Source: a virus
Lineage: Duplodnaviria; Caudoviricetes
DNA: 25,339 nt
Strand: one strand, 5' to 3'
Virus record (IMG/VR): IMGVR_UViG_3300009686_000018
Span: 1-25,339 of that record
In this document: in pieces, positions 1 to 25,339 of the stretch
Layout: each line of letters begins with the position of its first letter
How positions within the stretch are numbered: position 1 is the first letter of the stretch
Notes under the pieces: model-generated
Databases searched by the model: none
What the model was told of the DNA's origin: nothing
Seen by the model: the letters and a program-made list of their open reading frames with translations, nothing else
Made by a program: the position numbers and the translations under genes

Positions 1-63
1 GCTTGACTTAAATGTTATACCATTTTTATTAGTATATTTTGTTACACTTTTTGGCATTGACAT
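1..63 (-). CDS. 5' part of a phage neck/tail-completion protein (runs off the window)
   Basis: ATG at 63 overlaps the upstream stop (TAATG). Reads MSMPKSVTKYTNKNGITFKSS open to the window edge; position follows the head-closure gene. Confidence 0.6.
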   Translation of the reverse strand, partial: MSMPKSVTKYTNKNGITFKSS

Positions 64-362
64 TAAACCAACTCCCCACTACAAATGATTTCTATATTTT
101 CATTTCTTGAAGGAGCCGTATCTATGACAGTGTATTTTACGCCATTGTACTCTATTCTTTTTTCATAATTATAGTCAATTTTTTTAACTTCAAGTGAAAT
201 ATTAGGTTTTAAACCATTGGATAAAGCTTGTTCAAAAGCTTTTGTTCTATATGCTAATTCATTTACGCATATTTGATTTTTAATTTCTACTTGAATGGTA
301 TCTCCACCCTCGTCAACTGTATTAGTAATTGTAATAATATTTGCTATATCTCGCCAATACAT
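63..362 (-). CDS. head closure / head-tail adaptor protein (SPP1 gp16-like)
   Basis: 99 aa with GLKP...YNYEKRIEYNGVKYTVID..R...IEI.C pattern; directly after the connector gene. Confidence 0.7.
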   Translation of the reverse strand: MYWRDIANIITITNTVDEGGDTIQVEIKNQICVNELAYRTKAFEQALSNGLKPNISLEVKKIDYNYEKRIEYNGVKYTVIDTAPSRNENIEIICSGELV

Positions 363-661
363 TAAATCACCACCGTTATTATTTGATAATCAATTGACAA
401 TGCTAAATGGTAGTTAAGTGCTTGATAACTTTTAATAAATTTTTCAGCATCTGGATTATCGTACCCAAAATGGCCTTTACAATATAGAATTATAGCTCTT
501 TTGATTAACGAATCCATTCCTCCTAATTCTGTAACTTTGTTAATATTTATCCCTGATATTTTTAAATCAGATTTTGCAGATTCTATCAAGTCCATAACTT
601 CTAAATCTATTGCTGTGTTTGATATCCTTAGCACAAGTTTTATTTCTTCCAATAAAGCCAT
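362..661 (-). CDS. head-tail connector protein (HK97 gp6 / SPP1 gp15-like)
   Basis: LLEEIKLVLRIS...D.EV.DLIESAKSDL...LIKRAIILYCKGHFGYDNPDA; SD GAGGTG; follows the capsid gene. Confidence 0.85.
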   Translation of the reverse strand: MALLEEIKLVLRISNTAIDLEVMDLIESAKSDLKISGININKVTELGGMDSLIKRAIILYCKGHFGYDNPDAEKFIKSYQALNYHLALSIDYQIITVVI

Positions 662-678
662 TTAATCACCTCAATTTT

Positions 679-705
679 AAAATAGGAGTGGCACAATGCC
701 ACTCC
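679..705 (-). terminator. intrinsic terminator/attenuator after the major capsid gene
   Basis: Perfect 9-bp stem GGAGTGGCA-TTG-TGCCACTCC (685-705) followed by TATTTT on the minus strand. Confidence 0.7.
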
Positions 706-713
706 CCTTAATA

Positions 714-1937
714 TTAAGCAAATTTCTTAGTGATAGTAACTAAGCTGTTTTTGTCAACAACTTTGCCATCTACTAACATAATTGCTTTTGTTATTTGATC
801 ATCTGTAATATTGTCTTCATATCTTTTGATAGTTACATTATAATTAGTGTTAAGTACGTAATCCTTAAAATTAAACAGGAATGCAACAACAGTATCGGCT
901 GCTATAACTGCTCCTAAACTAGTCATATAATCATTTAATACAACAGTTCTTCCAAGTAGCGTTCTTTCAGGTCTGCCGTTAATTCCATAATTTACTCTAG
1001 CAATTGGTTGTTTTTGTAAATCTACCATTCCGATAAATTTCATAAATGTTTTTTTAGTCATGCCCCAAACAGCATCAGATTCATATGCAAGTGGTAGAGC
1101 GGCTTCGGCATCAACTAGCGTATTGTAAGTAGGTTCTACAGCTACTGCTATATTTACATTTTGTCCTACAATTACTGTTTCTACAAGGATACCTTTTGGT
1201 TGTCCTATACCTGTTCCGCTAATGATAGCTTGCTCTAATGTTTTTGTCATTGCTTCAGCAATATTATTAATTATAGCAGTTTCAAACACTCCTAAAGTAA
1301 CAATGCTAGTCTCAAAAGATACTGAAACGGCACATCTTAATTTAAAATAAGTAAATACTATAGTTCCAGTAGTCTTTTCTTGTTTATCACTTGTAGCGCC
1401 TTCTGCTACCCATGTGGCAACTGGCTTAACTGTCGATGTCGGAATTGCCAAACCACCCTTATATGATGTTTTTGTTACAAGTGGAAGAATCATTCCAGTT
1501 GATTCCATTTTTTCAATTATTTTTTCTAACACTGTCGTAGGAATTACAGAACCTACTTCACTTGTAGTTGTATTAGCATCTACGTTTAAAAACTTTTCTG
1601 GAATTGCAGTGCCTTTTACTACATTGTTCATAAATGCTTTTCTATATTCTACTGAATTATAAACATCTAAATCATTTACAACTGTGATGTTTTCAAATTT
1701 ATCTATAACCGTGCCCTCCATTGATATATTTCCTAATTCAGTAACAATTACTGATTTAGGTTCATTGCTCATTGCGTTTAAATTAGCTTGTGCTTTTGTG
1801 ATATCATTCCATTGTCCATCAAGTGTTTCAACATCTTTTAGTTTTGCATTTGCTTCCTCAACTTTTCCTCCGTTAATTAAAACTTGTGCTTCATTCATTA
1901 AACCTAGTCTTTTAGCCATGTATTCTTGTTTATTCAT
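714..1937 (-). CDS. major capsid protein, HK97 fold, with N-terminal coiled-coil scaffold (delta) domain
   Basis: EYRKAF..., VIPTT, ATWVAEG, AIISGTGIGQPKGIL, TLLGRTVV motifs; after the protease gene. Confidence 0.95.
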   Translation of the reverse strand: MNKQEYMAKRLGLMNEAQVLINGGKVEEANAKLKDVETLDGQWNDITKAQANLNAMSNEPKSVIVTELGNISMEGTVIDKFENITVVNDLDVYNSVEYRKAFMNNVVKGTAIPEKFLNVDANTTTSEVGSVIPTTVLEKIIEKMESTGMILPLVTKTSYKGGLAIPTSTVKPVATWVAEGATSDKQEKTTGTIVFTYFKLRCAVSVSFETSIVTLGVFETAIINNIAEAMTKTLEQAIISGTGIGQPKGILVETVIVGQNVNIAVAVEPTYNTLVDAEAALPLAYESDAVWGMTKKTFMKFIGMVDLQKQPIARVNYGINGRPERTLLGRTVVLNDYMTSLGAVIAADTVVAFLFNFKDYVLNTNYNVTIKRYEDNITDDQITKAIMLVDGKVVDKNSLVTITKKFA

Positions 1938-2637
1938 TTATTTCTCCCTTCAATTTTAATAGATTTAGTTGTGCTTTTGTTTTTTGCATTAAAAAATCCG
2001 CTTCATTGTTATTTACAATGTTCGGATTCTTGATTGTACTTCTTATTTTTTCTATAGCAGCATATGGTATTCCGTTAGAGCTATTAAAAAACCCTTTTAA
2101 TGTTTGATTTTTAGTATCAAACATTACTTCGTCAACAAATTTATTCTTAACAGCATCTTCGGCTGACATCCAAGTTTCGTTATCCATTAATTTTAAAAGT
2201 TCCTTGTCAGTCATGCCTGTTTTTTCTTTATAAGCATTCGCTATAGATTGATTAGCGGTTTTTAAAACATTTGCGCTATGCTCCATGTCTCTATAGTCAC
2301 CGTGAGTACCGCTAGATACATTATGAATCATAAATAAACCTGTAGGAGTTATTTTGCTTTTAGCTGCCATAGATATTACGCTTGCAGCACTAGCGGCCAA
2401 GCCAACAATGCTAATTTCTACATTTCCATTATAGTTTCTGAGCGCTGTGTATATTTCAGAGCCTGCAAATATATCACCGCCTCCACTATTTATATCCACC
2501 TCTATATCTTCACCGCTAGCCTCGTTAAGTGACTTACTTACATCTTTTGGACTTGTAGTTTCTATTCCTAGCCAGTCATAAATCCATTTGTCACCACTGG
2601 ATACTATATCTCCCCTAATACTAATTTTCTTTGCCGT
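1930..2637 (-). CDS. prohead maturation protease, ClpP-like (S14); start probably ACG at 2637 (ORF track uses TTG at 2655)
   Basis: INSGGGD, GLAASAASVI (catalytic Ser), FMIHN (His), ETWMSAEDAV. SD AAAGGAGGTGA with GGAGG 7 nt before ACG-GCA-AAG. Confidence 0.9.
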   Translation of the reverse strand, partial: TAKKISIRGDIVSSGDKWIYDWLGIETTSPKDVSKSLNEASGEDIEVDINSGGGDIFAGSEIYTALRNYNGNVEISIVGLAASAASVISMAAKSKITPTGLFMIHNVSSGTHGDYRDMEHSANVLKTANQSIANAYKEKTGMTDKELLKLMDNETWMSAEDAVKNKFVDEVMFDTKNQTLKGFFNSSNGIPYAAIEKIRSTIKNPNIVNNNEADFLMQKTKAQLNLLKLKGEINE

Positions 2638-2657
2638 ATTCTCACCTCCTTTCAACT

Positions 2658-4169
2658 TTATATGTCATCAACATTTAATGCTTTATCGTCTAGATATATA
2701 TCTGCGGAAATTTTCCTAGTATCGCTTCCATATTCGCTGATAATGTCTTCTAGATTTTCATTTATTCCATCAAACTCAATGCCTTTTTCAGCGCACCAGT
2801 CAACTGCTTCTTGCAACAAATCGTCTGCTCTGCATGTCCACAAGATTATTCTGTTCCCATCTTCTTTTAATTTCTTAACATAGGCTGTAACATTTGTTTT
2901 TTCCCATCCTATTTTAGGATACAAATTATTACAAAGAGTTCCATCAAAATCAACTGCATATACTTTAGATTTTTTGCTATTACTCTTATTTCTAAAAGCA
3001 TTTGCTTTGTTTTTTGGCTCTGACGTTGGTCTGGTATCCAATCGCCTTACATATTCATCACCACCATCTCTAGGAGCATAGTTCATGATTTCTCTTACTT
3101 CATTTGGATTAAATATTCCTAACTCAACGAAAGATGATAATCCTAACTTCGTGGCCATACTTGCAAAAGTTAAACTTGAACTTTCAAATACTATTTTATT
3201 TCCAAATCCTCTCTCCCTTCTTGTAAATAATTTTCTAGTGTATTCGCTGGCCATTTGCATTGCATCAGGTTCTATTCTAGCTTCGTAATAACTAATCCAT
3301 TCATCTTCATTGTAGCTTGACTGTACTATTTTTTTATTTGTGTTAAAAAACGAATAAATTCTTTCAGTCGTACGATCTGTTTGTGCTGCATTAGGTACAA
3401 AGTCTTTAGGTTCTATTCTTGTTGCCGTTGCTTTTGCATCAGTACCAGCTGCTCCAAATGTTTCAGTTTCTACACTTAAATAATTATCAGTAAATTCCTT
3501 TACGTTTTTCTTTAAGTCTTCTGGCCTTAACGAAGTATTGTATTGCAACAACCATCTGATTATTCCGCTGTTTTTAATTGCTTTAATCGTGCCTTGGTCT
3601 ATTATACTAACTACATTCATTAGGCTTGTTAATGCTAATCCTGGTGGCTCTCCAAAGATATCATTACTATTATAATCATCCCTAAGATGTATTACTTCCG
3701 TGTATGGAAATGTCGCCGTTTTTCCGTTTTGAAAATAAAACTTTAGAAATAAATCTCCTGTCTGATTGTAAATTGCTTCAGCAGTCATACAAGGTATTGG
3801 ATATAATTCAACCGGATAACCGTTATCATCTTTTATAATCAAAATAAAAGCATTATTATTTAAAGCAAGCTGGCTTGTGACTTTTTCTTGTAACATTTGT
3901 CCCGACATGTATGGATTAGGGTCTTCTAACAAAAATCTTATATAGGGTTCTGGATTAGTCTTAATTCCCATCGCATCATTGCGTATATGTTTAGGAATTA
4001 ACTTCCCTATGGCTTTTGTTCTAGGTCTAATGCAGGCTCTTACTATATCGCTTTCATATAGTTTGCCATTCCAGGCATAAAAGCCGTTGCCTTTATCAGT
4101 TATCATTTTATATCTTGCTACCGAAGTTATATTATTAAATGCATTTTTGAAATTATTCAATATTCCCAA
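2658..4169 (-). CDS. HK97-family portal protein fused to a C-terminal HAD-superfamily phosphatase domain
   Basis: Portal motifs (PNPYMSG, NNNAF, VIHLRDD...DIFG, PNEVRE...GGD...RRLDT), then a basic linker and AVDFDGTL / WTCR / RK..AD.YLDDKA; no stop between the two parts. Confidence 0.92.
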   Translation of the reverse strand: MGILNNFKNAFNNITSVARYKMITDKGNGFYAWNGKLYESDIVRACIRPRTKAIGKLIPKHIRNDAMGIKTNPEPYIRFLLEDPNPYMSGQMLQEKVTSQLALNNNAFILIIKDDNGYPVELYPIPCMTAEAIYNQTGDLFLKFYFQNGKTATFPYTEVIHLRDDYNSNDIFGEPPGLALTSLMNVVSIIDQGTIKAIKNSGIIRWLLQYNTSLRPEDLKKNVKEFTDNYLSVETETFGAAGTDAKATATRIEPKDFVPNAAQTDRTTERIYSFFNTNKKIVQSSYNEDEWISYYEARIEPDAMQMASEYTRKLFTRRERGFGNKIVFESSSLTFASMATKLGLSSFVELGIFNPNEVREIMNYAPRDGGDEYVRRLDTRPTSEPKNKANAFRNKSNSKKSKVYAVDFDGTLCNNLYPKIGWEKTNVTAYVKKLKEDGNRIILWTCRADDLLQEAVDWCAEKGIEFDGINENLEDIISEYGSDTRKISADIYLDDKALNVDDI

Positions 4170-4187
4170 TTTATATTCTCACCTCCC

Positions 4188-5870
4188 TTAGATGATATTC
4201 ATATAGTCTTCATAATTTCTTTCCAGCACAACATAAGCATCTAGCAAACTTGCTAATCCGTCTATGCGTTTCCTTGGCTTACTTGTTTTAACAGGCTGGA
4301 TATTATCGTTTTTATCTATTTCAACTGCTGTATTTGATAAACACCATTTTAATATTGGATTGTTATTATAATTAACTTTTTTAGCATCCAGGTCAGCGCC
4401 TAAATTTTTCATAGGACCAGATAAAGTTTTTTTACCCTGAATTACTGCTTCCATGCTTTCCTTGCCAAAATAACCCCTCATTTCTTCTACATAATATTCA
4501 GCGCTCCATCCATCGTATCCATGATGTGGAATATAAATATCCTTTTCATTTTGTACTTCTAAAAACCATTGAGCCACATATTTATAATGTACCTTGTTTC
4601 CTGGTGTTGTTCTTAACCAACCTTGATCTCTCCAAATATCATAAGGGATTTTATCTTCTCTTACTCTTAACTCCAACAAATCTTCTGGTAACCAATACAT
4701 TTGCATTACATATACAGTTTCATCTCCCGGTACTTTAAATATTACCGTTCCGCATGTTAAATCCGTGGTTGATGCTAAGTCGGAACCACCTATTCCATAG
4801 CGTGGCTTTAGTAATTCTAAGTTATAAGTAGCTGGATTGTTTAGTTGTTCAAATGTTAGCCACGATTCGGAACTTGTTTCTCTTATGTTGAACTCTTTAC
4901 ATACTAGATTCTTTACTAATAGTGGGTTTTCTTTGGCTTTGTTTACTTTTGCGGATAAAGTTTTAAGGTTTTTTATAGTTCCTAAGCCTGGATTAGCTTT
5001 TTTCCACATTTTTTCATCTGTCCACTCTTTCCTGCTATCCAACTCATAAATAAAAGCTATAAATCTTTCATCTTTATAACCATTATCATCAAAATATCCA
5101 TTTATAACTCTCTCGGCTTCATCATACTTTAAATCATATATATCTTCTCTAATAGTACCTGCTGTAGATGTTATAAATACAAGTGGCTGCTCTCTAGCTC
5201 CCACTCCATCAGCTATAATATCATACAAAGCCTTTCCGTTCTTCCATTGGTGTATTTCATCCATTAGGGCACCGTGGATATTGAGACCGTCCAATGTATC
5301 GGAATCACTTGCTAGTGGTTTATAAATTCCATCATTAAAGTCACTCACTAATTCAGCTACAAGAGACTTTATTCTCTTCCTCAGAGTTGGTGATTTTCTT
5401 ACCATTCTTTTAGCTTCTAACCAAATTATTTTAGCTTGGTCTCGTTTGGATGCAACTGCATATATTTCCGGACCTGCTTCATTATCTCCAACTTGCAGGT
5501 ATAACCCAACACAAGATGCAAGCAATGATTTGCCATTTTTTTTACCTACAATTAAAACTGATTCTCTGTATTGTCTATTACCCTCAATATCAATAAATCC
5601 AAAGATTATCGCAAGTAAAGCTTTTTCCCATAGTTCAAGTATGACTGGTTTACCGCCCATCTTACCCTTGGAGTGCCTGCAAAAGTTTTCTATAAACTCA
5701 ATTATATGATTTGCTCTTGCGTGGCTAAAAAAAAATTCACTATTATTAGTGAGATCATAATTTACTTTTTTATATGTTTTATATATTTTCCTTGGTACAA
5801 TTTCTTGACCACTTTCTATTAAATGCCAATATTCAGATATAGGATTATAGTCAGCAGGATATTTAATCAT
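4188..5870 (-). CDS. terL: terminase large subunit (Terminase_1 type)
   Basis: GKKNGKS Walker A, ALMDE Walker B, ITSTAG, nuclease-domain GSDLA and RIDG. ATG at 5870 overlaps the terS end (track starts at GTG 5879). Confidence 0.95.
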   Translation of the reverse strand: MIKYPADYNPISEYWHLIESGQEIVPRKIYKTYKKVNYDLTNNSEFFFSHARANHIIEFIENFCRHSKGKMGGKPVILELWEKALLAIIFGFIDIEGNRQYRESVLIVGKKNGKSLLASCVGLYLQVGDNEAGPEIYAVASKRDQAKIIWLEAKRMVRKSPTLRKRIKSLVAELVSDFNDGIYKPLASDSDTLDGLNIHGALMDEIHQWKNGKALYDIIADGVGAREQPLVFITSTAGTIREDIYDLKYDEAERVINGYFDDNGYKDERFIAFIYELDSRKEWTDEKMWKKANPGLGTIKNLKTLSAKVNKAKENPLLVKNLVCKEFNIRETSSESWLTFEQLNNPATYNLELLKPRYGIGGSDLASTTDLTCGTVIFKVPGDETVYVMQMYWLPEDLLELRVREDKIPYDIWRDQGWLRTTPGNKVHYKYVAQWFLEVQNEKDIYIPHHGYDGWSAEYYVEEMRGYFGKESMEAVIQGKKTLSGPMKNLGADLDAKKVNYNNNPILKWCLSNTAVEIDKNDNIQPVKTSKPRKRIDGLASLLDAYVVLERNYEDYMNII

Positions 5871-6240
5871 CTCGTCCACTCACGAATGAATCAAAACCAT
5901 CATCTTCTGATTTATCCTTCTTTGGAATTAAATCGGTCAAGGTTTTCATGATAGACACATGATTTTTTATCATAGTATTATATATTTCGACTTCTGGGGA
6001 TTTTTTTGTGCCCCATTGATTCTCTCCATTCTGATACTCTGTTACAGTTCCCTCAGTATTTATTGTTTCTTGAAGGTCATTTAAGGTTACAGCCATAAAA
6101 GCAGCGTTATTGATAAGCGAAGAAACAGTATCTAATGTTTTCTTGTCTAAGTCTTTAAATGAACGTTTAAGTTTTAATATCTCTTTCTTTGTTCTTGCAT
6201 CTTTGTCTTTGTTCTGCAATGTCTGAAGTTCTTGGCTCAT
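5863..6240 (-). CDS. terS: terminase small subunit (P27-like)
   Basis: LI.NAAFM...L..LQE.IN.EG...EYQNGENQWG.K.SP...YNTMIKN; SD GAGGTG before ATG 6240; immediately upstream of terL. Confidence 0.85.
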   Translation of the reverse strand: MSQELQTLQNKDKDARTKKEILKLKRSFKDLDKKTLDTVSSLINNAAFMAVTLNDLQETINTEGTVTEYQNGENQWGTKKSPEVEIYNTMIKNHVSIMKTLTDLIPKKDKSEDDGFDSFVSGRDD

Positions 6241-6259
6241 CTTTATCACCTCTCTTTAT

Positions 6260-6357
6260 GACTACACCCCCTATATAAATGACTTGTGTGTTTTTTGGAA
6301 GTTTCCCAACGGTATTAGCGTTTATATATATATCATATTTTTATGGGGGGTGTAGCC
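6260..6357. other. putative cos/packaging initiation region
   Basis: Non-coding gap between HNH and terS, bounded by the inverted repeat CTACACCCCC (6262-6271) / GGGGGTGTAG (6346-6355). This is the usual cos position in HNH-assisted cos phages. Confidence 0.55.
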
Positions 6358-6389
6358 GTTCCAATCACTCATTTATAAAAGATACATAA

Positions 6390-7104
6390 CTACAATTCAA
6401 CTTCATCAAAGTATTTATTGATAATATATTGCTGCAACTCTTTATCTTCTCTTGTATTATCTCTCGTACTTCTTCTTATGCATTCTTCTTTGTCCGTGTC
6501 AATATGTATTAGCTCTGCCTTTAATCTTCTTGATAGTTCACTTCGTTGTGACCTAGTTGGTAGCATACATATAATCCACGCTCTATCATAATGATGTACT
6601 CGTTGTTCTATAAGATCATATATAAGTTCTCTTATGTCTAATGCAAATGCAATTGTATCTTTGCTGTCTTCTCCTAATGATAATGCTGACCTAATATAAT
6701 CTAAGTCAACTACTATATCATGCTGGCCTTTATTCTCTTTTACATAGCTTGTCTTACCGCTTGCTGGCGCACCCCATACAATAAATGTATTCTTATTCTC
6801 TATTATATTTCCATCACTATTAAACATCAATCCCTCTCTTATTGTTGCTAAATTCTTTCCAAATGTTTTTCTGTTATGGCAGTCCAAACAAAGGTATTGA
6901 AAGTTCTCATTGCTCAATGTTACATCAGGATTATTTATATTGTCAGGTGTTATTTCTTTTTTATGGTCCACTATATAACCTAACCGCTCTTTGCACTGTT
7001 GGCACATACCGCCATCAATAGATACTCTATCTGCTATAAAGGATTGTCTGCATAACTTCCATGTCTTGCTATTATAAAACTTCTTCGCAAAAGGGACGTG
7101 CCAT
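6390..7104 (-). CDS. terminase-associated HNH endonuclease fused to a P-loop kinase/ATPase (AAA_33-like); start frame ambiguous
   Basis: FYNSKTW...CQQC...IVDH...N...LCLDCHN, then FIVWGAPASGKT, DLD, EECIRR..RD. The best SD points to ATG 7104, one base out of frame with the body (see findings). Confidence 0.85.
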
Positions 7105-7188
7105 AGCATCACCTCCTTATCTAATTGTCTAATTTTTAAACGTGCATTTTTAAACACGAAATGAGCTTGCTCCATCGCACCAGTACAA

Positions 7189-7389
7189 CTATATCTGTTT
7201 AATAACTCCGCCCTGTTTTTTATACTTCCTAGCTCTCATACATTCCTCTATGCCCTTGTACTCATCGTGCTCAAATTCTTCTGTTTCGCAACCTTTATAT
7301 CTATCGCAGGCAGGATTACCTACTTTGCATAAACATTTTAATTCTTTTCCGTTCCACCTTGTGTAACATTTGTATGTAATTCTGCTCAC
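7189..7389 (-). CDS. small Cys-rich hypothetical protein
   Basis: 66-aa ORF with GTG start, co-oriented, between the late promoter region and HNH. Confidence 0.5.
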   Translation of the reverse strand: MSRITYKCYTRWNGKELKCLCKVGNPACDRYKGCETEEFEHDEYKGIEECMRARKYKKQGGVIKQI

Positions 7390-7403
7390 CTACTTTTATA
7401 TTT

Positions 7404-7438
7404 AAAAAGCACCTATTATTTAAAATAGATGCTTTTTT
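7404..7438 (-). terminator. terminator-like hairpin downstream of the late activator
   Basis: Minus strand AAAAAAGCATCTATT-TTAAAT-AATAGGTGCTTTTT; fully paired with one G-U, A/T runs on both sides. Confidence 0.55.
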
Positions 7439-7478
7439 CTGGGGGTTCTTTAAATGAAACTCACTTCGTCAATTTCTG

Positions 7479-7530
7479 ATAATACCATTATAAATCATTT
7501 TGACCCCTCGAAACTACCATCTTTTTACCT
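7479..7530 (-). promoter_or_regulatory. putative late promoter (activator-dependent)
   Basis: TATAAT (7487-7492) and TGgTATTAT (7479-7487) with no good -35, directly 3' of the RinA-like gene, where RinA-type targets normally lie. Confidence 0.5.
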
Positions 7531-7947
7531 TTATACCCTCCACCCTAAATATTCACCAACTAATTTAACAATTTCCCTACGCCACCTATAAAATGCGTTA
7601 TTGCCTATATGCAATTCGTTCATAATTCCTGTATCTGTATATCTGCGTTCAAAGTATTTCATCTGTAACATTCTCAGCTTCGTCTCGTTTTGTTGTAATA
7701 TAAACAACGTTTTGTCAATAGCTTTTATCCTACGCTCACACTCCATTATCGCCTTGCTGCTTATTAGCTTAACCGCTTTGTTTGCTGTTGTATCTCCCGT
7801 TGTTCCGCTTTGTACGCATACCTCTTGAAATGTACTGCCCTCTAGTATTTCCTCTTCTAGTTGTTCGAGTTCTTTTTTAGTTTCGTTGTAGCAATATAAT
7901 TCTGATTCAATTAATTTAAAATTTGATTTTTCTATTCTATTGCTCAT
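7531..7947 (-). CDS. RinA-family late transcriptional activator
   Basis: FKLIESELYCY.ETKKEL, GDTTANKAVKL, C-terminal sigma4-like HTH (ELHIGNNAFYRWR); last early gene before the packaging module. Confidence 0.85.
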   Translation of the reverse strand: MSNRIEKSNFKLIESELYCYNETKKELEQLEEEILEGSTFQEVCVQSGTTGDTTANKAVKLISSKAIMECERRIKAIDKTLFILQQNETKLRMLQMKYFERRYTDTGIMNELHIGNNAFYRWRREIVKLVGEYLGWRV

Positions 7948-8103
7948 TCATTTATCCTCCGATGTCTCTTCTTTTACTTCGTATGTAATAAATTTCTTTT
8001 CACATTTTAGGCACTTTCTTTTACGTTTTGTCTGTGTTCCATCTTCGGTTTCTCTACTGTCAATCACTACGGTAAAATAATTTTTACAAAATGGACATAT
8101 CAT
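7948..8103 (-). CDS. stand-alone NrdR-like N-terminal zinc ribbon (51 aa; not in ORF track)
   Basis: MICPFCKNYFTVVIDSRETEDGTQTKRKRKCLKCEKKFITYEVKEETSEDK; stop abuts the next ATG (TGAATG). Confidence 0.8.
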   Translation of the reverse strand: MICPFCKNYFTVVIDSRETEDGTQTKRKRKCLKCEKKFITYEVKEETSEDK

Positions 8104-8104
8104 A

Positions 8105-8236
8105 TTAATCACCGTCCTTTTTATCATAGTTATGTATTATCTTTATAGGTGTCCAAGAAAAGATGCACCAAGCTAATAAAAATGATAAGAATGGATGCTC
8201 TCCCATGAAATTTAGTATTAATTGTAGATTACTCAT
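8105..8236 (-). CDS. small putative membrane protein (43 aa; not in ORF track)
   Basis: MSNLQLILNFMGEHPFLSFLLAWCIFSWTPIKIIHNYDKKDGD; SD GGAGGT, ATGA overlap with upstream gene, fills the gap exactly. Confidence 0.6.
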   Translation of the reverse strand: MSNLQLILNFMGEHPFLSFLLAWCIFSWTPIKIIHNYDKKDGD

Positions 8237-8448
8237 ATATCTACCTCCACTTTCTCAATTTCGACAATTACCACGCTATTATTAGCTTTCAAATCTTGTA
8301 ACTCTAGCGTGTATTGCCATGTACCGCCCCTTAATCGTAGTATGCACGCTGTTACAATATAATCTGCATTATCGTACTGTACTATTTTTTTATCCGTTAT
8401 TGTTCGTTTTACGTCCTTTATGTCCATGCTATGATTCGATAAATTCAA
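8233..8448 (-). CDS. hypothetical protein
   Basis: Co-oriented ORF overlapping both neighbours; start could be the second Met. Confidence 0.6.
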   Translation of the reverse strand: MNLSNHSMDIKDVKRTITDKKIVQYDNADYIVTACILRLRGGTWQYTLELQDLKANNSVVIVEIEKVEVDI

Positions 8449-8767
8449 ACTGCGGATAAATTTGCTTCATCAGTTTTCGTTTTATGATGTAATCTTTTGT
8501 TTTAGTAGCAATACTTTTAACATCTTCAACAATCATCTGCTGTTTTTTGTTGTCATAATAGACAAAATCCGCTATATACTTTACTGCTCTTTCACCTTTT
8601 TGTTTTGGTATTAACTCAAAAGGTACTTGTATTTTCAAATCTTCTATTTCTCCTGCCCTTTGCAATAAGATTAATTCTTTATATCTGTTGCCTTCTTTAA
8701 AACTGTCGAATACCACTCCGTCAATTTCTGTTTTCTTGTTGCTGTACTTAGATTTTTTATATTGCAT
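8429..8767 (-). CDS. DUF1064-family PD-(D/E)XK endonuclease
   Basis: SKYSNKKTEIDGVVFDS.KE..RY, QVPFELIP, YIADFVY, VEDVK. Confidence 0.9.
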   Translation of the reverse strand: MQYKKSKYSNKKTEIDGVVFDSFKEGNRYKELILLQRAGEIEDLKIQVPFELIPKQKGERAVKYIADFVYYDNKKQQMIVEDVKSIATKTKDYIIKRKLMKQIYPQFEFIES

Positions 8768-9082
8768 TTAATCACGCTCCTTATTACATGGAAATTCGCT
8801 ATCTTCACTTCGCAAATAATACATATCGTTGCTTCTAACGAATCCCTCACATTTTAAAGCATCATGAGGTGTCAATATTTCTTCGTTATATGCGCATATT
8901 GGCGCATTTCGAATGGTTGAGTATTCACTATTATCATAATCACCCTCGTAAGCATTAACGCACATGTAACAGTTTTTACCGATAGGGTTATGCCTGCATT
9001 CTTTTTCGTGTTTTTCCATAGTTTCCTGTTTGACTGTTAGCTTCTGGCAATAGCTGCATTTATATCTTTGTACTATTTTCAT
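8768..9082 (-). CDS. zinc-finger hypothetical protein
   Basis: YKCSYC...KHEKEC.HNP..KNCYMC. Confidence 0.7.
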   Translation of the reverse strand: MKIVQRYKCSYCQKLTVKQETMEKHEKECRHNPIGKNCYMCVNAYEGDYDNSEYSTIRNAPICAYNEEILTPHDALKCEGFVRSNDMYYLRSEDSEFPCNKERD

Positions 9083-9093
9083 TTAATCATCTC

Positions 9094-10530
9094 CTAAACT
9101 GCTACATTTTCAATATTTTCTTCTTGATAATTGGCTTCTACTAATGCCTTTGCTAATGGAGGACAAACACTATTACCGCACTTTGCAGTTTGTTCTGTGG
9201 TTGGGTATGGATTGCCGTTGCTATCCCTATTAATTATGTAATCATCGGGAAATCCCTGTGCCTTAAATAATTCGTGCGGTTTCAACATTCTCATACCTAT
9301 GTCAATAATTTGATAATCCTCACCCTTAATTGTTACAAGTCCAAATCTATCTTTAGTAGTAATGGTATGCAACGGACTGTTAATTGTTTGTCCTATGTCA
9401 GCACCATAGTATTTCAATAAAAATGCTGTTACTAAATTCGATTTATTTACTGTTGTTGAAGTTGCTAATGGTTTATTCAACTCGTGTCCTGTTGAAGTAT
9501 GAAACTGTCTGCTAATAAATGCTGTTATAAGCGCCTGATGGTCTTTGGTTGTCAGGGTATGAAGTGGTTCTTCTAAATTGCTTCCTGCCCCTTCATATGT
9601 TCCGGCATAATATTTACTTATAAAAGCTGTAACTAATCCGAATCTATTTGCAGTTGGTATTGTTGCTATTGGTTCATCAAGACCACTTCCCCTTATCTCT
9701 TCTCCCTGAGCTGTGTAGTAATGCTGTAAGAACATTGCTTTTTCATCTAGCACAAATGGCTTATCTGCCTCTGTAACAAATTTTCTTATTCCTTTTGCTA
9801 TTCTTTCAAGTGTGTTTTCTGCTAATGGTTTCTTTCTGGTAAAGATACTAGGACAAGATATGCTCCAATCAATACACTCTGCTGCCGTTCTCCATGGCTT
9901 TAACAATCCGCATCTAACTTCAATACCTTCTGGATTTCCATGAGTTGGTTCAGGCCATATAATTTGTTTGCCGTCGCATCTTGCTATCATAAAGAATCTT
10001 TTTCTTGTTGTTGGAGCTCCATAATCACATGCTCGTAATTCTCTAAATGATACTTTATAGCCTTGTTTTTCAAGTGCTTTAATAAATAAATGAAACGTCT
10101 CTCCTTTTTTATTTGGGTCTGGATATAAGTCGCCTTTATCATCTGTAATTAATGGTCCCCAGGTTTGAAATTCCTCAACATTTTCAAGAATTATTATCCT
10201 TGGATGAACTGCTTTCGCCCACTTAACAACTACCCACGCTAATCCTCGAACATTTTTGTCTACTGGCTTACCGCCTTTAGCTTTTGAAAAGTGTTTGCAA
10301 TCAGGTGATGCCCACATTAATCCTACAAGTTGTCCTTGTGTCGCTTGTAATGGGTCTATATCCCACACATTTTCGATGTAATGTTTTGTGTTGGGATGAT
10401 TAACTTCATGCATTTTTATTGCCATTTCATCATGATTGATGGCTATGTCCACCGAACGCCCTATTGCCATTTCTATTCCTGTACTGGCACCACCTCCGCC
10501 CGCAAACGAATCAATTATAAGTTCTCTCAT
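9094..10530 (-). CDS. C5-cytosine DNA methyltransferase (phage type)
   Basis: Motif I DSFAGGGGAS, catalytic SPDC, ENV, GAPT.RKR, RML...E...AQGFP, GNSV.P; SD GGAGG. Confidence 0.95.
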   Translation of the reverse strand: MRELIIDSFAGGGGASTGIEMAIGRSVDIAINHDEMAIKMHEVNHPNTKHYIENVWDIDPLQATQGQLVGLMWASPDCKHFSKAKGGKPVDKNVRGLAWVVVKWAKAVHPRIIILENVEEFQTWGPLITDDKGDLYPDPNKKGETFHLFIKALEKQGYKVSFRELRACDYGAPTTRKRFFMIARCDGKQIIWPEPTHGNPEGIEVRCGLLKPWRTAAECIDWSISCPSIFTRKKPLAENTLERIAKGIRKFVTEADKPFVLDEKAMFLQHYYTAQGEEIRGSGLDEPIATIPTANRFGLVTAFISKYYAGTYEGAGSNLEEPLHTLTTKDHQALITAFISRQFHTSTGHELNKPLATSTTVNKSNLVTAFLLKYYGADIGQTINSPLHTITTKDRFGLVTIKGEDYQIIDIGMRMLKPHELFKAQGFPDDYIINRDSNGNPYPTTEQTAKCGNSVCPPLAKALVEANYQEENIENVAV

Positions 10531-10544
10531 TATTCCTCCGTTTA

Positions 10545-10573
10545 GGAGCTATCAAGGAATACTTGACAACTCC
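10545..10573 (-). promoter_or_regulatory. 12-bp stem-loop just upstream of the C5-methyltransferase SD
   Basis: Minus strand GGAGTTGTCAAG-TATTC-CTTGATAGCTCC; both imperfect pairs are G-U on this strand; no U tract. Confidence 0.5.
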
Positions 10574-10596
10574 ATTATTTATTGGTATTTCAATGT

Positions 10597-11199
10597 TTAT
10601 AAGTTGTAATCTAGTTTATTGTAGAAACTATCGTACTTTTCTATATAATCATATCTATCTTTGAATACATCGTATATGCTTGTACTACCAACGCTTAATT
10701 GGCTTATTCCCATTATGAACTTTGATGGTATAACTAACACTTTCTTAATTTCTTCATCCGTTACACATACACAGATAAACAAATCGCAATTATGATTATA
10801 TTTTTCTAAATTAAAGGTATGAAATTCACCTTTTGGACCTCTATACAGATTTGATACTTTAACATCAATTTTTATATTTAAATTTACAAGTAGGTCGTAT
10901 GGATGTTTCATTGACATTCTTTCTACTTCGTAACCTTTAGTTTTTAACAATTCGGCTGTTCTTGTTTCGTATTCTCTTCCTAATTTAGTTTCTGAATCTT
11001 TTATATAAAGATTTAATTTTTCAGCCCAATTCTTAAAACCTCCAGTTTTAGATATATGTCCAGTCAAAGAAGCCGACTGCATGACTTTTTCTATTTCACT
11101 TCTTGAAGGCATCCTGTTTAAATTAAGAGCTTTTATTACTTTTTCTAATTCATCCTTTACTTTTTCATCTGTCCATTTTATTCCGTGTGTATATCCCAT
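10597..11199 (-). CDS. putative endonuclease: N-terminal homing-endonuclease-associated helical repeat plus PD-(D/E)XK domain
   Basis: WTDEKV...MPSRSEI...GGFKNWAEKLNL, then GREYE...HPYDLLVN..IKIDVK. Confidence 0.65.
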   Translation of the reverse strand: MGYTHGIKWTDEKVKDELEKVIKALNLNRMPSRSEIEKVMQSASLTGHISKTGGFKNWAEKLNLYIKDSETKLGREYETRTAELLKTKGYEVERMSMKHPYDLLVNLNIKIDVKVSNLYRGPKGEFHTFNLEKYNHNCDLFICVCVTDEEIKKVLVIPSKFIMGISQLSVGSTSIYDVFKDRYDYIEKYDSFYNKLDYNL

Positions 11200-11237
11200 A
11201 TAATGCTCCTTATTTTACATATTCGTTGAAATTACAG

Positions 11238-11687
11238 CTAAAAAGGTATTTCATTTTCTAAATCGTCATCTACTGGCTGGAATATATCTTCACCATCATC
11301 TGGAAAATCGTCTAAATTATTTTCTTGTGGCTTAGCCTGTCCCTCTGTTTTGCTACCTATAAACTCTACTTTATCCGCTATAACATCAGTTGTATAAACC
11401 TTGCTTCCATCATCTTTTGTGTAACTTCCTGTTGATATTCTGCCGTGTACTGCGCATTGTTTTCCTTTTGCAAGATAATTAGCACAATTTTCTGCTATCT
11501 TACCAAAGACGGTTATATAAATAAAATCTGCTGTTGGCTTACTCTGCTTAATGGCCTCTTGTTTCTTGTCTCCAAATAAATCCTTATCAACAGCTAAACT
11601 CATTTTTGTTACCGCCATTCCTGTAGCTGGTATAAATTTTAGTTCAGGATCCTTGCATAACCTTCCAATAAGTACAACATTATTCAT
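11238..11687 (-). CDS. ssb: single-stranded DNA-binding protein
   Basis: MNNVVLIGRL.KDPEL, ADFI, YLAKG, acidic tail ending IPF. Confidence 0.95.
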   Translation of the reverse strand: MNNVVLIGRLCKDPELKFIPATGMAVTKMSLAVDKDLFGDKKQEAIKQSKPTADFIYITVFGKIAENCANYLAKGKQCAVHGRISTGSYTKDDGSKVYTTDVIADKVEFIGSKTEGQAKPQENNLDDFPDDGEDIFQPVDDDLENEIPF

Positions 11688-12322
11688 TGTTTTTCCTCCA
11701 CCCTTTCAAACTCTATAACCCATAAATAACTTTCTCCTGTGCAATCTGGATATATCTTAAAAATTGTTTCTAAAAATTCTGCTCTATTAGTAAATCCTTC
11801 TGCTAAAGCCTGTTTCTCTGTTATATCTTTTATTTGTTCAACTCTAACATTTATAACTTTTAGAAATATTCTTGCTGCTGACTTTGACATATGGATTGAT
11901 GGATGCCACTTAATAAACCCGTCTCTATCCTCACATAATTTGCAAGTGATATGTTTTTCAACACCTTTTGGTAAGCAAGTTCCATCTTCTGTGCATCCTG
12001 TGCAAATATTATCTGCTTTGTAATAGTATCTGCCCCTACTTTCACACCATGTTTCCCTAACCCAGAGAATATCTCCAACTTTGTAACGAGGTTTAGCATA
12101 TTGAATATGTCCTCCGTATGAATCAATTCCCCAACCATAAAAACCTGTATTTTTACTATCTGTACTACTAGTAACAAATCCGAGTTGAGATTGATGTTTT
12201 TCGTCTGGCTGTGGCTTTATAACTCTTCTTGTAACCGTTTTTCTTCCGTCCAACAGTGCTTTTGTCATTTCTGTGTTAAACAATATTGGCTTTGCTACTT
12301 TTAATAATTCTTCTCTGTTCAT
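11684..12322 (-). CDS. ASCH/PUA-like domain phage protein
   Basis: KPILFNTEM..ALLDGRKTVTRRVIK, GDILWVRETW, W.PSIHM....ARI.L...VRVE, WVIEFE. SD AGGAGGT before ATG 12322 (track starts at 12346). Confidence 0.8.
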   Translation of the reverse strand: MNREELLKVAKPILFNTEMTKALLDGRKTVTRRVIKPQPDEKHQSQLGFVTSSTDSKNTGFYGWGIDSYGGHIQYAKPRYKVGDILWVRETWCESRGRYYYKADNICTGCTEDGTCLPKGVEKHITCKLCEDRDGFIKWHPSIHMSKSAARIFLKVINVRVEQIKDITEKQALAEGFTNRAEFLETIFKIYPDCTGESYLWVIEFERVEEKQ

Positions 12323-12349
12323 TCTTCTACCTCCTGAAAATTCCATTTC

Positions 12350-12538
12350 CTATCCTTTTTTTATTTTTTTACTATCATAAGTACAATGTATTTTAATCCA
12401 CCACCATGTCTCAATAAATTCATGCATATCACCTGTGGCAATTCCAATAAAGAATTGTTTAAATAAATTTTTAAACAGCCAACCTATGTGTTTCATATCT
12501 CGTTTATCAAAACTCCAAATTCTTTTTAATATTTTCAT
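12350..12538 (-). CDS. hypothetical protein
   Basis: 62-aa co-oriented ORF with purine-rich SD (AAGGGG). Confidence 0.6.
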   Translation of the reverse strand: MKILKRIWSFDKRDMKHIGWLFKNLFKQFFIGIATGDMHEFIETWWWIKIHCTYDSKKIKKG

Positions 12539-12540
12539 TT

Positions 12541-12708
12541 CTATCCCCTTTTCATTTGAAATCTTAAATTTCCATTCCAGCCCAATCCGTCCATAAAACT
12601 TTTATACTTTTGATTTGCAAGTTCACGCTCTATTTTAAATTTTCTATAGTCTTCGCAAGTGTCGTGGCAAGCTAATTTTCTTTCAGGGCAATTTATACAT
12701 TTGTTCAT
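12541..12708 (-). CDS. small Cys/His metal-binding protein (55 aa; not in ORF track)
   Basis: MNKCINCPERKLACHDTCEDYRKFK...; ATGA overlap with the methyltransferase stop; SD GAGGT. Confidence 0.7.
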   Translation of the reverse strand: MNKCINCPERKLACHDTCEDYRKFKIERELANQKYKSFMDGLGWNGNLRFQMKRG

Positions 12709-13742
12709 ATAGACCTCTCAAATAAACTTATTTGAGCTTTTTCTTCTTTAAGTCTTTTTTCTGCCATATTGCAATATTCTTTGTTTAATTCAAATCCAAT
12801 GAAATTTTTATTATGTTTTATTGAAGCTAATGCGACAGTACCACTTCCCATGAACGGATCTAAAACAATTCCTTTCTCTTTACAACCAGCTAATATACAA
12901 GGCTCTATTAATTCTAACGGAAATGTTGCAAAATGTGCTTCTTTAAATGGCTTTGTAGATACAATCCAAACATCTCTTTTATTTCGTTTCTCGTGAAAAT
13001 CATATGCATTTCCTGATTTAGTTCGATTAAAAATTTCTGGATTTGCAGTATATTTATTTCCACCATATCTCGGCGCAACTGCCTTCATAACTCCGTTTGT
13101 TTTTCCATATACCCTGTTAGAACCTTTTTGATTCTCAATATCTTGTTGTAATCGCTTAACTGTGCTATTTGCGACAGGTTCAGAAATTGCTTCTGCATTG
13201 AAATAATATTTCGGTGATTTTGAAAGTAAAAAAATATATTCATGACTTTTAGTACATCTATCTTTTACACTTTCAGGCATTGGATTAGGTTTGGCCCAAA
13301 TAATATCTTGTCTTAAATACCATCCATCTGACTGCAGTGCAAATGCTACTCTCCATGGAATACCAACTAATTCTTTTCGCTTAAGATTTGCTGGTATTTT
13401 AGGCATCTTACACTGAGAACTATTTTTATTTGGTACATATACTTCTTTTTGCTTTTGGTTATTACTCCACGAACCTTTTCCACTGCCTGTATAACTATCA
13501 CCCAAATTAAGCCACAGTGTACCGTCATCTTTTAAAACCCTCTTGACCTCTTTAAAAACAGTAACTAAATTATCTACGTATTGCTCAGGAGTATCTTCTA
13601 ACCCTAGTTGTCCATCTACTCCATAATCTCTCAATCCCCAATATGGTGGTGAGGTGACACAGCAATCAACGGTTTTATCTATAATTAATCTCATGCCATC
13701 CACACAATCCATATTGTAGAAACTATTTAGTTTTAATTCCAT
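12705..13742 (-). CDS. amino (likely N4-cytosine) DNA methyltransferase, beta class
   Basis: TSPPY catalytic motif N-terminal, LWLNLGDSY, HEYIFL, HFATFP, DPFMGSGT SAM motif C-terminal. Confidence 0.92.
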   Translation of the reverse strand: MELKLNSFYNMDCVDGMRLIIDKTVDCCVTSPPYWGLRDYGVDGQLGLEDTPEQYVDNLVTVFKEVKRVLKDDGTLWLNLGDSYTGSGKGSWSNNQKQKEVYVPNKNSSQCKMPKIPANLKRKELVGIPWRVAFALQSDGWYLRQDIIWAKPNPMPESVKDRCTKSHEYIFLLSKSPKYYFNAEAISEPVANSTVKRLQQDIENQKGSNRVYGKTNGVMKAVAPRYGGNKYTANPEIFNRTKSGNAYDFHEKRNKRDVWIVSTKPFKEAHFATFPLELIEPCILAGCKEKGIVLDPFMGSGTVALASIKHNKNFIGFELNKEYCNMAEKRLKEEKAQISLFERSI

Positions 13743-14535
13743 AGGTTCCTCCTAAAATGAGCTTATTTGCTTTTATCTGTTCAAATTCTTGCTGAAGCAT
13801 AGATATTTGAATATTGTTTGCTAACTTAGAATTAAAATCATCAACATATTGTTTTTTAATTTCAAACCCATATGATTTTCTTCCTAACATTTCAGCCGCA
13901 AGTAATGTTACCCCACTACCTGCGCATGGGTCTATTACAACGTCCCCAACGTCTGTAAATATTGATATAAGTTTCTTAATTACTTTTATGCTTTTCTGTG
14001 TAGGATGTATTTTAGGCGTTTCGTTATCTCTCTCATAATCCATGCAATTAAATATCATCTTTCTTTCGTTGTTAAATTTAGGTAATTTCTCTCTGTATAA
14101 AAGCACTGCATATTCGCAATTTCCTACAACTTTCATGTTTGCTTTTAATACCTGAGCTGAATAGTTTTTTCTAAACACAAGATTGATGTAATGATTAAAG
14201 CCGTATTCCTTACCTTTTTCTATCAACATAAATTGCTGTTCAAACTCGCAAAATACAATCATGCAACCCGCTTGTCCTGTCTCTTTTGGTTCTTTTTTTA
14301 ACATTGTGCTGACAAAGTGCATAAACTCTGGTATTTTAAAATCGTTGTCAGTGTCGAAGAAAGTTGTCTTTGCTAAGTTGCTTTCACCGTTTTTATTGTC
14401 GCCGTCTTTATACCAACTCGGATTAGAAGCATAAGCATTTGTGGAAATATTATAAGGAATATCTGCTATAACTAGTTGTGCTTTAGGCAAACTATATCTT
14501 TTATAGTTCTGAAAGTGGTCTCTGTAAAGTTCCAT
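13723..14535 (-). CDS. amino (likely N6-adenine) DNA methyltransferase, beta class
   Basis: ADIPYN catalytic motif, HPTQK, DPCAGSG SAM motif, GFEI. Its SD AGGAGG is the last two codons of the upstream gene. Confidence 0.9.
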   Translation of the reverse strand: MELYRDHFQNYKRYSLPKAQLVIADIPYNISTNAYASNPSWYKDGDNKNGESNLAKTTFFDTDNDFKIPEFMHFVSTMLKKEPKETGQAGCMIVFCEFEQQFMLIEKGKEYGFNHYINLVFRKNYSAQVLKANMKVVGNCEYAVLLYREKLPKFNNERKMIFNCMDYERDNETPKIHPTQKSIKVIKKLISIFTDVGDVVIDPCAGSGVTLLAAEMLGRKSYGFEIKKQYVDDFNSKLANNIQISMLQQEFEQIKANKLILGGTYGIKTK

Positions 14536-14536
14536 A

Positions 14537-15178
14537 TTACCTCCTATATTTTATTTCAAACTCTATAATATCTTTGTTTTCTAAGCCTAATTGTGTAATC
14601 AATCTATAAAATTTACTATACAATGTTTGCTTATTTGTTTTGCTTTTGTCTGCCCATTCTGCAATAGTGAGTTTATCGTCTCCTATGGTTACAAACATGC
14701 TGTTTAGCTTATTGTTCTGCTGTTTTTGCATGCTTACCCACCTGCAATTTTCAGGACAATAGTTTCCGTCTGGGTTTATTCTATCAATCGAAACAAATTC
14801 GTCATAATTATTATTTAATGACCATTCCTTAAATTTCAAATAATCACAATTCCATTCATTGCATATTGACACACCTTTTCCGCCGTAATACATATAAGCT
14901 GGATTGTTTTCATTGTGGCATCTTTGTTTTATGCCTTTGTATATATGATATAACCGTGTGTTTGAAAAACCATGGGTTCTTACTAAATTACCTAATTTTT
15001 CACCTCTTACACAACCACAACTTTTACTTTTCCCAGATGTTAAATTATAAGCCAAAATCGTTTTTTCTTCGCCGCAATCACACTTGCATATCCAGGTAGT
15101 GTTTTTACCTTTATTTTCGCCCTCTTTTATAACGGTTAACTTTCCAAATTTTTTACCTATTAAATCTTGTTTTCTCAT
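14537..15178 (-). CDS. HNH-type homing-endonuclease-like protein
   Basis: DLIGKKFGKLTV, W.CKCDCG, SCGC, THG...TRLY...KQRC, YGG.GV.IC.EW, SIDRIN.DGNYCPENCRW...Q.NN; SD GGAGGT. Confidence 0.85.
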   Translation of the reverse strand: MRKQDLIGKKFGKLTVIKEGENKGKNTTWICKCDCGEEKTILAYNLTSGKSKSCGCVRGEKLGNLVRTHGFSNTRLYHIYKGIKQRCHNENNPAYMYYGGKGVSICNEWNCDYLKFKEWSLNNNYDEFVSIDRINPDGNYCPENCRWVSMQKQQNNKLNSMFVTIGDDKLTIAEWADKSKTNKQTLYSKFYRLITQLGLENKDIIEFEIKYRR

Positions 15179-15206
15179 AATGTACCTCCATATATTTCAT
15201 ATATTT

Positions 15207-15235
15207 ATTATATCATAGTGATATCACCATGTCAA
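15207..15235 (-). promoter_or_regulatory. sigmaA promoter for the endonuclease gene, with palindromic operator in the spacer
   Basis: TTGACA (15230-15235), 17-nt spacer, TG-n-TATAAT (-10 at 15207-15212); palindrome GTGATATCAC at 15218-15227. Confidence 0.85.
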
Positions 15236-15250
15236 CACTTTGCAAACATA

Positions 15251-15279
15251 TTGACATCATTTAAAAATTGTGTTATTAT
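15251..15279 (+). promoter_or_regulatory. sigmaA promoter for the RHH gene
   Basis: TTGACA (15251-15256), 17-nt spacer, TG-n-TATTAT (-10 at 15274-15279). Confidence 0.8.
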
Positions 15280-15300
15280 CCTATTAAGGAGTTGATATAT

Positions 15301-15447
15301 ATGGCTGTTTCAAAAATGAATATAAGAACTTTAATTACTATTCCTAAAGAACTAAAAACCAAATTAGAGCAACTTGCCGTAAGAGATGATAGGAGTTTAA
15401 ATAATTTAATAATTAAAATTCTTAAAGAATATGCCGCCCACAATTAA
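15301..15447 (+). CDS. ribbon-helix-helix (Arc/CopG-like) DNA-binding protein, 48 aa (not in ORF track)
   Basis: MAVSKMNIRTLITIPKELKTKLEQLAVRDDRSLNNLIIKILKEYAAHN: alternating beta strand, P..L...L..LA...RSLN; SD AAGGAG; own promoter and terminator. Confidence 0.85.
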   Translation: MAVSKMNIRTLITIPKELKTKLEQLAVRDDRSLNNLIIKILKEYAAHN

Positions 15448-15466
15448 TTTTGTGGGTTTATTTTTT
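15437..15466 (+). terminator. intrinsic terminator of the RHH gene
   Basis: CCCACAA-TTAATT-TTGTGGG followed by TTTATTTTTT; ends 3 nt from the stub junction. Confidence 0.75.
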
Positions 15467-15556
15467 ATAGTTATATGGGATATCTGCAATTATTAGTTGT
15501 GCTTTTGGAATGTTTTGCTTTTTGTAGTTTTGGAAATGGTCATGATATAGTTCCAT
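15458..15556 (-). pseudogene. 5' stub (32 codons) of the N6-type methyltransferase, cut off after DIPYN
   Basis: MELYHDHFQNYKKQNIPKAQLIIADIPYN-YKK*; 23 of 29 residues identical to the start of 13723..14535; own SD AGGAG. Confidence 0.9.
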
Positions 15557-15568
15557 TATTTCTCCTAG

Positions 15569-15811
15569 TTAGTAGTTATTTTTAAACTTCTCTTTTAGCT
15601 CCATCATCTTCTTGTCTATGTTGCTGTCTGTGTCAATTTCCTCTATCATATTTACATTTTCGAAATTCAATAAGTGTTGGTCTCCATTTGATATTTTAAT
15701 TAAAACTGCATTGCCCTCTTGAATTATCTCTGTTGTGTTATAAAAATTTCTTGAAGTTGATAGAGTTTTAAACCATACTTTTATAGTTGAATTACTAAAT
15801 ATTGCTTTCAT
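15569..15811 (-). CDS. hypothetical protein
   Basis: SD GAGGTG before ATG 15811; overlaps the end of the initiator gene. Confidence 0.65.
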   Translation of the reverse strand: MKAIFSNSTIKVWFKTLSTSRNFYNTTEIIQEGNAVLIKISNGDQHLLNFENVNMIEEIDTDSNIDKKMMELKEKFKNNY

Positions 15812-16649
15812 CACAATCACCTCGCTTTTTAAATTTTTCTTGATTTCTACGTGCTATTTCCTCTAATTTACTTTCGCCCAAACCTGCCATTTTACCTTCA
15901 AAATTATGAAATTTATTAGGCTTAGTAGTTTGTGGCTGTTTGACTGCTACCTTCTGATTAAGGTAGCTTTCAAATTTTGTTCCAAACAGCGTCTCAGGCC
16001 TTAGATATTTTTCCATTTCTGTTTTCAGCCATTCAGCCGATTTTATATCTATAACCTTTTTAAAATCCTCTAATGTAAATTTATCGTTTACTCTTGCATC
16101 TATTAGTGATTTTGTTTTAGCAGAAGATGTTTTGTATTTTGTATTACATTTAAGATTTAGATAATCAACTACAGGACTATATATCTTATCTATACTATCC
16201 TTACCTAACTCTAACCTAACCTTACCTAACCTAACCTGTGCTTCCAAACTGTCACCATTCTGTATACATTCTGTATCCGATAATGCTGGAATAGCTTTTT
16301 TCATTGTGTAAGTTCCGTTTTTTTTAGTATCCAATTTTTGTATTTCTTCTTGATATATAGTAGGTTTATATCTGTCTTTTTGTATATAATTGTGTATTTT
16401 CCAATGTTTTATAACTACAATTCCACTTTCAAAAGGTATGATGAATTTTTTCATAATCAGTAATTTGAAATCATCGTCAGCACAACCTATCATTCGTTGA
16501 ATCTTCTTAGGATTATTTATAAACCCATCATCATCAGCTCTCATTGATAAGTGGAAATATAAAGCTTGTGTTGATAGCGGCATATCTAAAAATGCATCAC
16601 TATCCATTATTGTTTTAGCAAACATCCTACGTTCCGCTATAATGTCCAC
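15795..16649 (-). CDS. phage replication initiator (replisome-organiser N-terminus plus conserved phage C-terminal domain)
   Basis: AERRMFAKTI.DSDAFLDMPLSTQALYFHLSMRADDDGF; VVDYLN...KY, FTLEDFKKVID.K, YLRPETLFGTKFESYLNQ. True start may be ATA at 16640. Confidence 0.9.
   Translation of the reverse strand: MDIIAERRMFAKTIMDSDAFLDMPLSTQALYFHLSMRADDDGFINNPKKIQRMIGCADDDFKLLIMKKFIIPFESGIVVIKHWKIHNYIQKDRYKPTIYQEEIQKLDTKKNGTYTMKKAIPALSDTECIQNGDSLEAQVRLGKVRLELGKDSIDKIYSPVVDYLNLKCNTKYKTSSAKTKSLIDARVNDKFTLEDFKKVIDIKSAEWLKTEMEKYLRPETLFGTKFESYLNQKVAVKQPQTTKPNKFHNFEGKMAGLGESKLEEIARRNQEKFKKRGDCDESNI
16200..16276. repeat. short direct repeats inside the initiator gene; putative replication origin
   Basis: Five CTAAC units in 16205-16235 (CTTACCTAAC at 16200 and 16221) and CATTCTGTAT at 16256 and 16267, all in the inter-domain linker. 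Confidence 0.55.
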
Positions 16650-17167
16650 GCTCCTTTCATCATTTCAATTTCCGCTGGAGTAAGTGTTGATATCTTTAAT
16701 TCCTTACATTCGCTCACTATTCCATCAATCAAAATTGACATTTCTTTTGTGTCATACTCACTACTTCCCATAAACACTTTTATATGTGTAAATGATTTTC
16801 CGTTTACCATTCCATGTCCAAACTCTTCAGCATATTTTACTGACTTCATAAATATTGAAACAGCTTCATCTTGAACGGATACAATGCTGCTCTGTCCGTA
16901 TCTTTTCAACATAGATAGATATACTTCGTCTTTGCTAGACCGTAATACATTTGCCATTTCAGTTACAAGTTTCCACGCGTACGCATTTGAATCTAACGAG
17001 CGTTTTTTCTTCTTGTTACATATCTTAGCTTCTTTAATTTTATCGTTACTTAAAAGCTCATTTAATGCTTCTATATCATTTTGCTGTTGTTTGGAAACTT
17101 CAAACATGACGTTGAAGTTTCCGTTGAATTCTCTTGTAATTTTACCTTTAGTAAATGTTAATTCCAT
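16637..17167 (-). CDS. NinB/Orf-like recombination protein
   Basis: KKRSLDSNAYAWKL...MA, GSSEYDTKEMS.LIDGIV.EC.EL.I.TL. Confidence 0.8.
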   Translation of the reverse strand: MELTFTKGKITREFNGNFNVMFEVSKQQQNDIEALNELLSNDKIKEAKICNKKKKRSLDSNAYAWKLVTEMANVLRSSKDEVYLSMLKRYGQSSIVSVQDEAVSIFMKSVKYAEEFGHGMVNGKSFTHIKVFMGSSEYDTKEMSILIDGIVSECKELKISTLTPAEIEMMKGAWTL

Positions 17168-17175
17168 ATCATCAC

Positions 17176-17463
17176 CTACAAGTAATTTCTTCCAATAAGT
17201 TTTATAAATTCTTCCCTACTGTGCATTTCTTCAAACTTCGCTTGACATTTCATTTTTAAAGTCAAATCAAAATATCTATTGTGGTGAACGCTAATTCCAC
17301 TGTCTTGATTATGATATTTTCCTGTGAGCCATACCCAAAAACCATTCTCGTCAGATACTTTTTTATTCCCTGTGCCAAAGAATATATGATGGGTATGCAA
17401 GTTGTCAGTTCTGCCTGTTAAATAGCATTCTTTTACATCTTGCAATATTGAGGGTTTTCTCAT
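17176..17463 (-). CDS. small HNH/Ref-like nuclease-domain protein
   Basis: SILQ...ECY..G....LH.HHIFFG...K.SD..GF.VWL...H......VH...D..LK...Q..FE..HSREEF..LIGRNYL. Confidence 0.7.
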   Translation of the reverse strand: MRKPSILQDVKECYLTGRTDNLHTHHIFFGTGNKKVSDENGFWVWLTGKYHNQDSGISVHHNRYFDLTLKMKCQAKFEEMHSREEFIKLIGRNYL

Positions 17464-18353
17464 ATCCTGCCTTGTCCTCCTACTTCATAATTTATATCAT
17501 TAGCTTTCAAGTAGTCCGACACACCCCTAAGTTGCCTTAATTCACCTGTTATCTTATAGTTAGCATAATACTTCTGCTCAATTATTTCCTTCTCTATAGG
17601 CTCGAATATCGGCTCTGGTACTGTTTCGAATATTGGTTCTGGTTCTGGTATGATTTCTATTATTGGTTCTATTTTTGGTGGATTCTCTGCTCTGTAAATA
17701 TTAGCTGCTCTTAATTTAATTTCTGCTATAACATCTTTAGCCGACATATTTCTGTCAATATATCTTTTAAAGTCCTCAAATTTCATTTTGCTATTAATTC
17801 TCTCGTTCTCTGATTCAATTGCATCTTTGATAATTTCGATAAGCTCAGCTTCTCTGTCTTGTTCAACTTTTAGTGTCATTGCTTTACTTGTTAAATCTTC
17901 TTTGACCTCTGATTCCTTTGCTGTTAAATTGCAATACTTATCTATAATTATTAATTGTGATGCATATTTTTCGTTAAGCTCTTGCTCCTGAACAACTTCT
18001 TGAATAATTCTCAATGCTACATTGTGTTTTTCTTCTCTTTTTAAATCGTCAAATACTTTAATTCCATCTTTTATAGGTTGTTCTGCTTCTTCGACCAGTG
18101 CAATTAATTCCTTGCATTGATTTTCAAACTCTGTGATAGGTTTAGATAATGTTTTTTTCTTATCCTTTCTATAATTGTCAAGCGTAACTCTCGTACTTGC
18201 TAATTCCTTTTGTGATTCTTTGCATACTTTCAATGTTTCTTCTGTTACAACAATATTTCTGTAACCTTCCAATGTTTCTGTTAATGCTGTTTTCATTTCC
18301 TCAAAATTTATTTGTATGATAGGTAAACTCTCTTGTAATATTTTAACTTCCAT
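17460..18353 (-). CDS. DUF1351-family coiled-coil protein of phage recombination modules
   Basis: INFEEMK..L...L..Y...VVTEE, LA...LDNYRK..KK....P..EFE; adjacent to ERF. Confidence 0.8.
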   Translation of the reverse strand: MEVKILQESLPIIQINFEEMKTALTETLEGYRNIVVTEETLKVCKESQKELASTRVTLDNYRKDKKKTLSKPITEFENQCKELIALVEEAEQPIKDGIKVFDDLKREEKHNVALRIIQEVVQEQELNEKYASQLIIIDKYCNLTAKESEVKEDLTSKAMTLKVEQDREAELIEIIKDAIESENERINSKMKFEDFKRYIDRNMSAKDVIAEIKLRAANIYRAENPPKIEPIIEIIPEPEPIFETVPEPIFEPIEKEIIEQKYYANYKITGELRQLRGVSDYLKANDINYEVGGQGRI

Positions 18354-18361
18354 ATTTCCTC

Positions 18362-19120
18362 CTATAATCCTAAGTCTGTTTGTACTTTAGTTTTAACTTT
18401 TTCTAAACTCTTCATCGCATCCGCCCACTGTTCCATTGTCAAATCTTTTATAGCTGCAATTTTATAATGCTTACAAATTGCTGTTGATTTATAACCTGTC
18501 CTATCAAGTTCAGCTTGCAGTGATTCAAATTGTACTTTGCTAATTGCTCTAGCTTTAACAGCTTCTGTTTGCTCTTGTGTAGGTTCTTGTTGTATAGGTT
18601 TTGTTTGTTGCGTAGGTTTATTTTTGTCTTGTGTTACTGTGCTTTTTTCTTCTAATTCTTGCGAACTTATCTTGTCTGGATCCTCACCTGTAGGAATTGC
18701 AAAAGTTCTCAATAACATATATTTATAAGAGTAAGTCATTGCCTTGCCTACTCCCTTGTCTTGCGAATCAACTCCACTTCCTGATGATGCAAGTATTTCA
18801 AATTCTGTCGGCTTACTAATATTGACAATCTTGTACTTCACGTCAACCCTCGTTAGCAATCTCTGCTTCTTTTCAACTTTTCCGTACGCTTCTTTTTCGT
18901 ATTCTGTAAATATTTCTTCCGTGTGCTGCTCTATCGGTAATATAACTAATCCGTTGCTAATTAGTGAAGTCCTGACTGATGAAGTAACTTTTTCTTCCGA
19001 AACGGCTTTGTATGATTCTGTTTTACTAGTGCTGACCTTATCATCCTTTGCAAGGTATTCGATATCTTGCATTACTCTGCTTATTTTTTGATATAAATTC
19101 AATTCTTTTACTTCGCTCAT
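18362..19120 (-). CDS. erf: ERF-family single-strand annealing protein
   Basis: NLYQKI..V, G.DSQDKGVGKAMTYSYKY.L...F.IPTGEDPD. Confidence 0.88.
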   Translation of the reverse strand: MSEVKELNLYQKISRVMQDIEYLAKDDKVSTSKTESYKAVSEEKVTSSVRTSLISNGLVILPIEQHTEEIFTEYEKEAYGKVEKKQRLLTRVDVKYKIVNISKPTEFEILASSGSGVDSQDKGVGKAMTYSYKYMLLRTFAIPTGEDPDKISSQELEEKSTVTQDKNKPTQQTKPIQQEPTQEQTEAVKARAISKVQFESLQAELDRTGYKSTAICKHYKIAAIKDLTMEQWADAMKSLEKVKTKVQTDLGL

Positions 19121-19387
19121 CTATATTTCCTCCTCTTGTGGCATTTCAAATACCAAATATTTATATTCCACCATTCCACCGTATTTAGCTTGACATTCAG
19201 CGTACGCATTACTAGTGTAATCTAATACTTTCAATGCTTTTTCCTTTGTTGAATAGCAGCCTAAACAAATTCCACTATTTGTCATATCTATTGAATAAGG
19301 ATTTAAGTATAAACATGCACCAACTCTATCTATATATGCATTTTGGTAATCGAACAACATGTCTTTATTTTGTGAACGTATTAACAT
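19121..19387 (-). CDS. hypothetical phage protein
   Basis: MLIRSQNK...LG.YST.EKALKVLD...VFEMP; coupled to both neighbours. Confidence 0.75.
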   Translation of the reverse strand: MLIRSQNKDMLFDYQNAYIDRVGACLYLNPYSIDMTNSGICLGCYSTKEKALKVLDYTSNAYAECQAKYGGMVEYKYLVFEMPQEEEI

Positions 19388-19530
19388 TTGGGTTCCTCTT
19401 TTATATCACTTTTATTAAAAAATGAAACTTGTCCGCCTTTCCCGCTAATTAAAATATATTCGCCTTTTTCAAGCTGACCGATACATTTCCCCTTTCTACC
19501 ATCTTTCAAACTACAAATTTTATTAATCAT
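19381..19530 (-). CDS. hypothetical protein, 49 aa (not in ORF track)
   Basis: MINKICSLKDGRKGKCIGQLEKGEYILISGKGGQVSFFNKSDIKEEPKC; SD AAGGAGG; fills the gap and overlaps the next start. Confidence 0.65.
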   Translation of the reverse strand: MINKICSLKDGRKGKCIGQLEKGEYILISGKGGQVSFFNKSDIKEEPKC

Positions 19531-19785
19531 TTATATTTCCTCCTTAGAGATTTCAAGCGCTAATCTTCTAATCATTTTTACATCATCTTTGATTTTCTGT
19601 TTTGATGGATTTTTCATGCTACTATATTGACTATCCCAATAGTTGAAATTTTTACCTTGCTCTTTTTTATCTGCTTCATATTTTCTTTCAGCTTCTTGAT
19701 ATTCTTTTATATATTCTTGTTCTTCTTCAATATCATTTGCTAACATTTGTATAAAATTAATTTTGTTCATTTATATTTCCTCCTT
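19527..19785. repeat. 19-bp direct repeat at gene junctions (third near copy at 19117-19134)
   Basis: TCATTTATATTTCCTCCTT at 19527-19545 and 19767-19785. Confidence 0.85.
19531..19770 (-). CDS. hypothetical protein
   Basis: 79 aa with strong SD; bounded by the direct repeats. Confidence 0.7.
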   Translation of the reverse strand: MNKINFIQMLANDIEEEQEYIKEYQEAERKYEADKKEQGKNFNYWDSQYSSMKNPSKQKIKDDVKMIRRLALEISKEEI

Positions 19786-20202
19786 TAGAAATTCAATCCA
19801 ACTATCCATATCCTTAAAAATATATTCTTTTAAGTGTTTAAGTTGCTTATTACAGTCACTATCCATATCTACTCTGCTAAGATAAAGTTCTCGTAAATCC
19901 TCAATCAATTCAACTTCTTCTTCTGCTTCAACTTCATATATTCCTCTATGCTCTAAATAAAACTCTTTATGATTGTCTATGAATTTAAGCCCTCGTCTGT
20001 CGGTATATTCTGCCTTTGCACACTTGTAACAAATATCTTTGCATATATCTTCACCAAATTTATAACTACCGCATATCGAGCATTTAAAAGCTTCTTCGTA
20101 GTCTGTCGAGCCGCACGCAGGGCATACGCTCATATCCCCTAAGCTAGTTTTGATAACTTCAACTTTGTTAAAAATACATTCGCAATCCATGCATCTATTC
20201 AT
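19771..20202 (-). CDS. multi-CxxC zinc-binding hypothetical protein
   Basis: CMDC, CPACGS, CSIC, CYKC; SD AGGAGG before ATG 20202 (track starts at 20229). Confidence 0.75.
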   Translation of the reverse strand: MNRCMDCECIFNKVEVIKTSLGDMSVCPACGSTDYEEAFKCSICGSYKFGEDICKDICYKCAKAEYTDRRGLKFIDNHKEFYLEHRGIYEVEAEEEVELIEDLRELYLSRVDMDSDCNKQLKHLKEYIFKDMDSWIEFLKEEI

Positions 20203-20212
20203 TGTTTCCCTC

Positions 20213-20959
20213 CTAAAATGGTAAAACATTTGTTTTTATTAGCCTTACAACTTCCTTGGTTCTTTCGTCATATTCACATTCTGCCGTTTCTCTTACTTCA
20301 ACATATTGTTTTCCGTTTTTAGTATTAACTTCAACAATATCTCCAGCTTCAAAAATGATGTTTTCTAACTTCTCTGGAATTCTCCATGTATAAGATTTAG
20401 AATTTCCAAAATGTACCGCATGAACGTATTTAGCCATTTTTACCTCTGATTTTATGTGAGTAACAATATCTTTTACTAAAGATTCATTAAATGACTTAAA
20501 AAAAGCAGAAACATCTCTTTTATAACGACATTTTGAAAAATCTTCCGTCTTGATTATTTTTGTAATTTTCAAACAAGCTGCCGACGCTTCGCTTTCTCCA
20601 AAAGCGCCCTTACATACAGCGTTCAGTCCTATATTTAAATCATTACTCATTACCAGATACCAACCGTTAAAATCAGAATATTCATGTTCTAAGAAATAAA
20701 CGTCACCCTTCTCAAGTCCTCTTTTCTTCAATTCTTCTAAAGTCATAGTTTTCATTTGCTCGTTTCCTTTCTGTAGTCCTTCTATCATTTCATCATTCCA
20801 AAACCATACACCGCAGTCTTCTTCCATTGCGTAACGGTTACAAAGTTCACTTTTGATTGTCATAATAGTTTTCAAATACTTATCCATCTTTCCTTCGCTA
20901 TTCATGTAACCTGTTCTCTTTGATGCTATTCTTACTTTATCTCCAACTTTATATTTCAT
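20213..20959 (-). CDS. mosaic hypothetical phage protein
   Basis: N-terminal MKYKVGDKVRI...W.WNDEMIE module; C-terminal YTWRIP...GDIVEVNTKNG module; SD AGGAGG. Confidence 0.75.
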   Translation of the reverse strand: MKYKVGDKVRIASKRTGYMNSEGKMDKYLKTIMTIKSELCNRYAMEEDCGVWFWNDEMIEGLQKGNEQMKTMTLEELKKRGLEKGDVYFLEHEYSDFNGWYLVMSNDLNIGLNAVCKGAFGESEASAACLKITKIIKTEDFSKCRYKRDVSAFFKSFNESLVKDIVTHIKSEVKMAKYVHAVHFGNSKSYTWRIPEKLENIIFEAGDIVEVNTKNGKQYVEVRETAECEYDERTKEVVRLIKTNVLPF

Positions 20960-21001
20960 TTGTTTGTTCCTCCTATTTTTTTATTGATTGGTAAACCGTT
21001 T

Positions 21002-21283
21002 CTAACTCTCTAATTTGTCCGCATCACCTATGAATAAATATTCAATCGCTATGTATATAAGATTAAGTCCTAAGACTACTACCTTGTATTCATATTTATA
21101 AGGTGGATAATCAAATCTTTTAATTTTGTATTCCTTCATTTTGAGCATTCGTCTAAAATTTTTTTCGTCATATACCTGAAATTTGTTATCCATTTCCGTA
21201 TAGCTTATAATCCCTTGTTCTTTTGCTCTCAATGTTGCAATTTTTAAATCCACTGCTGTATCTATCATTTTTTCAATATCCAT
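21002..21283 (-). CDS. hypothetical protein
   Basis: 93-aa co-oriented ORF. Confidence 0.65.
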   Translation of the reverse strand: MDIEKMIDTAVDLKIATLRAKEQGIISYTEMDNKFQVYDEKNFRRMLKMKEYKIKRFDYPPYKYEYKVVVLGLNLIYIAIEYLFIGDADKLES

Positions 21284-21305
21284 TTGCTTTTTTCCCTTTC
21301 GTGTG

Positions 21306-21785
21306 TTACTCTGTACCTAGATTTTTAAACCTGCTGACTAATTTGCACTTAGTTGGCTTTTTATTTACTCCTAACTTCTTTCTATTTCTAATCCTGAATA
21401 TCGTTGTTGGACCACATCCAACTTTTTTAGCTATTTGATTATCGTTTAACCCTTGATTATAATAAGTTAAAAATTCATCATCACTTACTTTGCTATTTTT
21501 ATAAGTTGTATTTATATTCGATACCCAATACTGAACTACACCAACAGATATGCCTAGTATGCCTGCTATTTTTGCTTGTGTATTTCCCTGCTCATACAAC
21601 TCACAGCTTTTTTCTTTTAATTGTTTTCGCTTTTCTTTTTTACTCTCTACTGTTATTCCGTATTTGTTTAAAATTTTAACTACCTCTTTTTTAGATAAAG
21701 ATGATAATTCTGATAGTAGCTTTACTCTGTCCTGGCGTTCATCTGCATTTTTAAACATTAAGCATATTTCTTCATCTGTGTACAT
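21306..21785 (-). CDS. protein with tandem helix-turn-helix domains
   Basis: LYEQGNTQAKIAGILGISVGVVQYW and YNQGLNDNQIAKKVGCGPTTIFR.R; SD AGGAGG. Confidence 0.8.
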   Translation of the reverse strand: MYTDEEICLMFKNADERQDRVKLLSELSSLSKKEVVKILNKYGITVESKKEKRKQLKEKSCELYEQGNTQAKIAGILGISVGVVQYWVSNINTTYKNSKVSDDEFLTYYNQGLNDNQIAKKVGCGPTTIFRIRNRKKLGVNKKPTKCKLVSRFKNLGTE

Positions 21786-21918
21786 TACTTCCTCCTAACC
21801 TGATTAATTCTTTATGTTCGATTTTCCACCGACAATGTGGACATACATATTTATTATCTTTTACTTTTTTACTTACACCCCACTCTTCATCACAAATTTT
21901 ACACGGTATAATTTTCAT
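21772..21918 (-). CDS. small zinc-ribbon protein, 48 aa (not in ORF track)
   Basis: MKIIPCKICDEEWGVSKKVKDNKYVCPHCRWK...; SD AGGAGG; overlaps both neighbours. Confidence 0.7.
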   Translation of the reverse strand: MKIIPCKICDEEWGVSKKVKDNKYVCPHCRWKIEHKELIRLGGSNVHR

Positions 21919-22114
21919 CGCTTGCCTCCTGTACTCTTGTATTCCAGACATGTATTGCCTGTGTTCTTTGTTGGTATATAGTGGTTATCTGAGCTCCACA
22001 ATAATTACAAATAACAGAATATCTCTTGCTAAATTCTTTTGGATAATCCGTAACTTCATAATCCTGTGCTTCACCGCCACAGAACGGACATTTCTTAAGT
22101 TTTTCAGTCATCAT
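21899..22114 (-). CDS. Lar-family restriction alleviation protein
   Basis: LKKCPFCGGEA...V.CNYCGA...AI..WNTR. Confidence 0.85.
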   Translation of the reverse strand: MMTEKLKKCPFCGGEAQDYEVTDYPKEFSKRYSVICNYCGAQITTIYQQRTQAIHVWNTRVQEASDENYTV

Positions 22115-22121
22115 TTGCCTC

Positions 22122-22238
22122 CTATTTGCAAAGTATTAATCCAGCTATTAACAAAATCATGCTTGCTATAAATTTAAATCCTATTAAATCGTAATCGTCG
22201 AAAAACCTGTTAATAAACGTTTTAACTTTCTTTGTCAT
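22122..22238 (-). CDS. small putative membrane protein, 38 aa (not in ORF track)
   Basis: MTKKVKTFINRFFDDYDLIGFKFIASMILLIAGLILCK; SD GAGGA; fills the gap between antirepressor and Lar. Confidence 0.55.
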   Translation of the reverse strand: MTKKVKTFINRFFDDYDLIGFKFIASMILLIAGLILCK

Positions 22239-22968
22239 GGTTGTCCTCTTTTTCAATAAGTGGCAATATGCTATTTTCTTTTAATAATTGATAAATAAAC
22301 AATCTGCCCTTTTGTGTCCAATAAGTATGTAACTTACTTCCTTGACTTCCATCTGACTTGTTAAAATTTTGTGTTTTAGATGATGTATAACCTTTATCAG
22401 CGTGTTTTTGATACAATAGCCATGTTCCACTTAAACAATATTGGATGCCTAATTCATGCAACAACTTATTCATTGCTGTTGCGCTCATTCCGTAATCTTT
22501 AGCTATAACCGATATTGACAATAGTGAGCTATTTTGCAGTATCAAATCGTAATAAGTAGCTTTCGGCTGCAATTCGCATATAATTTGTTGCTGCTGCTTA
22601 GTTTCTAATTTCAAACTATTTATTGTTGCATCTGCTATTCTTAATGCCCTTGCCATTATTTTTTCAGGACTGTTAAATTCTTTTTCAATTTCTATAAAAT
22701 ATTGTCTAGCAGCTTTGCCTTTTTCATTTCTCTGTAACATCGCAATTTCTTTTGCCATGTCGATTGATAATTGAAAATCCGTAGATGGTCTGCCTCCTGT
22801 ACTTTCTTCCATAATTGGAATAAAGTCTATTCCTTCAGCAAAACCGTATTCAATCATTCTTTTAAACCATGTTGTGTAATTACTTTCTACTTCTAAAAAT
22901 TCATGCAATTCCCTTCCTAATATTGTTGGTCTTTCATTTTCAAAATTAATTCTTATTAATTCGTGCAT
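22222..22968 (-). CDS. phage antirepressor (AntA/AntB N-terminus plus KilA-C/ANT C-terminus)
   Basis: GRELHEFLEV...Y.TWFKRM.EYGF..G.DF, DMAKEIAMLQR, ARQYFI; PKA.YYD, IAKDYGMSA, WTQKGRLFI. Confidence 0.92.
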   Translation of the reverse strand: MHELIRINFENERPTILGRELHEFLEVESNYTTWFKRMIEYGFAEGIDFIPIMEESTGGRPSTDFQLSIDMAKEIAMLQRNEKGKAARQYFIEIEKEFNSPEKIMARALRIADATINSLKLETKQQQQIICELQPKATYYDLILQNSSLLSISVIAKDYGMSATAMNKLLHELGIQYCLSGTWLLYQKHADKGYTSSKTQNFNKSDGSQGSKLHTYWTQKGRLFIYQLLKENSILPLIEKEDNHDKES

Positions 22969-22989
22969 TCTTTGTTTTCTCCTTTCGCT

Positions 22990-23004
22990 GTTACGTTTCG
23001 TAAC
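22990..23004. promoter_or_regulatory. putative repressor operator (perfect palindrome)
   Basis: GTTACG-TTT-CGTAAC just upstream of the antirepressor SD. Confidence 0.7.
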
Positions 23005-23054
23005 TGTTTTGGCAAAATTAAATTAAACTTGTACTAATTCGCTTGTTACTTTTT

Positions 23055-23291
23055 CTAGTTCGTTTCGTTATGTAGCTTTTCATTTAAGATGAGTGTGTAA
23101 TCGATATCCAATTCATTGCACAGTTTAGAAATTTCGTCTATTCTGAAATCCACTAAACCGTTGATTTTGTTGGAAAAAGCTGATGTTGACAAGTCTGCCA
23201 TTTTTGCAGCTGTCACATAATTGATTTTCTTTTCGAAGAGTATTGATTTTAACTTTTTGAATTCCCCATATTTGCTAACTTTTTTGTCCAT
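23055..23291 (-). CDS. Cro-like XRE HTH regulator
   Basis: KLKSIL.EK...AA....LS.SAFSNKING..DF.I.EI..LC; divergent from the repressor. Confidence 0.85.
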   Translation of the reverse strand: MDKKVSKYGEFKKLKSILFEKKINYVTAAKMADLSTSAFSNKINGLVDFRIDEISKLCNELDIDYTLILNEKLHNETN

Positions 23292-23319
23292 TTTTGTTCT
23301 CCTTTTTTCGACCTTTTTA

Positions 23320-23334
23320 GTTACGTTTTGTAAC
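23320..23334. promoter_or_regulatory. putative repressor operator
   Basis: GTTACG-TTT-TGTAAC immediately downstream of the leftward -10 box. Confidence 0.7.
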
Positions 23335-23342
23335 TTAATGAC

Positions 23343-23371
23343 AGTATATTCCTAAATTTTCATATTGTCAA
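23343..23371 (-). promoter_or_regulatory. early lytic promoter
   Basis: TTGACA (23366-23371), 17-nt spacer, TATACT (23343-23348). Confidence 0.8.
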
Positions 23372-23402
23372 TATCTTTTCGTAACTTTTTATTTTATTTT
23401 TC

Positions 23403-23432
23403 TTGATTAAAAGTTTCGTATTGTGGTATAAT
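23403..23432 (+). promoter_or_regulatory. repressor/integrase promoter
   Basis: TTGATT (23403-23408), 18-nt spacer, TG-n-TATAAT (-10 at 23427-23432); SD AAGGAGG before 23461. Confidence 0.7.
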
Positions 23433-23460
23433 GCATTTAGGATGAAATAAGGAGGTTTTT

Positions 23461-24090
23461 ATGAAACTTGATAATATTAAAATTAAGGAACATTTTGGAA
23501 AAAGGTTAAGAGAATTAAGGTTAGGAAGAGATTTGACACAAGAGGACGTTGGCAAAATATTAGGAACTACAAAAGCAACAGTGTCTCGATATGAAACAGG
23601 TCGACATTCACCAGGCGTTTCTGAAATATCTTTATTAGCAGATTATTTTAAAGTTAATCCGTATTGGTTAGCAGGCTTCGATAACATTAAAGATATAGAT
23701 GAGCCTAACTTTAAAAAAATACCAGTAATCGGCTGCATAGCTTGTGGAACACCACTATTAGCAATTGAAAACATAATAATGTATGAATATGCAAACTATG
23801 GAGAAAATGTGGACTTTGCCTTGATTGCAAAGGGTGACAGTATGATTAATGTTAGAGTATTTGACGGAGATACAGTTTTTGTCAGACAACAATCCGATGT
23901 TGAGGATGGTGAAATCGCAGTAGTCCTTATAGACGATGAAGCAACTTTAAAAAGAGTTTATAAACTTAATGGCGATTTGCTTTTGAAAGCTGAGAACCCA
24001 ACATTTATAGACATTAGAATTACAGCTAAAGATAAAAAGAATGTTCGAATTTTAGGAAAAGCAATTTATTTTAAAGCTAATTTGAGGTGA
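23461..24090 (+). CDS. CI-like repressor (XRE HTH plus S24 autoprotease)
   Basis: RLRELR...LTQEDVG...VSRYETG; IPVIG.IACG cleavage region, GDSM (Ser), ATLKR (Lys). Confidence 0.93.
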   Translation: MKLDNIKIKEHFGKRLRELRLGRDLTQEDVGKILGTTKATVSRYETGRHSPGVSEISLLADYFKVNPYWLAGFDNIKDIDEPNFKKIPVIGCIACGTPLLAIENIIMYEYANYGENVDFALIAKGDSMINVRVFDGDTVFVRQQSDVEDGEIAVVLIDDEATLKRVYKLNGDLLLKAENPTFIDIRITAKDKKNVRILGKAIYFKANLR

Positions 24091-24094
24091 AATT

Positions 24095-25144
24095 ATGGCT
24101 AGTATACGAAAGATAAAGGATGGAAAGTTTCAAGCGACCGTTTATGTTGGTCGAGATAGCGATGGAAAGCAATTAAGGAAGTATGTTACGGCTAATACAG
24201 AAAAAGAGTGTAAGGCTAAAGCTAGAGCCTTAGAAACAGAAGTTGAAGAAGGTAAGTTTATTAATATAAGTAATATGCGTGTAGGCAAGTGGCTTGATGA
24301 GTGGTTAGAGTTAAATAGAAATGCTTTGGCTCCTTCAACTTATGTACTTTATAAAGGATATATTAAAAATCACTATAAACCTACCCTTGGCAATCTGAAG
24401 CTGTCGCAGTTGAATGAAATCCACATTAAAAAGTTTGTTAATGAGAAATTAGAAACACAAGCACAGAACACAGTTAGAAAGTTGATATTTGTACTTCGTA
24501 AGGCATTAAATGAGGGCATGAAGGACAAAAACCCAATGAAGGATGTAGAAGTGCCTAGCAAACAAAAGACACGATTTAGGTTAGTTACAGAGGCAGAATT
24601 TAATATTATCCATAAAGAGGCTAAGAAAACTATCTTTGACGAGTGTATAATCTTGTTAGCAGCTTGGGGAGGACTAAGACGAGGTGAAATCTTCGCATTG
24701 AAGCCTGACGATATTTTTATAAAAGAAAGCGTAATAAGAATTGATGAAGCAAGTTCGATTTCAGAAGATGGGTATAAGGATAAAAGGCCAAAATCTGAAA
24801 ATGGTTTTAGAGATGTAACAATTCCTAAATATTTGATGGATCTAATTGTAAGATATAGAAAAGAGCAAGGTAAAATTACAGATAGATTATTTAATATGCG
24901 ACCTGACCGTTATAGCCATAGATACAAAGAACTTCTAAACCGCACTACTTTGTGCGGTGAGAATATAGTTTTCCATGATTTAAGACATTATCACGCTAGT
25001 TGGTTATATAAAAATGGTATGCCCGATTTATATTCAGCTGAACGCTTGGGACACGATATTAATACCCTAAAACAAATCTATCAACACATGGACAAGAGTA
25101 TTAAGCTTGAAAACGATAAAAAAATAATTGACATGATACAATGA
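24095..25144 (+). CDS. int: tyrosine integrase
   Basis: Arm-binding N-terminus; catalytic GLRRGE, PKS, FHDLRH, LGH, IYQH all present. Confidence 0.95.
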   Translation: MASIRKIKDGKFQATVYVGRDSDGKQLRKYVTANTEKECKAKARALETEVEEGKFINISNMRVGKWLDEWLELNRNALAPSTYVLYKGYIKNHYKPTLGNLKLSQLNEIHIKKFVNEKLETQAQNTVRKLIFVLRKALNEGMKDKNPMKDVEVPSKQKTRFRLVTEAEFNIIHKEAKKTIFDECIILLAAWGGLRRGEIFALKPDDIFIKESVIRIDEASSISEDGYKDKRPKSENGFRDVTIPKYLMDLIVRYRKEQGKITDRLFNMRPDRYSHRYKELLNRTTLCGENIVFHDLRHYHASWLYKNGMPDLYSAERLGHDINTLKQIYQHMDKSIKLENDKKIIDMIQ

Positions 25145-25179
25145 AAAAGTTTTGTGCGTTATTTGGTCGGTATTGGTAT

Positions 25180-25212
25180 AAAAAAAGTACTTCATCAAAA
25201 TCAATGAAGTAC
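25180..25212 (-). terminator. intrinsic terminator downstream of the tRNA 3' end
   Basis: Minus strand GTACTTCAT-8nt-ATGAAGTAC followed by seven T, starting 5 nt after the CCA. Confidence 0.8.
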
Positions 25213-25217
25213 AGTGT

Positions 25218-25276
25218 TGGTGCGGATGACAGGAATCGAACCTGCATGCCGTAGGCGCTAGATCCTAAGTCTAGTG
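25218..25276 (-). tRNA. 3' part of tRNA-Leu(TAG); att core, not a complete tRNA gene
   Basis: CA-CTAGA-CTTAGGA-TCTAG (anticodon arm, TAG), long variable arm, GCAGG-TTCGATT-CCTGT, CATCCGC-A-CCA. D arm and 5' acceptor strand are absent. Confidence 0.9.
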
Positions 25277-25339
25277 ATATACGTTGCGTAACTAAAATGT
25301 AAAATGTTGAAATCTGAACACATTGCAAATATATTAAAA

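Follow-up and report, generated by a model that had tools for sequence, protein, structure and literature searches.

A HAD phosphatase domain fused in frame to the portal protein of a temperate phage: candidate clipped head cargo alongside a packaging nuclease with a kinase-like domain

The window, by which we mean the whole stretch of 25,339 nucleotides analysed here (a 25-kb virus record, IMGVR_UViG_3300009686_000018, 68% complete), carries integrase, repressor and replication genes together with three DNA methyltransferase genes (9094-10530, 12705-13742 and 13723-14535, two of the three in tandem), and the phage that carries the fusion described below is temperate. Its late module lies on the minus strand and contains a packaging HNH nuclease (6390..7175; PF01844, PF13671, phrog_4581, phrog_505) with a C-terminal P-loop, Pnk-like kinase domain (6393-6800), a small terminase (5863..6249; assigned by position and by a PF05119 match of E 1e-3, below cut-off), a large terminase (4188..5879; PF03354 and PF20441), the portal, a ClpP-type head maturation protease (1930..2655; NF045542 above cut-off), an HK97-type major capsid protein (714..1937; TIGR01554, PF05065) and a connector. 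A candidate cos region lies between the genes for HNH and small terminase, at ~6262-6355: an inverted repeat of 10 bp that has a C-run/G-run. Since all named relatives come from prophages in Clostridium, Acetobacterium and Anaerosalibacter, a clostridial Firmicute is the likely host; the sequencing runs that contain the window are recorded as glacier metagenomes.

The gene situated between the large terminase and the prohead protease/HK97 capsid genes is a single open frame of 503 amino acids (4169..2658, minus strand) in which a portal protein continues without a stop into a C-terminal HAD domain, just as a first-pass annotation of this DNA had proposed. Residues 1-384 (3018..4169) make up an HK97-type portal, an assignment based on Pfam, PHROG (phrog_12) and gene order: PF04860 matches residues 43-363 (E 6e-49; 167 bits against a gathering score of 39.1), TIGR01537 scores 88.9, under its cut-off of 112.05, and the HK97 portal 8cez aligns to residue 377 of 384 (E 1e-6). 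The nearest portals (77-83% identical) are unfused and end in ...RLDTRPTSE-stop, so that RPTSE is the native portal end and the added linker starts at P385. The annotation had placed a basic linker of about 23 amino acids after RLDT; a linker there is, spanning the 18 residues P385-K402 (2964..3017), and it is rich in Asn as well as Lys, not simply basic. The HAD domain occupies residues 403-503 and, with the stop, positions 2658..2963.

The junction DNA, on inspection, holds no in-frame ATG, GTG or TTG between RLDT and the HAD and no strong Shine-Dalgarno (SD) sequence, in agreement with what had been noted, and an internal start for the HAD can be set aside. Read-through from the fused gene into the protease can likewise be discarded, the protease being in another frame. 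Contigs from three runs (contigs only) cross the junction gap-free, with neither a stop nor an indel in the linker; two of these runs are possibly the source of the window DNA, and the contig from the third, which has 6 differences over 1900-3215, among them a silent change at V403 and A448E, keeps the frame. A frame or assembly error is rejected on the grounds that this contig keeps the frame despite other letters and that independent fused homologues exist. The portal-HAD fusion is real.

The HAD is closest, in both sequence and fold, to the BT0820 family (NF046079, PDB 2obb, phrog_1238), with NF046079 matching residues 403-498 (E 2e-28) and 2obb matching at E 8e-20. It differs from that family in being fused, in lacking the last ~40 profile positions and in scoring below cut-off (102.8 bits against 165, over positions 2-97 of a 137-position model); by these scores it is BT0820-like and not a member of the NF046079 equivalog. 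We found no substrate for the BT0820 family in the literature. All four expected HAD motifs are present and intact (D407xD409GT, W-T445-C-R447, K486 and D494-D495; window 2963-2682), and by these the phosphatase domain is predicted to be catalytically intact. Among head-module HAD copies, a strict motif pattern was passed by 38 of 44, the remaining 6 deviating, by eye, at non-catalytic places.

A structure model of the HAD has pLDDT above 90 over the domain, whereas the linker is of low confidence and without secondary structure; a model of the full-length portal-HAD (mean pLDDT 41) was not used. Motifs, model and fold search together place the DxD, S/T, K and DD motifs on a Rossmannoid core without a cap. 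In a search of 48,161 solved chains, 2obb came first (Z 15.8, rmsd 2.2 over 101), followed by the nearest characterised structures (Z 8.3-9.2), which share the capless HAD fold: the phosphatase of T4 Pnkp (1ltq, 5uj0) at Z 9.2 (rmsd 3.1, 92 aligned) and 8.9, and Pnkp1 (4xrp) at Z 8.3. Other HADs trail these closely (Z 7.8-7.5), among them the phage sugar phosphatase AfhF at Z 7.7. With Foldseek, 2obb was the sole match under E 0.001, and PF25109, the T4 Pnkp-type phosphatase profile, gave 17.3 bits, under its gathering score of 27.6. The NF046079 match, 2obb and the fold search thus bear out what had been suggested beforehand, namely that the domain is a capless HAD and resembles the 3'-phosphatase of T4 Pnkp. 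A PADLOC search returned no match for the HAD. Across 10 pairs, dN/dS of the HAD was 0.05-0.13 in 7 of the 8 that gave a ratio and 0.45 in one pair with 3 differences; the domain is under purifying selection, and the linker (0.2-0.7 in the same pair set) is freer.

Fusions of this kind recur. The HAD is found in 5 of 75 portal loci, the window phage included, and in all 5 it is fused to the portal. Apart from the window portal, the remaining 119 of the 120 best-scoring portal homologues measure 340-426 amino acids and are hence unfused. A profile built from head-module HADs was used to collect longer homologues, and among the 120 listed there are 22 portal, 34 S78-protease and 19 ClpP-protease fusions, the best 60 all being of one of these three types. 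The portal-HAD architecture that the annotation had suggested seeking in other phages is therefore represented by 21 other clusters among the matches listed. Within loci, the HAD forms either the C-terminal part of the portal or the N-terminal part of the protease; in one locus, L005, it stands unfused between the two genes. Nor is it always encoded separately in relatives: in non-redundant loci collapsed at 92%, the HAD is part of a portal or protease in 21 of the 23 head-module copies, whereas 27 of 127 HAD loci outside the head module have a fusion (Fisher 2e-10).

At least six changes (starred branches) are required to account for the 12 fused portals on a tree of 87, in which the window portal is nested among unfused portals; a single origin of the fusion is rejected. 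All portal and protease HAD fusions fall within one 50-row subtree of the HAD tree (SH-aLRT 90; a quick tree of 105 columns), and non-head copies also lie inside it, so that the tree does not show a clean head-module clade. The wider HAD family comprises 2403 clusters at E 1e-10; most members either stand alone in early regions or have Tad3, DUF6273 or another fusion partner, and unfused copies abound in regions of early and replication genes. HAD fusions to Tad3 (anti-Thoeris) are numerous in gut phages, outside the head module (P0013, P0015-P0017, L043, L046 and others), and in L144, L146, L152, L158 and L162 an Oscillospiraceae cassette combines a free HAD with a Y-family polymerase, an IrrE/ImmA-like peptidase and an SRAP protein. 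In four polyproteins with a HAD (P0055, P0056, P0060 and P0064, one with PBECR2), Glu-x-Arg and then an NPxHDP motif mark the joints between modules; these polyproteins are likely S78-cut head cargo. An S78-lineage portal (L463:297-1970) carries a C-terminal GNAT acetyltransferase past an S-Q-R-containing linker, the same slot with different cargo.

How the HAD might be released is suggested by the linkers. In HK97-type siphophages the prohead protease is reported to remove a delta domain of ~120 amino acids (as given in the available text of PMC5390265). We aligned non-redundant capsid proteins from loci of known protease type (L279, which has a different capsid type, was omitted) and found hydrophobic-x-Asn ~15 residues before a conserved VIP in 19 of 24 ClpP-type major capsid proteins, whereas all 5 S78-type ones have Glu/Gln-x-Arg there. 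The window capsid has F116-L117-N118 (1592-1584) as its predicted delta-domain cut motif. Three of the five ClpP-type exceptions have Lys-Gln at the motif position and, from the alignment, look like a third, Gln-type group. In the ClpP-type group formed by L005, L041/L202 and L275, capsid and protease have Lys/Arg-Gln at the predicted cut positions, and a Gln-specific prohead protease is possible there.

The same motifs recur in the linkers. Of 12 portal-HAD linkers, 11 have hydrophobic-x-Asn 3-9 residues ahead of the first HAD strand, where shuffles expect 2.5, this offset window having been chosen after the first linkers were inspected and the linkers being partly interdependent; counted irrespective of position, the motif occurs 24 times against 10.1+-2.6 in shuffles. 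It is present in 14 of 79 control HAD extensions and in 3 of 3 newly found ClpP-lineage fusions, which brings the ClpP-lineage total to 14 of 15. S78-lineage fusions, by contrast, have Glu-x-Arg in 4 of 5 linkers (0.22 expected; two of the five portals are 82% identical) against 1 of 15 in the ClpP lineage (Fisher 0.005), and the Asn motif in 2 of 5 against 14 of 15 (p 0.03). For the five S78-lineage and two of the ClpP-lineage fused portals the protease type was assigned from relatives; an S78 protease lies downstream in 112 of 118 loci of S78-lineage relatives and a ClpP protease in none. Since 36-residue windows after protease-fused HADs fail to separate the protease types (hydrophobic-x-Asn in 24 of 32 S78 and 14 of 19 ClpP), the motif is informative only with a narrow offset and a shuffle control.

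Because the linker motif follows protease type and matches the motif before the mature capsid protein, the HAD is likely clipped off within the prohead. The predicted cut in the window lies between N394 and K395, after F392-R393-N394 (2996-2985), at -9, where the usual offset is -5 to -7; N397 stands at the position most relatives use but has no hydrophobic residue before it. We found no measurement of site specificity for these ClpP-type proteases in the literature, and Asn specificity of these head proteases is a prediction from alignment. The protease gene itself has a strong SD followed by ACG at 2637-2635 (minus strand), where close relatives, L308 included, have GTG; this non-canonical codon, and not TTG at 2655, is likely the start. 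The HAD-protease fusions L200, L201 and L278 have ATT, ACG or ATA after the old SD.

The second element of interest is the P-loop domain of the HNH protein, which weakly matches positions 3-139 of phrog_505 (polynucleotide kinase; E 6e-5). The HAD matches positions 152-237 of phrog_505, also weakly, and kinase and HAD thus correspond to two halves of one PHROG. As with T4 Pnkp, a P-loop kinase-like domain is found with the phosphatase, here in the same gene module; unlike in T4 Pnkp, the halves are two genes, 3.3 kb apart and not one chain, each fused to a packaging protein, and the sequence scores lie below the Pfam cut-off. Compared with C. thermocellum-type Pnkp entries the kinase domain gave E 0.2, and its alignment with a guanylate-kinase-like HAD fusion was limited to the P-loop. 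No RNA ligase was seen among the window genes scanned (genome 68% complete).

All 8 portal-HAD loci whose upstream region is covered have the kinase; they represent 5 lineages (the window, L002, L003, L038, L039, L112, L272 and L273; L503 was excluded from the count, having been found by a kinase search). HAD-less loci of the ClpP lineage have it in 1 of 39 covered loci, and in 2 of 49 records, one weak, when 50 of 70 loci were sampled; by lineage, it occurs in 1 of 10 HAD-less lineages against the 5 portal-HAD lineages (Fisher 0.002-0.007). It is also encoded by 12 of 49 S78-lineage records that lack the HAD (50 of 118 sampled) and by 1 of 4 checkable protease-HAD loci, being absent from L277, L200 and L279. 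Viewed from the kinase, loci with the head module covered have a HAD in 6 of 46 and none in 40. A tree-based pairs test of HAD-kinase coupling, on a set enriched for kinase-only rows, had no power and was not significant (4 pairs, median p 0.5). Other phosphatases were looked for at kinase-only loci: in the 17 covered, the extra length of the long portals and proteases examined came down, by eye, to a tail of helical or MuF-like type or to a start called upstream. The HNH-borne kinase domain may be regarded as a candidate partner of the HAD. In L562 the same kinase domain sits on the N-terminus of an S78 head protease, not on an HNH protein. In the cultured Lactobacillus phage LJ, whose host is a food bacterium (L382, MF999224.1; orf34, orf39), the head protease bears a HAD that is missing from the annotation, and an HNH-kinase gene annotated as small terminase encodes the kinase domain.

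From what is established for portals, the C-terminal end of this one is expected to lie inside the capsid. Portals are dodecamers whose crown is exposed at the inner capsid surface (as described in part of PMC10359639). The reading we prefer, with confidence a little short of even, is that the HAD is clipped head cargo, a catalytically intact enzyme and a probable nucleic-acid 3'-phosphatase, working alongside the HNH-borne kinase-like domain. The HAD would be made as part of the portal and enter the prohead with the portal ring, and its presence there, in up to 12 copies, is very probable. During maturation the ClpP-type head protease would cut after Asn394, and release of an enzyme of ~109 amino acids in this way seems a good deal more probable than not, judging from the linker comparison. 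At genomic nicks or ends the freed HAD would take off 3'-phosphates, whether still in the head or once ejected, and the HNH-borne kinase would act on 5' ends at packaging. That such a split-Pnkp pair makes 3'-phosphate/5'-OH nicks or ends sealable by host ligase, in the head or just after ejection, we put at an even chance or slightly better, given clipping or not.

Relatives of the HAD that adjoin SRAP and a Y-family polymerase would point to DNA repair. Terminase and HNH cuts normally leave ligatable ends, and for this reason a need for end healing is not obvious. The most general form of the proposal is speculative and, we think, rather unlikely as it stands: that cos-type phages of Firmicutes carry a polynucleotide kinase-phosphatase split across the packaging machine, with the kinase on a terminase-associated HNH protein and the 3'-phosphatase borne by portal or protease and freed by a protease-matched cut, which would make packaged genome ends and nicks ligatable.

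A different substrate is conceivable with the same loading and clipping: the ejected HAD would dephosphorylate small molecules such as nucleoside monophosphates, defence-signal precursors or sugar phosphates, and the kinase would be merely linked or form a nucleotide kinase/phosphatase pair with it. Elsewhere HAD relatives are fused to or lie beside thymidylate/guanylate-kinase-like nucleotide kinases and dATP/dGTP diphosphohydrolase, which would point to small-molecule substrates, and they are often fused to anti-Thoeris Tad3; a sugar phosphatase, AfhF, is among the fold neighbours (Z 7.7), the kinase is missing from 3 of 4 checkable protease-HAD loci, and the known portal cargoes 2H and Nudix have been proposed to act on nucleotides (in the parts available of PMC5512222 and PMC9503650). 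However, Pnkp phosphatases outrank small-molecule HADs in the fold search, the kinase accompanies all 8 checkable portal-HAD fusions, and 12 or fewer copies per virion would presumably do little to drain a metabolite pool. We regard this reading as doubtful, if still a substantial possibility.

It is unlikely that the HAD instead remains joined to the portal, forming a ring of 12 over the crown that acts on passing DNA or on the last-packaged end. Fusion at the portal C-terminus, on the inner side, would suit such a ring, and the cut is a prediction whose motif in the window is off the modal offset; yet the linker motif changes with protease type, and proteases, which have no fixed place at the channel, carry the HAD as often (53 of the 120 homologues listed). 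The two fates that the first-pass annotation offered thus part company: clipping by the prohead protease gains comparative support, whereas nothing was found in favour of 12 domains remaining at the channel.

Somewhat less plausible again is a mobile phosphatase gene that inserted at the portal/protease junction and became fused by stop-codon loss to borrow late expression, its product being cytoplasmic after clipping, or tolerated. The sporadic occurrence (5 of 75 portal loci, the window phage included), the many HAD-protease fusions that retain the former SD and start of the protease, and the free copies common in early and replication regions would all fit a passenger of this kind, but L005 is the one free copy between portal and protease, 2 of 23 head-module copies are unfused, the HAD is under purifying selection, and protease-matched motifs persist within otherwise fast-changing linkers. 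A stop codon lost by assembly or sequencing error, for which one could cite that the data are contigs and that two of the runs possibly equal the source, is highly improbable given the same frame with other letters in the third run, the 21 other portal-HAD clusters among the matches listed and the lack of a start for the HAD.

The internal proteins of T4 and Alt are loaded into the prohead, trimmed by the head protease and ejected, their loading being by way of a targeting peptide and not a portal fusion. The proposed fate of the HAD resembles theirs as prohead cargo freed by the head protease, and differs in that portal fusion would be the loading route. Alt is also covered in PMC5512222, in the text available, which describes polyvalent proteins with PBECR, 2H and InPase on MuF or portal, as PMC9503650, again in part, describes Nudix fused to MuF, portal and the capsid-processing peptidase; in both, the enzymes are proposed to be packaged and injected. 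These fusions, like that of the window, place a catalytic domain on a portal or head protease. The window cargo differs in being a HAD, in a joint motif that tracks protease type and in a suggested kinase partner, and its single cargo domain sets it apart from strict polyvalent proteins, which have several effector domains per chain. The main text of PMC5512222 contains neither 'phosphatase' nor 'haloacid', and its supplements may list such an architecture; a portal-HAD was not seen in the available parts of PMC5576092, PMC3482391 and PMC7824862. The annotation knew of no described case of the fusion: for portal-HAD we found no paper in a search of the literature outside subscription journals, and enzyme domains on portals are already known (PMC5512222, PMC9503650).

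The HNH protein has a counterpart in gp54 of Lactobacillus phage Lrm1, which has the architecture of window 6390-7175 (phrog_4581), an N-terminal HNH and a C-terminal Walker A, beside terminase. For gp54, nicking with no effect of NTP was reported and the role of the P-loop was left open, and the available text draws no link to a phosphatase (PMC3592412).

With these findings, a phosphatase joins the enzymes for which core head proteins seem to serve temperate phages as a loading route, and the change of linker motif with protease family is comparative evidence on cargo release. The findings predict an Asn-specific cut by one group of ClpP-type prohead proteases. The portal C-terminus emerges as a natural slot that tolerates an enzyme of 100 amino acids (a GNAT in L463 too), which would be useful for loading proteins into capsids. 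They also suggest a candidate partner for the P-loop domain whose role was left open in the available text of PMC3592412 and, if true, a split Pnkp would give roles to the BT0820-like family and to the orphan P-loop domain of Lrm1-type HNH proteins.

Follow-up and report, generated by a model that had tools for sequence, protein, structure and literature searches.

A putative phage homing element that replaces the 5' end of a DNA methyltransferase gene without splicing

Homing without splicing, in which the end of a gene is replaced, has been described for the WHO elements of Torulaspora and Lachancea yeasts, which the part of the source used here presents as a 'third structural class' and for which it demonstrates allele-specific cleavage (PMC7282813). 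In fungal mitochondria, mORFs are found in Glomus atp6, atp9, cox2 and nad3 and in Allomyces atp6, according to the sections drawn on (PMC3630166). A brief mention, in a passage that gives no mechanism, concerns free GIY-YIG genes that were duplicated together with the N-terminus of atp9 (PMC7487136). Here we describe a cassette within a phage methyltransferase gene, found in a window of 25,339 nucleotides (the whole stretch of DNA that was analysed, IMG/VR record IMGVR_UViG_3300009686_000018). Judging from sequence comparisons, we put at roughly 0.78 the probability that its 1021-bp insert is a homing element that replaces the gene's 5' end without splicing and carries a predicted nuclease. 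If so, homing of the non-splicing, gene-end-replacing kind would reach beyond fungi into phages and operate in the 5' direction, which is the harder one.

The cassette appears to share several features with WHO elements as portrayed in the part of the source used: splicing is absent (probably so in the cassette), an endonuclease with its own expression (putative in the cassette) moves together with a part of the target gene that confers resistance (predicted to do so in the cassette), fragments of the displaced gene start or stop near one position, and the two parts of the host gene differ in their history (PMC7282813). By the same partial account WHO elements concern the 3' end of FBA1, encode a LAGLIDADG/intein-like zinc-finger nuclease and form tandem clusters in diploid yeast (PMC7282813), whereas the cassette concerns the 5' end of a methyltransferase gene in a phage and carries an HNH-type gene; no tandem clusters were seen, and cleavage is putative. 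Filled and empty alleles with a fixed insertion region are present, as are a foreign host-gene piece, a displaced native piece and discordant ancestry, but having neither the LAGLIDADG/zinc-finger nuclease nor the FBA1 3' end the cassette lies outside the WHO family proper. Since it replaces the 5' end, a promoter and a ribosome site must be supplied. The mORFs are alike in that a free-standing endonuclease within a coding gene brings a diverged foreign gene end, giving a hybrid gene while the native end remains; they differ, in the sections drawn on, in being mostly C-terminal replacements with LAGLIDADG or GIY-YIG genes, in organelles (PMC3630166). Among phages, an HNH gene has homed into the DNA methylase of mycobacteriophage ShiLan with splicing undetected, but there the insertion is in-frame and translated as a loop of the protein, the HNH lying in a different frame, and the account used has no duplicated start or restart (PMC11855218). 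T4-like free-standing endonucleases (seg/mob intronless homing, mobE in Aeh1 nrdA, mobA in gene 60) likewise offer intronless phage homing, flank co-conversion and targeting of critical coding regions; unlike the cassette, they cut at a distance or split a gene into two reassembling polypeptides, and the part of the source used describes no replacement gene start (PMC2988022). The initial annotation had proposed a third strategy for homing endonucleases. Its non-splicing insertion with restart is likely, but the class had already been published with 3' polarity, as the parts of two sources used here make plain (PMC7282813; PMC3630166). New here are the polarity (5'), the occurrence in a phage and the type of nuclease; no paper on a 5'-replacing phage form of gene-end-replacing homing was found.

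The observation from which this work began, of a stub, a nuclease and a restarted methylase gene, is real and is not unique to the window. Every part named in the initial annotation was found, i.e. a stub with a Shine-Dalgarno sequence (SD), an antisense RHH gene with terminator, divergent promoter-like sites, an HNH-type gene and a complete restarted methylase. The features are as follows.

13723..14439, minus strand: resident methyltransferase body, N6/N4 DNA methyltransferase, motif I DPCAGSG (PF01555, E 3e-25)
14440..14535, minus strand: replacement 5' end of foreign origin, from codon 1 to at least codon 32; contains motif IV (DIPY, 14452-14463) and Ser31; its 3' boundary is not exactly fixed
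14535-13723, minus strand: restarted complete methyltransferase gene, 270 aa
14537..15178, minus strand: nuclease gene, 213 aa, HNH-type (phrog_374, E 1e-64)
14540..14545, minus strand: AGGAGG, read from the sequence as the final two nuclease codons and the SD of the restarted gene
15207..15235, minus strand: predicted promoter-like site for the nuclease and restarted methylase, TTGACA-17-TATAAT with extended -10, 12/12 consensus matches
15251..15279, plus strand: predicted promoter-like site for the RHH gene, TTGACA-17-TATTAT, 11/12 consensus matches
15301..15447, plus strand: RHH gene, 48 aa, Arc/RHH-type, antisense to the operon
15436..15457, plus strand: terminator-like hairpin with T run, intrinsic, ending the RHH transcript (1 found vs 0.3 expected in shuffles)
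15458..15556, minus strand: stub (ORF 15556-15458), MELYHDHFQNYKKQNIPKAQLIIADIPYN then YKK-stop; resident methyltransferase codons 1-29, ending DIPYN
15562-15566, minus strand: stub SD, AGGAG

The methylase fits the PF01555 N6/N4 DNA methyltransferases with beta-class motif order, DIPY (motif IV) lying near the N-terminus at residues 25-28 and motif I (DPCAGSG) late in the protein. The stub is identical to the empty allele L001 at 29/29 amino acids and 79/87 nt, and its YKK-stop is contributed by the insert. The two gene starts, 1021 nt apart, constitute a direct repeat of 97 nt with 72% identity, by far the longest among 19 repeat families in 14400-15620; over codons 1-29 stub and restart match at 63/87 nt. 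Deletion of 14449-15469 had been said to restore one gene, and it does leave an open 813-nt frame, but the coordinates are not unique because all seven in-register 1021-bp deletions tried (7/7) give a single open 813-nt frame. Similarly, a break directly after motif IV agrees with a stub ending in DIPYN, but the foreign segment extends past codon 29, because the restart reads ISTN where the resident reads IGIN. The nuclease's end AGG AGG TAA (14545-14537) abuts the T-ATG of the restarted gene and doubles as its SD, as had been noted; most other cassettes have purine-rich SD-like or overlapping stop/start junctions between nuclease and methylase. An assembly artefact was ruled out by contigs from three runs, all with zero differences (one contig covering the region from run X1, which may be the source of this DNA, run X2 contigs covering 14368-15499 and run X3 contigs covering 14350-15499). 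Two further X2 contigs that skip the cassette were considered as this phage's own empty allele and rejected, because their joint letters differ and they belong to more distant relatives.

The same arrangement recurs. The nuclease subfamily (56-74% identical) occupies one spot, codons 29-35 just after DIPYN, in one phage methyltransferase family. Among metagenome loci, 11/34 carried a nuclease of 60% identity or more, and 11/11 of these lie in the methylase gene; L204, from viral contigs, is the twelfth, so that 12/12 fetched loci at this identity lie there (the window's contig and nine distinct others). The recurrent insertion point that had been anticipated is thus borne out. Stub, nuclease and restarted gene are together in 8/9 of the distinct other loci. 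In the ninth, L170, the nuclease is intact, the methylase body is lost and another methylase lies upstream; as L170 keeps the nuclease without the body, methylase repair is not obligatory. Left junctions, tabulated for eight loci, spread over codons 29-35 (the L204 stub is decayed), and the nuclease is always directly upstream of the methylase start or its remnant. Empty alleles, also predicted, are plentiful, all of the best 80 methylase loci being empty (80/80), with no nuclease remnant found upstream of these genes. Among isolate phage records, 77 have the methylase and the highest nuclease identity is 47%, so none holds a subfamily member.

Two pairs of empty and filled alleles show a resident stub and body around a foreign 5' end. 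L169 and the empty L014 are equal at 123/124 nt through gene nt 93, while the restarted gene of L169 has 36 differences from L014 in nt 1-129 and then 1 in 110; this footprint, the best one, is read from a single 1283-nt metagenome contig. Against L001 the window's stub matches at 79/87, the replacement at 70/96 and the body at 609/693 nt (replacement vs body, Fisher p=2e-4, the Fisher tests counting related sequences as independent), and the window body is 97% identical in amino acids to that of L001, its sister. The window replacement is 86% identical in nucleotides to the L169 replacement, vs 74% for the L169 stub and 72% for its body. A single clade of cassette-bearing bodies is rejected (p-AU 2e-6), in keeping with the earlier expectation that replacement and body do not travel together. 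Cassette bodies are nevertheless more clustered than shuffled labels (5 changes vs 7.8; L175 and L204 starred), and therefore some spread has been by descent or long co-conversion. In the nuclease tree of nine cassette members there was no starred branch. The replacement ends have pN 0.05-0.31 vs pS 0.46 to saturated, which indicates purifying selection.

The replaced segment is also re-spelled at the predicted target. Gly31 is found in 78/80 empty alleles vs 1/9 restarted genes (p=6e-9), that of L177 being the exception, and 6/8 stubs examined retain it. Codon 27 is CCT in 9/9 restarts vs 33/80 empties. The change at Gly31 is likely an immunity mark. Ser31 alleles without nuclease were seen (6/6 loci, four distinct), and codons 22-36 of the Ser31 genes L211 and L023/L212 are nearest to the window's replacement; these alleles fit scars, and also plain polymorphism.

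In the mechanism proposed, the insert would bring along a promoter, the gene for an HNH-type nuclease, and the methyltransferase's opening 30-45 codons in a foreign version. Placed just past DIPYN, it would leave the old start as a stub and restart the gene behind itself; the mobile unit would be the nuclease plus the replacement 5' end. The nuclease would nick or cut empty alleles around codons 29-35, and phage or host recombination would copy the cassette in, its left end pairing with the donor stub and its right end with the donor restarted gene. The phage encodes an Erf-like annealing protein, NinB and SSB, all outside the cassette, and the earlier statement that no recombinase is encoded needs that qualification. 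A carrier would be immune because the stub is a half site only and the restarted gene is re-spelled (Gly31 changed, Pro27 always CCT). The nuclease's end would provide the ribosome site, and the methylase would still be made; with the element in place, the methylase probably stays functional with no need for splicing. In cassettes that have it, the antisense RHH protein would repress the nuclease promoter. Because the donor gives two templates for the cut gene start, repair from the replacement rather than the stub, or stub-by-replacement excision, could yield nuclease-free immune alleles. At somewhat less than even odds, we tentatively propose a phage homing-element class that replaces gene starts, uses a His-less Asp-Arg, probably tyrosine-dependent HNH enzyme, generates nuclease-free immune alleles (e.g. 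Ser31 in L211 and L023/L212) and can lose the host gene altogether, maintaining itself by two short homology arms (L170).

The predicted nuclease has a Cys-rich N-terminal domain, a central beta-beta-alpha-like core and a helical C-terminal part, with core residues Asp132-Arg133, Tyr140, Asn144 and Gln153 (alignment A1). The core is modelled as strand, strand, helix (pLDDT 89), and its top Foldseek match is I-HmuI, which is not significant (E 1.8, rmsd 2.4, 41 columns); I-HmuI is also the best match in a profile search, weakly (E 0.1). Compared with I-HmuI/HNH_3 (PDB 1u3e), the beta-beta-alpha order is the same and there is alignment at the Asp, the loop Asn and NxRW, in matches that are not significant, but His75 and Asn96 of I-HmuI are Arg133 and Gln153 here, the core lies centrally behind the Cys-rich domain, and the gene is not intron-encoded. 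The whole protein gave nothing in Foldseek at E <= 0.001 and, in a wide structure search, small beta-barrel likenesses for residues 1-50 only; profile A1 found no relative among solved structures. In the ESM Atlas, automatic HNH names occur at 0.90, as a lead only. The IDRI motif in place of DH had been given as a reason for caution over activity. A reading of it as decay is rejected, since the motif is the norm in the family: of the homologues, 109/120 have DR and none (0/120) DH. dN/dS values of 0.09 and 0.13 in the two closest pairs indicate purifying selection.

The 48-aa protein has a sub-threshold match to RHH_5 (E 1.7e-4) and also matches an Arc-like repressor PHROG (E 7e-8). Its copy in L170 is 87.5% identical, L169 has a different Arc-like gene, and an antisense RHH gene or divergent regulator is present in 3/10 cassettes, with none found in the others. 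The RHH gene was for this reason rejected as part of the minimal mobile unit, against the earlier suggestion of an RHH+HNH unit, and is an optional passenger that likely regulates the nuclease promoter. The palindrome GTGATATCAC lies within the spacer of the minus-strand promoter-like site, and L170 retains both its hexamers and the palindrome; sigma-70-like sites overall are not commoner than in shuffles (7 vs 7.8).

That the cassette is mobile, and the Asp-Arg protein a DNA-binding or regulatory one spread by ordinary recombination between conserved methylase flanks, is unlikely, though it is the strongest of the rivals. Arg133 aligns with His75 of I-HmuI, so the catalytic His at the end of the first strand is absent, and this is so family-wide; the window protein matched no Pfam family, 1/98 core domains matched HNH_3, weakly, and 2/42 subfamily members match the CapR domain, a domesticated endonuclease in the part of the source used (PMC8096241). 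However, a non-nuclease would leave unexplained why divergent phages share a single target site, why L169 has a short foreign tract centred on it, and why Gly31 is lost. Arg133 and loop Tyr140 are each invariant (98/98), and Tyr140 may substitute for the His by analogy with PacI, in which a loop tyrosine takes its place (PMC5714182). It is less probable still that nuclease and a whole foreign methylase were swapped in by one crossover at DIPYN, leaving the stub. Some cassette bodies do group (L175 with L204, starred; L171, L173 and L176 weakly), but the L169 body reverts to resident L014 sequence after nt 129, the window's stub and body both match L001 where the replacement does not, and the single clade fails.

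Slightly less credible again is a restriction-modification or addiction module of nuclease, cognate methylase and RHH controller, for which the constant position of the nuclease directly upstream of the methylase and the regulators in 3/10 cassettes might speak. The methylase does without the nuclease in all 80 best loci, the 77 isolate records that have it show no nuclease above 47% identity, L170 has kept its nuclease intact but not this methylase (a different one lies upstream), and a stub at a fixed codon would be unexplained. Conserved catalytic codons are typical intron sites, and the fold of the window's 311-nt spacer is better than that of shuffled sequences (z -3.4). Even so, a self-splicing intron that joins the stub and the body, in which case the second start would be a relic, is the least probable reading. 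The terminator hairpin forms part of that predicted fold. Between stub and nuclease the cassettes have spacers of about 70-300 nt that are for the most part unrelated, left junctions vary, and the replacement ends are under purifying selection. An Rfam scan of 10 loci at E up to 1 gave one tRNA only and no intron, and neither it nor the spacers revealed the RNA core of a group I intron-encoded endonuclease. An intein is excluded by the stop codons and new start.

The initial annotation had suggested looking for the RHH+HNH unit in other genes; a restarted host gene was found in 0/106 more distant nuclease loci. Upstream/downstream repeats in 5/106 of these were rejected as such: a repeated Cys-rich domain accounts for two of them, another two are weak (E about 5e-4 and 8e-4), and the fifth, L153, has two tandem modules of small regulator, ORF and nuclease. 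When stubs were sought among viruses by a stop four codons past DIPYN, 0 matched; the pattern was too narrow, because stub ends vary. The single-protein viral scan, and the full-alignment one among the matches listed from 6 of 64 parts, gave distant nucleases only (<=49%), none in methylase context; the genome_contigs scan gave two distant loci only, and the finding of no longer fused forms is weak evidence. Such stubs get taken for pseudogene debris, and the methylase genes behind them would be chimeric. The cassettes point to codons 29-35 of an orphan phage methylase, itself widespread, as the predicted target, and they provide natural alleles predicted to be sensitive and resistant as well as a near-identical empty/filled pair; whether abundant phage Asp-Arg HNH proteins cut DNA, and in what manner, is therefore directly testable. 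The nuclease family is very abundant, about 7300 viral stretches matching its motifs among the matches listed.

The initial annotation proposed a non-splicing homing insertion with the target gene restarted behind it and with stub and body as homology arms, and all of the elements that it named are present in the window sequence. The cassette is bounded by two parts of the N6/N4 DNA methyltransferase gene:

15556-15458, minus strand: stub, the displaced resident 5' end
14535-13723, minus strand: complete restarted methylase gene

A 97-nt repeat opens both (72% identical, copies 1021 nt apart). Between them lie a plus-strand 48-aa Arc/ribbon-helix-helix (RHH)-like gene with a terminator and back-to-back promoter-like sites (scores 12/12 and 11/12). 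A 213-aa ORF in the cassette matches the phrog_374 HNH endonuclease (E 1e-64), and the last codons of this nuclease double as the restarted gene's SD. The cassette was found without differences in contigs from three sequencing runs, two of which may be where this DNA came from.

Empty alleles, which the homing proposal expects, exist: stub, RHH and nuclease are absent in the best 80 of 225 viral loci encoding the methylase, and these 80 form our empty-allele set. The closest to the window is L001, whose upstream region is syntenic. Over the first 29 residues of L001 the stub matches at 29/29 aa and 79/87 nt, the restarted gene at 23/29 aa and 64/87 nt. Codons 1-32 of the restarted gene match L001 at 70/96 nt, compared with 609/693 nt from codon 33 onward (Fisher p=2e-4), and 8 of the 15 amino acid differences over 263 codons fall within the first 32. 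Identity to L001 does not differ between stub and body (p=0.49), and in the tree the window body is sister to L001 (97% identity). Stub and body therefore derive from the resident gene, and the new start has a foreign source.

The same footprint is seen in L169, another filled locus. Between 31 nt upstream of the gene and gene nt 93 it matches the empty locus L014 at 123/124 nt; its restarted gene has 36 differences from L014 in nt 1-129, then 1 in the next 110. The element thus comprises the spacer, the nuclease gene and about 43 codons of foreign origin within a resident gene. A body tree of 87 rows (omitting L021 as short and L169 and L174 as truncated) requires 5 changes to account for the 8 cassette rows, and a single cassette clade is rejected (p-AU 2e-6). 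This and the reversion of the L169 body to L014 sequence mean that replacement 5' end and body do not always travel together as one incoming gene. The replacements of L168 (the window's own contig), L169, L171 and L173 are 77-86% mutually identical, their stubs 61-74% and their bodies 64-76%. However, cassette bodies cluster more than shuffled labels do, with L175 and L204 in one group. Although their 32 encoded residues are identical, the stubs of the window and L170 have 13 differences in 96 nt, as expected if each came from a different, recently functional recipient.

Codon 31 largely separates the two kinds of allele. Gly is present there in 78/80 empty genes and 1/9 restarted genes (p=6e-9, relatedness ignored), and is kept in six of the eight stubs examined, the remaining two breaking before it. 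CCT occurs at codon 27 in 9/9 restarts and 33/80 empties. From the sequences, loss of Gly31 in restarted genes is likely to be an immunity mark. A reverse search gave six Ser31 loci (four distinct), all lacking the nuclease. Over codons 22-36 minus codon 31, two of these distinct loci, L211 and L212 (the L023 contig), are nearer to the window's replacement (38/42 and 36/42) than to the closest of the 78 Gly31 empties (35 and 34); the other two show no such nearness. Nuclease-free methylase alleles with the Ser31 or Ala31 spellings of restarted genes (L211, L214, L212, L028) may be scars of conversion or excision.

The cassette is a real, recurrent mobile element. Its nuclease subfamily has 42 other clusters, 56-74% identical full-length, beyond which the score falls off. 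A metagenome scan gave 34 loci, of which 11 have a nuclease of at least 60% identity, always inside the methylase gene (L168, L169, L170, L171 (=L172), L173, L174, L175, L176 and L177; L174 and L185 are 99% identical over 555 nt). A subfamily-specific viral scan gave three loci, including a further cassette, L204 (nuclease 63%). The recurrent insertion point suggested earlier is borne out by nine distinct loci besides the window, eight of them with stub, nuclease and restarted gene, counting L169, where the contig end cuts the gene; L170 keeps the nuclease and has the methylase body deleted. Left junctions fall within codons 29 to 35, and in L204 a small deletion lies within the stub. Among the neighbouring genes are those for NinB, RusA, NinG, Q-like proteins and other methylases, and GC content across the loci spans 32-43%, so the filled loci are different phage-like contexts. 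None of 106 more distant nuclease loci tested had a restarted host gene.

Most stub-nuclease spacers carry a -10-like element, in some cases with a -35 as well. In L174 (392-544) and L176 (142-308) a -35-like hexamer (TTGCAT and TTGACA, respectively) starts at the stub/insert junction, 17 nt before the -10-like hexamer, and includes the last host-derived base. L173 (79-891) encodes the nuclease-subfamily protein P0006, an in-frame fusion of stub and nuclease, so nuclease translation could begin at the start codon of the host gene. Three cassettes have an antisense RHH gene: those of the window and L170, and that of L169, where it is a different Arc-like gene. L170 (1211-2304) shares the window's stub protein and RHH/promoter module (RHH dS 0.13); its nuclease is 72% identical (dS 1.37), and its methylase deletion runs from the nuclease stop to the last ~25 codons. 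This suggests that cassettes exchange modules and that the element has a form without the host gene. Among the distant loci, L153 (1622-4261) contains a pair of related modules in tandem downstream of a terminase-like gene, each with a small regulator-like ORF, a short ORF and a distant HNH-type gene.

The nuclease lacks the catalytic histidine of canonical HNH enzymes. Asp132-Arg133 is invariant in 42/42 aligned sequences; among 120 homologues, 109 have the DR form and none DH, 11 being unmatched by the pattern. The best match to a profile of 98 core domains is I-HmuI, at a weak E of 0.1; its D74-H75 pair falls opposite D132-R133 and its N96 opposite Q153, and these three I-HmuI residues have catalytic roles. 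In the domain model (pLDDT 89) the core folds as strand-strand-helix, and I-HmuI again ranks first in Foldseek (E 1.8). Loop Tyr140 is invariant in 98/98 core domains, and in PacI a loop tyrosine is described as standing in for histidine (PMC5714182). Rough dN/dS values for the two closest pairs (0.09 and 0.13) indicate that the protein is maintained by selection, and we infer that it cuts DNA.

The site is fixed, empty alleles occur, stub and body are resident, the start is foreign, the nuclease is conserved and restarted ORFs are intact. We consider a homing mechanism probable (about 0.78). The nuclease would nick or cut around codons 29-35 of empty alleles. The donor's stub would then pair with the left end and its restarted gene with the right, and repair would copy the cassette into the recipient. 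A carrier would be immune, expressing the methylase through the promoter in the cassette and the SD at the end of the nuclease gene, with the RHH protein, where present, damping the promoter. Splicing of stub to body is unlikely because an Rfam scan of 10 loci detected no intron, the stub-nuclease spacers are short and mostly unrelated to one another, and the replacement ends are under purifying selection.

Such homing resembles that of yeast WHO elements, described as non-splicing and replacing the FBA1 3' end, shown to cleave in an allele-specific way, and termed a third structural class (PMC7282813). Fungal mitochondrial mORFs are reported to bring foreign C-termini, the Allomyces atp6 case being cited there (PMC3630166). 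The cassette would work like these elements but is not a WHO family member; 5' polarity, phage hosts and a putative Asp-Arg nuclease are new relative to them, and its natural alleles, predicted sensitive and resistant, are unusually clean. Related accounts cover GIY-YIG genes duplicated together with the atp9 N-terminus (PMC7487136), in-frame HNH homing into a phage methylase without restart (PMC11855218), and intronless homing and split genes in T4-like phages (PMC2988022). The portions available of PMC10448857, PMC12724721, PMC8096241, PMC3428280 and PMC8351571 contain no 5'-replacement case, and no published phage arrangement of this kind was found in the literature searched, which excluded most subscription journals and supplements.

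Genes for an integrase, repressor, antirepressor, Erf-like annealing protein, NinB, SSB and portal identify the 25.3-kb window as a temperate tailed phage; composition and gene style give the impression of a Clostridia-like host. The cassette lies in the minus-strand replication and methylase module, where three DNA methylases are clustered (9094-13742), the studied gene and two others, with a further ORF nearby:

9094-10530, minus strand: C5 methylase
10597-11199, minus strand: 200-aa ORF, family unassigned, preceding the C5 enzyme
12705-13742, minus strand: second N6/N4 methylase, overlapping the end of the studied gene

L001 lacks the second N6/N4 gene at the corresponding position. A packaging-region protein (6390-7175, minus strand) fuses HNH and C-terminal P-loop (AAA_33-like) domains, both Pfam matches being below cut-off. 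The portal protein (2658-4169, minus strand) has a ~110-aa C-terminal extension starting near a VDFDGT motif, which matches phrog_24386 and phrog_1238 and presumably resembles a HAD-type phosphatase domain fused to the portal.
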